Source: Mesorhizobium sp. (GTDB lineage: Bacteria > Pseudomonadota > Alphaproteobacteria > Rhizobiales > Rhizobiaceae). Taken from it: a DNA stretch of 64,000 nt. The notes beneath the pieces were generated by a model, which was not told where the DNA came from, did no database searches, and saw only the letters and a list, made by a program, of their open reading frames with translations. Below, piece by piece: positions 1 to 64,000 of the stretch. A program made the translations under genes and the position numbers. Position 1 is the first letter of the stretch. Every line of letters begins with the position of its first letter. Where the stretch lies: the NCBI RefSeq assembly GCF_004020545.1, contig NZ_SAQE01000006.1; one strand, written 5' to 3'.

Positions 1-814
1 AGGTGCCATCGAGAGCCGCCTGAACGCGGCTGATGTAGTACGGACCCCACTCGTCGGTCAGCGAGGTCAAGGCCGCATTCGGCGCAAACTTGATCATATC
101 GGAGGACTGGCCGAAGCCGTGCAGCTTGCGCTCCTCGGCGACCTGCAGCGCGGCGGTCGAGTCCGTGTGCTGGACGATGATGTCGGCGCCCTGGTCGAAC
201 AGCGCCTTGGCGGCGTCGGCTTCCTTGCCCGGATCGAACCAGGAGTTCACCCACACGATCTTGACCTTGAAGTCGGGATTGACCGACTGCGCGCCGAGCA
301 TGAAGGAGTTGATGCCCATCACCACCTCGGGGATCGGGAAGGAGACGATGTAGCCGGCCAGCCCCTTCTTCGATTCCTTGGCCGCGATCTGGCCGAGCAC
401 GTAGCGGCCTTCATAGAAGCGCGCATTGTAGATGCCGAGATTCTTGCCGGTCTTGTAGCCGGTAGCATGCTCGAACATCACCTTCGGGAACTTCTTGGCG
501 ACCTTCACCTCGGCGTCCATGAAGCCGAAGGAAGTGCCGAAGATGATCTTGCACTTCTCGCGCGCCAGGCGCTCGAAGGCGCGGTCGGCGTCGGGGCCTT
601 CCGAGACGTTCTCGAGATAGGCGGTCTCGACCTTGTCGCCGAGCGCCTTCTCCACTTCCAGGCGGCCCTGGTCGTGCTGGTAGGAATAGCCGAAGTCGCC
701 GATCGGACCCGTGTAGACCCAGCAGGCCTTCAGCTTGTCGGCCGCCTCGGCGGTTGCCGCCAGCGACAGGGCCGCGGCCGTGGTCATAAGCGCAATAAGC
801 AGTTTCTTCATCAT
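1..814 (-). CDS. BMP-family (PnrA/Med-like) ABC transporter substrate-binding lipoprotein; C-terminus lies beyond the window edge
   Basis: My own reverse-strand translation from ATG 814 gives MMKKLLIALMTTAAALSLAATAEAADKLKACWVYTGPIGDFGYSYQHDQGRLEVEKALGDK...SWFDPGKEADAAKALFDQGADIIVQHTDS (signal peptide plus BMP-family core). The frame stays open to position 1, so it is absent from the ORF track. It is the last gene of the 4469->1 ABC operon. Confidence 0.85.
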   Translation of the reverse strand, partial: MMKKLLIALMTTAAALSLAATAEAADKLKACWVYTGPIGDFGYSYQHDQGRLEVEKALGDKVETAYLENVSEGPDADRAFERLAREKCKIIFGTSFGFMDAEVKVAKKFPKVMFEHATGYKTGKNLGIYNARFYEGRYVLGQIAAKESKKGLAGYIVSFPIPEVVMGINSFMLGAQSVNPDFKVKIVWVNSWFDPGKEADAAKALFDQGADIIVQHTDSTAALQVAEERKLHGFGQSSDMIKFAPNAALTSLTDEWGPYYISRVQAALDGT

Positions 815-862
815 GTTACCTCTCTGAATTGAGCCTTGGAGCTTCCCGTCTTTTTGTTGTTG

Positions 863-1783
863 TCAACGATCCGGAACAAATGGCTGCCCCAACGAAGCCG
901 GCGTGTTCATCATCGTCAGCCGCTTGTTGCGCGAGATTAGAACGAGAACCACGATAGTTGCCAGATAGGGCAGCGAAGAAAGAAACTGTGAAGGCACGGG
1001 AATGCCAAAAGCCTGTGCATGAAGCTGGCCGATCCACACCGCGCCGAAGATGTAGGCACCCGCAAGCACCCGCCACGGACGCCAGGAAGCGAACACCACC
1101 AGCGCCAGCGCGATCCAGCCGCGGCCGGCGCTCATGTTCTCGACCCATTGCGGCGTATAGACCAGCGACAAGTGTCCGCCGGCAAGGCCGGCGCAAGCGC
1201 CGCCGAAGGTCACGGCGAGATAGCGGTAGCGGATGACCTGGATGCCGAGCGCATGCGCCGACGAGTGACTGTCGCCGATGGAGCGGAGCGTGAGGCCGGT
1301 GCGCGTCTTGAACAGGAACCACATCACGCCGGCGGTGAGCGCGATCGAGATGTAGAACACCGGATCCTGGCCGAAGATCAGCCTGCCGACGACCGGGATT
1401 GAGCTCAGGCCGGGGATATCGAGGTTGGGCAGCCTGACGCCCGGCTGGCCAACGAAGCTGGTGCCGATCATGCCGGAAAGGCCAAGACCGAGCAGCGTGA
1501 GCGACAGGCCGGTCGCCACCTGGTTGGTGGCCAAGGATAGCGTCATCACGGCGAAGAGCAGCGAAAACAGCGCGCCGACGATGATCGCGGCAAGCAGACC
1601 GATCCAGGGCGACCCGGTGAGATAGCCGGCGCCGAAGCCGCCGACGGCGCCCATGATCATCATGCCTTCGACGCCGAGGTTGAGCACGCCGGAGCGCTCC
1701 ACCACCAGCTCGCCGATGGCAGCGATCAAGAGCGGCGTCGCCGCAGTGGCGATGGTCAAAAGGATGTTGACGGTGATGTCCAT
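863..1783 (-). CDS. ABC transporter permease (BMP/nucleoside-sugar type system)
   Basis: 306-aa polytopic hydrophobic frame from ATG 1783 (MDITVNILLTIATAATPLLIAAIGELVVERSGVLNLGVEGMM...). The ATG shares one base with the TGA of the upstream permease. The 508-aa track ORF is only a 5' extension running antisense/out of frame through the neighbouring gene. Confidence 0.88.
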   Translation of the reverse strand: MDITVNILLTIATAATPLLIAAIGELVVERSGVLNLGVEGMMIMGAVGGFGAGYLTGSPWIGLLAAIIVGALFSLLFAVMTLSLATNQVATGLSLTLLGLGLSGMIGTSFVGQPGVRLPNLDIPGLSSIPVVGRLIFGQDPVFYISIALTAGVMWFLFKTRTGLTLRSIGDSHSSAHALGIQVIRYRYLAVTFGGACAGLAGGHLSLVYTPQWVENMSAGRGWIALALVVFASWRPWRVLAGAYIFGAVWIGQLHAQAFGIPVPSQFLSSLPYLATIVVLVLISRNKRLTMMNTPASLGQPFVPDR

Positions 1784-2895
1784 CAGCGTGCCTCCTCCAG
1801 CTTGGGCGCGGCCTCGAGTTTCGGCGCGGCAAAGCCGATCAGACGAATGCGGTAGTGAATGAGCGTGTCGCAGCCGAGCACGAAGAACAGAAGCATGCCC
1901 TGGAAGACGCGCGCCACCTTGTCGGAGATGCCGAGCGCGCTCTGCACCGCCTCGCCGCCGAGATAGGTCAGCGCCAGCACCAGGCCTGCGGCGACGATGC
2001 CCAGCGGATTGAGCCGGCCGAGGAAGGCGACGATGATGGCGGTGAAGCCATAGCCGGGCGAAATCACCGGCTGCAACTGACCGATGGCGCCGGACACCTC
2101 CGAGATGCCGGCAAGCCCTGCAAGCGCGCCGGACAAAAGGAAGGTGAAGAACACCATCCTGTTGAAGCCGAAGCCGGCGAAGCGCCCTGCCCTCGGGCTC
2201 GAGCCCAGCACGCGGACCTCGAAACCCTTCAGCATGCGGCTCATCATCAGCCAGATCCCTATCGCCGCGACCAGCGCGAAGACGAAGCCCCAATTGGCGC
2301 GGCCGGCATCCGGCATCAGCTCCGGCAGGATGGCCGAGTCGCCGAACTGGATGGTCTGCGGGAAGCCATGGCCCTGCGGGTCGCGCCACGGTCCGCGCAC
2401 CAGCCAGTCGAGGAAGAGCTGCGCGACATAGACCAGCATCAGACTGGTCAGGATCTCGTTCGTGCTGAAGCGGGTTTTCAGCAGCGCCGGGATGGCGGCG
2501 TAGAGGGCGCCGCCAACCATGCCGAGCAACAGCATCAGCGGCAGCACCAACGGACCTTCAAACTCCGGGAAGAGCACCGGGATGATCGAACCGAAGATGC
2601 CGCCGAGGATGAACTGGCCTTCGGCGCCGATATTCCAGATGTTGGCCTTGTAGCAGACCGACAGGCCGACCGCGATCAGGATGAGCGGGGCGGCCTTGAT
2701 CGCCAGTTCATGCAACTGCCAGACCTCGCTGATCGGCTGAAAGAAATAGACATTGAACGCGTTGAACGGATTGACGCCGAGCAACGCGAACAGAACCGCG
2801 CCGGCAATCATCGTCAGCGCGAAGGCGATGAAAGGCGAGAGCACCGAAAACAGCGCCGAGCGCTGCGGGCGTTTGACCAGTTCGAGGCGCATCAT
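1783..2895 (-). CDS. ABC transporter permease (BMP/nucleoside-sugar type system)
   Basis: 370-aa hydrophobic ORF (MMRLELVKRPQRSALFSVLSPFIAFALTMIAGAVLF...). It has an ATGA start/stop overlap with the ATPase gene at 2892-2895. Confidence 0.88.
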   Translation of the reverse strand: MMRLELVKRPQRSALFSVLSPFIAFALTMIAGAVLFALLGVNPFNAFNVYFFQPISEVWQLHELAIKAAPLILIAVGLSVCYKANIWNIGAEGQFILGGIFGSIIPVLFPEFEGPLVLPLMLLLGMVGGALYAAIPALLKTRFSTNEILTSLMLVYVAQLFLDWLVRGPWRDPQGHGFPQTIQFGDSAILPELMPDAGRANWGFVFALVAAIGIWLMMSRMLKGFEVRVLGSSPRAGRFAGFGFNRMVFFTFLLSGALAGLAGISEVSGAIGQLQPVISPGYGFTAIIVAFLGRLNPLGIVAAGLVLALTYLGGEAVQSALGISDKVARVFQGMLLFFVLGCDTLIHYRIRLIGFAAPKLEAAPKLEEAR

Positions 2896-4469
2896 GCCGT
2901 CTCCATGGTGTGTTCGGCGTGGCCGGGCTCGGCGCCGCCCATCAACAGGCCGATCTTCTCGAAGGTGGCTTCGGCGATTGGAAGCGGCGCCGACAATTGG
3001 CCGTTGTGCATGACCGCGATGGCGTCCGACAGTTCGAACAATTCGTCGAGGTCCTGGCTGATAACAAGGACCGCCGAGCCGCTGCGGGCAAGCTCGATCA
3101 GCGCCTGGCGGATATGGGCGGCGGCACCCGCGTCGACGCCCCAGGTCGGCTGGTTGACGATGAGCACGCTCGGCTTGCGGTCGAGCTCGCGGCCGACGAT
3201 GAATTTCTGCAGATTGCCACCGGACAACGCTGCCGCTTCCGGATCGGGCGCGCTTTTGCGCACGTCCATCGCCGCGATGATGCGCTGCGCGGCGCTGTAG
3301 ACGGAGGCGTTCTTGACCATGCCGCCGGAGCCGACGAACGACTTGCCGTCGGTGGCATGGCGCGAGAGCAGCAGGTTCTCCGAAAGCTTCATCCGGGGCG
3401 CCGCGCCGTGGCCGAGGCGCTCCTCCGGCACGAAGGCGGCGCCCATCAGCCGCCGGCCGGTGATCGGCAGGCCACCGGCATCCTTGCCGCGGATGCGCAC
3501 CGCGCCTGGATCCTGCTGCAGCACCTCGCCGGAGACGGATTCGAAGAGCTCGCCCTGGCCGTTGCCGGCGACCCCGGCGATGCCGATCACTTCGCCGGCG
3601 CGTACCGTGAGATTGATGTTCTTGAGCGGAATGGCGAAAGGCGTCGCCGGCTTGCGTGTAAGCCCGCGGATTTCAAGCAGCGCCGGCGCGGTTTCGATGC
3701 CTTCGGCAGGCGCGCGCACCACCGCCTTGATCTCGTTGCCGACCATCATACGGGCGAGCGAGGCGGCCGTCTCCTGGCGCGGGTTGCAGTGGCCGACCAC
3801 CTTGCCGTGGCGCAGCACGGTGGCACGGTCGCAGATACGTTTGACCTCTTCCAGCCGGTGCGAAATGTAGAGAATGGATTTGCCTTCCGCGCGCAGCCGC
3901 TCGAGCGTCTCAAACAGTTTGTCGGCTTCCTGCGGCGTCAGCACGGAGGTCGGCTCGTCGAGGATGATGAGTTGCGGCGTCTGCAGCAGGCAGCGGATGA
4001 TCTCGATGCGCTGGCGCTCGCCGACGGAGAGATCGCCGACCAGCGTTTCAGGATCGAGCGGCAGGCCGTAGCTGTAGGAGAGCGCCCTCGCCTTCGCGGC
4101 AATGGCGCTGATCGGCGAGCCGTCGTTGAGTGAGAGCGCTATGTTCTCGGCCGCCGTCAGCGCCTCGAACAGCGAGAAATGCTGGAAGACCATACCGATG
4201 CCGAGCTTTTTCGCCACACCCGGGCTGGTGATCTTGACAGCCTTGCCGTCCCAAAAAATCTCGCCCGAATTCGGCTCGAGCGATCCGAACAGCATCTTGA
4301 CCAGCGTCGACTTGCCGGCGCCGTTCTCGCCGAGCAGGGCATGGATCTCGCCCTTCGCGATGTTGAGGTCGATATGGTCGCACGCCGTCAGCGTGCCGAA
4401 AACCTTCGTAAGGCTGCGAACCTCGAGCAGATTCGCCCTGTCATGATTTGCACTCACAGTGCCTCCCAT
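2892..4469 (-). CDS. ABC transporter ATP-binding protein with duplicated ATPase domains
   Basis: 525-aa ORF with two Walker A loops (GENGAGKST, GVAGNGQGELF) and signature motifs (LSVGERQRIEI, LSGGNLQKF). It is the first gene of the operon. A GTG at 4457, preceded by GGGAGG, is an alternative start. Confidence 0.9.
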   Translation of the reverse strand: MGGTVSANHDRANLLEVRSLTKVFGTLTACDHIDLNIAKGEIHALLGENGAGKSTLVKMLFGSLEPNSGEIFWDGKAVKITSPGVAKKLGIGMVFQHFSLFEALTAAENIALSLNDGSPISAIAAKARALSYSYGLPLDPETLVGDLSVGERQRIEIIRCLLQTPQLIILDEPTSVLTPQEADKLFETLERLRAEGKSILYISHRLEEVKRICDRATVLRHGKVVGHCNPRQETAASLARMMVGNEIKAVVRAPAEGIETAPALLEIRGLTRKPATPFAIPLKNINLTVRAGEVIGIAGVAGNGQGELFESVSGEVLQQDPGAVRIRGKDAGGLPITGRRLMGAAFVPEERLGHGAAPRMKLSENLLLSRHATDGKSFVGSGGMVKNASVYSAAQRIIAAMDVRKSAPDPEAAALSGGNLQKFIVGRELDRKPSVLIVNQPTWGVDAGAAAHIRQALIELARSGSAVLVISQDLDELFELSDAIAVMHNGQLSAPLPIAEATFEKIGLLMGGAEPGHAEHTMETA

Positions 4470-4683
4470 CCAGTTACCCGGATATGTTCTGTGTTCCCGC
4501 TAGTATCGTATGCGCGGCCGGCTTCGGTCGGAAAGCGGCACCCAACTTGAAAGAGCTTCAAGAATTCCAGCGGAAACTCAAGGGGTAAGATACACCTATT
4601 GGGAGCTTGCGAAAAACCGGCGGGCCTTTCGGGCAAACCGTGCCCTCATCCACGGCATGGCGCTGAAGAACGAGGCAGCCGGC

Positions 4684-5661
4684 TCAGGGAATGAGGACGG
4701 TCGTGCCGGTCGTCTTGCGGCCTTCAAGATCGGATTGCGCCTTTGCCGCGTCCTTCAGCGCATAGCGCTGGTTGATTTTAATCTCGACGGCGCCGCTCAG
4801 CACCACATCGAAGAGCGCCCCGGCCGACGCCACCAGATCCTCGCGCTTGGCGTTGTAGACGAAGATCGTCGGCCGGGTTGCGTAGAGCGAGCCTTTCTGG
4901 GCCAGAAGCGATATCGAGAAAGGCGGGATCGGCCCGGACGATTGGCCGAAGCTGACGAACATGCCGAGCGGCCTCAGGCAATCGAGCGAGGCGGGAAAGG
5001 TGTCGTTACCTACGGAATCATAGACGACGTCGCATTTCCGGCCGCCGGTGAAGGCGGCAACGCCGGCGACGAAATCCTGCTCCTTGTAATTGACGACATG
5101 GTCAAAACCATGCGCTTTGGCGAGTTCGATCTTGTCGGCGGAGCTCGCCGTGCCGATCACGGTCGCGCCGAGATGCTTTGCCCATTGGCCGAGGATGAGA
5201 CCGACGCCGCCGGCGGCGGCGTGGTAGAGGATCGTGTCGCCTGCCTTCACATGATAAGTGCGGCGCAGCAGATATTCCGCCGTCATGCCCTTCAGCATCA
5301 TGGCCGCGGCCTGCTCGTCGCTGATGCCGTCCGGTAGCTTGACCACGCGGTCGGCGGCGATCACCCGTTCCTCGCAATAAGCGCCGACATTGACGGCATA
5401 GGCGATGCGGTCGCCCGGCGTCAGCCAGTCGACGCCGTCGCCGACGGCCAGCACCACGCCGGCCGCCTCGCCGCCTGGGATCAGCGGGAAGCCGCCGGGC
5501 GGTGGGTAAAGGCCCGAACGATGATAGACGTCGATGAAGTTGAGGCCGATCGCGGTATGCCTGACCAGGACCTGTCCGGCACCTGGCTGGCCGGGATCGG
5601 CATCCTCATAGGTCAGGACTTCGGGGCCGCCATGGGCGTGGATGCGGATTGCCTTGGACAT
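4684..5661 (-). CDS. qor: NADPH:quinone oxidoreductase (zeta-crystallin/MDR family)
   Basis: 325 aa: MSKAIRIHAHGGPEVLTYEDADPGQPGAGQVLVRHTAIGLNFIDVYHRSGLYPPP..., with an AAAGGVG nucleotide-binding loop. This is the typical Qor length and layout. Confidence 0.85.
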   Translation of the reverse strand: MSKAIRIHAHGGPEVLTYEDADPGQPGAGQVLVRHTAIGLNFIDVYHRSGLYPPPGGFPLIPGGEAAGVVLAVGDGVDWLTPGDRIAYAVNVGAYCEERVIAADRVVKLPDGISDEQAAAMMLKGMTAEYLLRRTYHVKAGDTILYHAAAGGVGLILGQWAKHLGATVIGTASSADKIELAKAHGFDHVVNYKEQDFVAGVAAFTGGRKCDVVYDSVGNDTFPASLDCLRPLGMFVSFGQSSGPIPPFSISLLAQKGSLYATRPTIFVYNAKREDLVASAGALFDVVLSGAVEIKINQRYALKDAAKAQSDLEGRKTTGTTVLIP

Positions 5662-5694
5662 CGCTCAACTCTCTCGAGGTATGGACAGGACCCA

Positions 5695-5743
5695 GAGCAT
5701 GATCCCGAAAGGTGGGAACCGGTTTTCGGAAAAGATCATGCTC
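5695..5743. repeat. Long imperfect hairpin / Rhizobiales-type intergenic element between qor and pcs
   Basis: GAGCATGATCCCGAAA-ggtgggaaccggt-TTTCGGaaaaGATCATGCTC. The 10-bp outer arms (5695-5704 / 5734-5743) and the 6-bp inner arms are perfect complements. Confidence 0.5.
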
Positions 5744-5758
5744 CAACAAAAAGTTAGG

Positions 5759-6577
5759 TCAGGGCTTCTTGGCGCCAAGATCGGGGAACAACTGCATGAT
5801 CCCCCCGATGCAGGCGAGATAGAGCCCGGTGATGGTGATGCCGATCTTGGTGAAGTCGCTGACCTGCTCACCCAGGACGCCGATCTGGTTGTAGAAGCTG
5901 GCGAGTGCGGCCTGCGCCAGCGCAAGCGCGCCGAAGGCGCACCACAAAAGGAACATGCCGAGATTGAGCGATCGGAGCCGGACCACCCGCACCGGGTGAA
6001 TGAAGTTGATCGGCAGGAAGGTGAGGATGCCGGCGACCACGACCACGGCGAAGGAAACCCACGGTCCCGGTTCGATGACGAAGAGCGTGAACACCACCAT
6101 GTTCCAGACCACCGGGAATCCCTTGAAGAAGTTCTCCTTCGTCTTCATGCCGGTGTCCGCGTAGTAGATCGCGCTCGACACCACGATGATTGCCGCCGAC
6201 AGGAAGGACAGGTTCTCGCCCATGAAGCCGCGCTGGTAGAGCGCGAAGGCCGGGATGAGCACATAGGTCACGTAGTCGATGATGTTGTCGAGCATCTCCC
6301 CCGACCAGGTCGGCAGGATCTCCTTGACTTCGAGCTTCCTGGCGATTGGACCGTCTATGCCGTCGACGAAGAGGGCCAGCCCCAGCCACCAGAACATCGC
6401 TGTCCAGCGCTCCTCGCTCGCCGCGACCAGCGATAGGAAAGCCAGGAACGAACCGGACGCGGTCAGCAAGTGCACGGAAAAAGCGCGTGCCTGCGGCCAC
6501 GTCACTTTCTTCTTGGGCCGCGGAATCCGCTCCGCGATCTTCTTGGCCGCTTTCCTGGCCGCTGTGTTCTTGCTCAC
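5759..6577 (-). CDS. pcs: Phosphatidylcholine synthase (CDP-alcohol phosphatidyltransferase family)
   Basis: 272 aa with the CDP-alcohol motif DGIDGPIARKLEVKEILPTWSGEMLDNIIDYVTY and multiple TM segments. The GTG start overlaps the TGA of the upstream DUF1326 gene (GTGA, 6574-6577). Confidence 0.85.
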   Translation of the reverse strand: MSKNTAARKAAKKIAERIPRPKKKVTWPQARAFSVHLLTASGSFLAFLSLVAASEERWTAMFWWLGLALFVDGIDGPIARKLEVKEILPTWSGEMLDNIIDYVTYVLIPAFALYQRGFMGENLSFLSAAIIVVSSAIYYADTGMKTKENFFKGFPVVWNMVVFTLFVIEPGPWVSFAVVVVAGILTFLPINFIHPVRVVRLRSLNLGMFLLWCAFGALALAQAALASFYNQIGVLGEQVSDFTKIGITITGLYLACIGGIMQLFPDLGAKKP

Positions 6578-7188
6578 GGTCCCCGCCAGTCCAGCTTGCA
6601 GATCTCGGCCGAACGGCCGGCGAAATTCCAGTTGCGGCCAAAGGCGCGCATCTTGCTCTTGTCGGACTTCGCCACGATGATTTCCGGCGCGATCCAGTAT
6701 TCGGAATTGGTGATCACGGTATCCTTCTCGCGGTCCTTTCCAGGGATAGGCGTCACCGCGCCGTCGATAATCCTCGGTATCTGGAAGACGCGCGTCTTGT
6801 CACGCGTCTCGTAAATGATAGGCACCTGCTCGACGCCGAGAAATTTGCCGACCAGGATCGACAGCAGCGATGTGGTCCCGCCGGCCTTGCCGGTGAAGAT
6901 TTTTGTCAGGGCCTTCACCGCATAGACCGAGGCGCGCTTGTCGATGAACAGGCCTGCGGTCCAATTGCCGCGGCTCATATAGCCCGGGATTTCCATGACC
7001 AGCCCAAGATTGAGCCCGGAAAGATCGACCTCACCGAAATGGCCGGCATCGATGCGAAAGCCAGCCCAGGTCTGGCAATAGCCCTCGGTCGGCGGATGGC
7101 TGCCGAGCGACAGAACGCAGGGGCAAAAAACCGTGCAATTGCAGGAGAGCACCAGCTCTCCCTTCATTGCCCAGCTTTGATCCGTCAT
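6574..7188 (-). CDS. DUF1326 domain-containing protein
   Basis: 204 aa: MTDQSWAMKGELVLSCNCTVFCPCVLSLGSHPPTEGYCQTWAGFRIDAGHFG... (the Cys-rich N-terminus characteristic of DUF1326 as I recall it). The SD GGGGAGA precedes ATG 7188. Confidence 0.75.
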   Translation of the reverse strand: MTDQSWAMKGELVLSCNCTVFCPCVLSLGSHPPTEGYCQTWAGFRIDAGHFGEVDLSGLNLGLVMEIPGYMSRGNWTAGLFIDKRASVYAVKALTKIFTGKAGGTTSLLSILVGKFLGVEQVPIIYETRDKTRVFQIPRIIDGAVTPIPGKDREKDTVITNSEYWIAPEIIVAKSDKSKMRAFGRNWNFAGRSAEICKLDWRGP

Positions 7189-7200
7189 CGAATTCTCCCC

Positions 7201-8094
7201 TCACGCCGAAACTAATAGCAGGGCGGCAGCCCACACAAGCAGTATCGCACCCGCTGCCTGGCTTGCCACCCTGCCTGTGGTCTGTTTTTCGATCAGGGTG
7301 AACAGGCCGATCAGCGCCATCCAGAAGATGTTCATCGCCCCGACGGCGAACATCACCAGCATCAGCGCCCAGCAGCAGCCGAGGCACCAGACGCCCTGCT
7401 CCATCCCCAGGCGAAAGATGCGCCCGGGTTTCGCGCTCCAGTTGGCGAACAGGATCGAGAACGGATTCCGGCATTTCTTCAGGCAGGCCTGCTTCAGGCC
7501 GCTGAATTGATAGAGGCCGGCAACCGCCAGGGCGGCCGCCCCGGCAAACCCTACGACAGGATCGAGCACCTGCCCCGAGGCGGCAAAAGCATAGATCGTA
7601 AGCGTCAGCGCTGCGAACACCACCGAGGCGGCAAGCCAGGTCGCGAGGTATCCTGCCACCAGAACCAGCGGATGGACCACCGGCTCCCTCTTGATCCGGG
7701 CCGTATCCGCAATCTCGCAATAGGTTCGGATCATCGGCGCTGCCGAAGGCAGCATCGCCGCCACAGCCATCAGGAACCACATCAGGATAAGCGCCAGCGC
7801 CTGCACGCCCGCGGAGCCAGCAAGCGGCGCGGGCGCAAGGCACAGGGCAAAAAAGCGGTCGAGGAAATACGGCAGCGGCAAGCGCGGCAGGTCCTTGAGC
7901 AGGGCATCGCCCGGAGCGCCACCGGCCAGGCGGCCTTCGGCGCCGCGTATCGCCATGGCAGCGAGGATGAACCAGGCAAGCATGATGCCCGCGCTGATGA
8001 TGAGCGTCACCGCAAGGCGCGGGCTGCGCGCAAGTCCCGCCGTGGCGCGGCCGGCGCGGTCTAGATGGCTGAAATCGTGCTCCTGGCCGGTCAT
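7201..8094 (-). CDS. DUF2182 family integral membrane protein (putative metal-binding)
   Basis: Polytopic protein from ATG 8094 (MTGQEHDFSHLDRAG...MWFLMAVAAMLPSAAPMIRTY...CLGCCWALMLVMF...). It is the usual partner of DUF1326, whose start lies 12 nt downstream. The longer track ORF start (8265) would run into the divergent ubiH-like promoter region. Confidence 0.7.
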   Translation of the reverse strand: MTGQEHDFSHLDRAGRATAGLARSPRLAVTLIISAGIMLAWFILAAMAIRGAEGRLAGGAPGDALLKDLPRLPLPYFLDRFFALCLAPAPLAGSAGVQALALILMWFLMAVAAMLPSAAPMIRTYCEIADTARIKREPVVHPLVLVAGYLATWLAASVVFAALTLTIYAFAASGQVLDPVVGFAGAAALAVAGLYQFSGLKQACLKKCRNPFSILFANWSAKPGRIFRLGMEQGVWCLGCCWALMLVMFAVGAMNIFWMALIGLFTLIEKQTTGRVASQAAGAILLVWAAALLLVSA

Positions 8095-8198
8095 GGCAAT
8101 CGAATGGGCCGAATCGCCGCGTTGATCAACCCTGCCGATCTGCCCTATATCCGCATATAGGTCCGACGGGGGCCGCCCATCACCCATGGAAGCCTGGC

Positions 8199-9410
8199 GT
8201 GGAGCAGAACGACAAAGCCCGCATATTGGTTGCCGGCAGCGGCCAGGCCGGCCTGATCGCAGCACTCGGCTTTGCCGAGGCAGGCTTTGCCGTGACGCTG
8301 GCAGGCCCCGACGTCACCAGCAGCGACGCCCGCACCACCGCCCTCATGAACCCTTCGCTGAAGGTCCTCGACCGGCTGGGCGTGCTTGCCGAACTCACGC
8401 CGCAGGCGGCGCCGCTCAAGGTGATGCGCATCGTCGACGCGACGCGCCGGCTGATCCGCAGCCCGACGGTGACCTTTCGCGCCAGCGAGATCGGCGAGGA
8501 GCAGTTCGGGCTCAATTTGCCGAACAATATCCTGATCTCGGTGCTCGCCAAGGCGGTTGCCGCTCATCTGGGCATCGAGTGGCGAAAGTCGATGGTGGAG
8601 ACATGGCGGCTCGACGCCGACCAGGCCCATGCGAGCCTCGCCGATGGCAGTGAGGTCTCCGCATCGCTGGCAGTCGCCGCCGACGGGCGCCTGTCGCCGG
8701 CACGGGAGGCCGCCGGTATAAAAGCCTCCGCGCGGCCCTACCCTCAGTCAGCGCTCGTCCTCAATTTCAGCCATCGCAGCGAACACGGCTTCATCTCTAC
8801 CGAATTCCACACCGAGACCGGACCGTTCACGCAGGTGCCGCTGCCGGGCAAGCGCTCCAGCCTCGTCTGGGTGGTGAAGCCGGAGACGGCGAAGGAACTC
8901 GCAGCACTCGACGATGCCGCGCTGTCCATCCGCGTCGAGCAGCAGATGCAGTCGATGCTCGGCCGGGTCTCGGTCGAGCCCGGCCGCCAGGTCTATCCGC
9001 TGTCGGCAGCCTCGCCCGGCCGCTTCGCGCAAAACCGCGTGGCGCTGGTCGGCGAAGCCGCGCACGTTTTCCCGCCGATCGGCGCGCAAGGTCTCAACCT
9101 CGGCATCAGAGATATCGAAGATCTGATTGGAATCGCCGGCGAAAACCGCGACGATCCAGGGTCGAGGCTGTGCCTCGCCGCCTATGACACAAGACGTCGT
9201 CCCGACATCCTGGCGCGCAGCAGTGCGGTGAACCTGCTCAACATGTCGCTGCTGTCCGGCATGCTGCCGGCCCAGCTTGCGCGCAGCGCCGGCCTCAACG
9301 TGCTGGGCAGCTTCGCGCCGTTGCGCGCCTTCTTCATGCGCGAAGGCTTGCGGCCCGGCAGCGGCTTTCGCGCACTGGCCGGCGACCTGCGGAAACAGGC
9401 CGTGCGTTAG
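8199..9410 (+). CDS. UbiH/UbiF/VisC/COQ6-family FAD-dependent hydroxylase
   Basis: 403 aa with a GTG start. It has an N-terminal Rossmann motif ILVAGSGQAGLIAALGFA and the late motif GEAAHVFPPIGAQGLNLGIRD typical of this monooxygenase family. Confidence 0.85.
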   Translation: MEQNDKARILVAGSGQAGLIAALGFAEAGFAVTLAGPDVTSSDARTTALMNPSLKVLDRLGVLAELTPQAAPLKVMRIVDATRRLIRSPTVTFRASEIGEEQFGLNLPNNILISVLAKAVAAHLGIEWRKSMVETWRLDADQAHASLADGSEVSASLAVAADGRLSPAREAAGIKASARPYPQSALVLNFSHRSEHGFISTEFHTETGPFTQVPLPGKRSSLVWVVKPETAKELAALDDAALSIRVEQQMQSMLGRVSVEPGRQVYPLSAASPGRFAQNRVALVGEAAHVFPPIGAQGLNLGIRDIEDLIGIAGENRDDPGSRLCLAAYDTRRRPDILARSSAVNLLNMSLLSGMLPAQLARSAGLNVLGSFAPLRAFFMREGLRPGSGFRALAGDLRKQAVR

Positions 9411-9615
9411 GAGCGATATATCTGGACTTCGTGCTTCCGGCGTCCGCCGACACGTAGCAAAGAAACGGCGCCGCGGCGTTGAATCGAGGCAACGTGTGCG
9501 CCAATGGTACCAAGCCGAAAGTCGGGGTCGATTTTTGGCTTCGTGACGTGTAAATTCAAGACCTTAGGCGCCCAAGGCGCAAGCCGTTGATGGCGCCTCG
9601 GGAGTGGTGAGTGCG

Positions 9616-9939
9616 ATGAAAACGGCCAAATTCGCGATCGGACAAGTGGTTCGCCACAAGCTGTTTCCGTTCCGTGGCGTGATCTTCGACGTCGATCCGC
9701 AATTCGCCAACACGGAAGAATGGTATGATGCCATTCCATCGGAAATGCGTCCGCGCAAGGACCAGCCCTTCTACCACCTTCTCGCCGAGAATTCCGAGAC
9801 CGAGTACATCGCCTACGTGTCCGAGCAGAACCTGCTCGAGGACCGGTCGGGCGAGCCGGTCCGGCATCCGCGGATCGGCGAGATGTTCGACAAGCTGCCC
9901 GACGGGCGCTACGAGCCGAAACGCCACTCGAAGCACTGA
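9616..9939 (+). CDS. hspQ: Heat shock protein HspQ (YccV-like hemimethylated-DNA-binding domain)
   Basis: MKTAKFAIGQVVRHKLFPFRGVIFDVDPQF...PFYHLLAENSETEYIAYVSEQNL parallels E. coli HspQ (FGIGQQVRH...GVVVDIDP...WYHVV). The track ORF begins at GTG 9604; ATG 9616 is the more likely start. Confidence 0.8.
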   Translation: MKTAKFAIGQVVRHKLFPFRGVIFDVDPQFANTEEWYDAIPSEMRPRKDQPFYHLLAENSETEYIAYVSEQNLLEDRSGEPVRHPRIGEMFDKLPDGRYEPKRHSKH

Positions 9940-9963
9940 AAGCTCGACCGGTGGCAACAAAAA

Positions 9964-9989
9964 AGCGGGGCGTTTGCCCCGCTGTTTTG
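9964..9989. terminator. Bidirectional rho-independent terminator between convergent hspQ and ialB-like genes
   Basis: AGCGGGGC-gttt-GCCCCGCT stem, flanked by an A-run (acaaaaaa) on the left and a T-run (tgtttt) on the right. Confidence 0.8.
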
Positions 9990-10013
9990 CATGCTGGAGA
10001 AACGCTCCGGCGA

Positions 10014-10634
10014 TCAGTTGGCGGTCTTGGCCTTGTCCTGCTCTTCCTTGAGCTTCTTGGCGAAGTCCTGGTTGTTCTTGGCGACGAAGTCCTGCAGCTT
10101 CTTCTGGCGGTCCTCGATGTCCGACTGCTGCAGCGGCGGGCCGTCATAGGCGCCGCTGAAGCCGGTCAGCGCGACCTTGATCGGGTTCGGCTGGTTCTGG
10201 AAGTTGATCGAAGTGAGGCTGATCGCCTGGCCCTTCTTGAAAGAGGCGACAAGCTGGTCGGTCAGCGGCACTTCGGCGACGCAGCGGTCCGGGAAGCAGA
10301 TGACATAGTCGAGCTTCTGCGCCTTGCCGGCGTCGATCTGCAAGCCGATGCCCGGGGGAATAAGGCGCCCGGTCGGCACCGTGACCTGGAAGACCTTACG
10401 GTTCACCTTGCCCTTGAGCTCGATCAGGCTGATGCCGGTGACGAGCTGGCCATTGCCGGCGGTGACGATGTTCTGGACATTGCAGATGTCGACATCTTCC
10501 TGCTTGGTGCAGGCCTTGAACCAACCCTGCGGAATCTGCGGCTGCTGCTGCGCCGAAGCGGTGAAAAGCCCGGCGCCCAGGACGCCGACCACGCCTGCGG
10601 CCAGCACCGAAAGGCGATACGCATTGCTCGTCAT
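10014..10634 (-). CDS. Invasion-associated locus B (IalB) family periplasmic protein
   Basis: 206 aa from ATG 10634: MTSNAYRLSVLAAGVVGVLGAGLFTASAQQQPQIPQGWFKACTKQEDVDICNVQNIV... (signal peptide plus IalB-like core). The remaining 5' part of the 734-aa track ORF is antisense to the SBP gene. Confidence 0.8.
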   Translation of the reverse strand: MTSNAYRLSVLAAGVVGVLGAGLFTASAQQQPQIPQGWFKACTKQEDVDICNVQNIVTAGNGQLVTGISLIELKGKVNRKVFQVTVPTGRLIPPGIGLQIDAGKAQKLDYVICFPDRCVAEVPLTDQLVASFKKGQAISLTSINFQNQPNPIKVALTGFSGAYDGPPLQQSDIEDRQKKLQDFVAKNNQDFAKKLKEEQDKAKTAN

Positions 10635-10931
10635 ATGGTGCACTTTCCTCTCAAATGATCCCGGGGGACCGGCTTCTTCGTGCCGTGTGGTCCCGCTACC
10701 TGTTGCCCAAATGAGGCAACAGCATGACTTCGGAGCGCGTGTTACACTGCCAGCCGCGCCGAATCCAGCCCGGGTTCGGCGATTTCTTCCTGGCTTCTCC
10801 TCCCTGGACGAACCTCGATTGGCGATGCACTGGCTGAACCCGGTTTCCAATGGCGCGCGCCGATTCAATCGGGGGGCGAAATGCTCTAGGGTGCGTGTCG
10901 AATCACAAAGCTGTCCGGCAAGGAGACGGTC

Positions 10932-12752
10932 ATGGACCGCGTTCTCGTTCGGCTGATCGCCGCGACCTCGTTTCTGGCCCTCTCGCTCCTTCCGGCCCTG
11001 TCGGGACCGAAGCACGGCATCGCCATGCAGGGCGAGCCAGCGCTGCCTGCGGACTATCAGCATTTCGACTACGTCAATCCCGATGCGCCGAAGGGCGGCA
11101 GCGTCACCTATTGCGTCGTCGGCAGCTTCGACAATCTCAACCCCTTCATCCTGAAGAGCCTGCGCACCACCGCGCGCGGTATGATCGACACGGTCTACGG
11201 CAACCTCGTCTTCGAGCCGTTGATGCAGCGCAGCTACAACGAGCCTTTCAGTCTGTACGGCCTCCTCGCCGACAGCGTGGATATGGATCCGGATCGCAAG
11301 AGCATCGAGTTTCATCTCAACCCCGATGCCAAATGGTCCGACGGCCAGCCGGTGACGCCGGAAGACGTGCTGTTCACCTATGATGTCTTCACCGACAAGG
11401 GCCGCCCGCCCTACAGCGATCGCATGAGCATGATCGCCAAGCTGGAGAAGACTGGCGACCACAGCGTGAAATTCACCTTCAACGACAAGGCCAATCGCGA
11501 GTTTCCGCTGATCGTCGCGCTGACGCCGATCATCCCCAAACACGCCTTCGACAAGGACACTTTCGACAAGACCACGCTGAAGCCGCTGATCGGCAGCGGG
11601 CCCTACACTGTGGACAAGGTGCAGCCCGGCCAGCGCATCGTCTTCAAGCGCAATCCCAATTACTGGGGCAAGGACATCCCGTCGAAGCGCGGCTTCGACA
11701 ATTTCGACCAGATCACGATCGAATATTTCCTCAACGCCAATGCCAAGACGGAAGCGTTCAAGAAAGGCATCTGCGCTCTCGATGACGAGACCGATCCGGT
11801 CAAGCGCGAGCGTGACGTCGACTTCCCGGCTTTTCGCAAGGGTGACGTGAAGCAGGAATATTTCGACACCGGCATACCTCCCGTGGTGACGGGTTTCCTC
11901 TTCAACACCCGGCTGCCGAAGTTTTCCAACCCCGTCGTGCGGCGCGCGCTCGGCATGCTCTACGACTTCGAATGGGCGAACAAGAATCTGTTCGCCGGCA
12001 AGTTCAACCGCACCATGAGCTTCTGGCAGAACTCCGATCTGTCCGCGCTCGGCCATCCGGCCGACGACCGCGAGAAGGCGTTGCTCGCTCCCTACCCCGG
12101 CCAGGTTCCGGCCGACGTCATGGACGGCACCTGGCGGCCGCCGGTGACCGACGGCTCCGGCCAGGATCGCAAGGTGCTGCGGGCGGCCTTCGAGATGCTG
12201 AAGGGCGCCGGCTATCACGTAGAGGATGGCCGGATGCTCGATCCTCAGGGCAATCCCTTCGGCTTCGAAATCATGACGTCGTCGCAGGATGAGGAGCGGC
12301 TTGCAGCCCTCTATCAGCGCACGCTGGAGAAGATCGGCATCGTCGTCACCATTCGCAGCCTCGACGGCGACCAGATCCAGTCACGCAAACAGCGTTTCGA
12401 CTTCGAGGTGCTCGTCGGCTCGAGCGGCTTCAACAATTCGCTGTCGCCCGGTAGCGAGCAGGTCGGGCGCTGGGGATCGGTCGCCGCCAGGCAGGAGGGG
12501 TCGTTCAATCTCGCCGGCGTCGCCGATCCCGCCATAGACGCGGCGATCAACGCGATGCTGAATGCGCGCACCAAGGAAGACTATGTCGCCGCGGTCCGCG
12601 TGCTCGACCGGTTGCTGATCTCAGGCAACTACATGGTTCCCATGCAATACAACACGCAGCAGTGGGTCGCTTACTGGACCTATCTGGAACATCCGCGAAA
12701 GACTCCCATATTCGGCTATCAGCTGCCGACCTGGTGGCGAAAGCCCAACTGA
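10932..12752 (+). CDS. Family-5 extracellular solute-binding protein (YejA/peptide-type ABC substrate-binding protein), without adjacent permease/ATPase genes
   Basis: 606 aa, with SD AGGAGA before ATG 10932 and the signal peptide MDRVLVRLIAATSFLALSLLPALSG. Length and composition are typical of cluster-C peptide/oligosaccharide SBPs. Confidence 0.82.
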   Translation: MDRVLVRLIAATSFLALSLLPALSGPKHGIAMQGEPALPADYQHFDYVNPDAPKGGSVTYCVVGSFDNLNPFILKSLRTTARGMIDTVYGNLVFEPLMQRSYNEPFSLYGLLADSVDMDPDRKSIEFHLNPDAKWSDGQPVTPEDVLFTYDVFTDKGRPPYSDRMSMIAKLEKTGDHSVKFTFNDKANREFPLIVALTPIIPKHAFDKDTFDKTTLKPLIGSGPYTVDKVQPGQRIVFKRNPNYWGKDIPSKRGFDNFDQITIEYFLNANAKTEAFKKGICALDDETDPVKRERDVDFPAFRKGDVKQEYFDTGIPPVVTGFLFNTRLPKFSNPVVRRALGMLYDFEWANKNLFAGKFNRTMSFWQNSDLSALGHPADDREKALLAPYPGQVPADVMDGTWRPPVTDGSGQDRKVLRAAFEMLKGAGYHVEDGRMLDPQGNPFGFEIMTSSQDEERLAALYQRTLEKIGIVVTIRSLDGDQIQSRKQRFDFEVLVGSSGFNNSLSPGSEQVGRWGSVAARQEGSFNLAGVADPAIDAAINAMLNARTKEDYVAAVRVLDRLLISGNYMVPMQYNTQQWVAYWTYLEHPRKTPIFGYQLPTWWRKPN

Positions 12753-12787
12753 CGCAATCCCCGACCGACGCAAACAGGGAGACGAGC

Positions 12788-13468
12788 ATGAGCGCCGAGA
12801 ACTCGATCACCGTCGACGTGGTGTCCGATGTCGTCTGCCCGTGGTGCTTCATCGGCCAGAAACGGCTGGACAAGGCGATCGCCGCCGTCGGCGATGTCGG
12901 CGTGCATGTTCGCTGGCGGCCGTTCCAGCTCGATCCGACCGTACCGCAAGGTGGCATGGATCGCCGCCAATACATGCTGGGCAAATTCGGCAGCGAGGAG
13001 CGTATCCGCCAGATCCATGCGCGCATCGAACCGCTCGGCGAGGCGGAAGGCATCCACTTCGCTTTCGGCGCCATCAAGGTCGCGCCCAACACACTGGACG
13101 CTCACCGCGTCATCCGCTGGGCGGGCGCCGCCGGTGAAGACGTGCAGAACCGGCTGGTACGCCGCCTCTTCCAACTGAATTTCGAGGAAGGCGCCAATCT
13201 CGGCGACCATGCGGTGCTGGTCGAAGCCGGCCGTGAGGCCGGCATGGACGCTTCGGTCGTTGAGACGCTGCTGCCGACGGATGCCGATGTCGATGCCGTG
13301 CGCAACGAGATCGCCACCGCGTCACGCATGGGCATCACCGGCGTTCCCTGCTTCCTGCTCGAAGGCAAATATGCCGTGATGGGCGCGCAGGATGCCGACA
13401 CGCTTGCCGACGCCATCCGCCAGGTCGCCCAGGCCAAGGCGCGGGGCGAACTGGAAACCGCGATCTAG
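12788..13468 (+). CDS. DsbA-family oxidoreductase (FrnE / 2-hydroxychromene-2-carboxylate isomerase-like)
   Basis: 226 aa from ATG 12788: MSAENSITVDVVSDVVCPWCFIGQKRLDKAI... (CPWC thioredoxin-fold motif at the N-terminus). Confidence 0.82.
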   Translation: MSAENSITVDVVSDVVCPWCFIGQKRLDKAIAAVGDVGVHVRWRPFQLDPTVPQGGMDRRQYMLGKFGSEERIRQIHARIEPLGEAEGIHFAFGAIKVAPNTLDAHRVIRWAGAAGEDVQNRLVRRLFQLNFEEGANLGDHAVLVEAGREAGMDASVVETLLPTDADVDAVRNEIATASRMGITGVPCFLLEGKYAVMGAQDADTLADAIRQVAQAKARGELETAI

Positions 13469-13564
13469 AGCAACTCCAGGAAAAGAGCGCAGCGGTTTTC
13501 CGTTAATGGCAAATGCCCAGAGCGGATCGGCGTCCTATCAAAAGCTGAACCGCTCCAGGCCAGC

Positions 13565-13999
13565 CTATTTCACTGTCACCTTCGCCTTGCTGACGAAGAA
13601 GCCGTGGCCGCCGCTGCTCGCGCAGGTTAATCCCTTCGTCGATGACAGACACGTGAATGATCCCCTGCTCCAGCTGTTGCCATAGCCAAGCCTGGTCACG
13701 TCGCCGCAACAGCCCTGTTCGCCGGGGTTCTTGATCAAAGTCGCCGGCCCCTTCGGCCCCAATATGACCGTTACATAGCTCGGCTCGACGCGCGAACAGG
13801 ACAGCTCCGGTCCGCCACCCTGGGGCTGGTAGGTTCTGGTGCCGCCTTTCGGCGTGTAGATGCAGCCGATATTGCCGGACGGCGTGTTGAATTCGATCTG
13901 GCCTTCGGCGTTAGCCGGGATCGTCTGGTTGCCGGCATGTGCCTGCGGCAGCCAAGCGAAGGCCGCGAGTATTGCGGCCGAAATTATCCGTACAGACAT
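13565..13999 (-). CDS. Hypothetical secreted Cys-containing protein
   Basis: 144 aa from ATG 13999 with signal peptide MSVRIISAAILAAFAWLPQAHAGN. Coding-like composition. I recognise no family with confidence. Confidence 0.55.
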   Translation of the reverse strand: MSVRIISAAILAAFAWLPQAHAGNQTIPANAEGQIEFNTPSGNIGCIYTPKGGTRTYQPQGGGPELSCSRVEPSYVTVILGPKGPATLIKNPGEQGCCGDVTRLGYGNSWSRGSFTCLSSTKGLTCASSGGHGFFVSKAKVTVK

Positions 14000-14603
14000 T
14001 GCCGGTCCCCCTCGATGCGAAGCAATCGCCGGACAGATTCGACCGCTGAGGGGCAAAATTGTCAACGCTCACTGATCGCCCCAGCCCGGCATGTCCGCTT
14101 CAGCTGTGGCGCGGCGCCAACAATACGAGTCCGCCACCAAGTTCATTTCCGGATATTTCGCGAGGCCTGGAAAGAGCGATTCAGGCGAGCCGGAAGGGAC
14201 GGACAGCACCCGTTTTTGCGGCCTTGCGGCCATCGCTCAGTCGCGAACCCAGCCGGCCGGCATGCCATTTCCGTTCACAAAACCGTGTTTTTGCTTTCCC
14301 TAAGGTAAAGTCGGCATGATCTCGGACCCCTGCCCCCAACGCGCTGAAATGAAACATAAAATCCGCGTCGGAAGCGCCTGACCGGCGAGGCTCCTCTGTT
14401 GCCCTCGCGCCACGGCGGGTAACCCTGTTCACATTCGGGGGGCAGAAAATTAATGGAAAATGATCAATTGGTGTTACTGTGTGTAACAAAACAAGAAAGG
14501 TTTGGGCGGGATCGTGATTCGGGTCGGCAGACCGCGACGTACAATACCGGCAGAACTACCCAGCGAGGCGGCAAAGCCCTCGCGCCTGACGCCGGTATCG
14601 TCG

Positions 14604-16496
14604 ATGCGTACCTTCTGGGGGCTGATGCGAGCCTACTGGTTCTCCGACCGGTGGAAGGAAGCCTGGACCCTCACCCTCGTCATTGCGCTGCTCACCGCGC
14701 TCTCAAGCAAGGCAGGCGTGTGGTTCGCCATGGCATCCGGCGAGCTGGTGAATTCGATCGCTTTCTTTCACGACGCCGCCAACACCTACCCGCTGCAGAC
14801 GCTTCTGACCAATGCGGGCATATTGATGCTCCTGGTCGTGCTCAAGGATGCCGGCTTCACCGGCGTGCGTAACCTCGTCTCCGCCACCTTGCATCGCAAA
14901 TGGCGCGGCTGGCTGAACAACGAGTTTAATCAGGCCCTGCTTGACGGCAATCATACCCATTTCCACGCTCAGCATGGCTCGGTGGCCGGCGGCATCGTCG
15001 CACCAGACAACATCGACCAGCGCATCCAGGAATCGATCAAGGATATGACCGGCGGCGCGATCGGCCTCGCCATGGGCGTGCTGGGTGTCGCCACCTCGCT
15101 CTATTTCGTTGGCGAGAATCTGATCGGATCCTCCGTGGAGGTCAAAGGGTTGGAGTTCCTCGGCAGCTATGGCAGCGCCGTGCTCGCCTTCCTTGCCGTC
15201 GCGACCTACGTGCCGCTCAATACCTGGATTGCGGTGAAGCTCGGCGGCCTGCTTGAACGTCTCAACATACGTATGCAGCAGGCCGAAGGCAGCTATCGCG
15301 GCGAACTGATAACGTTCCTGCGCCGCAGCTTCCATGTCGCCGCCTCGCACGGCGAGGATGTGCAGAAGACGATGCACGACAGGCTCTACGTCGATATCGA
15401 CAAGACCTGGGGGCGGCTGAATATCGTCAACACCAGCTATATGTCATTCGAGCTGATCTACAATTTCATCGGCGCCCGCATCGTTTCCTACGGACCCGGT
15501 CTCGTGCCGTTCATTCACAACGGCTTCGACCTCAAGGGCTACATAACCGGCTCCGAAATGGTCGCCCAGCTGATCAGCCAATGTTCGTGGTTCATCCACG
15601 TGATGCCGGCGATCGCGACGCTCAGGGCCAACAGCCAGCGCGTGACCGAACTCGCCAGCGCCATCGAGAATGTCCAGCAGCCGCAGGAATTCTATCGCCA
15701 GACCGGCCGTTCCGACTTCAGCTTCGGCAGGCAGAACCCTGTGTTCGGCCTGACCATCCAGAAACTCGAACTGGCGCATCAGGGCGAGGACGCGACGCCC
15801 TTCCTCAGCGCCGCCAACCTGCGCTTCCGCCGCGGCGAGTGGACATTCCTCAAGGGCGAGTCCGGTTGCGGCAAGACCTCGCTGATCAAGGCGATCAACG
15901 GCCTGTGGCCCTATGGCCGCGGCACCATCGTATTTCCCGAAGGTGTGACGAACTTCTACGCCGCTCAGGAGGTCAAGCTGCAGCAGGTCTCGCTGAAGCA
16001 ACTGGTCTGCCTGCCGGGTTCGGAAAACGATCACGGCGACATGCAGGTGGCGGCGGCGCTGCACAAGGCGGGCCTCGGCGAATTCATCGAGCACCTGGCC
16101 GATGACAGCCGCGAGGGCAAGATATGGGACCAGGTTCTGTCGGGCGGCCAGAAGCAGAAGCTGGTGGTCGCCCGCATCATCCTGCAGCAGCCGGGGCTGC
16201 TGTTCCTCGATGAGGCGACCGGCGCGCTCGACCCCGAGGGCAAGATCGCCTTCCACGAGGCCATCAAGGCCAATTGCCCCGATGTCACGGTGATCAGCGT
16301 GATGCACGAGGCCGTGCCGCCGCGGTCGCTGTCGGGGGAGGAATTCTATCACAGCATCGTCGCGATCGCCGACGGCGTCGCGACCAAGAAGCCGCTGGCT
16401 CCCACCCTGCCGCGCGAGCTCACGACCATCCTCGCGCAACCTCGGCCAGCCGAAGACAAATGGCTGCGATTCTCGCGGCGGCTCAAGCAGAAATAG
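14604..16496 (+). CDS. Fused permease/ATPase ABC transporter of the SbmA-BacA / ABCD (ABC_membrane_2) type
   Basis: The TMD has DNIDQRIQESIKDMT (an NPDQRI-like motif). The C-terminal NBD has Walker A GESGCGKTS, signature LSGGQKQKL and Walker B LLFLDEA. ATG 14604 (MRTFWGLMRAYWFSDRWKEAW) is preferred over the track start 14502. Confidence 0.8.
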   Translation: MRTFWGLMRAYWFSDRWKEAWTLTLVIALLTALSSKAGVWFAMASGELVNSIAFFHDAANTYPLQTLLTNAGILMLLVVLKDAGFTGVRNLVSATLHRKWRGWLNNEFNQALLDGNHTHFHAQHGSVAGGIVAPDNIDQRIQESIKDMTGGAIGLAMGVLGVATSLYFVGENLIGSSVEVKGLEFLGSYGSAVLAFLAVATYVPLNTWIAVKLGGLLERLNIRMQQAEGSYRGELITFLRRSFHVAASHGEDVQKTMHDRLYVDIDKTWGRLNIVNTSYMSFELIYNFIGARIVSYGPGLVPFIHNGFDLKGYITGSEMVAQLISQCSWFIHVMPAIATLRANSQRVTELASAIENVQQPQEFYRQTGRSDFSFGRQNPVFGLTIQKLELAHQGEDATPFLSAANLRFRRGEWTFLKGESGCGKTSLIKAINGLWPYGRGTIVFPEGVTNFYAAQEVKLQQVSLKQLVCLPGSENDHGDMQVAAALHKAGLGEFIEHLADDSREGKIWDQVLSGGQKQKLVVARIILQQPGLLFLDEATGALDPEGKIAFHEAIKANCPDVTVISVMHEAVPPRSLSGEEFYHSIVAIADGVATKKPLAPTLPRELTTILAQPRPAEDKWLRFSRRLKQK

Positions 16497-16769
16497 CAAC
16501 CAGTCCAAGCCCTTGACCGGTCGCCTTCGAGCGGCGCCGGCTGCCGTCGATCACAGTCTCGCGATCCGACGTCCCTTCATCCACTTTCAGCGCTCCCCAC
16601 GATTGACTCGGCAAAACGCACTCCTATGTTGCGCCCGCTCGCTGCATTCCAACCCCGCGAGCAGAAAGGTCAACCGCCATGCCTGGCGACAGTCACAGTC
16701 GAACGCAACCGCCGTCCGCCTTGACGTGACCTGAAGGCTCACGTCCTGCCGGACGGCAAGGAGTGAGCC

Positions 16770-18134
16770 ATGAACGAATTCGCACCCGTATTGGACGACG
16801 AAGCGGTCGCCGTCGCCCGTGTTCTTGCCAACGATCACGTCGCCGACGTCGTCGAAGCCCTCAATCACGAGCCCCGTGAGACGGCCATCGAGCTGCTCTG
16901 CGCGGTGCCGTTTGAGCAGCTGGTCGAAATCTTCGACCAGCCGGAACTCGAAAGCGCCCCGGAGCTCGCCGAGGCCTTGCCGCGCGCCAAGGCGAGCAAG
17001 CTTTTGACCGCCATGTCAGTCGACCGCGCGGCCGACATCCTGCGCGAGCTGGATGAGCCGGCCCGCTCAGAGCTGCTTGGCGCGCTTGCCCCGCCGCTGC
17101 GCGCAACGCTGCTTTCGATTCTGGGCTATCCCGAAGGCAGCGCCGCCTCGATCATGACGACCGAGTTCGTCAGCGTGCCCTCGGACTGGACCGTCGGTCG
17201 CACGCTCGACTACATCCGCAAGGTCGAGCGGACGCGCGAGACGGTCTACGCGATCTACATCGTCGATCCGGAAACGCAGCTTCTGCTGCGTTCGACTGGG
17301 CTGCGCCGCCTGATCACCGGCGAGCCTGAGGATTCGATCCTGTCGGTGGCGCCGGATCGCGTGCCGGTGACGGTCACGCCGCTCACCGATCGCGAAACGC
17401 TCGCCCAGACGATCTCCAAATACGACCTGCTTGCTCTGCCGGTGGTCGATCACGGCAAGCTTCTTGGCATCGTCACCATCGACGACATCATCGACACGAT
17501 GGTCGAGGAGACGACGGAGGACGTGCATCGTTTCGGCGGCATGGAGGCGCTGGACGAGCCCTACATGAAGATGAGCTTCCTCGCCATGATCCAGAAGCGC
17601 GCCGGGTGGCTTTGCGCGCTGTTCCTCAGCGAGATGCTGACGGCCAACGCCATGCAGAGCTACGAGGGGGAGTTGGAGAAGGCGATCGTGCTGACGCTCT
17701 TCATCCCGCTGATCATGAGCTCCGGTGGCAATTCCGGCTCGCAGGCGACCTCGCTGGTCATCCGCGCGCTGGCACTGCGCGAGATCGGCCTTGCTGACTG
17801 GTGGCGGGTAGCGCTGCGTGAGCTGCCGACTGGACTGGTGCTCGGCTTGATCCTCGGCATCGTCGGTGTCTGCCGCATCACGCTCTGGCAATATCTCGGC
17901 CTCTACGACTACGGCCCGCACTGGATGCTGATCGCGGCAACTGTCGGAGCGGCGCTGATCGGCATCGTCACCTTTGGCTCGCTCTCGGGATCGATGCTGC
18001 CCTTCGCGCTGAAGCGCGTCGGCTTCGATCCGGCAAGCGCCTCGGCGCCATTCGTCGCCACGCTGGTCGATGTCACCGGGCTGGTGATCTACTTTTCGGT
18101 GGCGCTCGTGATCCTGCGCGGCACACTGCTTTGA
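16770..18134 (+). CDS. mgtE: Magnesium transporter MgtE
   Basis: 454 aa with SD AAGGAG before the ATG. It has N-domain and CBS-pair regions followed by a C-terminal TM domain containing LFIPLIMSSGGNSGSQA, typical of MgtE. Confidence 0.9.
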   Translation: MNEFAPVLDDEAVAVARVLANDHVADVVEALNHEPRETAIELLCAVPFEQLVEIFDQPELESAPELAEALPRAKASKLLTAMSVDRAADILRELDEPARSELLGALAPPLRATLLSILGYPEGSAASIMTTEFVSVPSDWTVGRTLDYIRKVERTRETVYAIYIVDPETQLLLRSTGLRRLITGEPEDSILSVAPDRVPVTVTPLTDRETLAQTISKYDLLALPVVDHGKLLGIVTIDDIIDTMVEETTEDVHRFGGMEALDEPYMKMSFLAMIQKRAGWLCALFLSEMLTANAMQSYEGELEKAIVLTLFIPLIMSSGGNSGSQATSLVIRALALREIGLADWWRVALRELPTGLVLGLILGIVGVCRITLWQYLGLYDYGPHWMLIAATVGAALIGIVTFGSLSGSMLPFALKRVGFDPASASAPFVATLVDVTGLVIYFSVALVILRGTLL

Positions 18135-18146
18135 ACTTGAGACTTT

Positions 18147-18172
18147 CCGCCGCCGGCATTTGCCGGCGGCGG
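18147..18172. terminator. GC-rich hairpin between convergent mgtE and gor (no clear U-tract)
   Basis: CCGCCGCCGGC-attt-GCCGGCGGCGG, an 11-bp perfect stem. Confidence 0.5.
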
Positions 18173-18201
18173 ATTCCATCATGGTTGCCCGGGACCGAAC
18201 C

Positions 18202-19590
18202 TTAGACGCGCTCGCCGTTCTTCACGCGGTAGGTCGGCTTGTACATGGTGACCAGTTCCTCGGCCGCGGTCGGATGCACCGCCATCGTGCGGTCGAAATC
18301 GTCCTTGGTGAGCCCGGCCTTCAGCGGAATGCCGAGAAGCTGCGCCATCTCGCCGGCGTCCGGCCCCAGAATATGGGCGCCGAGCACCTTTCTCGACGCG
18401 CCGTCGACCACCAGCTTCATCAGCATCTTCTCGTCCCGGCCCGACAGCGTATGCCGCATTGGGCGAAAGGACGCGCGATAGATGTCGATGTCCGGGAAGC
18501 GCTTGACCGCCTCATCCTCCGACAGGCCGACAGTGCCGATCTCCGGCTGCGAGAAGACCGCCGTCGGGATGGTGTCATGATCCACCGCCGTCGGGTTGTT
18601 CTTGAAGGCGGTCTCGATGAAGCACATCGCTTCGTGGATCGCGACCGGCGTCAGTTGCACGCGATGGGTGACGTCGCCGATCGCCCAGATATTCTCGATA
18701 TTGGTGCGGGAATATTCATCGACAACGATCGCGCCCGTCTTGCCAAGCTCCACGCCGACACCTTCGAGGCCCATATTCTCCGTGTTGGGGATACGGCCGA
18801 TCGCCAGCATCACCTGGTCGACCGTCAGCGTCTGGCCGCCGGAGAGCAGCACGTCCAGCCTGCCCTGCGGGTTCTTGCGCACCCATTCGGAGACCGAGTG
18901 GCACAGAATCCTGATCCCCTTCTTCTCCATGGTCTCGTGCAATGAGCGGCGAAGGTCCATGTCGAAGCGGCTGAGGATCTCCTGACCGCGATAGACGAGC
19001 GTGGTGTCGACGCCGAGTCCATGGAAAATGTTAGCGAACTCGACGGCGATGTAGCCGCCGCCCTCGATCATGATCGCCTTCGGCAACTGCTTGAGATCGA
19101 ACGCCTCGTTGGAGAAGATGCAATACTCGTGGCCGGAAAGCGCCGGATGCGGCGCCGGCCTGCCGCCGGTGGCGATCAGGATCCGGTCGGCGCTGACGGT
19201 GCGGTCCTCGGCAACCAGATATACCGAATGCGGGTCGACCAGCATGACGCGCGAGTGGAAAGCCTCGCCGCCCGCGCCCACGACATTCTTCTTGTAGATC
19301 GCCTCCAGCCTGGCGATCTCCTTGTCCTTGTTGGCGACCAGCGTCGGCCAGTCGAAGCTTGCCTCGGGCACCGTCCAGCCATAGCCGGCCGCATCAGTGA
19401 AATGCTCGGGAAATTGCGCGGCATAGACATAGAGCTTCTTCGGCACGCAGCCGCGGATGACGCAGGTGCCGCCATAGCGATATTCCTCGGCGATGGCGAC
19501 GCGCTTGCCGAGGGATGCCGCCACGCGTGCCGCCCTCACCCCACCCGAGCCCCCGCCGATGACGAAGAGATCATAGTCGTAGTCGGCCAT
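18202..19590 (-). CDS. gor: Glutathione-disulfide reductase
   Basis: MADYDYDLFVIGGGSGGVRAARVAASLGKRVAIAEEYRYGGTCVIRGCVPKKL (FAD motif plus the redox-active CVIRGC-type disulfide), with a C-terminal HPTAAEE dimerisation motif. AGGAG lies 9 nt upstream of ATG 19590. Confidence 0.9.
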   Translation of the reverse strand: MADYDYDLFVIGGGSGGVRAARVAASLGKRVAIAEEYRYGGTCVIRGCVPKKLYVYAAQFPEHFTDAAGYGWTVPEASFDWPTLVANKDKEIARLEAIYKKNVVGAGGEAFHSRVMLVDPHSVYLVAEDRTVSADRILIATGGRPAPHPALSGHEYCIFSNEAFDLKQLPKAIMIEGGGYIAVEFANIFHGLGVDTTLVYRGQEILSRFDMDLRRSLHETMEKKGIRILCHSVSEWVRKNPQGRLDVLLSGGQTLTVDQVMLAIGRIPNTENMGLEGVGVELGKTGAIVVDEYSRTNIENIWAIGDVTHRVQLTPVAIHEAMCFIETAFKNNPTAVDHDTIPTAVFSQPEIGTVGLSEDEAVKRFPDIDIYRASFRPMRHTLSGRDEKMLMKLVVDGASRKVLGAHILGPDAGEMAQLLGIPLKAGLTKDDFDRTMAVHPTAAEELVTMYKPTYRVKNGERV

Positions 19591-19644
19591 CGCCATGGGC
19601 TCCTGTAACATAAGAAGGACAGGCCAGAGGTAGGCTGCCGAGCG

Positions 19645-19673
19645 CCAAAAGAAAAGCCCGGGAAACCCGGGCT
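19645..19673 (-). terminator. Rho-independent terminator after the rpiA-DUF2059 unit
   Basis: The minus strand reads AGCCCGGG-ttt-CCCGGGCT followed by TTTCTTTTGG. Confidence 0.75.
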
Positions 19674-19716
19674 CTTCTGGTCCAGCGGCCGTGACCGGCT
19701 GAAGCGACCGTGCGGA

Positions 19717-20334
19717 TCAGTTCTGCGAGTTGTCGGCCGGCGCCGATCCATCGGCAGGAGCCGAGTTGTCGGCCGGGGCGGAGCCGTCGGCGGGTGCTTT
19801 GGCATCCTGCGCAGGCTTGGCCGGGGCCGCTGCTTTCGCGGCGGCGGCCAGCGTCTCGCCAACCTGCTGGGCAAGATCGCGGGCGACGCCGTTCTGCCAG
19901 ATGTCGGCTGCTTTCACGAGGTCGCGCGTCACCGCCGGGCCGCTGTCGAGCAGCTTCTTGCCGGCGTCCGAGCTGTAGAAGGCGGCGATATCGTTGAGGT
20001 CCTTCTCGGAGAACACCTTGGCATAGGCGAGCGCCGCCTCTTTCTCGAGATCGGCGCGCCGCGAAGCGAGGCCGATCGCCTTCTCGGTGACGGTCTTGCC
20101 GATCAGCTCCTGCATGTCGGGGTTCTTCTGGATCAGCTGGTTTTCAAGCGCCGCCGCCGCCTGCGGCAGGATATTGTCGAACGGGTCCGTGGCATGGATA
20201 GCCACAACTGCGGCCCGCGCGGCCTTGAGATGCGATTCGCTGATATCCTGCGAAAACGCCGGTGAGGACAGCGCGAGGACGGCTGAGGCCGCCAGAAGCG
20301 TCGAAAGACGGCGAACCCGTTTATGCAACATCAT
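19717..20334 (-). CDS. DUF2059 domain-containing periplasmic protein with repetitive Ala/Pro/Asp tail
   Basis: 205 aa from ATG 20334 ([30 protein letters not shown]...). The tail is ...[26 protein letters not shown]. The start overlaps the rpiA 3' end by 14 nt. Confidence 0.7.
19727..19798. repeat. Imperfect 36-nt x2 tandem repeat encoding the (APADxS) tail
   Basis: gagttgtcggccggcgccgatccatcggcaggagcc followed by gagttgtcggccggggcggagccgtcggcgggtgc. Confidence 0.7.
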
Positions 20335-21052
20335 GGTCGATAGAACTCCCTGGTTTTCGGGCGGCATGGACGGTTTGGATACCGTCGCCGCCGGCGATGA
20401 TGGCCGTTGACGCCAGCCCGATGAATAGACCGTGCTCGACAACGCCTGGAATGGCGAAGAGAGCATTCGACAGCGCTCTTGTATCCGGAATGCGGCCAAA
20501 AGATGCATCGAGGATAAAGTGGCCGCCGTCTGTAACAAATGGCTGGCTCCCCGTCATCCTCAATGTAACCGGGCCGGCAAGGCCGAGGCCCGCCGCGGCC
20601 GCGCCGACCGCGATCTCCGTGGCGCGCAGCCCGAACTTGTTGACCTCGATCGGCAGCGGGAAACGGCCCAGCGTCTCGACCATCTTGGACCGGTCGGCGA
20701 TAACGATCATGCGCTCGGACGCCGCCGCGACGATCTTTTCGCGCAAGAGCGCGCCGCCGCCGCCTTTGATCAGCGTCAGCGCCGGATCGATCTCGTCGGC
20801 GCCGTCGATGGTGAGGTCGAGCTCAGGCGTTTCCTCCAGCGTCGACAGCGGCACGCCGAGCTCGCGGCAGAGTGCCGCGGTGCGCTCGGATGTGGGCACG
20901 CCGATGACCTTGAGGCCGGTCGCGACCTTTTCGGCCAGCAGCCGGACGAACTCGTCGGCGGTCGTGCCTGTGCCGATGCCGAGCCGCATACCGCTGCTGA
21001 CGTGAGCGAGCGCCGCCCGCGCGGCTTCGACCTTCAATTGCCTTGCGTCCAT
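20321..21052 (-). CDS. rpiA: Ribose-5-phosphate isomerase A
   Basis: From ATG 21052: [39 protein letters not shown]...DGADEID...[15 protein letters not shown] (canonical RpiA motifs). Confidence 0.9.
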
Positions 21053-21207
21053 GCCTCGCTTCTGCCCCGGTTTTGCTGGTTTCGCGCGCCTCCTAGCATT
21101 TTTGCCTGTCCCGTCAAAGGCTCTGCCTGTGGACCGATAGAGGTTGCTTGCTTGGCCGCCGCGCAGCCTGTATCGGCTGCGGCACATCAACCGCTGCAGG
21201 ACTGGCC

Positions 21208-21888
21208 ATGACCCGACCGATCATCGTGTTCGACCTCGACGGGACGATTATCGACACCGCGCCGGACCTGCTCGACAGCCTGAATCACAGCCTGGCCGCG
21301 AGCGATCTCGCTGCGGTCGACGAGGCCGGCTTTCGTCGCTTCGTCGGTCACGGCGGCCGCGTCATGATCGAGCGCGCGCATGCGGCGCAAAACAAAGCGC
21401 TGATGGCCGAAGAGCACGACCGGCTGCTGAAGCTTTTTCTCGATCATTACACGCTCAACATCCCCGGCAAGTCGCGCCCCTACCCCGGCGTTACTTCGGC
21501 CCTGGACCGCTTCGGGGCCGCCGGCTACCTGATGGCGGTTTGCACCAACAAATACGAAGCGAATTCGGCGACGCTGATCGGGGCGCTCGGCATGGACAAA
21601 TATTTCGCCGCGATCTGCGGCCAGGACACGTTCGCCTTCCGTAAGCCAGACCCGCGTCATCTCATCGAGACGATCAGACTGGCCGGCGGCGATCCGCACA
21701 ACGCCCTGATGATTGGCGATTCGCAGACCGATATCGACACCGCCAAGGCGGCCGGCATTCCGGTGGTGGCGGTCGATTTCGGCTATACGGACCGCCATGT
21801 GCGTGAGTTCGAGCCGACTTTGGTGATCTCGCATTTCGATACGCTGACGCCGGATCTTGCCGAGCGGCTGATTGCGGCAGCGCGCTGA
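21208..21888 (+). CDS. gph: HAD-superfamily hydrolase, phosphoglycolate phosphatase-like
   Basis: From ATG 21208: [26 protein letters not shown]... (DxDGT motif I) and a late [14 protein letters not shown] (motif IV). Confidence 0.8.
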
Positions 21889-21953
21889 GTCTGGGCTTTT
21901 TCGGCCTGCCGGGGTCTAAGAAAATTCGATCTGAAGATCGTCGGCACATTGCC

Positions 21954-21982
21954 TTGACTTCGCGCCCCCGCCTCCCTTATAT
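21954..21982 (+). promoter_or_regulatory. Sigma70-type promoter for tRNA-Val
   Basis: TTGACT (21954-21959), 17-nt spacer, TTATAT (21977-21982), about 30 nt upstream of the mature tRNA 5' end. Confidence 0.65.
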
Positions 21983-22013
21983 CGCGGCTCGCTTCGGCCT
22001 TCGGGCAACGAGC

Positions 22014-22088
22014 GGGCGATTAGCTCAGCGGGAGAGCACACCCTTCACACGGGTGGGGTCGCAGGTTCAATCCCTGCATCGCCCACCA
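22014..22088 (+). tRNA. tRNA-Val (anticodon CAC), CCA encoded
   Basis: Manual cloverleaf: acceptor GGGCGAT/ATCGCCC, D-arm GCTC-AGCGGGA-GAGC, anticodon arm CACCC-TTCACAC-GGGTG, variable loop GGGTC, T-arm GCAGG-TTCAATC-CCTGC, discriminator A, then CCA. Confidence 0.92.
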
Positions 22089-22118
22089 TCCAACTGTCTG
22101 AGAATGTTGGATGGTTTG
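22086..22118 (+). terminator. Hairpin plus T-run directly after tRNA-Val
   Basis: CCATCCAAC-tgtctgagaat-GTTGGATGG (9-bp stem, beginning in the CCA end) followed by TTTGG. Confidence 0.6.
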
Positions 22119-22158
22119 GCCCTGCGAAATCTCTCCAAAATCTGAACGCTGCTGACCC

Positions 22159-22329
22159 CTAGATCAGCCCTCGGCGCACGTTCAAATATGTCACCGCCGT
22201 CACCAGTATGGCGCCGGTCATGAAATAGAGCGTGGCCAGGATGTTGCCGTGGTGAAAATGAATGCCGGCGAACAAGAGGGCCATGACGACAGCAAGAAAT
22301 GCGATGATGCGCGAGAATTCATCGGGCAT
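22159..22329 (-). CDS. Possible 56-aa two-helix small membrane protein (below the ORF-track size cut-off)
   Basis: My own translation gives MPDEFSRIIAFLAVVMALLFAGIHFHHGNILATLYFMTGAILVTAVTYLNVRRGLI*, two hydrophobic helices. The SD is weak (AGG). It overlaps only implausible track ORFs. Confidence 0.35.
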   Translation of the reverse strand: MPDEFSRIIAFLAVVMALLFAGIHFHHGNILATLYFMTGAILVTAVTYLNVRRGLI

Positions 22330-22467
22330 GGGGCGACCTGTGGAACGTAACGTGGATGGCCGCCCTCAATCGGCCGAGCGCTCAATAGAGCGGTTTCTCG
22401 ATTTCCGCAATCTCGATATGGAGCCCTGGCGACGCGGCACGCCTTCTGCGTGTAGGCTTGGACTCCC

Positions 22468-23994
22468 CTAAGCCAAATCCACTTCGACCCACAGCCCACC
22501 GGGACCACGGGCACGATCGCGCGGCGCACTGCGCACCGCCAGGATCGAGCCTGAGGGCGAAGCGAAAGCTGGCTTTCCATTGGCATTCGCCAGCCAGGCA
22601 TCGTCGGCCCGAATGACGCGGCCCTTGGTCTTCGCTTCGAGCGCGGTCAGGATCGCGCCATAGGGCATCTCGCCCCAATGGATCTTCAACGCATCCAGCT
22701 TGTTGGTGGGAACGAAAGCCGAGAGGTCCGGGCTCGTTATCAGGTCGAGTCCCTGTTTTTCCGGCGTGGCGTTCTGGCTGCCGTGATGCGCGACCTTCAG
22801 ATAGACGGTGCGCGCCAGAAGGTCGGCGGTGGTGACGGTCGCCGCTCCCACCTGGAACTTCAGATCCTTCCAGCTCAGCCAGTTGCCGATCTGGGCGTCG
22901 CCCGGGAACAGGAAGACGCGGCCGGTGTCGATGAATTCGAAGGCGAGCACCAGGCTGGTGTTGTTGACGCCGCGATCGAGCTGCAGCGCGAGGTCGGCGG
23001 CAATTGCCATCCAGTCGGCGTCGATGCGGCGCCAGGACTGGTCGCGATCCTCCATGGGTGCTGCGCCCGAAACCGACCCGGAATAGTGCTTGCTGGTAAA
23101 GGCGCCGATATCGACGGCCGGATCGCTGCCCTTGTCGCCGTTCAGCGCCGCGGAGAGCGGCGTGCCGATGTTGCGTTCGAAGGGACTGAGTTCGTCGATA
23201 TAGGTCGCATCGTCGGCCTGATTCATCTTCAGCCCGGATGCGAGCGCCCGTGCAAACGGCCCGCCGCTGGCGAGCGGAAACATCTCGCTCGCCTTTTCCT
23301 CCAGTCGGAGAGCTGCCTTGTCGCGCGGCGGACCGAGCACATAAATCCGAAGATTGGGCAGTTCCGCGATGGATTGCGGCGCCCCGCCGGGCTCGAAATA
23401 GGTGGGCGATGGTTTTGCGGACAACTTTGCCGCGGCATTGCGCGCCGAACGCACCCGTTCCCCGGCCGCGCCGAACTGGAAGCCGAGCACGGCCTGCAGG
23501 CCGTCGCGGACGCTCGCCATGTAAGGGTTGAGCCCCTGCATGCCGTCAAGCTTCTGGCCCGCGCCCTGCAGCGCGGCGAGCGCCTGGCCCTTGAACTTGT
23601 CGAGCTCCACGGCTTCGGCATCGGCGGGGTTTTCGGTCCAAGCCATCCAGACATCGCCGACTGCAAAATCCTTGAACAGGTCCTTCGCGGTCAGGAATCC
23701 CGAGACGTGGTCCCAGTGCTCATGCGTGACGACGAGCACATCGATCCTGCCGCCCGTCTCCTTTTTAAGGTCGGCGACGATGTCGGCAACGAGCGCCGGA
23801 CCGCCTGTGATCGATACGTGGATGCCGCAATCGATCAGCATGCGGAACAGCGAGCCATCCGGCTTCGTGAAGGTGAGCAGGTGGCAGTCGCCGATGCCTT
23901 GGCAATAGTGCCGGACGGTGACGGCCGACGCGTGCGTCGTCGCGGAAGCCGTGGTGTCAACGGGCCTTCTCTTTGCCGCGGGCCTTCTAGACAT
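22468..23994 (-). CDS. MBL-fold metallo-hydrolase, ComEC/Rec2-like subtype with a large internal insertion
   Basis: 508 aa from ATG 23994 (MSRRPAAKRRPVDTT...). It has the HxHxDH motif VVTHEHWDHVSGF, a late FPGDAQ and VAHHGSQN. The start lies inside the last codons of the upstream protease gene (CATGTCTAG, 8-nt overlap). Confidence 0.8.
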   Translation of the reverse strand: MSRRPAAKRRPVDTTASATTHASAVTVRHYCQGIGDCHLLTFTKPDGSLFRMLIDCGIHVSITGGPALVADIVADLKKETGGRIDVLVVTHEHWDHVSGFLTAKDLFKDFAVGDVWMAWTENPADAEAVELDKFKGQALAALQGAGQKLDGMQGLNPYMASVRDGLQAVLGFQFGAAGERVRSARNAAAKLSAKPSPTYFEPGGAPQSIAELPNLRIYVLGPPRDKAALRLEEKASEMFPLASGGPFARALASGLKMNQADDATYIDELSPFERNIGTPLSAALNGDKGSDPAVDIGAFTSKHYSGSVSGAAPMEDRDQSWRRIDADWMAIAADLALQLDRGVNNTSLVLAFEFIDTGRVFLFPGDAQIGNWLSWKDLKFQVGAATVTTADLLARTVYLKVAHHGSQNATPEKQGLDLITSPDLSAFVPTNKLDALKIHWGEMPYGAILTALEAKTKGRVIRADDAWLANANGKPAFASPSGSILAVRSAPRDRARGPGGLWVEVDLA

Positions 23995-26900
23995 GGTCGT
24001 CGTCTCCGTCGCTGGCATGCAGCAGGGCGAAGGGTTCCGACACCTCGCCGCCGAAATAGAGCGCTCTGAGCGGCGACAGATAGTTTGCCGCCATCGTCCC
24101 GGCCTGCCGCTTCTGCCGGTCCGCGCTGCCGGTGTTCTTGATGATCGAGTAGCGGATCTCCTCAAAGCCTTCGCGCGGGTCGATGATGATGGTCGCGCCG
24201 CCGCGGAACCAGAAGAAGCCGTCGCCCTTGTTCACGCCCTGCGGCGCAGCCGTGCCGTCGAAGGCGACGGGTATCCGCTGCTGGATAACGGCGACCACCT
24301 CGACGCGGAACGAACCGTCCGGCTCGACCCGCCGCGTTGGCCGCACGCTGTAGATGTCGAAAGTCGTCTCGCCCTTCTTCGGCGCGTGCATGACCGTGCC
24401 GTCCTCGTTGTAGCGCGGCAGGTCGGGCAGCAGGCCGAACTGCTTGTAGAGGTCCGGGTTGGACGCGAAGGCCTTGTGCATCGCCTTCCACAGCGCGTAG
24501 CGGTTCTTGTCATTGAGGGCGAAGATCTCGGCACGCTTCAGCTTCTGGTTCCAGCCGAGGTCGATCTTGCTCAGCAACCCGTTCAGCCAGGGTGGGGAAG
24601 GGTCTTCCGGCGCGCTCCAGGCGAGCGTCTCTTCCGAAATGGTGCGCACGTCGCGCGGCAAAAGCTTCCACTTGCGGAAGGATTCCAGGAACGCCAGGCG
24701 ATAATGGAGCGGATCGTCCGGATAGGCATCGCGGTCCGCAGTGATCAGCGCGCGCAGATACTCGCCGAAGGTGATGTCGACGGCCGGGCAATAATCGAGC
24801 GCGCGGATGCACATGGTGAGCATCTGCCCGGCGGTCTTGGCAACCTCGTCGGTAAGGCGCTCGACGAGGCTCGGATGCAAGGTGCCGGCCGGCAGGATAC
24901 CGGTACCGCCGGTGGCAAGCTGGATCAGATCGTCGGTGCGGCGGTCGGCGATGGCGATGAACGCCTGATAGACCGCGAAGACGAGGATCGAGCCGCGGTC
25001 ATGCGCCTCGAAGGTCTTGTCGTAGTCGAGGTCGGCCATGCCCGAGCCGCCATATTCGCGCAGTGGTCCGGCCCGGCCGCTGCCTTCACCGAACTGCTTG
25101 GCGATGCCGGAAAGCAGCGACGCCACCGACACATCGCCCCTCGCCTTGCCGATCTCGAAATTCACCAGCTCCTTCAGGGTAAAATGCTGGAACAGCGCAA
25201 CGATGTCGGCAAACGCCTCATGGAAGGCCGGAACGTCCGGATTGGACGCTTCATGGAAGCGGCGATGCAGCCCGTCGAGCAGCGCATGCGACATCTCATG
25301 CGCGATGATGTCGCTGGACAGGCAGGAAAACACCGTGGTCCCGGGTGTGGTGACGTCGCCCTCATTGCTGGTTGCCGGGAAATAGCCGAACAGCAGCGCC
25401 TTCTTTTCCGGGCTGTAGTAGGCGTTCTCGGCGCGCAGCGCGTGTGGATAGATGCGCAGGCGCGGCACATAATGGGCCTTCACCGTCATGTCGCCGCTGC
25501 GGCCGGGGGCTTGCGAATAGTGCGGCGCCCACAGCGCCCGCCGCCCAAGAGCGCGTTCGAAATGGCCGATCGTTGTCATGGCGACCGCGTAGACCATCTG
25601 CTGGTGAAACTTCGGATTGCCTTCCGAAGGCGACAGGCCGTCCTGGGCCAGGAGCACCTTGTCGTTGAGGTCGACAGGATCGTAGACGCGGTCGGAGGCC
25701 GGATCGACATCGACCACCTCGAGATATTCGCCGATCGGGCCTCCCAACAGTGGCTTGTCGGCCGATGGCTCGTCGTCCCAGGGAACCGAGAGCGTCGCCT
25801 GGTGGACCGACACCGAGTCCAATCGCTTGGCGACCGAAGGGTCGAGCGCGTAGATGCGCAGGCGCCGCTGCGGCGGCGGCAGCGGACGCGGCCGGCGCTT
25901 GATCGGCGCCGGGCCTGCAGCGGTAACGGCGACCGGCAGCGGCTTGGCGCCAGCCCTGCCCAGCAACCCTTCGAGAAAGGCCTTGAGCGGCTTCGACGGA
26001 TTGCCTTCGTCGAGAGCGGCCTCGAAATAGCGATTGCGCGCGGCGGCCGAGATCGCGGCCGGATCGCCATCCGGGTCGGCGATCGCCTGGTCGACGGAAG
26101 CGGTGGTTTGCGCCATCTGCATAAGCTCAAGCGCAAACATCCTTTGCCTTTGGACGGCGGCCGGTGGCTGTGCCGCCAGAGAATTGCCGCCGGTGAGCAG
26201 ATCCAGCCAGCTCCATGTGTAGGTGGCCAGCGGCAGTTTCCGGAGCTGGTTCTCAGCCGGTGGGGAGATCGCCAGCGCATCGAAGGCGCGAACTACCCCC
26301 TGCCCGATCTTCTCCAGCGTCTCGGCGGTGTTCATCTTCGGCGTGGATTTCTGCGCCACCTTGAACAGCGCGAAGCGGACGGCCTCGATGCGCATCCATG
26401 GCTGCGGATAAGTCTTCACGCGATCCCAGTGCTCGGCCAGCCAAAGCGCCGCGGCTGCCGCGATCTGCGGCGTCGCCGCCGACGTGCCGTTGCCATCCAT
26501 GTCGACGACCTTGGCGCAGTCGATCTCCGCCCAGGGCACGTTCGGCGTGTAGGCGCCGAGCGCCGACTTCATCTTCGATGGCGGCCCATAGTTGCCCTGC
26601 ATGGTGCCGAAGGCGAGCCCGGCATAGGCGCGGCCGTCGCCCATCACGCCGCATGCCGCCAGCACACGGTTGTAGCGCGCCGGATAAACGATGCTGCGCG
26701 GCGTGATGGCAAAGTTGTTGCCGGCCGCAGTGACCATGACCAGGCCGTGGTCGTAAGCGAGATTGACGGCATCGACCAGCGCTTGCGAGGCGAGGCCGCC
26801 CATGCTCATCGACAGCACCTGGGCGCCTTGCTGGCGCGCATACTCGATGCCTTGCACCATCGTGCCCGTCGTCAGCCGCACCACCCAGTCGGCGATGCGC

Positions 26901-27658
26901 ACCGGAAGGATCTTGGCCCGCGGGGCGCCGCCGACGAAGTCTGTGAAGCCCGGCCAATTTGGCGAGGTGCCGTCGAGCTTGTTGCCGGCAAGCAGGCTGA
27001 GCGTGCCGGTGCCGTGACCGCGATTGCTGGTGAGCGTGCCGGCAGGCGCATGATCGGTCGCGTTGTCCGGTCCGGTGCCGTCATCGACGAAATTGCGCTG
27101 CTTTGCCGCCAGAAGCCCGGCCGGCAATGTGCGATGTCCCGGATCGAAGCCGGTATCGAGATGAGCGATGGTGATGTTGGCCTGCTTGGCGCCGACCCTG
27201 GTGCGGGCGGCCACGAATTGGCTGAAATTCGGCCCGGCGTTCCAAGCGATACCGTCCCGGACGACCGCTTGTCCGCCGCTAGGATCCTGATCGTCGAAGG
27301 TGCAGGCAGGGCTGGCGCTCGCCGCCATGCCGCGATCGCCGTTGCCGTTCTTGTACTCCCATCGCTGTTCGATATCGGGCTCGACTGCCAGGACATCTGC
27401 GCCCGCCGCCGCGAAATCTCCGCCGCGGGCTGCAAGCTTGTGGGCATCGTCCCAGGGATTGTCCGAGCCTGCCGCCTTGGCGGAAACCCGCAGCCAGGTC
27501 GCGCCACGGTCCCCCGCTGCCCCGTAGTCAGCGCCGGACGCACCCGGCGGCAGGGTCAGGATCGGTTCGGCATCGACGCTCTCTATCCCAAGCGACCGGC
27601 CTCGCGCTGCAAGCCCGGTGCCATCACCGCGAACCTTGATCAGGAGTCCCCTCGCCAT
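23987..27658 (-). CDS. Fusion protein: subtilisin-like S8 serine protease + thermolysin-like (HExxH...ExxxD) zinc metalloprotease + unassigned C-terminal region
   Basis: 1223 aa from ATG 27658 (SD GGGGAGGGG). S8 motifs: AHLDTGF (Asp), NRGHGTGTLS (His), TAAGNN (oxyanion Asn), GNGTSAATPQIAAAAAL (Ser). A linker PIKRRPRPLPPPQRR follows, then IIAHEMSHALLDG and AFHEAFADIVALF. There is no hydrophobic N-terminal signal peptide. The 1300-aa opposite-strand ORF is an Arg/Ala-rich shadow. Confidence 0.85.
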   Translation of the reverse strand: MARGLLIKVRGDGTGLAARGRSLGIESVDAEPILTLPPGASGADYGAAGDRGATWLRVSAKAAGSDNPWDDAHKLAARGGDFAAAGADVLAVEPDIEQRWEYKNGNGDRGMAASASPACTFDDQDPSGGQAVVRDGIAWNAGPNFSQFVAARTRVGAKQANITIAHLDTGFDPGHRTLPAGLLAAKQRNFVDDGTGPDNATDHAPAGTLTSNRGHGTGTLSLLAGNKLDGTSPNWPGFTDFVGGAPRAKILPVRIADWVVRLTTGTMVQGIEYARQQGAQVLSMSMGGLASQALVDAVNLAYDHGLVMVTAAGNNFAITPRSIVYPARYNRVLAACGVMGDGRAYAGLAFGTMQGNYGPPSKMKSALGAYTPNVPWAEIDCAKVVDMDGNGTSAATPQIAAAAALWLAEHWDRVKTYPQPWMRIEAVRFALFKVAQKSTPKMNTAETLEKIGQGVVRAFDALAISPPAENQLRKLPLATYTWSWLDLLTGGNSLAAQPPAAVQRQRMFALELMQMAQTTASVDQAIADPDGDPAAISAAARNRYFEAALDEGNPSKPLKAFLEGLLGRAGAKPLPVAVTAAGPAPIKRRPRPLPPPQRRLRIYALDPSVAKRLDSVSVHQATLSVPWDDEPSADKPLLGGPIGEYLEVVDVDPASDRVYDPVDLNDKVLLAQDGLSPSEGNPKFHQQMVYAVAMTTIGHFERALGRRALWAPHYSQAPGRSGDMTVKAHYVPRLRIYPHALRAENAYYSPEKKALLFGYFPATSNEGDVTTPGTTVFSCLSSDIIAHEMSHALLDGLHRRFHEASNPDVPAFHEAFADIVALFQHFTLKELVNFEIGKARGDVSVASLLSGIAKQFGEGSGRAGPLREYGGSGMADLDYDKTFEAHDRGSILVFAVYQAFIAIADRRTDDLIQLATGGTGILPAGTLHPSLVERLTDEVAKTAGQMLTMCIRALDYCPAVDITFGEYLRALITADRDAYPDDPLHYRLAFLESFRKWKLLPRDVRTISEETLAWSAPEDPSPPWLNGLLSKIDLGWNQKLKRAEIFALNDKNRYALWKAMHKAFASNPDLYKQFGLLPDLPRYNEDGTVMHAPKKGETTFDIYSVRPTRRVEPDGSFRVEVVAVIQQRIPVAFDGTAAPQGVNKGDGFFWFRGGATIIIDPREGFEEIRYSIIKNTGSADRQKRQAGTMAANYLSPLRALYFGGEVSEPFALLHASDGDDDHV

Positions 27659-27846
27659 GGCGCACCCCTCCCCGGAAATGGAATCATGGCGTCGGCCGTC
27701 GTCTCCAGTCAAGCCAAGTTTCAAGCCATGATTCGATCGGTCTATTTGCCACCAGGAAATCAAGCCGATTGTGTTTCGGCACGATATGCTTGGCGTCCGA
27801 AACATACATTCGGAAAATGACGATCGCGCCGAGTGACAGAGGCTTC

Positions 27847-27862
27847 TGTGATCGCCTTCACA
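27847..27862. promoter_or_regulatory. Perfect CRP-type box TGTGA-N6-TCACA in the divergent protease / crp-like intergenic region
   Basis: TGTGATCGCCTTCACA read directly from the sequence. Its centre is ~197 nt upstream of the protease ATG (27658) and ~340-395 nt upstream of the regulator start candidates. Confidence 0.65.
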
Positions 27863-28248
27863 TACGTCGGGCGAGCTTCACGCACAAATATTGCACCGGG
27901 TGGCACTGGCTTCTGCTTCGATGCACAGGTCCGACAAGGCTTCCGGCCTGAAAATGGGCCGTTCCTCGGCAAGGAATTTCGATCACCTAGCCATTTTCAG
28001 ATTTGCTGTCTGCGCGCGTAGGCACCTCCCACCGACGCGCGCGGACGGCGTTTCGAAGATCGATCGCGCTCCGCCAGGCGTGTCAGTCAATCAATTGCGG
28101 GGTCACCTGTTTTTCGAAGCAGGTTGGCGTCCGGGACTGCTGCCAGAGGCATGTCGCCCGGCGACTGGCGACCATGAACGGAGACGAAGCTATGATCGAG
28201 CATGCACTTGTCCTACAATTTCCCCTCAACGAGAGGCGGAATCGCATC

Positions 28249-28935
28249 ATGGCCACAGCCGGCATAGACGACAGGAGCGCCGTGCCGCGCCTGGCGCGGA
28301 TCGACCCGCGCCAGTTCGAGCTGCTGTTCGGCGGCTGCAAGGTCGAACGCTACGCCGCCGGTCAGCACCTGTTCGTTCAGGAGGATGCGTCCGACCGCAT
28401 CTATGGCGTGATGAGCGGCACCGTCGAAATCTCGCTCTATTCGCCGGGCGGACAGAAGCTGGTGGCCAATATCGAGCTCTCGCGCAGCCTTGTCGGCGAG
28501 ATCGGCGCCCTGGACGGACGCCCGCGCACGGCCACCGCCATCTGTCACACCGCTTGCGAGCTGGTTTCACTCAGCCGAACACAACTCTTTGATCGCATTG
28601 AAAAAAATCCGTCGCTGGCGCGTGCCATGATCGAACTGCTATGCGCGCGGCTGCGCTGGGTCAGCGGCGAACTAGGCGACCAGGCTTTCTTCGGCATCGA
28701 GGCCCGACTGGCGAAGCGGCTGGTGTTCCTCAGCGGTGTCATGGCAGACCCTGCCGGCTGGGTTCCGATCTCGCAGTCGGAGCTTGGCGAGTTCCTCGGC
28801 GCGACGCGCGAATCGGTCAACAAGACGCTCAACGACTGGCGCAACCGGCACATGATCGCCATCAAGCGCGGAGGGCTGCGCATCACCAACGCCGCCGCGC
28901 TGAACCAGATCGCCGAATCGCAGGACGACGACTGA
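28249..28935 (+). CDS. Crp/Fnr-family cNMP-binding transcriptional regulator
   Basis: cNMP-binding fold (YAAGQHLFVQEDASDRIYGVMSGTVEISLYSPGGQKLV...GEIGALDGRPRTATAI) plus a C-terminal HTH ISQSELGEFLGATRESVNKTLNDW with a CRP-like R-E pair. In-frame alternative starts exist at 28174 and 28192 (GGAG before 28192). Confidence 0.85.
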   Translation: MATAGIDDRSAVPRLARIDPRQFELLFGGCKVERYAAGQHLFVQEDASDRIYGVMSGTVEISLYSPGGQKLVANIELSRSLVGEIGALDGRPRTATAICHTACELVSLSRTQLFDRIEKNPSLARAMIELLCARLRWVSGELGDQAFFGIEARLAKRLVFLSGVMADPAGWVPISQSELGEFLGATRESVNKTLNDWRNRHMIAIKRGGLRITNAAALNQIAESQDDD

Positions 28936-28953
28936 GCGAGCCGGCCCCCCGAA

Positions 28954-31900
28954 TCAGAGCCGCGAAATCAGGTATCGCAGCGCGGACCGGCTCGGCATGA
29001 AGAAGTAGCCGCCGCCCTTCGTGGTGACGAATTGCGGCACGTCCTTGAGCATGGTGACCTTTTCCCATGATGGGATCGAGAACCGGCCGCCACCGTCACG
29101 CGCACCGATCGTCGGATCCTTTTCCGCGACCAGGCCCTGGAACGAGCTCGAGGAAACCCAGGTCTGCTGGATGAACTCGTACTGACGCTCGATGTCGGCG
29201 TTGAGGCACATGAAGAGCAGCCCCTTCTCGACCTTCCCGCTCCGGTCCTGCTTTTCATAGGTGCGGCCGACGCGCAGGATGCGGTGGCGCTTGCCGATCC
29301 TGATCTGCGTCTCGCGGTCCTCGCCAAGCGAATCGCGCGGATTGGAGCGGCGTATGTGCGAGCCGAGCGGGCAGCGATGCCCTTGCGGGTCTTCCACACC
29401 AAGCGCGAAATCATTGTCGGTGCCGCGGCCCGGGCGGCCGTCGGGGTTGCGCACCAGCGAACTGCCGTCCTGCCAGCGCCCCAGCATCTTGGCCGCCACC
29501 CAGCGCGGCGTGACGGCATCGTCGCCAGTCTCGCGCGCAGCCAGCGCGGCGGCATGCTTGCAGTAGTCGTTGAACAACTCGACATGCTGCTCGAACTGGC
29601 GCACGACGAGGAAGGAACCGTTGCGGCCGAAGTCGCGTGGCGGCGGAGGCTGACCGGGAATCTGCCGGTTCCGCCGCACCTGCGACAGGATGCCTATCCG
29701 ATCCTGCGCCGCCTGGACGGAGGGCGAGGCCGGATAAAACCCGTGCTCGTCGCGATAGCCGAACAGGAATTCGCCGGGCGCGACCAGATGCATCGGTGCG
29801 GCCCCCTTGTTGGCGCGCGACGTGCCCCTGACGATCGGTTGCGAGACACCGTCGGCGAAGCCGAAATGCTCATAGGCGCGCTGGCGCTCGGGCTTGCCGT
29901 TGTTGCCGATATGCTGGGATTTCACGCCCTCCTTCTTGGGCTCGCGGTTCACGACAAGCGGCAACTCGGCGACGATCTTCATCCCGGCGCCTGCCGTCTT
30001 TCGCTTCGCGGCGGTGACCTCGGCCTTGAGCGCGGCCGGCTCCTTGGCGTAGCAGATGACAACCGCGTCGACCGGCGTCTTGGCCGAGCCCCATTGCCAT
30101 TTGTCGGGCGCGTCCGGCCCTTGGTCGTCGAGGATGCGGCTGCGCTCAGGATTTCCCATGCCGTGACGAAAAGCGACCGGAAACGTGTCCAACGGATCAT
30201 CGTCGACGCCGCCCTCCAGCCCGAGCCGACGAAGGCCGTCGGGGCCGAAGGCGACTGTCATGGCCCGTCCGGCGGGCACGCCGTCGCCGAAGCTGGTTTT
30301 ATCGATGACGAAGTCCAGCCATGCCTTGCGTTGCATTGCCGGCAGATCCTCGGGCACCCGGATTGCCAGCATATGCCCGTAACCGAGCGCGCCGAAAGGA
30401 CCGAAGAAGATCGATTGGATCTCGCCGGCTTCCAGTTCTTCGAGAGGCGAAGGGGCCGGCTCGCGGCCGACGGTTTCCGCCGGCCTCGCCTGCGGCCGCT
30501 GCAACGAGCCGAACAGGCTCACCCAGTCGCGCGCCTCGTTGCCGATGGCCGAAGCCATGCCGCGCCTTATCCTGGAGTTGATGCGGATGCGGGTGGTGTT
30601 GAGATGCGGATAGGCGGAATACCAGAAGAGCGTCGGCACCTGCTGGCGCCGCGCCCAGCGCTTGAAGCGGTCGCCGTCGCGCGCGCCGTCGAGGAAGAGC
30701 CAGCGCGTGCGCGGATAACCTTCCGTGTTGCTCCACACCCCGGTCAGGCCTTCGGAGGCCTTGGCTATGAAGTCCTCCAGATAGCTTTCCCAGCTACCGC
30801 CGTAGTTGGAGAAGAACATGAGCTTGCCGGTACCCGGCAGCAGCACCCAACGCGCGAAGTGGATGGTGTTGATGGTGGCAAGGAAGCCCGGCTTGAACAC
30901 CTTCTGCGCCGATATCGAGATCAGGTAGAAGGTGAGCCTCAGCGCCAGCCGCCGCAAGGTGCCCGCCTTCATCGTCGAGATCGCGGTGAGATGGTTCTGC
31001 GCGCAGTGGTCCTCATTGGCGAGGATCTTGTCCAGGGCGCCTATGTCGACCGGCGTGCTCTGCGGCCGGTCCTTGTCCTCGAGGCGCCGCAGGCCGAGGA
31101 AGCACAAGCCGACGAACAGCAGGGCTATCGCCAGCAGCCCCAGAAGGGCCAGCAGAAGTGCGGTGCCGGCAATCGCGATGTTGGTGAAGGTGATGCCGTG
31201 GGGGTTTCCGAACACAAGCAAATAGGTCATGCGCCAGCAGGCAAGTACGACGATCGCGACGGTGACGAGCACTGCCGGCGCGAGCAACGTCGTGGTCAAG
31301 GCCCGCCACCAGCGGCCCGGCGGCCGCTCCAGCAGGCTTTCGGCCGGCTCGAAGGCCCAGCCGAATTGTCCCAGCGCCTGGGCATGGCGACGTGCCTCGG
31401 TAAGGACCGCAAGGGCGTTGCCGGTACCGGCGCGCGGCTTTTCGACGATCTCGCGCACACTGTCGGCAAGCCTGGCCTCGGCCAGGATGCGGCGCACCGA
31501 ATGGCCGGGCGTGCCCGAAAAAACCAGCCCCGCCGTGCTGCCGAAGGACGGCGATATTTCGATATGATGTTTCTTCAGGAAATCCTCCAGCGAGCCGCCG
31601 TCGGACAGGCCGCAAACATCCCTGAAAATCGGCCTCAGCCGGTGGCCTATGGCCTGCGTGATGGCGCCGATGACATCGTTGGTGCTGCCGTCGCCGGAGA
31701 TTTCGAACACGAGCGCCCCCGTGTCGAGGCCCGATCTCTCGTCCTTCCCGGTGGCGGCGACGGCCAGGCTGGTGAAATGTATCGATCCGACCTTGTCGAG
31801 CGCACCGCCCACCTCGTCGATCGCCGGATTGCCGAGGGCGCCGACCTTGTCGCGGACGGCGTCCAACGGCACGGCGCAGGTGATCGGGCAAACCACGGTG

Positions 31901-33234
31901 ACCATTGATTGGTCGACCGTGCGGCAAAGCGGTGAGCGCTCGAAATCGACCTTGAGGTTCGCTGGATAAGCGCCGACATAGGCCAATTTGCCGGCCCTGC
32001 CCCGGACGCGATTGAGCTTTGGCTTGCTGAACAGGGCGCGAACGCATTCGCCGATCTGTATCCGGGCGATCTCCGCACCGATGCACAAGTGAATGCCGTG
32101 GCCGAAAACCATGTAATCGCGGTGTGGCCGCGAGGTATCGAATTCTTTTGGCCGTTGCACGATTTCCGGATCGAACATCGCCGACAGCGTTGCCGGCATC
32201 ACGACCGTTCCCGCCTTGACCAGATGCTCGCGGCGCGTGCCCTGGCCGATGATCGCGTCACGCCTGGTGTAACGCCAGGGCCCGATCCAGATCGGCTTGA
32301 AGCGCATGGCTTCGAGTATCGCCCTGTCGAGCTTGTCGATGCTGTCCTCGGCAAGCGCCGCATCGACGGCCTGCCGCGCATCGGTGCGCGACAGGATCAC
32401 GTCCAGGCAATTGCCCCCGGCAAGCACGTTGGTCGGCACGAAGCCGGCGATCATGCCGAGCATGATGGAGTGGATATCGGGCAGCGACAGACGCTTCTGA
32501 TCGAGCTGGGCGACAAGCCGCGCCAGCGGCCGGTCGTCTTTCTCCTGCCTGTTTCTGATCGCGGCGATCGAACGATCGATGACCTTGATCAGGCGATCTC
32601 CGCCGACGACCGCGAGTTGGCGCGTGGTGGCGTCGGCAAACGGATCGGAGAAGAACAGCGCGCTGAGCGCGATCGACCAGTCGGCGAATTCGGTCTCGTC
32701 GTCGATCTCGAGGCCGAAATAGTCCCGGCAGATGCGCACCGGGACGATCTTCATCAGCCCGGCGACAGCATCGAAGCCCGGGGCGGCGCGGGTCATGATA
32801 TCGCGCGAATGGCGCTCGGCGATCGGCCTGACGGTGGTTTCGACCTGCGACGGCGGAAAGGCGCTGAGCACGGCGGACTTCATCTGCCGATACGCGGCGC
32901 CGTCCTGCATGCCGAGAATGAAGTTCGATCCCCTCGCCAGCTCGGTCATTTCCGGCCCGTATGGCGTCTCGAACTCGTCGCCGCGTTCCAATATGTCGCG
33001 GACGTCCACACCCTTGGTAACGAGGAGAAATCTGCTACCTATGGCGAGGTTCGGGTGGCAGCGCCGCAGCCAGGCCAGCCACCAATGAGGATGATCCTGC
33101 ACCAGGAACCTGGCTATGCGCGCCGACAGGCCCTTCTTGCGCAGCCGATCGATGTCGAAAGGCGGCATTGCCGACACGGGGCCTTGTTTTTTCTGGGCTT
33201 CCCAAATGCCTTTGAAATACTTCCAGTTGATCAT
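28954..33234 (-). CDS. Fusion hemoprotein: cytochrome P450 + two-TM hairpin + conserved unassigned domain + DyP-type peroxidase
   Basis: Uninterrupted 1426-aa ORF. P450: ExxR (LEAMRF) and Cys loop FGHGIHLCIGAEIA. TM helices: WWRALTTTLLAPAVLVTVAIVVLACW and IAIAGTALLLALLGLLAIALLFVGLCFLGL. Mid motif: TIHFARWVLLPG...FFSNYGGSWESYLEDFI. DyP: EHFGFADGVSQP, GSHIRRSNPRD, RILRVGRTY, LLFMCLNADIERQYEFIQQTW. Confidence 0.88.
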   Translation of the reverse strand: MINWKYFKGIWEAQKKQGPVSAMPPFDIDRLRKKGLSARIARFLVQDHPHWWLAWLRRCHPNLAIGSRFLLVTKGVDVRDILERGDEFETPYGPEMTELARGSNFILGMQDGAAYRQMKSAVLSAFPPSQVETTVRPIAERHSRDIMTRAAPGFDAVAGLMKIVPVRICRDYFGLEIDDETEFADWSIALSALFFSDPFADATTRQLAVVGGDRLIKVIDRSIAAIRNRQEKDDRPLARLVAQLDQKRLSLPDIHSIMLGMIAGFVPTNVLAGGNCLDVILSRTDARQAVDAALAEDSIDKLDRAILEAMRFKPIWIGPWRYTRRDAIIGQGTRREHLVKAGTVVMPATLSAMFDPEIVQRPKEFDTSRPHRDYMVFGHGIHLCIGAEIARIQIGECVRALFSKPKLNRVRGRAGKLAYVGAYPANLKVDFERSPLCRTVDQSMVTVVCPITCAVPLDAVRDKVGALGNPAIDEVGGALDKVGSIHFTSLAVAATGKDERSGLDTGALVFEISGDGSTNDVIGAITQAIGHRLRPIFRDVCGLSDGGSLEDFLKKHHIEISPSFGSTAGLVFSGTPGHSVRRILAEARLADSVREIVEKPRAGTGNALAVLTEARRHAQALGQFGWAFEPAESLLERPPGRWWRALTTTLLAPAVLVTVAIVVLACWRMTYLLVFGNPHGITFTNIAIAGTALLLALLGLLAIALLFVGLCFLGLRRLEDKDRPQSTPVDIGALDKILANEDHCAQNHLTAISTMKAGTLRRLALRLTFYLISISAQKVFKPGFLATINTIHFARWVLLPGTGKLMFFSNYGGSWESYLEDFIAKASEGLTGVWSNTEGYPRTRWLFLDGARDGDRFKRWARRQQVPTLFWYSAYPHLNTTRIRINSRIRRGMASAIGNEARDWVSLFGSLQRPQARPAETVGREPAPSPLEELEAGEIQSIFFGPFGALGYGHMLAIRVPEDLPAMQRKAWLDFVIDKTSFGDGVPAGRAMTVAFGPDGLRRLGLEGGVDDDPLDTFPVAFRHGMGNPERSRILDDQGPDAPDKWQWGSAKTPVDAVVICYAKEPAALKAEVTAAKRKTAGAGMKIVAELPLVVNREPKKEGVKSQHIGNNGKPERQRAYEHFGFADGVSQPIVRGTSRANKGAAPMHLVAPGEFLFGYRDEHGFYPASPSVQAAQDRIGILSQVRRNRQIPGQPPPPRDFGRNGSFLVVRQFEQHVELFNDYCKHAAALAARETGDDAVTPRWVAAKMLGRWQDGSSLVRNPDGRPGRGTDNDFALGVEDPQGHRCPLGSHIRRSNPRDSLGEDRETQIRIGKRHRILRVGRTYEKQDRSGKVEKGLLFMCLNADIERQYEFIQQTWVSSSSFQGLVAEKDPTIGARDGGGRFSIPSWEKVTMLKDVPQFVTTKGGGYFFMPSRSALRYLISRL

Positions 33235-33313
33235 GCGCGTTCGGCCCCCCGGCTGTCCACGTCACTGCGATGCCGGCCGTCTCTTTGGCCTAGGTTTGGT
33301 TCGGTCCGGCGTA

Positions 33314-33329
33314 TGTGAATTCCGTCACA
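33314..33329. promoter_or_regulatory. Perfect CRP-type box TGTGA-N6-TCACA upstream of the P450-DyP gene
   Basis: TGTGAATTCCGTCACA read directly, in the 119-nt gap between the cyclase stop (33354) and the P450-DyP ATG (33234). Its centre is ~88 nt upstream of the ATG. Confidence 0.7.
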
Positions 33330-33353
33330 GTCCTTTGTCTTCGGCGATGGTGA

Positions 33354-35135
33354 TCATGCAATGGACTTGGCTTGGTCGAAATTGGCGATCAGGAAGTTGT
33401 TTTTTGCCGCGTCTACGAACGGTATCCAGCGAATTCTCTGCTCGGAAAAGTCGGGATGTCTGGTCGCGAAAATGGCAAGTTCCCGCTTGGCCTCGTCGCG
33501 GCGGCCGCTTCGCATCAAGGCGCCGATCTTGAGAAACCTGGCGTAGAAATAGCCCGGCGAAAGGTTGAGCGAGCGATCGGCAATTGCAATTGCCGCGGGC
33601 CAGTCCTCGACGAAGCAGTATGCGGCGGCCAGTTCCCCAAGATTGTGGAAGCGGTAGAGGTCGAACGGGCTGAGCCGCTCAGTATCCAGGAAGAACGGGA
33701 TCGCGCCTGCGGCATCGCCGAGCAGCAGGCGCGCGCTGCCCATTGCCGAGCGGGCGAAAGCAAAGCTCGGATTGATGTGGATCGCTTCGGCCAGATGCTC
33801 GGCGGCCGACGCCGGCTGGCCGCGCATGATGTCGGCCGCGCCAAGATAAGCGTGCGGGCGCGCGTCGAGGCTGTCCATCAGAAGCGCTTTGCGCGCCAGC
33901 GCCTCGACCTTGTCCAGGTCGTCGCTGTCGCCGAAGCGCAGCCAGGCCCGCCAAAAATACCACCATGCCAGTTCGTTCAGCACGGCGCTGGAATTCGGAT
34001 CCTCCTGGTAGGCCTTGTCGAAGAATTCGAGTGCGATTTCCGTGTCGCTTCGCGTGCGCCTGTTCATGTGCCAGCGGCCGCGCCGCACCAATTGCCAGGT
34101 CTCGAGACTCTCCCATGGCACCTGGAAGGTCCGCACCTGCTCGGCCCGGTCGACTTCCTTGTCGAGGATCGAGACGATCTCGGAGCCGATCTGGTCGCGC
34201 AGGCTGAAGATATCGACGAGGTCGCGGTCGAAGCGCTGTGACCAGACGAGGCGCCCGTTCGACGTATCGGTGAGCGAGGCATTGAGGCGTATCTGCCCGT
34301 TGTGGCGCGCCAGCGTGCCGCTGACGATGTAGCGCGCGCCGAGCGCATTGCCGATGAGCCTGGTCCCGAGGCTGTCGTCGCGGAACTGGAAGCTTGAGCC
34401 CTTGGCGATCACCGAAAGCCAACGGGTATTGGAGAGGCCATAAATGATATCCTCGGCGATACCATCGGCCATGTATTCGACATCGGGCTCGCTTCCGTCG
34501 CCCTGGAACGGCAGCACCGCGATTGCCGGCGGTCCCTTGGCAGCGGGTTTGTAGTGACCGGGCGCTGTGGGGATGGCGGCCAAGGGAGCCGCCATCGCGG
34601 CACCGTTGCCATCGCGCCCGGCTATCAGGACGCGCACCGGCAACGCGATGTTCTTCAGCATGAACTCGCCGAGATCGGTGAAATTCGCTGCCGTCTTGTC
34701 CTTGACGTGATGCCAGGTCGTCTCGGAAATGGCGAGGCCGTCATGCGGGGCGAACTCCTGGAGCCGGGCGGCAATGTTGACGTCGTCGCCATAGAGGCGG
34801 CCTTCGCGGACGATGACGTCGCCTGTGTTGATCCCGGCCCGGAACGGCATGCGCATCTCTTCGGCGACCGAGGCATTGAGTGCCATGATCCGATCCTGGA
34901 AATCGAAGGCCGCGCGCAAGGCTTCGATCGGATTGCCGAATTCGGCCATGATGCTGTCGCCGGCGACGCCAAAGGTGCGGCCGCCAAAGGCGCCGCAGCT
35001 GTCGGTGATGATATCGCGCCTTTCCTCGAAGGCCGCGACGGCAAGTTCGTCATCGATTCCCATCAGCCGTGAAAAGCCCACGGCGTCGATAGAAATGATG
35101 GTCGCGAGCTGACGGGTATAGTTCCGTTCAGCCAT
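33354..35135 (-). CDS. Class III adenylate/guanylate cyclase with C-terminal TPR region
   Basis: 593 aa from ATG 35135: MAERNYTRQLATIISIDAVGFSRLMGIDDE...FGVAGDSIMAEFG...GINTGDVIV...YGDDVNIAARL (CYCc motifs), followed by a long helical-repeat/TPR-like C-terminal half. Confidence 0.85.
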   Translation of the reverse strand: MAERNYTRQLATIISIDAVGFSRLMGIDDELAVAAFEERRDIITDSCGAFGGRTFGVAGDSIMAEFGNPIEALRAAFDFQDRIMALNASVAEEMRMPFRAGINTGDVIVREGRLYGDDVNIAARLQEFAPHDGLAISETTWHHVKDKTAANFTDLGEFMLKNIALPVRVLIAGRDGNGAAMAAPLAAIPTAPGHYKPAAKGPPAIAVLPFQGDGSEPDVEYMADGIAEDIIYGLSNTRWLSVIAKGSSFQFRDDSLGTRLIGNALGARYIVSGTLARHNGQIRLNASLTDTSNGRLVWSQRFDRDLVDIFSLRDQIGSEIVSILDKEVDRAEQVRTFQVPWESLETWQLVRRGRWHMNRRTRSDTEIALEFFDKAYQEDPNSSAVLNELAWWYFWRAWLRFGDSDDLDKVEALARKALLMDSLDARPHAYLGAADIMRGQPASAAEHLAEAIHINPSFAFARSAMGSARLLLGDAAGAIPFFLDTERLSPFDLYRFHNLGELAAAYCFVEDWPAAIAIADRSLNLSPGYFYARFLKIGALMRSGRRDEAKRELAIFATRHPDFSEQRIRWIPFVDAAKNNFLIANFDQAKSIA

Positions 35136-35247
35136 GGTTGAGCCCCCGGTCCCTGCTTTCGGTCCAGAACAGGCGACTTCCGCTGGAAAAAGCACTTCGC
35201 CGTTTGCCGACAAAACAATCCCCGGCAGGCTCGGCGCGCCGTTGCCA

Positions 35248-35274
35248 CCCTGTTAGGCCGGAAGTCTAACAGGG
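35248..35274. promoter_or_regulatory. Perfect 9-bp inverted repeat upstream of the cyclase gene (operator candidate)
   Basis: CCCTGTTAG-gccggaagt-CTAACAGGG, ~115-140 nt upstream of ATG 35135, with no adjacent U-tract on either strand. Confidence 0.4.
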
Positions 35275-35547
35275 TCTGGCCAAAAGCTCTACCACGAACA
35301 GCTAATGGAATGCGTCTGCGGCCCGACCCATGGTTAGCCCTTTGTTACCTGAAGCACCAGGTAGCAGAAACTTCCTTACATATTGAAATCCCGAGACTTT
35401 GGCTTTTTCAGGAGCTTGCAAACGAACCATGGAAGCGCTCTTGCCAGCCAGTCCGTGGAGCAGGCATTATCCGACCGTGGCGGAACCAACCCGGCTGGGA
35501 TGCGAATTTTTCAGCGCACTCATGCCAACACGAGATTGAGGGCAGTC

Positions 35548-35805
35548 ATGCGCGCTGTTGTTTTGGCAAGCAGTATTGCGTTTTTCCTTATCGGCGAGCC
35601 GGCTTTCGCGGCGGAGGAGCAAGCGGTGCCGCCGCAAAATTCCAAGAAACTCTCGGAAATCGTCGCCAAGGTCGAGAAGCGGAGCGACTTTCGCTACGTG
35701 AAGGGGGTCGACTGGAGTAGCGACGGATATACCGTCACCTACTACACGACCGACAAGGCCAAGGTCGAAATCACCTATGATCCGGTGACCGGGGAGCCGA
35801 AATAG
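35548..35805 (+). CDS. PepSY-like small periplasmic protein
   Basis: 85 aa from ATG 35548 (SD GAGGG): signal peptide MRAVVLASSIAFFLIGEPAFAAEE, then LSEIVAKVEKRSDFRYVKGVDWSSDGYTVTYYTTDKAKVEITYDPVTGEPK (PepSY pattern). Confidence 0.65.
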   Translation: MRAVVLASSIAFFLIGEPAFAAEEQAVPPQNSKKLSEIVAKVEKRSDFRYVKGVDWSSDGYTVTYYTTDKAKVEITYDPVTGEPK

Positions 35806-35896
35806 GCGCGTCCGGGCTCCTTCCGGTTTCAGCCATTCCGCATGGCATGTTGTCCGCATAGATTGACGCGCGAAGCCGACAAGGCAGGAGGAGAAT

Positions 35897-36625
35897 ATGC
35901 GCTTCCCCATCCAAGCGATCGCTTGGCTCGTGCCTGCATTGGTGCTGGGCATATCGCTGCCGGCGCGGGCGGATGGACCGTCCTTCGACTGCCGGAAGGC
36001 TCAATTGCCGGCTGAAAAGACAATATGCGCGGACGCGCAGATGTCGGCGATCGATGTGCTGGTCGCCAAGGCCCTTAGAGGCTTCGAGCCCGCCTTCGGC
36101 GGCGACAAGCGCAAGATCGCCAGACAATTGGCTGCGGACCGGAATGCCTGCAAGGCGGACGCCGCCTGCATCGTCAGCGCCCAGAACAACGCGCTGCAGA
36201 CTTATGGCTCGGCGCCCTCCTGGGTTGAGGAGTACAATATCGCCTTGATCGGCAAGAAGGCGCTTGATCTGGCGGCACGAACACCCAGGCCGGTGGACCA
36301 GCCCCTTCCCTCTTCGATCGGGAGATGCGGCTTCACCCATATCAAGACGCTGACGGCAAGGCTGGGCGACGACCCGCTGGCAACCGCCAGCCCGGAAGCC
36401 GGGAGCGCTGCGACGTTCACCAATGGCGGAGCCGCGGTTTCCTATGACCGTGAGCCGGGGCTGGCGGGTTCAAAAGTCGGCGATCCAGTCGTCATGTGCC
36501 TGATCTCGATCCCGCGCGATTGTCCGCAAGGCGATTTGCGCGGCAGGGTCTATTACGGCGTAGATCTCGCCGGCAAAGGCACATGGTCCCTGCCAGACTC
36601 GCAGCACCTGTGCGGTGGCGCCTGA
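35897..36625 (+). CDS. Hypothetical secreted protein with LprI/DUF1311-like N-terminal motif
   Basis: 242 aa, SD AGGAGGAG, signal peptide MRFPIQAIAWLVPALVLGISLPARADG, then FDCRKAQLPAEKTICADAQMSAIDVLVAKAL. Confidence 0.6.
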   Translation: MRFPIQAIAWLVPALVLGISLPARADGPSFDCRKAQLPAEKTICADAQMSAIDVLVAKALRGFEPAFGGDKRKIARQLAADRNACKADAACIVSAQNNALQTYGSAPSWVEEYNIALIGKKALDLAARTPRPVDQPLPSSIGRCGFTHIKTLTARLGDDPLATASPEAGSAATFTNGGAAVSYDREPGLAGSKVGDPVVMCLISIPRDCPQGDLRGRVYYGVDLAGKGTWSLPDSQHLCGGA

Positions 36626-36702
36626 AGACGGCCACCCGCGGGTAAGCCACCCCGCCCATCCGAGACTTGCGTCGACGCGTGATTAATGGCTGACTGCCCG
36701 CC

Positions 36703-37200
36703 ATGATTGCGGGCACGGGGTGCATGGCAACGATCGGCTACGTCCTGAAGCGTATCCTTATGGTGCTTGCCGGTTATCTGGTGGCGGTGCTCGTCGGATT
36801 GATCGCGTTGGTCGTGATCTACGCTGTATTGAGCGCGCTCCTCAACGCGCCCGCCTATTTCGACCTGATGGGTGTGACGCCGATCATGGCGCTCGTGGTG
36901 CCGCCTGTCGGCATGTTCGTCTATTTCCTGACGGTCGTGGTCACCGGCATGCAGACCCTGGTCTTTGCCTTGATTGCCGAGTTGTTTTCGCTGCGGAGCT
37001 TCTGGCTGCACATGCTGTTCGGCGCCGCCGCGGCGGCTGCCGGCTTCGTGCTGCTCTGGCCAGACGCGCCGGACGATCCGGAACGCTGGGCCGACATGAG
37101 CATCATCGCCGGCGCTGGTCTCGTCGCCGGCCTGGTCTATTGGCTGATCGCCGGGCGCGACGCCGGCTTCCGGCGCCCTCTTATCGAGCGTTCAGGTTGA
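36703..37200 (+). CDS. Hypothetical integral membrane protein
   Basis: 165 aa with about 4 hydrophobic helices (ILMVLAGYLVAVLVGLIALVVIYAVL...). No recognisable family. Its 3' end overlaps the convergent L,D-transpeptidase gene by 9 nt. Confidence 0.5.
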   Translation: MIAGTGCMATIGYVLKRILMVLAGYLVAVLVGLIALVVIYAVLSALLNAPAYFDLMGVTPIMALVVPPVGMFVYFLTVVVTGMQTLVFALIAELFSLRSFWLHMLFGAAAAAAGFVLLWPDAPDDPERWADMSIIAGAGLVAGLVYWLIAGRDAGFRRPLIERSG

Positions 37201-39069
37201 CGGCGCACGCACTGCTTCAGTCGCATCCAGCGCCTGCATCAGCCTTGAATCGCGATCGTAGACGTCGTCGAAATACTCGACCTTGCCGGACATGTCAGGC
37301 CATGCTGTGAAATAGGCGACGTAGACCGGGATGACGCGCGTGACATTCTCGGTCGCATGGCCGTGCTTCAGCTTCTCGGCGACATAGTCGACGGACGTGC
37401 CAAGCACCGCCGCCGCCATGCCGCGCGGATCCTGCAGGCGGATGCAGCCGTGGCTCAGCGCACGCATGTCGCGCTCGAAGAATGACTTCTGCGGCGTATC
37501 GTGCATGTAGATGGCATGCTTGTTCGGGAAGAGTATCTTCAATTCACCGAGCGCGTTGGCCTCGCTCGGCTGCTGGCGCACGCTGAAGGGGATTTTGGCG
37601 CCGTACGCTCCCCAGTCGACTGCGGCCGACGGGACTCGCTGGCCGCGCGAATCCGTCACCTCATAGCCAGCGCGGTCGAGATAGCCCGGATCGCTGCGCA
37701 GCCTCGGGAGCATCTCGTTGACGATGATCGACTGCGGCACGCCCCAATAGGGATGGTAATCGACCTGCTTGATCTGGTTGTAGAAGAAGGCGGTCTGGTT
37801 GGTGACCTTGCCGATGACCACCCGGGTCTTCAACTTCTCTTCGCCGTTTTCGATGTAACTTGCGGTGAAGGCCGGCTGGTTGATGAAGACGCGCGGGCTG
37901 CCAAGGTCGGAGGGGAGCCAGCGCAGCTCTTCGAGCGCGACCTTGACCTTCCCGATCTTGTCGGCCTTGGATGTTCCGGCAAGCGTAGCGACGGTGCGCG
38001 GGCCGATGACGCCGTCGCCCTTCATGCCCGCCCGCTGCTGCACCGCCTTGATCACCGGCACCAGTTCGGGGTCGTAAACCTCACTCTTGCCGAGCCTGGC
38101 GAGGACCTCGCCATAGTCGCCGCCCATTTCGTCATCGAGACTGCGCGCGATCAGCGTCAGAAGCTTGGGCAGTTCCGGGCTGCTTTCGCCGGGCTTGAGC
38201 AGCAGCTTCGGATCGACGACGATCTCGTTCTCCTCGCTCGCATCGAGCGACTCCAGTTCGACGCGCAGCGCTTGGTACTCCGGGTTCTGCGGGTGCCGCG
38301 ATTCGAGGTAGGTGCGGACCTCCTGCGTATGCGCCAGCGTCTTCAGCACGCCCTCGAGATCGAGCGGCTTGGCCGGGAAATCGTAATAGCCGGTCATGCG
38401 GTTCGGGTCGACGCGGCCGCTCTGGGCATCATGGGCATAGCGCAGCACGCGCGCCGACAGCGCCATCTCGAAGCGGACCAACTCCTTAATCCGCTCTTCC
38501 GGCGCGGCGGAAGTCGCGGTCGTCGGAACGTCGACGGAGTAGTCGGCAGGCGTCAGGCCGTAGCTGGCCGCCTCGCCAAGCACCCGCACGGCATCCTGCG
38601 CCCTGCTGTTGGGTGAGTCCCCGGTCACCCAGATGAAATCCGGATTGGCCGAGTAATAGGCGATCAGCGCCTTGGCGATATCGGGTTCGGCAAAGAGTTC
38701 GTAGTCACCCAGGCCAGCCAGCGCGTCGCCAAACGCGCTTCCGGTTACGGACGGCACAAAGGCTGCGTCCTGCGCGGTCGCGGATTGCGGGGCCGGCAGC
38801 AGCGACTTGAAGTCGACGCGCACGAGCCTGTCAGCCCTGTAGGTGTTGTAGGTCGGAGCGCTGATCCTGGCGCCGCCACCGCCGCCGGTGCCTGGCTGCC
38901 CCTTGCGTGGCTTCGGGGGCGGCGGAAATTCACCTTCCGGATTGTGCCGGATGCCGCCGCCGAACAGCATGTCGAACAAGCCCTGTGCGCTCGCCGGCTG
39001 CTGCCCGAAGGCAAATGCCGCCGCGATCGCGATCGGCAGCACTGCCTTTTTGTTCCCGAGGATTTTCAT
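37192..39069 (-). CDS. L,D-transpeptidase family protein (YcbB-like, PG-binding + YkuD domains)
   Basis: 625 aa. It has a signal peptide, a PG_binding_1-like stretch (AVQQRAGMKGDGVIGPRTVATL) and the catalytic YkuD motif IYMHDTPQKSFFERDMRALSHGCIRL. Confidence 0.85.
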   Translation of the reverse strand: MKILGNKKAVLPIAIAAAFAFGQQPASAQGLFDMLFGGGIRHNPEGEFPPPPKPRKGQPGTGGGGGARISAPTYNTYRADRLVRVDFKSLLPAPQSATAQDAAFVPSVTGSAFGDALAGLGDYELFAEPDIAKALIAYYSANPDFIWVTGDSPNSRAQDAVRVLGEAASYGLTPADYSVDVPTTATSAAPEERIKELVRFEMALSARVLRYAHDAQSGRVDPNRMTGYYDFPAKPLDLEGVLKTLAHTQEVRTYLESRHPQNPEYQALRVELESLDASEENEIVVDPKLLLKPGESSPELPKLLTLIARSLDDEMGGDYGEVLARLGKSEVYDPELVPVIKAVQQRAGMKGDGVIGPRTVATLAGTSKADKIGKVKVALEELRWLPSDLGSPRVFINQPAFTASYIENGEEKLKTRVVIGKVTNQTAFFYNQIKQVDYHPYWGVPQSIIVNEMLPRLRSDPGYLDRAGYEVTDSRGQRVPSAAVDWGAYGAKIPFSVRQQPSEANALGELKILFPNKHAIYMHDTPQKSFFERDMRALSHGCIRLQDPRGMAAAVLGTSVDYVAEKLKHGHATENVTRVIPVYVAYFTAWPDMSGKVEYFDDVYDRDSRLMQALDATEAVRAPST

Positions 39070-39280
39070 GCTTCACCCGCGCCGGTTGAAACCGGTTCCC
39101 GTTCCGCGCCGCTAGACGGTCCCGCCCTCCGCATGGCGGATGTAAGACGCAACTATACCGATTCATACTGATTTCGTTAAGCTTCCATAAATTTCCGGGG
39201 TCGTGTTGCAGAACAGTTTCACATCCTTGTGAGACCCAACGCAGTCGGGCCTCTCCGGGTTTCAAAGGCCTCGAGAACAA

Positions 39281-40027
39281 TCAGGCGTTGGCACCACCAT
39301 CGATGGTCAGCGCGGCGCCAGTGACGAAACGGCCCTCGGCGCCGGCGAGCCAGGCTACCAAGCCTGCTATCTCTTCGGCCTCTCCGAATCGCGGGGTCGC
39401 CATTTTCTGGCGCTGGTGCTCGGCATGCGGTCCGTTGGCAGGGTTCATGTCGGTGTCGGTCGATCCTGGATGAACGATGTTAGCGGTGATGCCGCGCGGG
39501 CCAAGGTCCCGCGCCAGAGCCTTGGTCAGCCCGACCAGAGCCGCCTTGCTGGTCGAATAGGCGCTGAGGCCCGCATCCGTCACGCGCTCGGCCAGGTTGC
39601 TGCCGATGGAGATGATGCGACCACCTTCCGTCATGTGGCTGGCGGCCGCCTTGGAGGCGACGAAGGGCGCCCTCAGATTGACCTCCATGCTTTCGTCGAA
39701 ATCGGCAAGCGACAGGCTATCGATCGGCGCCGCGCGCCAGATGCCGGCGCTGTTGACCAGAATATCGAGCCGGCCAAACGCATCCATTGCCTGTTCGACA
39801 GCACTCTCGATCGCTTCGGCGTCGCGACCGTCGGCCTTGATGGCGATGGCGCGGCCACCTGCCGCCTCGATCTCGTCGACGACGGCGTGCGCCTGTGCCT
39901 CGCCTTGGACATAGGTCAGGGCAACGCTGGCGCCGTCATGCGCCAACCTCCTGGCAATAGCCGCACCTATGCCCCGGCTGCCGCCGGTCACGAACGCGGC
40001 CTTGCCGCTCAGTTGCTTGGAAGGCAT
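39281..40027 (-). CDS. SDR-family oxidoreductase
   Basis: 248 aa from ATG 40027 (SD AAGGAGA): KAAFVTGGSRGIGAAIARRLA (TGxxxGIG) and YSTSKAAL (YxxxK). Confidence 0.85.
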   Translation of the reverse strand: MPSKQLSGKAAFVTGGSRGIGAAIARRLAHDGASVALTYVQGEAQAHAVVDEIEAAGGRAIAIKADGRDAEAIESAVEQAMDAFGRLDILVNSAGIWRAAPIDSLSLADFDESMEVNLRAPFVASKAAASHMTEGGRIISIGSNLAERVTDAGLSAYSTSKAALVGLTKALARDLGPRGITANIVHPGSTDTDMNPANGPHAEHQRQKMATPRFGEAEEIAGLVAWLAGAEGRFVTGAALTIDGGANA

Positions 40028-40046
40028 CGATTTCTCCTTTTTGTAG

Positions 40047-40109
40047 TGATCGATACATAAATATCTGTCAGCCTTGCCCTGCCTCGTCAACTGAATTATG
40101 TATCGATCA
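40047..40109. promoter_or_regulatory. 14-bp perfect inverted repeat pair in the divergent SDR/TetR promoter region (likely TetR operators)
   Basis: TGATCGATACATAA (40047-40060) and its exact complement TTATGTATCGATCA (40096-40109), separated by 35 nt. Confidence 0.55.
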
Positions 40110-40126
40110 ACACAGAAAAGGACGCC

Positions 40127-40738
40127 ATGCCGGAAAGGGGCCGCCCCCGCTCATTCGATCGAACCGCCGCGCTGCGGCGAGCGATGGAGGTTTTTTGGGC
40201 CAAAGGCTATGAGGGCGCTTCGCTCAGCGATCTGACGGCAGCCATGGGCATCAATTCGCCCAGCCTCTATGCCGCCTTTGGCAGCAAGGAAGCGCTCTTC
40301 CTCGAAGCAACCGACCTCTATACGCGCGTCGAGGGCTCGGATATCTGGACGACGCTGGAACAAGCGCCAACCGCGCGGCTGGCGATCGAGGGGTTCCTAA
40401 CCCAGACGGCAAAAGCCTATTCCCAGACTGATCGGCCGCGGGGCTGCCTGATCGCGCTGGGCGCCTTGCATCAGGACTCCAGTCAGGGCCTGATCTGCCA
40501 TGATCTGCGCCGCCGCCGCGCCGAAAATCACATGGCGCTCAAAAGGCGTTTGGAACGCGCCGTGACGGAAGGCGAGTTGCCCAAGGGTTTCGACATCCAA
40601 ACCGCCGCCACCTTCTTCGCCACCGTCCAGCACGGCATGTCGATCCAGGCGCGCGACGGCGCCACTCATGCCGCCCTTATGGCAACCGTTGCAGGCGCCA
40701 TGGCCGCCTGGACAACCATGGCCGGCGCCGCGGCGTGA
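40127..40738 (+). CDS. TetR/AcrR-family transcriptional regulator
   Basis: 203 aa with an N-terminal HTH: RTAALRRAMEVFWAKGYEGASLSDLTAAMGINSPSLYAAFGSKEALF. Confidence 0.88.
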   Translation: MPERGRPRSFDRTAALRRAMEVFWAKGYEGASLSDLTAAMGINSPSLYAAFGSKEALFLEATDLYTRVEGSDIWTTLEQAPTARLAIEGFLTQTAKAYSQTDRPRGCLIALGALHQDSSQGLICHDLRRRRAENHMALKRRLERAVTEGELPKGFDIQTAATFFATVQHGMSIQARDGATHAALMATVAGAMAAWTTMAGAAA

Positions 40739-40819
40739 GACGAATATCGCTCCGTGACAAACCGCGGTCTTTGTGATCGAAATTCCAGCGGCATCGAGCT
40801 ACGGCCTGGAGTATCTGTT

Positions 40820-41221
40820 GTGAAGAAGGGATATCGCGAACTTCTCGATGAGGCGAATGCCGAGATCGAGGTCGTGTCGCCTGAGGAGGCTGCCGGGCTG
40901 CTTGAGGACGAAGGCACTATCTTCGTCGATCTGCGCGACCCTCGCGAAATTGAGCGCGACGGCAAGATTCCCGGCGCCAAGCATGTCACGCGCGGCATGC
41001 TTGAATTCTGGATCGACCCCGAAAGTCCCTATCACAAGCCGTTCTTCGCTTCGGGCAAGACCTTCGTCTTCTTCTGCGCCGGCGGCTGGCGCTCGGCGCT
41101 GGCGACCAAGACGGCACAGGACATGGGGCTCACGCCGGTCAAGCACATCCTTGGCGGCTACACCGCCTGGAAGGCCGCCGGCTTGCCGGTCGAGCCGGGT
41201 CAGAAGAAGAAGACCGACTGA
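40820..41221 (+). CDS. Rhodanese-like domain protein
   Basis: Active-site loop FFCAGGWRSALA. GTG 40820 is preceded by GGAG at an 8-nt spacing. The track ORF starts at another GTG (40754). Confidence 0.75.
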   Translation: MKKGYRELLDEANAEIEVVSPEEAAGLLEDEGTIFVDLRDPREIERDGKIPGAKHVTRGMLEFWIDPESPYHKPFFASGKTFVFFCAGGWRSALATKTAQDMGLTPVKHILGGYTAWKAAGLPVEPGQKKKTD

Positions 41222-41230
41222 TCGAACCGA

Positions 41231-42139
41231 TCAATGCAGCATCGATTCGGGCTGCTCTGTCACGAATCCGACGGCGCGCGCGACGACATCCTTGTCGGCA
41301 AGGATGCGGCGGTGGCCGAGCCCTTCGGCCCAATGCAGGCTGACATGATCGCCGGCGCCCGCATATCGCTTGGCATGGTCGGCGTGGACTTCGCGGTCGT
41401 CCGGCGCGTGGATGATCAGTGTCGGCACCGGCGCCTCGGCGAGCTGGCGGTCGCCGGTGAATTCGCTGAGCGGCCGACCGGACAGATGCTTCACCCGATC
41501 CGCCATGGCGACCCGGGAGCGCGGCCCGACGTTCATCATGCGACTGAAGTCGTCGAAGATCGCCGGCAGCGAGCTCGGAGCAGCGATCAGCACCAGCTTT
41601 TCAGCTGCCAGTGGCGGCATGTCTTTCACCGACGCCGCAACCGCGTTGGCGGCGATCGCGCCGCCGAAGGAATGGCCGACCACGGCTGCAAAAGGACCGA
41701 ACCATTCGCCGGCGACCCGCGCCGCATCCACCGCGTTCACCATGTTGAGATGGCGGCCGAGCGAGTGGCCGTGCCCGGGCAGGTCGAGCGAGACAACCTT
41801 GTAGTCGGCCCCGCGAAATCCTTCGATCAGCACGCGCATATATTCGGTGCGCGAGCGCCAGCCATGGATGACGAGCACGGTGCCGCGAGAGCCCCTGCCC
41901 GGCTCCGGCCGGAACTCATGCACCGCAACGCAATCCGTCTTCGTCTTGAGCCGGTGATGACGCGCCTCGGCCATGAAATCGGCAGCGCGCTCGACGGCGC
42001 GGCGCTCGCCGCCGCTCAGGGATTTGACGTTTGGCGTGCGGCAGAACAACTCGAACGCGGCGCGACCGCTGAGACCCGGAGCGACATGCTCGGCGGCGCC
42101 GAATACGCCCCGGATGACCTTCATTCCAAATGATGCCAT
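41231..42139 (-). CDS. Alpha/beta-fold hydrolase
   Basis: 302 aa with the nucleophile elbow VVGHSFGGAIA and the HGW oxyanion region VLVIHGWRSR. Confidence 0.8.
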   Translation of the reverse strand: MASFGMKVIRGVFGAAEHVAPGLSGRAAFELFCRTPNVKSLSGGERRAVERAADFMAEARHHRLKTKTDCVAVHEFRPEPGRGSRGTVLVIHGWRSRTEYMRVLIEGFRGADYKVVSLDLPGHGHSLGRHLNMVNAVDAARVAGEWFGPFAAVVGHSFGGAIAANAVAASVKDMPPLAAEKLVLIAAPSSLPAIFDDFSRMMNVGPRSRVAMADRVKHLSGRPLSEFTGDRQLAEAPVPTLIIHAPDDREVHADHAKRYAGAGDHVSLHWAEGLGHRRILADKDVVARAVGFVTEQPESMLH

Positions 42140-42158
42140 ATTGGCAGTCCATCCATTC

Positions 42159-42192
42159 GTTCAAGCATGAACATAATAGTTCAAACATGAAC
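42159..42192. promoter_or_regulatory. Two tandem palindromic boxes GTTCAA(G/A)CATGAAC, 20 nt apart (likely MarR operators)
   Basis: GTTCAAGCATGAAC (42159-42172) and GTTCAAACATGAAC (42179-42192). The second box contains the marR-like ATG (42187). Confidence 0.55.
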
Positions 42193-42639
42193 ATTAAACA
42201 AGAGCTGCCCTGGGACAATCCGCGCTTTCGCAACTGGGTTGCGGTGGCGCGCGCCTGCCATGTGCTGGAGCGCACGCTGGCGACGAAACTCACGCCGCTC
42301 GACTTGAAGCCGGCGCAGCTCGACGTGCTGATGAACCTTTACCGCCACCCCGGCATGTCCCAGCACGACCTTGCCCGCAAGCTTCTGGTCGGCCGCTCTA
42401 ACATCACCATGCTCTTGCCGCAGCTCGAGGCGCGCGGCCTGCTGCGTCGCGAGGGCGACGAAAAGGACAAGCGGGTGCTGCGGCTGAACCTCACCGAAGC
42501 CGGCGAAGCCTTGCTGATGCGGGCGCTGAAAGTGCATATGGCGCTGATCGAGAAGGCGATGAGCCAGTCGACGCCGGAACAGTGCGACATGATCGGCGAG
42601 CAGATGCGCAAGATCGCCGAGGTGCTGAAGGAAGCCTGA
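42187..42639 (+). CDS. MarR-family transcriptional regulator
   Basis: 150 aa from ATG 42187. Winged-HTH region: LKPAQLDVLMNLYRHPGMSQHDLARKLLVGRSNITMLLPQLEARGLLRREGDEKDKRV. Confidence 0.85.
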   Translation: MNIKQELPWDNPRFRNWVAVARACHVLERTLATKLTPLDLKPAQLDVLMNLYRHPGMSQHDLARKLLVGRSNITMLLPQLEARGLLRREGDEKDKRVLRLNLTEAGEALLMRALKVHMALIEKAMSQSTPEQCDMIGEQMRKIAEVLKEA

Positions 42640-42689
42640 CTTCCAGGTGCTTCGAGATTCAGGTCAAGCCGGCCTCACCTGAATTATCC

Positions 42690-43301
42690 TCACCACATCG
42701 TCTTTTTCGCCCGCTCCGGCCATTCCCTGTCATAGGTGACGCCGTCGATGTTCTTGCGGCTGGTGATCTCGAGGATCTGGCCGGGCGTCGGCAGCGACTT
42801 CGGATCGACATGCTTTGCCGGGTTCCAGAGATCGGAGCGCACGATGGCGCGGGCACATTGGAAGTAGACGGTGTCGACCGAAATCACCGTGACCGACCGG
42901 GCGGGCTTGCCGTCCACCGTGAAGGACGCGCAAAGCTCGGCATCGGTGGTGATATGGGCGCGGCCGTTGATGCGCAGCGTCGTGCCGGAGCCAGGCACCA
43001 GGAAAAGCAGCCCGACGCGCGGATCGCGAATGATGTTCTTCAGCGAATCGGCGCGGTTGTTGCCGCGCCTGTCGGGCATCATCAGCGTCTTTTCATCGAC
43101 GAGACGCACGAAGCCGGCGAGATCGCCGCGCGGCGAGCAGTCCAGCCCTTCCGGTCCGCTGGTCGCCAGCGCCACGAAGGGCGATGCCTCGATGAAGGCG
43201 GCATATTCGGGGATCACATGGTCGAGTTCCTTGACCAGCGAGGCCTCGCCGGGCAGCCCGTAGAGCGCTTCGATCTGTTCGACCGATGTGATGAGCGGCA
43301 T
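42690..43301 (-). CDS. Pyridoxamine 5'-phosphate oxidase-family (PPOX-type) FMN-binding protein
   Basis: 203 aa: FVALATSGPEGLDCSPRGD...MMPDRRGNNRADSLKNIIRDPRVGLLFLVPG, typical of the MSMEG_1061-like PPOX class. Confidence 0.7.
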   Translation of the reverse strand: MPLITSVEQIEALYGLPGEASLVKELDHVIPEYAAFIEASPFVALATSGPEGLDCSPRGDLAGFVRLVDEKTLMMPDRRGNNRADSLKNIIRDPRVGLLFLVPGSGTTLRINGRAHITTDAELCASFTVDGKPARSVTVISVDTVYFQCARAIVRSDLWNPAKHVDPKSLPTPGQILEITSRKNIDGVTYDREWPERAKKTMW

Positions 43302-43395
43302 CTTTTTTCGCCTCCTGACCTTTTGCCGGCGCTACGCTATGTCCGTGACGCCTTGACGACAGCCGGTCGCCGAAATTGGACCTGCACGCGCCGGG

Positions 43396-43749
43396 CTAGC
43401 GATCGCGGCTGAGGCCCTTCTCGGCCAGCTCGGTGAGATAGGCGTTCCAGCGCTCGTCCTTCTCATGGCCGAGCGTATGAAGATAGTTCCAAGTGAAGAT
43501 GCCGGTGTCATGGAAATCATCGAACGTGATGCGCACCGCGTAATTGCCGACCGGCTCGATCTTGAGGATCGCAACGTTGCGTTTGCCGGGCACGGTCACC
43601 CGCTGTTCGGGCGAATGGCCTTGCACTTCCGCCGAAGGCGAGGCGACCCGCAAAAGCTCCGCCGGCAATTCGTACGGTTGATGCCCGGGAAAGGTCACGG
43701 TAAGCAGCCTGCGGTCTTTGGAGACCCTGAGTTCCTTCGGTGCCGTCAT
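43396..43749 (-). CDS. DUF971 (gamma-butyrobetaine hydroxylase-like N-terminal domain) protein
   Basis: 117 aa from ATG 43749: ELRVSKDRRLLTVTFPGHQPYELPAELLRVASPSAEVQGHSPEQR...VGNYAVRITFDDFHDTGIFTWNYLHTLG. Confidence 0.7.
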   Translation of the reverse strand: MTAPKELRVSKDRRLLTVTFPGHQPYELPAELLRVASPSAEVQGHSPEQRVTVPGKRNVAILKIEPVGNYAVRITFDDFHDTGIFTWNYLHTLGHEKDERWNAYLTELAEKGLSRDR

Positions 43750-43943
43750 GTTTGTCCTGCGTGAGATTGCGCCCTTCCCTACGCCGCTTCGTGCGATGCG
43801 GAAAGACCATAGAAGGCCGCCGACAGAGAATGTCGGTCGGGGAATGTTACCAAAGATCAAGACCTTCTATCTTGAATGCGCGGTTGGATCGTATCACATA
43901 GCCGTATATAACGGCGCCGCTCGGGCCACGGAAAGCGCTTGCA

Positions 43944-44939
43944 ATGGACATGATCGATCCCTTCGGTCGCACGATCAGCTACCTTCGCGTGTCGGTTACC
44001 GACCGCTGCGACTTCCGCTGCACCTATTGCATGGCCGAAGACATGACCTTCCTGCCGAAGAAGGACCTGTTGTCGCTCGAAGAGCTCGACCGGCTCTGCG
44101 GCGTCTTCATCGAAAAGGGCGTGAGGAAGCTCAGGCTGACCGGCGGCGAGCCGCTGATGCGCAAGAACATCATGCATCTGGTGCGCCAGTTGTCGCGGCA
44201 TCTGAAGAGCGGCGCGCTTGAAGAGTTGACGCTCACCACCAACGGCTCGCAGCTCTCGCGCTTTGCGGCGGAGCTCGCCGACTGCGGGGTCAAGCGCATC
44301 AACGTCTCGCTCGACACACTCGATGCCGACAAGTTCCGCAAGATCACCCGCTGGGGCAATCTCGGCAAGGTCATGGAAGGCATCGACGCCGCGCAGGCAG
44401 CCGGGCTCAAGATCAAGCTCAACGCCGTGGCGCTGCGCGACTTCAACGACGCCGAAATCCCGGAGTTGATGCGCTGGGCGCATGGCCGCGGCATGGATCT
44501 CACCGTCATCGAGACCATGCCGATGGGCGAGATCGAGGCCGACCGCACCGACCAGTATCTGCCGCTGTCGCTGCTGCGCGCTTCGCTCGAGCGCCAGTTC
44601 ACGCTGACCGACATCCCTTACAAGACCGGCGGCCCTGCCCGCTACGTCAATGTCACTGAGACCGGTGGCCGGCTCGGCTTCATCACGCCGATGACGCATA
44701 ATTTTTGCGAAAGCTGCAACCGCGTGAGGCTGACCTGCACCGGCACGCTCTATATGTGCCTCGGCCAGGAAGACGCCGCCGACCTGAGGGCGCCGCTGCG
44801 CGCCTCCGAAGGCAACGAGCTGGTCGGCGAGGCGATAGACGAGGCGATCGGGCGCAAGCCGAAGGGCCATGATTTCATCATCGACCGCCGCACCAGCCGT
44901 CCTTCCGTATCGCGCCATATGAGCGTCACCGGCGGCTGA
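43944..44939 (+). CDS. moaA: GTP 3',8-cyclase MoaA (radical SAM)
   Basis: [30 protein letters not shown] (CxxxCxxC radical-SAM cluster) and a C-terminal second cluster [19 protein letters not shown]. Confidence 0.92.
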
Positions 44940-44993
44940 TTTTTTCCGAAAATTGGTGCAGGATCACCCTTGGTCACTGACCTTGGGGGCACC

Positions 44994-45491
44994 ATGAAGC
45001 GTCTTCATCTCATCCAGGGCGCGCCTTTGGCGATCGCCTTGTCGTCGTTGTTTGCAATCGTCACGACAACGGCAATCGCGAAGCCATTCACCTACGTCAA
45101 TGCGCGCTTCGGCACCGCCTGCACCTTTCCCGACGAGATTTTCAGCGACCGCTTGCCCGAGCCTGAAAACGGCGACGGGCAACAATGGCTGAGCGCCGAC
45201 GGCGCCAGCCTGACCTGCTCCGGTATCTACAACGTCGATAACGACACACCGAAAAGCTTCGTCGACGACGAAAAGGCGAACACCGAACCCGGCTATAAGG
45301 TGACCTACAGCAAGACCGGTAAGAACTGGGCGGTGCTCTCCGGCGTCAAGGCCGACAAGGTCTTCTACGAGCGACGCCTGTTCGGAAAGGATGGCGTCAT
45401 CCGCACCGTCTGGATCGAATATCCTTCGTCGCTCAAGGCGAAATACGACCCGCTGGTCGGCGCCATCGCCAAAAGCCTGCGCGGGCCTTGA
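44994..45491 (+). CDS. Hypothetical secreted protein
   Basis: 165 aa from ATG 44994 with signal peptide MKRLHLIQGAPLAIALSSLFAIVTTTAIA. No family recognised. Confidence 0.5.
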   Translation: MKRLHLIQGAPLAIALSSLFAIVTTTAIAKPFTYVNARFGTACTFPDEIFSDRLPEPENGDGQQWLSADGASLTCSGIYNVDNDTPKSFVDDEKANTEPGYKVTYSKTGKNWAVLSGVKADKVFYERRLFGKDGVIRTVWIEYPSSLKAKYDPLVGAIAKSLRGP

Positions 45492-45609
45492 GACTCGGGC
45501 GACACGCCGCAAATAAACCTTCCGCAATGGCCTCCGCCCGATTTACCGCTGACCTGTTCCGGCCTAGCTTTCGAGCGCGATTTTTTTCGCTCCAAGGGGG
45601 AAAGTGCAT

Positions 45610-45969
45610 ATGCGCAAATTCATGCTTTCGCTTGCAATGCTTGGCGTCGCTTCGCTGCCGGCGGCCGCCCAGTCGATCGGTGGCGCCTACACGGTTTCCG
45701 GCACCAATTTCGACGGCTCGTCTTATGACGGCGAGGCAACCATCACGCTGACCAGCGAGACGACCTGCACCATCCGTTGGGAGACCGGCGGCTCGTCTTC
45801 GGACGGCATCTGTATGCGCAACGACAACGCCTTTTCGGCAGGCTATGTGATGGGCAAGGAAATCGGCCTCGTCGTCTACAAGGTTGAGGACGACGGCTCG
45901 CTGCACGGGCTCTGGACCATCGCAGGCAAGGATGGCAACGGTACCGAGACGCTGACGCCGAAGAAATAA
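45610..45969 (+). CDS. Hypothetical small secreted protein
   Basis: 119 aa from ATG 45610 (SD AAGGGGGAA) with signal peptide MRKFMLSLAMLGVASLPAAAQS. No family recognised. Confidence 0.55.
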   Translation: MRKFMLSLAMLGVASLPAAAQSIGGAYTVSGTNFDGSSYDGEATITLTSETTCTIRWETGGSSSDGICMRNDNAFSAGYVMGKEIGLVVYKVEDDGSLHGLWTIAGKDGNGTETLTPKK

Positions 45970-46072
45970 GACCCACTGTTTTCCTGCAAGCTGGGCCGCA
46001 GCAGATGCTGTGGCCTATTTCTTTGACGTTGCTGTTTCCCACTTGCCTGCTAGAGGCTTGATCCAAGAATAA

Positions 46073-47005
46073 TTGGAAACGCCCTTGCCTCTCTCGCCCA
46101 ATCTTCGCGGCGCACTTTTCATGGTCGTGGCCATGATCGGCTTCACGCTCAACGACGCGATCACCAAATTCTCGTCCGAATCGATGAACATGGCGCAGGT
46201 TATGCTCGTGCGGGGCGCTTTCGCGTCGCTCTTCGTCGGCCTGCTCGCCTGGCATCGCGGCGCGCTTGCCGATCCCCGCGCCATGCTGCAGCCGATGGTG
46301 GCCGTGCGCGTTGCCGGTGAGGCCGGTGCCACGGTCTCCTTCCTCGTCGCTCTGGCGCACCTGCCGATAGCCAATGTCTCGGCCGTTCTGCAGGCGCTGC
46401 CGCTGGCCGTGACGATGGGTGCCGCGCTTTTCTTCGGCGAAGGCGTCGGCTGGCGGCGCTGGCTGGCAATCGCCGTCGGCTTTGCCGGCGTGCTGATCAT
46501 CGTGCGGCCGGGTTTCGAAGGGTTCAGCGTCTATTCGCTGCTGGCGCTGACGAGCGTGGTCTGTTGCGCCGTGCGCGACCTGGCCACCAAGCGCATCCCG
46601 CATGCGATCCCGACCATGCTGGTGTCGACGGCAACAGCGTTGGCCATGACCGTGCTCGGCGCGCTGCTGCTGTCGCCGATGGGCGGCTGGACGCCGATGA
46701 GCGCCGACGCGACAGCACTGCTGGCGCTGGCTGCGGTGCTGGTCCTCATCGGCTATCAGTTCATCATCATGGCGATGCGCTCGGGCGACATCTCCTTCAT
46801 CGCGCCTTTCCGCTATACGGCGCTGCTCTGGTCGATCCTGCTCGGCCTCGTCATCTTCGGCGACGTCCCCGACCTGCCGATGACAGTCGGCGCCGCGATC
46901 ATCATCGGCTCCGGCCTCTACGCGCTCTATCGCGAGCGCGTCGTCGGCCGGCGGCAGACTGCCGCCGAAAGCACTGGACCCGACATGGCGCCGGACGGCA
47001 TATAG
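46073..47005 (+). CDS. DMT-superfamily (EamA-like) transporter
   Basis: 310 aa with about 10 TM helices and a duplicated EamA pattern. The track start is TTG 46073, so the true start is uncertain (an in-frame ATG exists about 16 codons downstream). Confidence 0.8.
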   Translation: METPLPLSPNLRGALFMVVAMIGFTLNDAITKFSSESMNMAQVMLVRGAFASLFVGLLAWHRGALADPRAMLQPMVAVRVAGEAGATVSFLVALAHLPIANVSAVLQALPLAVTMGAALFFGEGVGWRRWLAIAVGFAGVLIIVRPGFEGFSVYSLLALTSVVCCAVRDLATKRIPHAIPTMLVSTATALAMTVLGALLLSPMGGWTPMSADATALLALAAVLVLIGYQFIIMAMRSGDISFIAPFRYTALLWSILLGLVIFGDVPDLPMTVGAAIIIGSGLYALYRERVVGRRQTAAESTGPDMAPDGI

Positions 47006-47010
47006 GTCCG

Positions 47011-47646
47011 ATGGATCGAAGCGTTGCGGGCATCATCCTGGCGGGAGGCCAGTCGCGCCGGATGGGCGGCGGCGACAAGCCTCTTCTGCCGCTGGGCAGA
47101 AGCAGGCTGATTGACCATGTCGCCGCGGGTCTCAAACCGCAGGTCGGTGCGCTGGCGCTCAACGCCAATGGCGACCCGGCGCGGTTTGCCGGCATGAACC
47201 TTCCGGTGCTCGCCGACACGGTGCCGGGCCATGCCGGCCCGCTGGCCGGCATTCTGACCGGCCTCGAATGGGCGGCGGCGGAGAAAGCAGCCTACCAGTC
47301 GCTGGTGAGCGCGGCCGGCGACACGCCGTTCTTCCCCGGCGATCTCGTCGAGCGGCTAGCAGCCGCTGCCAGGGAGTGGTCAGGCGCGATCGCGGTCGCA
47401 AGTTCCGACGGCAGATGGCACCCGACTTTCGCGCTCTGGCCACTTGGCCTCAGCGATGCCCTGCGCCATTTCCTGATCGACGAGGACAATCGCCGTGTCT
47501 CGACCTTCATGGAGCGGCACGGTTTCGTCCAAGTGGAGTTTCCGATGATCGAGGCCGAAGGCCAGCGGATCGACCCGTTCTTCAACATCAACACGCCGGA
47601 CGATCTTGCGGAGGCCGAACGTCTGTTGCAAAGCCTCCGGCCATGA
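47011..47646 (+). CDS. mobA: Molybdenum cofactor guanylyltransferase MobA
   Basis: From ATG 47011: MDRSVAGIILAGGQSRRMGGGDKPLLPLG... (LAGGxxxRMG motif) and DTPFFP. Confidence 0.88.
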   Translation: MDRSVAGIILAGGQSRRMGGGDKPLLPLGRSRLIDHVAAGLKPQVGALALNANGDPARFAGMNLPVLADTVPGHAGPLAGILTGLEWAAAEKAAYQSLVSAAGDTPFFPGDLVERLAAAAREWSGAIAVASSDGRWHPTFALWPLGLSDALRHFLIDEDNRRVSTFMERHGFVQVEFPMIEAEGQRIDPFFNINTPDDLAEAERLLQSLRP

Positions 47647-48158
47647 GACGCGTATTCGGCATCACCGGCTGGAAGAATTCCGGCAAGACGACCCTGACCG
47701 AAAAACTGGTCGCGGAACTGGTGCGCCGCGGCTGGACGGTCTCGACGGTGAAGCATGCCCATCATGACTTCGACATCGACAAGCCTGACACGGACTCCTT
47801 TCGCCACCGGCAGGCCGGCGCCATGGAGGTCGCGATCGTCTCCGCGCGGCGCTGGGCGCTGATGCACGAGTTGCGCAACGAGGAGGAGCCGAAGCTGGAC
47901 GAAATCCTGACGCGTCTGGCCCCCTCGGACATCGTGCTTGTCGAGGGCTACAAGCGCGAGGCGCACAAGAAGATCGAGGCGAGACGGCTCGAGGCCAAGG
48001 ACCGGACGCCGCTCGCGGCCGGCGATCCGAACATCGTCGCCATCGCCGCGGATTTCAAAGTCGAGGGCGAGAGCCTGCCGGTTTTCGACCTCGATGACAC
48101 CAAATCCATAGCCGACTTTGTCGAGCGGGCGACTGGCCTCGTTGCTCAAACCAAGTAA
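47643..48158 (+). CDS. mobB: Molybdopterin-guanine dinucleotide biosynthesis adapter protein MobB
   Basis: MRRVFGITGWKNSGKTTLTEKLV (P-loop). ATGA overlap with the mobA stop. Confidence 0.88.
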   Translation: MRRVFGITGWKNSGKTTLTEKLVAELVRRGWTVSTVKHAHHDFDIDKPDTDSFRHRQAGAMEVAIVSARRWALMHELRNEEEPKLDEILTRLAPSDIVLVEGYKREAHKKIEARRLEAKDRTPLAAGDPNIVAIAADFKVEGESLPVFDLDDTKSIADFVERATGLVAQTK

Positions 48159-48308
48159 CGCAGCGGCAGACGACGATTGTCGCTTGCTGTTGTTTTGCAG
48201 TTGCTTTTTTCTTCGAAAGAGTGGGAGTATCCCGCGCAGCGGGCGGTCAAAAACTCCGCCCACAAGAGCCGCATGGGACAGCGGCCATGACAATATGAGA
48301 GGATTATC

Positions 48309-49094
48309 ATGCGTATTGCACTGCGTATCGCGCTCGCCGCTTCGGCCGCGCTGCTGACACTTGGCGTCGCCCAGGCTCAGGAAAAAACACTGAGGATCGG
48401 CACCGAAGGCGCGTATCCGCCCTTCAACAACCTGACCTCGGACGGCCAACTGGTCGGCTTCGACATCGACATCGCCAAGGCCCTCTGCGACGAAATGAAG
48501 GTGAAATGCACCTTCGTCGCGCAGGACTGGGACGGCATCATCCCGGCGCTCCAGGCCGGCAAGTTCGACGCCATTGTCGCCTCGATGTCGATCACGCCCG
48601 AGCGCCAGGAAAAGGTCGACTTCACCCACAAATACTACAACACGCCCTCGGCCATCGCCGTGCCGAAAGATTCACCGCTCAAGGGCGTGACCAAGGAAGA
48701 CCTCGCCGGCAAGAACATCGGCGTCGCCACCACGACGACCCACTTCAACTATGCCTCGAAGACCTACACCGACAGCACGATCAAGGGCTATCCGAGCAGC
48801 CCCGAGGAGCAAGCCGATCTCGCCAACGGCCGCCTCGACGCCATCGAGGACGATATCGTCGTGCTGCAGCAGTGGCTGGATTCGCCTGACGGCGCCTGCT
48901 GCAAGATCCTCGGCCAGCCATCGCCGCAGCCGGTCGAGATCTTCGGACCGGGCGCCGGCATTGCCGTGCGCAAGGGCGAGACCGACCTGGTCAACAAGCT
49001 GAATTCCGCGATCGACGCCATCCGCGCCAACGGAAAGTACAAGGAAATCAACGACAAGTACTTCAAGTTCGACGTCTACGGCGCCGAGTCCTGA
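48309..49094 (+). CDS. Polar amino-acid (His/Lys/Arg/Orn-type) ABC transporter substrate-binding protein
   Basis: 261 aa with a signal peptide, then LRIGTEGAYPPFNNLTSDGQLVGFDIDIAKALCDEMKVKCTFVAQDWDGIIPALQAGKFDAIVASMSITPERQ (family-3 SBP). Confidence 0.88.
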   Translation: MRIALRIALAASAALLTLGVAQAQEKTLRIGTEGAYPPFNNLTSDGQLVGFDIDIAKALCDEMKVKCTFVAQDWDGIIPALQAGKFDAIVASMSITPERQEKVDFTHKYYNTPSAIAVPKDSPLKGVTKEDLAGKNIGVATTTTHFNYASKTYTDSTIKGYPSSPEEQADLANGRLDAIEDDIVVLQQWLDSPDGACCKILGQPSPQPVEIFGPGAGIAVRKGETDLVNKLNSAIDAIRANGKYKEINDKYFKFDVYGAES

Positions 49095-49172
49095 TCATTG
49101 CGCTCGGGGCGGTGAGGACCACCTCATCGCCCTTCCTTCATTCCGGGATCGCCACGGAGACACGCCCCGCCA

Positions 49173-49889
49173 ATGCCGGCCCAAAGCATTTGGACACTTC
49201 TCAGTTGGGGGCCCGATGGCTGGAGTGACGATATCGCCTCTGGCGTGCTGGTCACGATCGCCCTGGCCTTGGCCACGCTGCCGATCGGATTGACGATCGG
49301 TTTTTTCGTCGCCTTCGCCAAGCAGCACGAAGAGCCCGCACTGCGGCTCGCTGCCAACATCTACACAACCGTCTTTCGCGGCCTGCCCGAACTGGTCACG
49401 CTGTTCCTGTTCTTCTTCGGCATGCCGCTGCTGCTGCAATACCTTGTCCGGTTGTTCAATCCGGATGCGACGGTCGACGTGAACAGCTTCATTGCCGGCA
49501 TGATCGTGCTGTCACTGATCTTTTCGTCCTACGCCAGCGAGGTCTTTCTTTCCGCCTTTCGCGCCATTCCCAAGGGCCAGTATGAGGGCGGCTACGCCAT
49601 TGGCCTTTCGAAATGGCAGACGATGCGCCTGGTGATCCTGCCGCAATTGTTGCGCATCGCTTTCCCGGGACTGGAGAATTGCTGGCTCAGCCTGCTCAAG
49701 GACACCTCGCTGGTCTCGGTCGTCAACCTCGCTGAAACCTTGCGCAATGCCGGCGTCGCGGCCCGCGTCACCAAGCATTCCTTCCTGTTCTACAGCGTCG
49801 CGGCGCTGGTCTTCCTTGTGCTGGCCATCCTGTCGTCGATCGCCACCGGCTATATCCAGCGCTCGCTCGGGCGGAGGGAAGCGCGATGA
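49173..49889 (+). CDS. Amino-acid ABC transporter permease (HisQ-like)
   Basis: 238-aa polytopic protein with an EAA-like loop (YASEVFLSAFRAIPKGQYEGGYAIGLSKWQTMRLVILPQ). Confidence 0.88.
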   Translation: MPAQSIWTLLSWGPDGWSDDIASGVLVTIALALATLPIGLTIGFFVAFAKQHEEPALRLAANIYTTVFRGLPELVTLFLFFFGMPLLLQYLVRLFNPDATVDVNSFIAGMIVLSLIFSSYASEVFLSAFRAIPKGQYEGGYAIGLSKWQTMRLVILPQLLRIAFPGLENCWLSLLKDTSLVSVVNLAETLRNAGVAARVTKHSFLFYSVAALVFLVLAILSSIATGYIQRSLGRREAR

Positions 49890-50710
49890 GCGTCAGCCAG
49901 GCTATTGCCGTCGACAGGCCGCCGCCGCAGGCGCGTGGTTGGCCGCGCGCCCGCATAGTAGGGTACGCCCTGGTCGGCGTGTGGGTCCTCTTCGGCCTCG
50001 GCATCGTGGCCTATTTGGTTCACGCCTGGAATGCCGAGTTCTTCGCCAGATACGCGCCGGCCTATCTGCAGGGGCTGGGAACCACCTTGTCGCTGGTGGC
50101 CATTTCGATGGTGACAGGCGCCATTCTCTCATTACCCGTGGCCTACGGACGCATGTCGAAGAGCAAGATCCTGTCCGGGCTCGCCTATTGCTACGTCTAT
50201 TTCTTCCGCGGCACCCCGCTGCTCGTGCAGACCTATCTGGTCTACTACGGCGTCGGCTCCTTTCGGCCGGAACTCGAAACGGTCGGCCTGTGGTGGTTCT
50301 TCCGTGAAGCCTTCTACTGCGGCGTCTTTGCCTTCTCGCTCAACACCGCAGCCTACCAGGCCGAAATCCTGCGCGGTGCCATCGAGAGCGTGCCCAGGGG
50401 CCAGTGGGAAGGCGCCGCATCGCTCGGCCTGCACAAGCTGCAGACGCTGCGCAAGGTCATCATGCCGCAGGCGATCATCGTGGCGTTGCGACCTTACGGC
50501 AACGAGCTCATCCTGATGATCAAGGCCTCCGCCATCGTCGCCATCATCACCGTCTACGACCTGATGGGCAACGCGAAGCTCGCCTATGCAAAATCCTTCG
50601 ACATCCAGGCCTATATCTGGGTCGCGATCGTCTATCTGGTGATGGTCGAGATCCTGCGCCACGGTGTCGAATGGATCGAGCGCCGGATCACGGTTCACCT
50701 CAAACGATAA
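49886..50710 (+). CDS. Amino-acid ABC transporter permease (HisM-like)
   Basis: 274 aa with ATGA overlap to the preceding permease. Loop: YQAEILRGAIESVPRGQWEGAASLGLHKLQTLRKVIMPQ. Confidence 0.88.
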   Translation: MSVSQAIAVDRPPPQARGWPRARIVGYALVGVWVLFGLGIVAYLVHAWNAEFFARYAPAYLQGLGTTLSLVAISMVTGAILSLPVAYGRMSKSKILSGLAYCYVYFFRGTPLLVQTYLVYYGVGSFRPELETVGLWWFFREAFYCGVFAFSLNTAAYQAEILRGAIESVPRGQWEGAASLGLHKLQTLRKVIMPQAIIVALRPYGNELILMIKASAIVAIITVYDLMGNAKLAYAKSFDIQAYIWVAIVYLVMVEILRHGVEWIERRITVHLKR

Positions 50711-50820
50711 AGCCTCGCGTGCGCATCGGCCTGCACCAGCCGATGCGGCTTCGCGTGCCTTGACGAATTTTTCCCATAGCCTAGACCTTCCGCCACTGAA
50801 ATTTGTTGGAAGGCAGGCTT

Positions 50821-51690
50821 ATGGCATCGGTTGCATTTCTCGGTCTTGGCGTCATGGGCTACCCGATGGCCGGGCATCTCAGGAACAAGGGCGGCCACGA
50901 CGTCACCGTCTACAACCGCACCACCGCCAAGTCCGAGCAATGGGTCGCCCAGCATGGCGGCAAACTGGCGTTGACGCCGGCCGAAGCGGCCGAAGGCAAG
51001 GACTTCGTCTTCTCCTGCGTCGGCAATGACGACGACCTGCGCTCGGTGACGACCGGCGCCAAGGGCGCCTTCGCCTCGATGAAGAAGGGCTCCGTCTTCA
51101 TCGACAACACCACGGCATCGGCCGAAGTCGCGCGCGAATTGGCCGAGGCCGCTGAAAAAGCCGGCTTTTCCTTCCTCGACGCGCCGGTATCTGGCGGTCA
51201 GGCGGGCGCCGAGAACGGGGTGCTGACGGTGATGGTCGGTGGCGAGCAGTCGGCATTCGACAGGGCCAGGCCCGTCATCGATGCCTACGCCCGCATGGTC
51301 GGGCTGATGGGGCCGGCGGGTGCCGGCCAGCTCACCAAGATGATCAATCAGATCGCCATCGCCGGGCTTGTGCAGGGGTTGGCCGAAGGCATCCATTTTG
51401 GCAAGAAGGCCGGGCTCGACATCGAGAAGGTCATCGAGGTCATTTCCAAGGGCGCTGCCGGCTCATGGCAGATGGAAAACCGCCACAAGACGATGAATGC
51501 CGGCAAATACGATTTCGGTTTCGCCGTCGACTGGATGCGCAAGGATCTCGGCATCTGCCTCGCCGAGGCCAACCGCAACGGCGCCAAGCTGCCGGTGACG
51601 GCGCTGATCGACCAGTTCTACAAGGATGTGCAGGACATGGGCGGCAGGCGCTGGGACACGTCCTCGCTGCTGGCGCGCCTGGAAAAATAG
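50821..51690 (+). CDS. NAD(P)-dependent oxidoreductase of the 3-hydroxyisobutyrate dehydrogenase family
   Basis: From ATG 50821: MASVAFLGLGVMGYPMAGHLRNKGGHDVTVYNRT (GxGxxG) and the mid motif DAPVSGGQAGAENGVLTVMVGG. Confidence 0.85.
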   Translation: MASVAFLGLGVMGYPMAGHLRNKGGHDVTVYNRTTAKSEQWVAQHGGKLALTPAEAAEGKDFVFSCVGNDDDLRSVTTGAKGAFASMKKGSVFIDNTTASAEVARELAEAAEKAGFSFLDAPVSGGQAGAENGVLTVMVGGEQSAFDRARPVIDAYARMVGLMGPAGAGQLTKMINQIAIAGLVQGLAEGIHFGKKAGLDIEKVIEVISKGAAGSWQMENRHKTMNAGKYDFGFAVDWMRKDLGICLAEANRNGAKLPVTALIDQFYKDVQDMGGRRWDTSSLLARLEK

Positions 51691-51696
51691 ACGGCG

Positions 51697-52401
51697 ATGG
51701 CCCTTCCCGATCCGAGCTGGAGCGCCGACGACACCGTCGCCCATCTGCGCTCGATCGGCAAACAGGAGAACCTCGTCGGCATGGCGCGCTTCGGCATCAA
51801 CACCGCGGCCGCGCTCGGCATCGGCAATTCCGATCTGCGGCCGCTGGCGCGCAAGCTCAAGAAGAACCACGAGCGGTCGTTGCTTCTGTGGGACACCGGC
51901 GTCCGCGAAGCGCGATTGATGGCGGCCTTCACCGGCGAACCGAAAAAGTTCGACATCGGCCAATGCCGGCGCTGGGCCGCCGACTTTGATAGCTGGGAGA
52001 TCGTCGATACCGTCGCGGACCTGTTCGCGGCAACGCCGTTCTGGCGCGAGCTGATCGACGAATTCGCCGAGGACGAACGCGAATTCGTGCGCCGCACCGC
52101 CTTTGCCATGCTGGCCTGGGGCACGGTGCATCTAAGGAAGGAGCCGGACACGACCTTCCTCGCCTTTCTGCCGCTGATCGAAAAGCATGCCGGCGATCCG
52201 CGCAATTTTGTCAAGAAAGCGGTGAACTGGGCTCTGCGGCAGATCGGCAAGCGGTCGATGACACTGCATGCCCCTGCCCTAGCGCTGGCCGAGAAACTGG
52301 CGGCATCGTCCGACAGGACGGCGCGCTGGATCGGCAGGGACGCTGTCAAGGAACTGACGGATGCCAAACAGCTCGAACGACTCGCCGCCCGAAAAACCTG
52401 A
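51697..52401 (+). CDS. DNA alkylation repair (AlkD/HEAT-like repeat) family protein
   Basis: 234 aa with helical-repeat composition: LWDTGVREARLMAAF...WEIVDTVADLF...NFVKKAVNWALRQIGKR. Confidence 0.7.
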   Translation: MALPDPSWSADDTVAHLRSIGKQENLVGMARFGINTAAALGIGNSDLRPLARKLKKNHERSLLLWDTGVREARLMAAFTGEPKKFDIGQCRRWAADFDSWEIVDTVADLFAATPFWRELIDEFAEDEREFVRRTAFAMLAWGTVHLRKEPDTTFLAFLPLIEKHAGDPRNFVKKAVNWALRQIGKRSMTLHAPALALAEKLAASSDRTARWIGRDAVKELTDAKQLERLAARKT

Positions 52402-52939
52402 CCTCGCTCTTGTCCGCTTCATCGACGTGACGCGGGAGACGCGCGGCCGTTTAGAAAACCTGTTCGAGCAGCCGGGCGCGCCGAAATATTGCTGGTGCAT
52501 GGCCTGGCGCCATTCCAGCCGCGAGCACATCCAGAACGACGAGAAGAAGCGCATGATGATGGCGCTGATCGACGAAGGCACGCCGGTCGGCATCGTCGCC
52601 GAGCTCGACGGCAGAACAGTCGGCTGGTGCTCGGTCGCGCCGCGCGAGACCTATCGCAGGCTTTCGAAGCAGCAGGATGACAGCGAGACCGGCGTCTGGT
52701 CGATCGTCTGCTTCTACGTGCCGAAGGCCCTGCGAGGCGGCGGCCTCGCCTCAGCGTTGCTCGATGCCGCCATCGACCATGCCTTCGCCAAAGGCGCTTC
52801 CACCATCGAGGCCTATCCGGTTGACGAGGCCGCACCTAGCTATCGCTTCATGGGTTTTCGCGACATGTTCGTCGCGCGCGGCTTTCATGAGGTCGGCACC
52901 GCCGGCACTCGCCGGCATGTGATGCGGCTCATGCGCTGA
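52361..52939 (+). CDS. GNAT-family N-acetyltransferase
   Basis: 192 aa: VGWCSVAPRE...VCFYVPKALRGGGLASALLDAAIDHAFAKGASTIEAYP (acetyl-CoA-binding R-G-x-G motif). It overlaps the preceding gene by 41 nt. Confidence 0.75.
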   Translation: MPNSSNDSPPEKPDLALVRFIDVTRETRGRLENLFEQPGAPKYCWCMAWRHSSREHIQNDEKKRMMMALIDEGTPVGIVAELDGRTVGWCSVAPRETYRRLSKQQDDSETGVWSIVCFYVPKALRGGGLASALLDAAIDHAFAKGASTIEAYPVDEAAPSYRFMGFRDMFVARGFHEVGTAGTRRHVMRLMR

Positions 52940-53006
52940 CCGGCAGGTGATTTGGCCGCCCATCTGCCCTTAGCGCGGTGTCTGCTGCGTAAGGATATTC
53001 CAGCCA

Positions 53007-54359
53007 CTATCTCCGTAGGTCATGAACCCCGAGTTCTTTCCACATCCACTCGACGCTGTAGGTGGCCATGGGATGCGTTGGACCAGGTTGCTTGGCACTT
53101 TGGTTTTCAAGATATTTCAACCAATCGGCAACTTTTTGGCGACCGGCCGTCGTTTTGGCGGCCTGACGCGGCGTCTTGTTCCCCAACATTTTGACCGGCT
53201 GATCGAGAGTTTCCAGATAATGTCGATCCAAGTACTCGTGGATGGCCTGTTCGGCGATCTCCGGCGGAATGTCCGATCGAGATGCTTCGGCACCTTCACG
53301 CGGCCGTTCGGCCTTCATCTGTTCGACGGTCGTGATCTCAGTTAGCGGCGTCCGGACAAGATCGCCAAGGGCCTGCTGGATCAGAGCGGTTCCTCTTGTC
53401 GCCCGCGCGGCGGAATTAGCCGACAGATGCAGGAAACGGCCCTTCAGGTCGACATTGCCAAGCGCCAGCGAGCCGTTGTCCATCGTGGTGTCTATGGCGG
53501 GAGTGGCCACGGCTTTTGTCTTGCTGCCAGCCTTCGGTGTCTCCTCCAGCCAGTTCCAGAATTTCGAGTCTGCTTGCGAGAAGGCTGGAATACCGCTCAA
53601 CCGAGCAGCGATATCCTCCGGTCTCACGCCGGACGCGAGCGGAAAGCGAACCTCGTGGAATATGATTTCGTCACCCTCGGTGTTTTGCAGCTTCGGCCCC
53701 GCTACCCTTCCAAGAATGTCTAACAACCAGGAGAGCGTGAACATGAATGCCGCAGCCTGCAGCTCGTCATCTTTGATGGCGGGTAGCTTTTTTGCATTTC
53801 TTTTGCCGAACAGGCCACGCAGCCCATCGAACAATGTTTCGGTGGCCTGCGGGGTAAAGGGCAACACGCCGCCAGCCATGACGTTTTTGCCCATGACGGG
53901 TACGATCCGCGCGGCAAGCCTGTCCCATTGCTTCAAAGTCTTTGTGGCGCTGCCCTCGCTGACGGTGATCGGCTCGCTATCGCGGATAAGATCGCGCGCC
54001 ACAAAAGACGACCCCGGGACGACGTTACTCACCTCGTACAAACTCATGACGGAGCTGCGCAGTGCCGCCATATAGGCCCTTGATTGCGCTCTTTCCTTCC
54101 AGCCTCGCCGCTTCAGATATTCGTCCACGACGTTGGTGGGTTCGCCCTCGAAATCCTGCGTCAGGAAATCCTCGAAAACGCAACCCCAGAGGGTGTTCGC
54201 CCAGTGGTCACCGAGGATTTCGGCAAGATCTTCAAACTCCCCTTCGCCCTCGTCGAGGATCGGGCCCAAATGCTCGTTGAAAACCTCTTCGAAGCATTCG
54301 CGCCATTCGTCGCGGCCGAGGAATTTCATCAGTCCGCTGAGATCATGGCTGGTTGGCAT
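53007..54359 (-). CDS. Hypothetical protein; C-terminus resembles an Xre/MbcA/ParS-type (DUF2384-like) helical domain
   Basis: 450 aa from ATG 54359 with an acidic N-terminus (FEEVFNEHLGPILDEGEGEFEDLAEILGDHW). The C-terminal stretch LDQPVKMLGNKTPRQAAKTTAGRQKVADWLKYLE looks like that domain. GC appears visibly lower than in the neighbours. Confidence 0.55.
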   Translation of the reverse strand: MPTSHDLSGLMKFLGRDEWRECFEEVFNEHLGPILDEGEGEFEDLAEILGDHWANTLWGCVFEDFLTQDFEGEPTNVVDEYLKRRGWKERAQSRAYMAALRSSVMSLYEVSNVVPGSSFVARDLIRDSEPITVSEGSATKTLKQWDRLAARIVPVMGKNVMAGGVLPFTPQATETLFDGLRGLFGKRNAKKLPAIKDDELQAAAFMFTLSWLLDILGRVAGPKLQNTEGDEIIFHEVRFPLASGVRPEDIAARLSGIPAFSQADSKFWNWLEETPKAGSKTKAVATPAIDTTMDNGSLALGNVDLKGRFLHLSANSAARATRGTALIQQALGDLVRTPLTEITTVEQMKAERPREGAEASRSDIPPEIAEQAIHEYLDRHYLETLDQPVKMLGNKTPRQAAKTTAGRQKVADWLKYLENQSAKQPGPTHPMATYSVEWMWKELGVHDLRR

Positions 54360-54586
54360 GGAACTTCTCCAGGTTCTTGCGGGCCGGGCATTGCGCGACA
54401 CGGGTTCGCTGCCATTATTTGTTGGGCTATTTCAGCGCCGCTTCCGCCACCAAGCAAGGTGTGGGCAACGATTTCCCGGTATTTCTTCCGTGCGACTTTC
54501 CGCCGGAGCTTTTCTGCGGCACTCGCCAAAAAAATGCTTCGGAGATCACGGCAGTTTTACTCGCTCGCAATCACACACCAGCCAGA

Positions 54587-55162
54587 ATGGCTCCAATGAA
54601 CAACCCTCTCAACACAGGCACGATCATCGCCGCAGTAGTTGGCCTTGCCGTTAGTCAGGCCTCGGCAGAAACCGCGCATATCTTCTGGAAGGACCTGCGC
54701 CCGGCGACGCAGGCGGTCGCCGAAGACGCTAACCTGCCGATGATCGCGGCGAAACTGCCCGATCATGGCGAGACGCTATCGCTCGATCTACAGGACAAAA
54801 CCATTCAGTTATCCGGCTATGCGTTGCCGGTCGATCGCGAGGGCGACCTCGTCTACCAGTTCCTGCTGGTGCCGTGGACCGGCGCCTGCAGCCACATGCC
54901 GACGCCACCGCCGAACCAGATCGTGCTGGTCACGCCGGCGCATCCCTACACGATGAAAGAGGCCTATGAGCCGGTCGCGGTCACCGGTGTGCTGAAGCCC
55001 GGCATGGAGAAGAGCCAGCTCTTCATCCTCGACGGCGTCTTGATCGTCCAGTCGGGCTACACGGTGCGCAAAGCCGAGGTGGCGAGCGTCGACAGCGTGC
55101 CGGACGCGGTCACGCTGCCCGTCAACTCGCCGTGGAATTTCCTCAACAAAAAGAAGAATTAG
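54587..55162 (+). CDS. DUF3299 domain-containing periplasmic protein
   Basis: 191 aa from ATG 54587 with a signal peptide, then IQLSGYALPVDREGDLVYQFLLVPWTGACSHMPTPPPNQIVLV (the DUF3299 core as I recall it). Confidence 0.65.
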   Translation: MAPMNNPLNTGTIIAAVVGLAVSQASAETAHIFWKDLRPATQAVAEDANLPMIAAKLPDHGETLSLDLQDKTIQLSGYALPVDREGDLVYQFLLVPWTGACSHMPTPPPNQIVLVTPAHPYTMKEAYEPVAVTGVLKPGMEKSQLFILDGVLIVQSGYTVRKAEVASVDSVPDAVTLPVNSPWNFLNKKKN

Positions 55163-55184
55163 GCGCTATCACTTCAGATAACAG

Positions 55185-55676
55185 TCACGCCGCGTTAGCG
55201 CCCGATTCCTTATCCAGCACCATGTAGTCGAGCGGAATCTCGGTCGTGTACTTGATCTGCTCCATGGCGAAGGACGAGGACACGTCGCGGATCTCGATCT
55301 TGGCGATCAGCCGCTTGTAGAAGGCATCGTAGGCGGCGATGTCGGGCACCACCACGCGCAGCAGATAGTCGACGTCCCCGCTCATGCGGTAGAACTCGAC
55401 CACCTCCGGAAATTCCTGGATGACCTCGGAGAAGCGCCGCAGCCACTCATGGCTGTGCGAGTTGGTGCGGATCGACACGAAGACGGTGACGCGCACATTG
55501 ACCTTCTCGTGGTCGAGAATGGCCACGCGCCGCTTGATGACGCCCTCTTCCTCCAGCTTCTGGATGCGCCGCCAGCACGGCGTGGTCGACAGGCCGACTT
55601 TCTTGGCGACATCGGCGACCGCAAGTGTCGCGTCCTCCTGCAGGAGGCGGAGAATTTTTCGGTCAAGGCGGTCCAT
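55185..55676 (-). CDS. Lrp/AsnC-family transcriptional regulator
   Basis: MDRLDRKILRLLQEDATLAVADVAKKVGLSTTPCWRRIQKLEEEGVIKRRVAILD..., 163 aa. Confidence 0.9.
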   Translation of the reverse strand: MDRLDRKILRLLQEDATLAVADVAKKVGLSTTPCWRRIQKLEEEGVIKRRVAILDHEKVNVRVTVFVSIRTNSHSHEWLRRFSEVIQEFPEVVEFYRMSGDVDYLLRVVVPDIAAYDAFYKRLIAKIEIRDVSSSFAMEQIKYTTEIPLDYMVLDKESGANAA

Positions 55677-55785
55677 TGGGGAGACTCCAGAGGAATAGTT
55701 TCGCTATATTCCCTTTTATCCAGGCCTTTCACAAGAAAGAAATTCTGCCGATGGCGCCAAAAGCGAGTGATTTCTTGCCGAACGC

Positions 55786-56421
55786 CTAACCGATGCGATA
55801 GCGGATTTCCGACCGCAGGAAAGGCAGCAAATCCATTTCAAACCAGGGATTCTTCTTCAGCCAACCGGTATTTCGCCAGGACGGATGCGGCAACGGCAGC
55901 ACTTTTACGTTGGCCGAGGCATCCCAGACAGCGCGCCAGTTCCTGACCGTTTCCGTCAGCGGCACCCCTCGCGCCGTGCCCATGTGCCAGGACTGCGCGT
56001 AGCCGCCGATCGTCAGCACCAGGTCGATCTGCGGCATCAGCGCCATCAACTCGGCGCGCCAGGCCGGCGCGCATTCGCGGCGCGGCGGCAGGTCGGCGCC
56101 CTTGGCGTCCTGCCCCGGGAAGCAGAAACCCATCGGCACGATGGCGAATTTTTCCGTATCGTAGAATTCGTCACTGGTGACACCGAGCCAGCTCCTCAAC
56201 CGATCTCCAGAGGCGTCGGTGAACGGCATGCCCGAGATGTGGACCTTGGTGCCCGGCGCCTGGCTGGCGAGCAGGATGCGAGCGCTCGACGATGGCCTCA
56301 GCACAGGGCGCGGCTCATGCGGCAAAGGCCGGCCGCGCGGATGCTCGACGCAGATGCGGCAGGCCCGCACCCTGGCGGTCAGGCTTTCCAACTCTTCTCT
56401 CGTGCCGGATAGCTCGTCCAA
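55786..56421 (-). CDS. Uracil-DNA glycosylase superfamily protein
   Basis: CRICVEHP...LLASQAPGTKVH (GQAPG-like motif A) and LPLPHPSWRN (HPS motif B). The track start is TTG 56421, so the exact start is uncertain. Confidence 0.75.
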   Translation of the reverse strand: MDELSGTREELESLTARVRACRICVEHPRGRPLPHEPRPVLRPSSSARILLASQAPGTKVHISGMPFTDASGDRLRSWLGVTSDEFYDTEKFAIVPMGFCFPGQDAKGADLPPRRECAPAWRAELMALMPQIDLVLTIGGYAQSWHMGTARGVPLTETVRNWRAVWDASANVKVLPLPHPSWRNTGWLKKNPWFEMDLLPFLRSEIRYRIG

Positions 56422-56431
56422 AATGCGGGCC

Positions 56432-57043
56432 TCAGGCAGTGGCGCTCGGCCGGCTTGTCAGAGCCCCGTACCAACGCAATACGTTGGTGCAATCCTCCGG
56501 CACCTTGATGCGCGCCGGCTTCATAAAGTCGATGGCGATCATCCCGGTGATGTCGGCGACCGAATAGGCATCGCTGGCGGCGAATTCCCTGTCCGCCAAC
56601 TCGCGGTCGAGCAGATACAGGAATTCGATCGCCTTCGGCTTGTTGGCTTCGCCCCATTCGGGGATCTGCGGCACCTCCCAGTCCTTCATCGCCGGGTGGA
56701 TGTGCCGGAAGGCGGCGGCGACGCAGCTCAAGAGGTTGAACTCCATGCGCCTTTGCCACATCTCGACCGTGGCCTTGCCGAGCGCGCCCGTTCCGAACAG
56801 GGCAGGCTCGGGATGCAATTCCTCGAAGTAGCGGCAGATGGCGATCGATTCGGTGATGATGGTGCCGTCATCAAGCTCCAACACCGGCAGCCGCCGCAGC
56901 GCATTGCGCGACGCCACCGGCTGCTCTCGATGCTCCAGCGCGCCCATGTCGACAGGCACCAGCGGAACGGTCAATCCCTTCTCCGCCAAGAAAACCCGAA
57001 CCCGTCTGGGGTTGGGCGCGCGGCCACCATCGAACAGCTTCAT
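56432..57043 (-). CDS. Glutathione S-transferase family protein
   Basis: MKLFDGGRAPNPRRVRVFLAEKGLTVPLVPVDM...LPVLELDDGTIITESIAICRYFEE. GGGAGAA precedes ATG 57043. The track ORF begins 7 codons earlier. Confidence 0.85.
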   Translation of the reverse strand: MKLFDGGRAPNPRRVRVFLAEKGLTVPLVPVDMGALEHREQPVASRNALRRLPVLELDDGTIITESIAICRYFEELHPEPALFGTGALGKATVEMWQRRMEFNLLSCVAAAFRHIHPAMKDWEVPQIPEWGEANKPKAIEFLYLLDRELADREFAASDAYSVADITGMIAIDFMKPARIKVPEDCTNVLRWYGALTSRPSATA

Positions 57044-57160
57044 TCCATTCTCCCGATCTCTCATCCGATCATAGGGCGCGCTTCAATGCATGTCGCCCAA
57101 AAGTGCGCGGCGGTTTTGGGGAGACGACATGCATCAAACAGAGCATCGCCAGAAGCACCA

Positions 57161-57784
57161 TCACCAGAAACGAACAAGCTCCCGCAGCGCATCACCGAGC
57201 GAAGCCAACGTGCCGTGTCTCCTCTCGGCCGGCTGATCGTGATGGCTGTCGCGCCAGTCCTGCGGCTCCTCGAATGAACCTGCCCAGATGCCGGCCTTGG
57301 CGGCGCGCGCAACAGCCTCCTCGGTTTCGAAGTCGCCGAAGGCGACGGCCCATCCGGCCTGCACCTGAGCACGGTTGAGGTCCGTGTCACCTGCCTTGCA
57401 GTCGCCGAGCAGCCGGCCGTATCGGTCGCGCTGCCAGCCGCTGCAGGAAACCGGCCTGCTGGCGATCAGCCGCACGAGCGATTGCCTCGCGAGCTTGCCG
57501 CACGGATAGTCGGCGGCGCCCCTGCGGCACGTCTGCGTGTATTCCGGAGCATCGATGCCGCGCATGCGGATGCGCTCTGTTCCCAGCGTGATCGAATCGC
57601 CGTCGTTGACGATGGCCGTGCCCTGCTCCTTGCGCGTCTCGAAACGGTCGAGCCGCGCCGCCACCAAAATGAACAGGCCAAGCAGAACCGCGGTCAGCGC
57701 ATAATCCAGCAGCTTGCGCCAGAGGCTGCGCGGAGGCTGCGGAACATATCGCCGGCGCGGTCCTCGCGACCAGGAACGGCTCAT
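57161..57784 (-). CDS. Thermonuclease (SNase-like) family protein with N-terminal membrane anchor
   Basis: LLDYALTAVLLGLFILVAARL (TM), then DGDSITLGTERIRMRGIDAPE...DRYGRLLGDC...AQVQAGWA. Confidence 0.8.
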   Translation of the reverse strand: MSRSWSRGPRRRYVPQPPRSLWRKLLDYALTAVLLGLFILVAARLDRFETRKEQGTAIVNDGDSITLGTERIRMRGIDAPEYTQTCRRGAADYPCGKLARQSLVRLIASRPVSCSGWQRDRYGRLLGDCKAGDTDLNRAQVQAGWAVAFGDFETEEAVARAAKAGIWAGSFEEPQDWRDSHHDQPAERRHGTLASLGDALRELVRFW

Positions 57785-57860
57785 ATGGCAAACAGTCTCT
57801 TAATCATTCGAACGTAGCTTAACGAACTTGAAAATCGCTGCGCGCGGAAATTGAACTTGC

Positions 57861-59381
57861 ATGCCTCTGCTACGCTCGGACACAGCGGACAAATTCATTG
57901 TGGACCGCAGGAAACCGCATCGCAACAGCGATGTGGCGCGCGCGGTGCGCAGAACGCGTGACCGTCTTTCCCAGCAGGCCGGCAGCCTCGACTTCGACCG
58001 CGAACTGCTGAAGCTGCACGCGCGCGCCATGATGGTCAGCGCGATCGCCATACCGCTGCTCGTGCTCACCGTGGCGGCTATCGGCCGCTTTGCCGGCCTG
58101 GGCAACCAGGTTGCCGTCTGGGCTCTCTTCGCCCTGCTCTGCTACACCATCGTCGCTTTCATGGCGCGGCGCGTCGAGCGCACGGAAGCGTCCGAGCTCG
58201 ACCCGTTGCAAACGCGCCGCGATTTCCTGATCGGCCATTCACTGTGCGGCCTCGGTTGGGCCTGGTTCGCCTGGCTCGGCTGCGACACGTGCCAGGTCGA
58301 CCAGTTCCACGTGGTCAAGGCCATGGTGCTTCTGGTCGCCATGGCGACCACTGCGGTCATGGCGTCGTCGCTGGGCGGCGCACTGCTCGCGACCTTCGCC
58401 GTTCCCGTGGCGGTCTATGTTTATACGGTTATACGCCTGTGGATGCCGATCGAGGGAATCATGGCGGCGCTCCTGGTCGCCGCCCTGCCCTTCTTCGGCT
58501 ATGTCGCGCGCCATCTCAACCAGGCCTCGTGGATGGTGCTCTCTTTCCGCTCCGAAAAGGACGCGCTGATCGCCGAGGTGGAGACGGCGAAATCGATGTC
58601 CGACGAAGCCAGGCGGCGCGCCGAGGACGCCAATCTTGCGAAGTCGCGCTTTCTCGCCTCGATGAGCCACGAGCTCAGGACGCCGCTCAACGCCATCCTC
58701 GGCTTTTCCGAAGTGATGGCCAATGAAGTGCTCGGGCCGATGAACAACCCGACCTATCGCGATTACGCGCATGATGTGCATGAATCCGGACAGCATCTGC
58801 TCGACCTGATCAACGAGATCCTCGACCTGTCGCGCATCGAGGCCGGCCGCTACCAGCTCAACGAGGAGCCGGTGGTGCTGGTGACGATCGTCGAGGACTG
58901 CTGCCACATGATGGAGCTCAGGGCCCGCAACAAGGACATTCGCGTCATCCAGGAGTTCGAGACCACCCTGCCGCGCCTGTTTGGCGACGAACGGGCAATC
59001 CGGCAGATCACGCTCAACCTGTTGTCCAATGCGATCAAGTTCACCCCCTCGGGCGGCGAGGTCCGTGTGCGCGTCGGCTGGACGGCGGGCGGCGGCCAGT
59101 ACATCTCGGTCAAGGACAACGGCCCGGGCATTCCGGACGAGGAAATCCCGGTGGTGCTTTCCGCCTTCGGCCAGGGCTCGATCGCCATCAAGAGCGCCGA
59201 ACAGGGAACCGGCCTCGGACTGCCGATCGTGCAGGGGCTGCTCGACATGCATGGCGGCGAGTTCGAGCTTCACTCCAAGCTGCGCGAAGGCACCGAAGCG
59301 ATCGCCATTTTCCCGCTGAGCCGGGTGATGGAGGAATTGCCGGCATTGCCGACCAAGGAGGTTGCGGCGCGCAGGCGCTAG
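57861..59381 (+). CDS. Membrane sensor histidine kinase (no adjacent response regulator)
   Basis: 506 aa with a multi-TM N-terminus, H-box FLASMSHELRTPLNAILGFSEVM, N-box LLSNAIKFTP, and G-boxes DNGPGI / GTGLGLPIV. Confidence 0.88.
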   Translation: MPLLRSDTADKFIVDRRKPHRNSDVARAVRRTRDRLSQQAGSLDFDRELLKLHARAMMVSAIAIPLLVLTVAAIGRFAGLGNQVAVWALFALLCYTIVAFMARRVERTEASELDPLQTRRDFLIGHSLCGLGWAWFAWLGCDTCQVDQFHVVKAMVLLVAMATTAVMASSLGGALLATFAVPVAVYVYTVIRLWMPIEGIMAALLVAALPFFGYVARHLNQASWMVLSFRSEKDALIAEVETAKSMSDEARRRAEDANLAKSRFLASMSHELRTPLNAILGFSEVMANEVLGPMNNPTYRDYAHDVHESGQHLLDLINEILDLSRIEAGRYQLNEEPVVLVTIVEDCCHMMELRARNKDIRVIQEFETTLPRLFGDERAIRQITLNLLSNAIKFTPSGGEVRVRVGWTAGGGQYISVKDNGPGIPDEEIPVVLSAFGQGSIAIKSAEQGTGLGLPIVQGLLDMHGGEFELHSKLREGTEAIAIFPLSRVMEELPALPTKEVAARRR

Positions 59382-60373
59382 AGCCTAACCGCTGCCGCCA
59401 TACCGGAACTGGTGAGCGCTGCTGCCTTGACGAGACCGGCCGCCAGCCCTGCTCCGACCCCTTCGCCGTGATTGAGGCCAAGATCGAGCAGTGGCCTGAG
59501 CCCAAGCCGATCGGCGACCTTGGCGTGCCCGGGCTCGGGCGACAGGCTGGCGAGCAGGCAATGGTCGAGCGCGGCGGGATTGACCCTCTGCAGAACCGCA
59601 GCCGCGGCAGTCGAGACGAACCCGTCGAGCAATACCGGGATCCTTTGCATGCGGGCGGCAAGAATGGCGCCACAGATCGCCGCGAACTCACGGCCGCCGA
59701 CCCGGCGCAAGGCTTCGAGCGGATCGCCGAGGCCGGCGCCGTGGAAGGCCAGCGCCCTGTCGACCGCTTCCGCCTTGCGCGCGATCATTGCTTGATCCGC
59801 GCCCGATCCCGGCCCGACCCAGACGGCGCCCTCTCCTCCGAACAACGCCGCGCACAACGCGGCCGCGATCGTGGAATTGCCGACGCCGAGATCGCCGAGG
59901 CAAAGAAGGTCGGCGCCGCCGGCGACGGCCTCCATGCCGAAGGCCATGGTGGCGGCACAGCCGCGTTCGTCGAGCGCCGCTTCCTCGGTGATGTCTCCCG
60001 TGGGAATATCCAGCGCCAGATCGAAGACCTTCAGCCCGAGATCATAGGCGATGCAGATCTGGTTGATCGCGGCGCCACCGGCGGCGCAGAGCTCGACCGC
60101 ATTGGCGGTTGCCGAAACCGGCCGCGGCGAGATGGCATGCCGGACAGCGCCATGATTGCCGGCAAAGATCGCCACAAGCGGCCGGTTCACGGCCGGTGGC
60201 GCGCGCCCGCTCCAGGCGGCGAGCCAGACAGCAATATCCTCGACCCGGCCCAGCGAAGCTTTCGGCTTGTCGGCTTTGGCAAACAACAAACGGACACGGG
60301 TTTCGGCGGCGGCGTCCGCCGGCGGCAGCGTCGCCAGGAGAGTGCGGAAATCATCGAAAGGCTTTGCGGTCAT
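59378..60373 (-). CDS. cobT: Nicotinate-nucleotide--dimethylbenzimidazole phosphoribosyltransferase
   Basis: 331 aa from ATG 60373: LGRVEDIAVWLAAWSG...VAIFAGNHGAV...LGDLGVGNSTIAAAL...GEGVGAGLA, typical of CobT. Confidence 0.88.
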   Translation of the reverse strand: MTAKPFDDFRTLLATLPPADAAAETRVRLLFAKADKPKASLGRVEDIAVWLAAWSGRAPPAVNRPLVAIFAGNHGAVRHAISPRPVSATANAVELCAAGGAAINQICIAYDLGLKVFDLALDIPTGDITEEAALDERGCAATMAFGMEAVAGGADLLCLGDLGVGNSTIAAALCAALFGGEGAVWVGPGSGADQAMIARKAEAVDRALAFHGAGLGDPLEALRRVGGREFAAICGAILAARMQRIPVLLDGFVSTAAAAVLQRVNPAALDHCLLASLSPEPGHAKVADRLGLRPLLDLGLNHGEGVGAGLAAGLVKAAALTSSGMAAAVRL

Positions 60374-60534
60374 GTCGGATGCGGTCTCTTTGCGGAAACA
60401 GGCAGCGGCATAGCCGCCTTCACTGCCCGGCACAACCGCCCGCAATGCCGCGAAAGTGCCGGTTGACGGCGCATTGCGAAGGGCTTGCATTGGCTTCGCG
60501 GTTGCACCATGTGCAATGAACGCAAGAGAACAGC

Positions 60535-60765
60535 ATGACCGCCATCGAATCTCCCTGCATACTCGTCTGTTCGATCGACATGAAAACCGGCTTCTGCTTC
60601 GGCTGCGGCCGAACGCGCGACGAAATCGCGAGCTGGCTCACGATGACGCCGGGAGTCCGGCGGGCGGTTATGGCTGAGTTGCCGGCGCGGCTGGAGACGG
60701 TCGAACGCCGGCCCCGCCGCGAGACGCGGCGCGCCCGCATGGCGCGCGAGCGCGGCATATTGTGA
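60535..60765 (+). CDS. DUF1289 domain-containing (YdhL-like) Cys-rich small protein
   Basis: 76 aa: [29 protein letters not shown]. Confidence 0.8.
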
Positions 60766-60789
60766 GCAAGGACTGAGGAAGGGCCGACC

Positions 60790-61494
60790 ATGAACCGCCT
60801 GTTCTGGATCGTCATGCTGGTGATCGGCGCGGGCGTGATCCTGCTGATGATGAACGATTCCGCCGGCCGCACCTTCGGCATCGAGAACCACGGTTTCAGC
60901 CGGCTGATCTGGGTTGGTGTGCTGGTGACGGTGATTGGCGCGAGCCTTGTTCGCTCGGGCCGGCCGCTCGGTGACATGGCGCGCAATCTCGGCGTCTGGG
61001 CCGCGATCGTGCTGGCGCTGATCGCAGGTTACCAGTATCGCTACGAGCTTCAGGGCGTTGCCAGCCGCGTCACGGCCGGCCTCGTTCCCGGAAGCCCTTT
61101 GGCGCTGGGCGTGGACAATGGACGTGCCACGGTCACGCTCGACAAGGCCGACAACGGCCATTTCGAGGCCCGGATCCTCGTCAACGGCGCGCCGGTGCGG
61201 ACCGTGGTCGACACCGGCGCGACCAGCACGGTGCTGACGGCGGAGGATGCCCAGGCGGCTGGCTTCAACCCGGCGGCGCTCAGCTACACCGTGGACGTTT
61301 CGACCGCCAATGGCATGGCGCGCGCCGCCACCGTCAGAACCGACGAGGTGGCCATCGGCGGCATCGTGCGCAAGGATATGCCGGTTATGGTCGCGGCGCC
61401 CGGCATGCTCGAGCAAAGCCTGCTCGGCATGAAATTCATCAGTTCGCTGTCGGGTTTCGACGTGCGCGGCGACCGCATGATCCTTCGAGACTAG
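60790..61494 (+). CDS. Membrane-anchored retropepsin-like (clan AA, TIGR02281-type) aspartic protease
   Basis: 234 aa with N-terminal TM helices, then GHFEARILVNGAPVRTVVDTGATSTVLT (D-T-G active site). Confidence 0.8.
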   Translation: MNRLFWIVMLVIGAGVILLMMNDSAGRTFGIENHGFSRLIWVGVLVTVIGASLVRSGRPLGDMARNLGVWAAIVLALIAGYQYRYELQGVASRVTAGLVPGSPLALGVDNGRATVTLDKADNGHFEARILVNGAPVRTVVDTGATSTVLTAEDAQAAGFNPAALSYTVDVSTANGMARAATVRTDEVAIGGIVRKDMPVMVAAPGMLEQSLLGMKFISSLSGFDVRGDRMILRD

Positions 61495-61509
61495 CTGCTC
61501 GACAAAGCG

Positions 61510-62496
61510 TCAAGCAGCTTCAGCTTCCGCCGCCGCGAAATCTATCGCCGCGAAGGCCGTCTTCAGCACCTCCGGCCCAGCGCCTGGTTTGTTGGCGTCG
61601 GTGGACAGGATCTGCCGGTAGCGGCGCGCGCCCGGGAGCCCGTGGAACAGTCCGACCATATGACGGGTGACATGGCCGAGCCGCCCGCCGCTCTCGATAT
61701 GACGCGCGGCATAGCCGGCCATGGCATCCATGAGCGCGGCATGGTCGAAGGCGGCAGGCGCTTCGCCATAGAACGCGGCGTCGACGCCGGCAAGAATGCC
61801 CGGCGTATGATAGGCGGCGCGGCCGAGCATGGCGCCGTCGACATGGCCGAGATGCGCCGATGCCTCGTCAAGCGATTGAATGCCGCCATTGATGCCGATG
61901 AATTCGTTCGGCTTTCTGGCCTTCAGCCGGTAGACGCGTGGGTAGTCGAGCGGCGGGACATCGCGATTTTCCTTGGGGCTGAGCCCTTCCAGCCACGCCT
62001 TGCGGGCATGCACCCAAAGCGCATCGGCGCCGGCCGCGAACACACCATCCGCCAGCGTGTCGAGCGCGGGCTCGGGGTCCTGATCGTCGACGCCGATCCG
62101 GCATTTGACGGTGACCGGGATTTTCACCGCCGCCTTCATCGTCGCGACGCATTCGGCCACCAGCGCCGGCGTCTTCATCAGGCAGGCGCCGAATGTGCCT
62201 GACTGGACGCGGTCCGACGGGCAGCCGACATTGAGGTTGACCTCGTCATAGCCGAATGCCTCGCCGATGACAGCCGCCTCGGCAAGCTTCCGCGGGTCGG
62301 AACCGCCGAGCTGCAGGGCGACCGGATGCTCGACAGCGTCGAACCCAAGCAAGCGCTCACGCGCGCCATGGATGACGGCGTCTGCTACAACCATCTCGGT
62401 GTAAAGCAATGCGCGCCGCGTCAACTGACGGTGGAAGAACCGGCAATGCCGGTCCGTCCAATCCATCATTGGTGCTATGGCGAGCGTCGTATGCAT
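61510..62496 (-). CDS. dusA: tRNA dihydrouridine(20/20a) synthase DusA
   Basis: From ATG 62496: MHTTLAIAPMMDWTDRHCRFFHRQLTRRALLYTEMV...NLNVGCPSDRVQSG... Confidence 0.9.
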   Translation of the reverse strand: MHTTLAIAPMMDWTDRHCRFFHRQLTRRALLYTEMVVADAVIHGARERLLGFDAVEHPVALQLGGSDPRKLAEAAVIGEAFGYDEVNLNVGCPSDRVQSGTFGACLMKTPALVAECVATMKAAVKIPVTVKCRIGVDDQDPEPALDTLADGVFAAGADALWVHARKAWLEGLSPKENRDVPPLDYPRVYRLKARKPNEFIGINGGIQSLDEASAHLGHVDGAMLGRAAYHTPGILAGVDAAFYGEAPAAFDHAALMDAMAGYAARHIESGGRLGHVTRHMVGLFHGLPGARRYRQILSTDANKPGAGPEVLKTAFAAIDFAAAEAEAA

Positions 62497-63027
62497 AAGC
62501 CTATTCAATCTTTCCGGCGCTCCGCGTTCAAACCCATGAGGCACGATCTAGTATATTTTCTTTTATTTTCAAATAGTTCCTACAGCAGGGACAAAAGTCC
62601 CACTTCAAGAGGGACCATTTCCCAGGTCACAGATTTCCAGAAAAATCAATAGTTCGATTTGAACTTTCCACAAATAAGCGTAAACTTTTTCGTTGCTCGT
62701 GTTCTGAGCGGGAGGCGTACAGGCAGTCAAGCCTGTTGAAGAGGGGCGGGTTGAGTATGCCCTCATCATCGATCCTTGGCGCCCGTCATTGGCGGGTTGC
62801 CCCAGCGCACAGGGCGCATCCGCCTGGAAATGCCTGACGGGGCATGGAGCGGAGGATCGCGGTGGTTCCCCCCAACCCCTCTACCCCCTGAACCAAATCA
62901 CCACTCCAGTTTTCTTTAACGATGACGCGTAGCGCCGGCCCATGCCGGCGAATGCGCGCCCGTGCGGCCGGTTGCCAGTGTTGGGGCTGACTTCGCGCCT
63001 GTCGCATTGAAATCAGGGAGAACCCTC

Positions 63028-64000
63028 ATGACGATCAGCTTCATTCTCAACGACCCGGCCGTCAACGACCAGACCGCTGGTCCGCAAACCGACGATAGCG
63101 GCGACGGCTTTACCGACACCGATGTGGCGTACTCCACGCTGCCACTTGCATTCCGGACCTATCTTGAGACGACTCTCGGGCTGCCCTCCACATTCCCGAC
63201 CAATGTCTACGTCGCGACGAAGACAAACTCGGTCACCGTCAACGCCACCGCCGGTTCGCAGCTCTCCGGCACTACGTTCACCGACAGCACCGGCGGCGCC
63301 CTCGACGGCGATGATAGCTTGCTCAAAACCGCCGATGGCAAGGAAATCTTCCTCTACGCCGACGGAAGCAACACCGTAATCGGCAAGTATGACAGCGATG
63401 GCATCAACGGCGTTGACTCGATCGCCTTCGTCATCTTCAAGCAGGACGTGCTGAACGCCGGCGCGACCAGCGACCAGGTGACGCTCAGTATCGTCACCTA
63501 CGTGCCGATCTTCCATAGCGACACTAACGACCCCGATGACGCGGTCAATCTCGGCAACACCCTCAAGCTCGCCGCCGGCGAGACCACCACCTTCAGCTTT
63601 GCCGGGGCGCCTTCCGGCAGCAACCTCTTCATGATGTTCGGTGATCCGAACTCCACCGAGATCGTGGTGATCGGACAAGATCCGTTGAATCAGTCCGAGG
63701 GCGGGAACATCACGACCAAGGATGTGCTCAACATCAGCCAGGCCGGCAGCACCACCTCGTTCGGTGTCAACGGCAACCAGATCAACCCCACCGAGGGCGC
63801 GTTCATCACCTATGTCCACGGCGCGAACACGAACTACCTCGTGCCCAATCTGGACCAGAACGAGGCCGACATCGAAGCCAACATCGACTTCCAAAGCCTC
63901 GTCAATGCAACCACAGCGTCCTTCACCGTCAACCAGACCAATCCCGGCATCGGACCCGTCACCGTCAAGATTTCGGCCTTCACAACCGCCTACGAGCCGG
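63028..64000 (+). CDS. N-terminal part of a large repetitive secreted protein (adhesin / RTX-like, DUF5801-type); continues past the window end
   Basis: My own translation from ATG 63028 (SD GGGAG) gives MTISFILNDPAVNDQTAGPQTDDSGDGFTDTDVAYSTLPLAFRTYLETTLGLPSTF...GKEIFLYADGSNTVIGKYDSDGINGVDSIAFVIF... The frame stays open to 64000, is Thr/Asp/Asn/Gly-rich, has no Cys and no classical signal peptide. Confidence 0.7.
   Translation, partial: MTISFILNDPAVNDQTAGPQTDDSGDGFTDTDVAYSTLPLAFRTYLETTLGLPSTFPTNVYVATKTNSVTVNATAGSQLSGTTFTDSTGGALDGDDSLLKTADGKEIFLYADGSNTVIGKYDSDGINGVDSIAFVIFKQDVLNAGATSDQVTLSIVTYVPIFHSDTNDPDDAVNLGNTLKLAAGETTTFSFAGAPSGSNLFMMFGDPNSTEIVVIGQDPLNQSEGGNITTKDVLNISQAGSTTSFGVNGNQINPTEGAFITYVHGANTNYLVPNLDQNEADIEANIDFQSLVNATTASFTVNQTNPGIGPVTVKISAFTTAYEP

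Follow-up and report, generated by a model that had tools for sequence, protein, structure and literature searches.

A conserved CRP-type palindrome upstream of a Mesorhizobium P450-DyP fusion gene as a predicted class II activator site

The 119-nt gap between the stop codon of a nucleotide cyclase gene and the ATG of a P450-DyP fusion gene in Mesorhizobium sp. holds a perfect palindrome, TGTGAATTCCGTCACA (33314-33329; box 1), that is very probably a genuine CRP-type site because it is conserved, together with the neighbouring cyclase and regulator genes, across Mesorhizobium and its relatives. Its spacing to a conserved -10-like element supports the assignment of box 1 to a class II, activator-dependent promoter for the P450-DyP gene. 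We consider it likely, on the strength of sequence and conservation, that box 1 serves as operator in a compact cyclic nucleotide circuit that is complete in itself, in which the cyclase would act on the regulator and the regulator would exert class II activation of P450-DyP. The features concerned, all within the window (the whole 64,000-nt stretch that was analysed), are the following.

23987-27658, minus strand: S8 subtilase-family protease gene (Peptidase_S8); the mechanical ORF reaches 27805
27820-27825, minus strand: predicted -10 of the protease promoter, GATCGT here and GATTGT in most relatives
27847-27862, unstranded: box 2, perfect palindrome TGTGATCGCCTTCACA located between the divergent S8 protease and regulator genes
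28249-28935, plus strand: gene for a regulator of the CRP family of cNMP receptors, 228 aa if translated from its likely start, the ATG at 28249; the mechanical ORF runs from 28003
28954-33234, minus strand: P450-DyP target gene, 1426 aa, with a P450-like N-terminal part, hydrophobic middle stretches and a DyP-type peroxidase C-terminal part
33278-33282, minus strand: predicted transcription start, ~33280, where this strand has an A; derived from where the -10 lies
33287-33293, minus strand: predicted -10, C-TAGGCC, with T(-12) at 33292 and A(-11) at 33291, recognized by its conservation
33314-33329, unstranded: box 1, perfect CRP-type palindrome with its centre at a predicted -41.5 in the P450-DyP promoter (minus strand)
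33354-35213, minus strand: class III nucleotide cyclase gene with a C-terminal TPR region, a 619-codon ORF with its stop codon at 33354-33356

Box 1 and its conservation

Box 1 is a 16-bp inverted repeat of the form TGTGA-N6-TCACA with two perfect half-sites. It begins 25 nt past the cyclase stop, and its centre (33321.5) lies 87.5 nt from the A of the P450-DyP ATG (33234). The TGTGA-N6-TCACA pattern occurs twice in the 64-kb window against an expectation of 0.03, and at least two such sites are found in 0 of 100 shuffles of the window. Both boxes fall within the cyclase/regulator cluster, and no additional box is present in the window when one mismatch is allowed or when the shorter core GTGA-N6-TCAC is used. 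Read along the window, the order is protease gene, box 2, regulator gene, P450-DyP gene, box 1 and cyclase gene; base composition over the cluster is unremarkable, and the P450-DyP protein is 98% identical to a protein from a Mesorhizobium chromosome.

One genome per species was scanned for relatives of the P450-DyP fusion protein, which are encoded in 453 stretches, and the best 80 loci were analysed. These come from Mesorhizobium, Allomesorhizobium, Pseudaminobacter, Aquamicrobium, Borborobacter and Nitratireductor, with protein identities of 52-92%. All 79 loci with enough upstream DNA have a box with no more than one mismatch in the 150 nt before the P450-DyP start, and 67 of these boxes are perfect, as against a background rate (at most one mismatch, elsewhere in the 1.8 Mb of locus DNA) of 0.0064 per such stretch. 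Perfect boxes in the 1.8 Mb of flanking DNA are almost all the cassette's own two. As the 80 loci are related, these counts are not independent, a point that is partly answered by how differently half-sites, spacer and flanks behave among the 19 most diverged sequences, where identity is 0.95 in the half-sites, 0.59 in the spacer and 0.51 in the other flank columns. Judged from the alignment, such near-invariant half-sites around a free spacer are the signature of a protein-binding site. The earlier note had described a perfect CRP box in the 119-nt gap with its centre about 88 nt before the ATG; the position is read directly from the sequence, and the exact half-sites, the 0.03 sites expected per window and the retention in every orthologous locus with enough upstream DNA bear the description out.

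The surrounding genes are conserved as well. The cyclase gene directly upstream and the convergent regulator gene downstream are found in essentially every sufficiently long locus among the 80, and two more distant loci (51-54% identity) carry the identical three-gene set with degenerate boxes.

Several loci depart from the common layout. In L063 (Borborobacter arsenicus, ~9903-10000) the box is perfect, ~29 extra nucleotides precede the AAACCTAGC element so that the box sits near -70.5, and the regulator gene is absent within 10 kb; rearrangement may have given this locus a class I-like layout. Three loci of the Allomesorhizobium/Pseudaminobacter group have one more perfect box, ~600 nt before the cyclase gene (L053, 7482-7497; L058, 7477-7492; L078, 4541-4556), and the one in L053 precedes CCTAGGCC and a 67-aa ORF (7617-7820); the extra box suggests an additional target or a feedback loop in this lineage. 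The Nitratireductor-type loci L062, L068, L069, L071 and L074 have the box CGTGAACTGCTTCACA, whose spacer ACTGCT is the same as that of the Rhodospirillum centenum cgrA-operon box (PMC10187061), a match that is probably a coincidence.

Promoter geometry

When the loci are aligned without gaps and anchored on the box, a TA dinucleotide is found exactly 21 nt past TCACA in 78 of the 80 loci, and its identity in the most diverged set is 0.92, compared with 0.51 for other flank columns. The -10-like element to which it belongs reads C-TAGGCC in Mesorhizobium and TATGTC, TAGATC, TAGGCT or TATAGC in other genera. The rhizobial sigma-70 -10 consensus is CTATAT (PMC2873474), and the element at box 1 resembles its front half; the proposed TAGGCC is a weak -10 that is defined by conservation alone. 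With the T of the dinucleotide as -12, the centre of box 1 falls at -41.5 and 22 bp separate the site from the second base of the -10, a spacing that, according to a review, is exclusive to class II CAP promoters (PMC10187061). The hexamer at -35 to -30, CATACG, matches TTGACA at 2/6 positions, so that the -35 is poor or absent and the promoter should need an activator. These traits support the reading of box 1 as part of a class II activator-dependent promoter for the P450-DyP gene.

The predicted start at 33280 implies a leader of ~46 nt to the ATG at 33234, in agreement with the leader of a few tens of nucleotides that the earlier note had assumed. The same note had allowed for class I and class II positions from -41.5 to -61.5. 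The -41.5 position fits the conserved -10 spacing, whereas -61.5 is ruled out as a shared arrangement, since in some orthologues, those of the Nitratireductor type, just 57 nt lie between the box centre and the ATG. For the same reason, only -41.5 fits the Nitratireductor-type loci, where it leaves a leader of ~15 nt with a GAGGGGA ribosome-binding site. The start codon of the P450-DyP gene is itself backed by invariant M1, K5 and Y6 in an alignment of 14 homologues.

Two other promoter candidates were rejected. A consensus sigma-70 scan gave no promoter that uses the conserved -10, and its sole match, which is weak and overlaps the ATG (33259-33230), finds no support in conservation. A promoter on the plus strand has neither TA nor A-N4-T at class II distance on that side of the box, and the conservation seen there is accounted for by the last part of the cyclase reading frame.

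That the fusion gene has its own promoter, as had been proposed, is well supported by the box and the fixed -10 spacing. The accompanying claim that the gene is not simply read through from the cyclase gene does not stand in full: no terminator-like site is called in the 119-nt gap between the cyclase and P450-DyP genes, so additional read-through from the cyclase gene is possible and may account for part of P450-DyP expression.

Genes of the proposed circuit

The domain identities of the fusion protein and of the cyclase agree with those given before: the former matches Pfam p450 and Dyp_perox_C, and TIGR01413 over residues 1044-1418, and the latter Guanylate_cyc and TPR. By eye, the fusion protein contains the P450 Cys-ligand loop FGHGIHLCIG, the DyP motifs GFADG and SHIRRSNPR, and two long hydrophobic stretches at about residues 640-720 with a membrane-spanning look. 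The protein may thus be a membrane-anchored enzyme with two haem domains. In the literature we found nothing specific on the P450-DyP fusion, on the locus or on a Mesorhizobium CRP regulon.

The only CRP-family regulator gene in the window is 28249-28935; its end lies 19 nt from the convergent P450-DyP stop codon, and its product is presumed, from its sequence, to be the protein that binds the boxes. It matches cNMP_binding (PF00027, E 4e-16), HTH_Crp_2 (PF13545, E 4e-14) and PF00325, and its best solved relatives are GlxR (E 3e-22), Clr (7pza, 2.7e-21), Mycobacterium tuberculosis CRP (5.6e-21) and Escherichia coli CAP (1.3e-17). With 66.9 bits against the NCBIfam CRP equivalog NF008732 (cut-off 266), it is not an E. 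coli CRP orthologue. The recognition F-helix RESVNK aligns to RETVNK of GlxR and is invariant across 77 co-located homologues apart from one I and one R variant. In the RETVGR helix the first, second and last residues contact TGTGA and the last can be Lys, which gives an R-E-x-x-x-R/K rule (PMC10187061); the helix of the local regulator conforms to this rule for TGTGA readers. The phosphate-binding cassette GEIGALDGRPRTATA (GE...RTA) is intact, aligns with those of GlxR and Clr, and is conserved in the 77 co-located homologues; helix and cassette are both maintained alongside the box. The C-helix carries V-S, not the T-S of CAP (T127-S128) or the T-N of GlxR and Rv3676 (RLRWVSGEL versus RLRRTNASL in GlxR). 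As the T-S/T-N signature is lacking, the ligand and its selectivity are not readable from this helix, and nucleotide dependence of the regulator is assumed.

The cyclase probably starts at Met27 of its ORF, the ATG at 35135. Its catalytic domain is PF00211 (E 2e-6), with 3mr7 as the best solved relative (E 1e-24). Comparison with 3mr7 and Rv1900c locates the metal-binding Asp residues in SIDAVGF and AGDS, and the Asn/Arg pair in DVNIAAR. The adenine-specifying Lys is missing: a Gly is aligned to the Lys of 3mr7 and the Asn of Rv1900c, and Gly is found at this substrate-specifying position also in the cyclase orthologue of L053. Since Gly replaces the substrate-specifying Lys, the product could be cAMP or cGMP. 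The window contains no paralogues of the cyclase or regulator families elsewhere in its 64 kb.

Box 2 is conserved in the core Mesorhizobium loci, including loci without the protease gene (e.g. L003). Wherever the protease gene is present, GATTGT is found on the protease side 21 nt past box 2, and the element keeps A(-11) and T(-7). Box 2 thus appears to have class II geometry toward the S8 protease gene, which is a probable second target. The protease probably starts at the ATG at 27658, which is preceded by GGGGAGGGG, a strong ribosome-binding site, and tblastn matches to the protease in relatives mostly begin at residues 42-49 of the mechanical ORF, with the conserved protein beginning near residue 43-50. 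A start at 27658 implies a protease leader of ~155 nt from a predicted transcription start at ~27811-27813; annotation from 27805 would make the protease ~49 codons too long.

On its other side, which faces the regulator gene, box 2 has the flank TCACATACG in common with box 1, and a conserved ATAT occurs ~24 nt from the box, at a non-canonical distance. Because the box is kept in loci without the protease gene and shares the TCACATACG flank with box 1, autoregulation is possible, and box 2 may also control the regulator gene. The intergenic region between the protease and regulator genes (27659-28248) is unusually long, ~590 nt, and includes a conserved block, ATTTCGATCACCTAGCCATTTTC (~27977-27999), that lies directly beside box 2 in some relatives.

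Taken as a circuit, the TPR-containing class III cyclase just upstream would make a cyclic nucleotide, cAMP or cGMP, and the convergent CRP-family regulator would bind it and dimerise on TGTGA-N6-TCACA. The bound regulator would then recruit RNA polymerase from a site at -41.5 that overlaps the position of the missing -35, 21 nt before the weak -10 C-TAGGCC, and the P450-DyP gene would thereby get its own start at ~33280 with a leader of ~46 nt. At box 2 this arrangement would be repeated for the S8 protease gene, and feedback on the regulator gene may be exerted there as well. The sequence of the boxes, their rarity, conservation and fixed spacing, and the domains and motifs of the proteins are observed; binding by the regulator, activation over repression, the start site and the signal are the parts of this circuit that we infer.

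Alternative readings, related systems and implications

The site could be functional and yet belong to another CRP-family protein, perhaps a global regulator, whose gene lies elsewhere in the genome, the neighbouring regulator gene being linked to the locus for some other reason; we regard this as unlikely. Rhizobial genomes usually contain several CRP/FNR-family genes. The window covers 64 kb of the genome, Mesorhizobium genomes encode other CRP/FNR-family regulators beyond it, and L063 keeps its box with no regulator gene within 10 kb. Against this, the regulator gene and the box are linked in nearly all of 82 loci from several genera, the recognition helix of the neighbouring regulator is invariant and of the TGTGA-reading type, and perfect boxes in the flanking 1.8 Mb are almost confined to the cassette's own two, all of which argues for the neighbouring protein as the one that acts at box 1.

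A regulator bound at box 1 might instead repress or block, for instance by limiting read-through from the cyclase gene, with P450-DyP as the distal gene of a cyclase operon. This is quite unlikely: a road-block needs neither the fixed 21-nt spacing to TA nor an absent -35, both of which are typical of class II promoters, and the same geometry recurs at box 2, where an upstream co-directional gene is absent. What speaks for repression is the 119-nt gap without a terminator-like site and the fact that CRP-family proteins such as GlxR also repress (PMC10187061). It is highly improbable that the palindrome is a chance match, given the 0.03 sites expected per window, or that it functions in the RNA, where it would form a hairpin or terminator at the 3' end of the cyclase transcript. 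Its location 25 nt after the cyclase stop and a possible 5-bp stem would suit such a role, but the fold of the region is no better than that of shuffled sequence (z-score 0.24), neither a U-tract nor a terminator is called at the palindrome, and an Rfam match is absent in 27000-36000. Moreover, both arms are invariant and show no compensatory changes, and their 16-bp register is that of a protein site.

The predicted mechanism at box 1 is that of a classical class II CRP promoter, so its value lies in regulon prediction and no new principle is involved. The class II CAP/CRP promoters of E. coli have the same TGTGA-N6-TCACA core, the same 22-bp spacing to the second base of the -10 and no -35. 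The E. coli system differs from the local one in its F-helix (RETVGR, not RESVNK) and in its cyclase, which is the class I CyaA and not a class III enzyme with TPR repeats. In the 64 kb in view, the local system also appears to serve a two-promoter cassette and not a global regulon.

As a system, the locus is by analogy most like CgrA of R. centenum, and also like the cyclase-Clr-target cascade of Sinorhizobium meliloti. CgrA, with gcyB-gcyC, is likewise an alphaproteobacterial CRP homologue beside cyclase genes; a perfect TGTGA-N6-TCACA occurs in a promoter region of that cluster too, and CgrA and the local regulator have the R-T variant of the phosphate-binding signature in common (PMC4681086, PMC10187061). 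In R. centenum, where CgrA responds to cGMP, the operon under control of the box is that of the cyclases and the regulator itself, and CgrA, with hundreds of binding sites, governs cyst formation; unlike that box, the local ones face an enzyme gene and a protease gene. Clr with CyaD1/CyaD2/CyaK and the target smc02178 is likewise a rhizobial cascade that leads from class III cyclases through a CRP-like activator to a few target promoters. It has the F-helix RPKVNR and the site GTNNC-N4-GNNAC (HGTYHCNNNNGRWACA), whereas the local regulator has RESVNK (PMC10127613, PMC10187061). A Clr-type site at box 1 was therefore rejected, as box 1 fails the GTNNC-N4-GNNAC core on both strands (motif from PMC10127613). 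Among the best solved matches, GlxR of Corynebacterium glutamicum and CRP Rv3676 of M. tuberculosis have RETVNK, the R-T signature and CAP-like TGTGA sites (PMC10187061); these are global regulators of actinobacteria, act as activators as well as repressors, and have T-N in the C-helix as opposed to the local V-S.

The cyclase without the adenine-specifying Lys, together with a regulator that has a CgrA-like R-T and an unusual V-S C-helix, allows the tentative and rather unlikely reading of a dedicated circuit from sensor to enzyme whose signal is not cAMP but cGMP or a mixture of cNMPs. If this were true, the locus would join CgrA and Clr as the third cGMP/CRP system in bacteria, and, in a plant-associated family, a signal sensed by the TPR region would turn on both a membrane-anchored P450-DyP double-haem enzyme and a large S8 protease.

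For the likely circuit with cAMP or cGMP as its signal, the mechanism is textbook, and its value lies in regulon annotation and in a route to the function of the enzyme. To our knowledge, Clr and CgrA are the only CRP-type systems that have been worked out in alphaproteobacteria, and the locus would offer a compact three- or four-gene system for CRP-type class II activation in this class. The prediction is that the enzyme is made only when the neighbouring TPR-cyclase raises the cyclic nucleotide, and it suggests that the enzyme may be induced by overexpression of the cyclase or by added cNMP. Through box 1, the regulation of the P450-DyP fusion enzyme, which is widespread in Mesorhizobium and related genera but uncharacterised, would become accessible to concrete tests.
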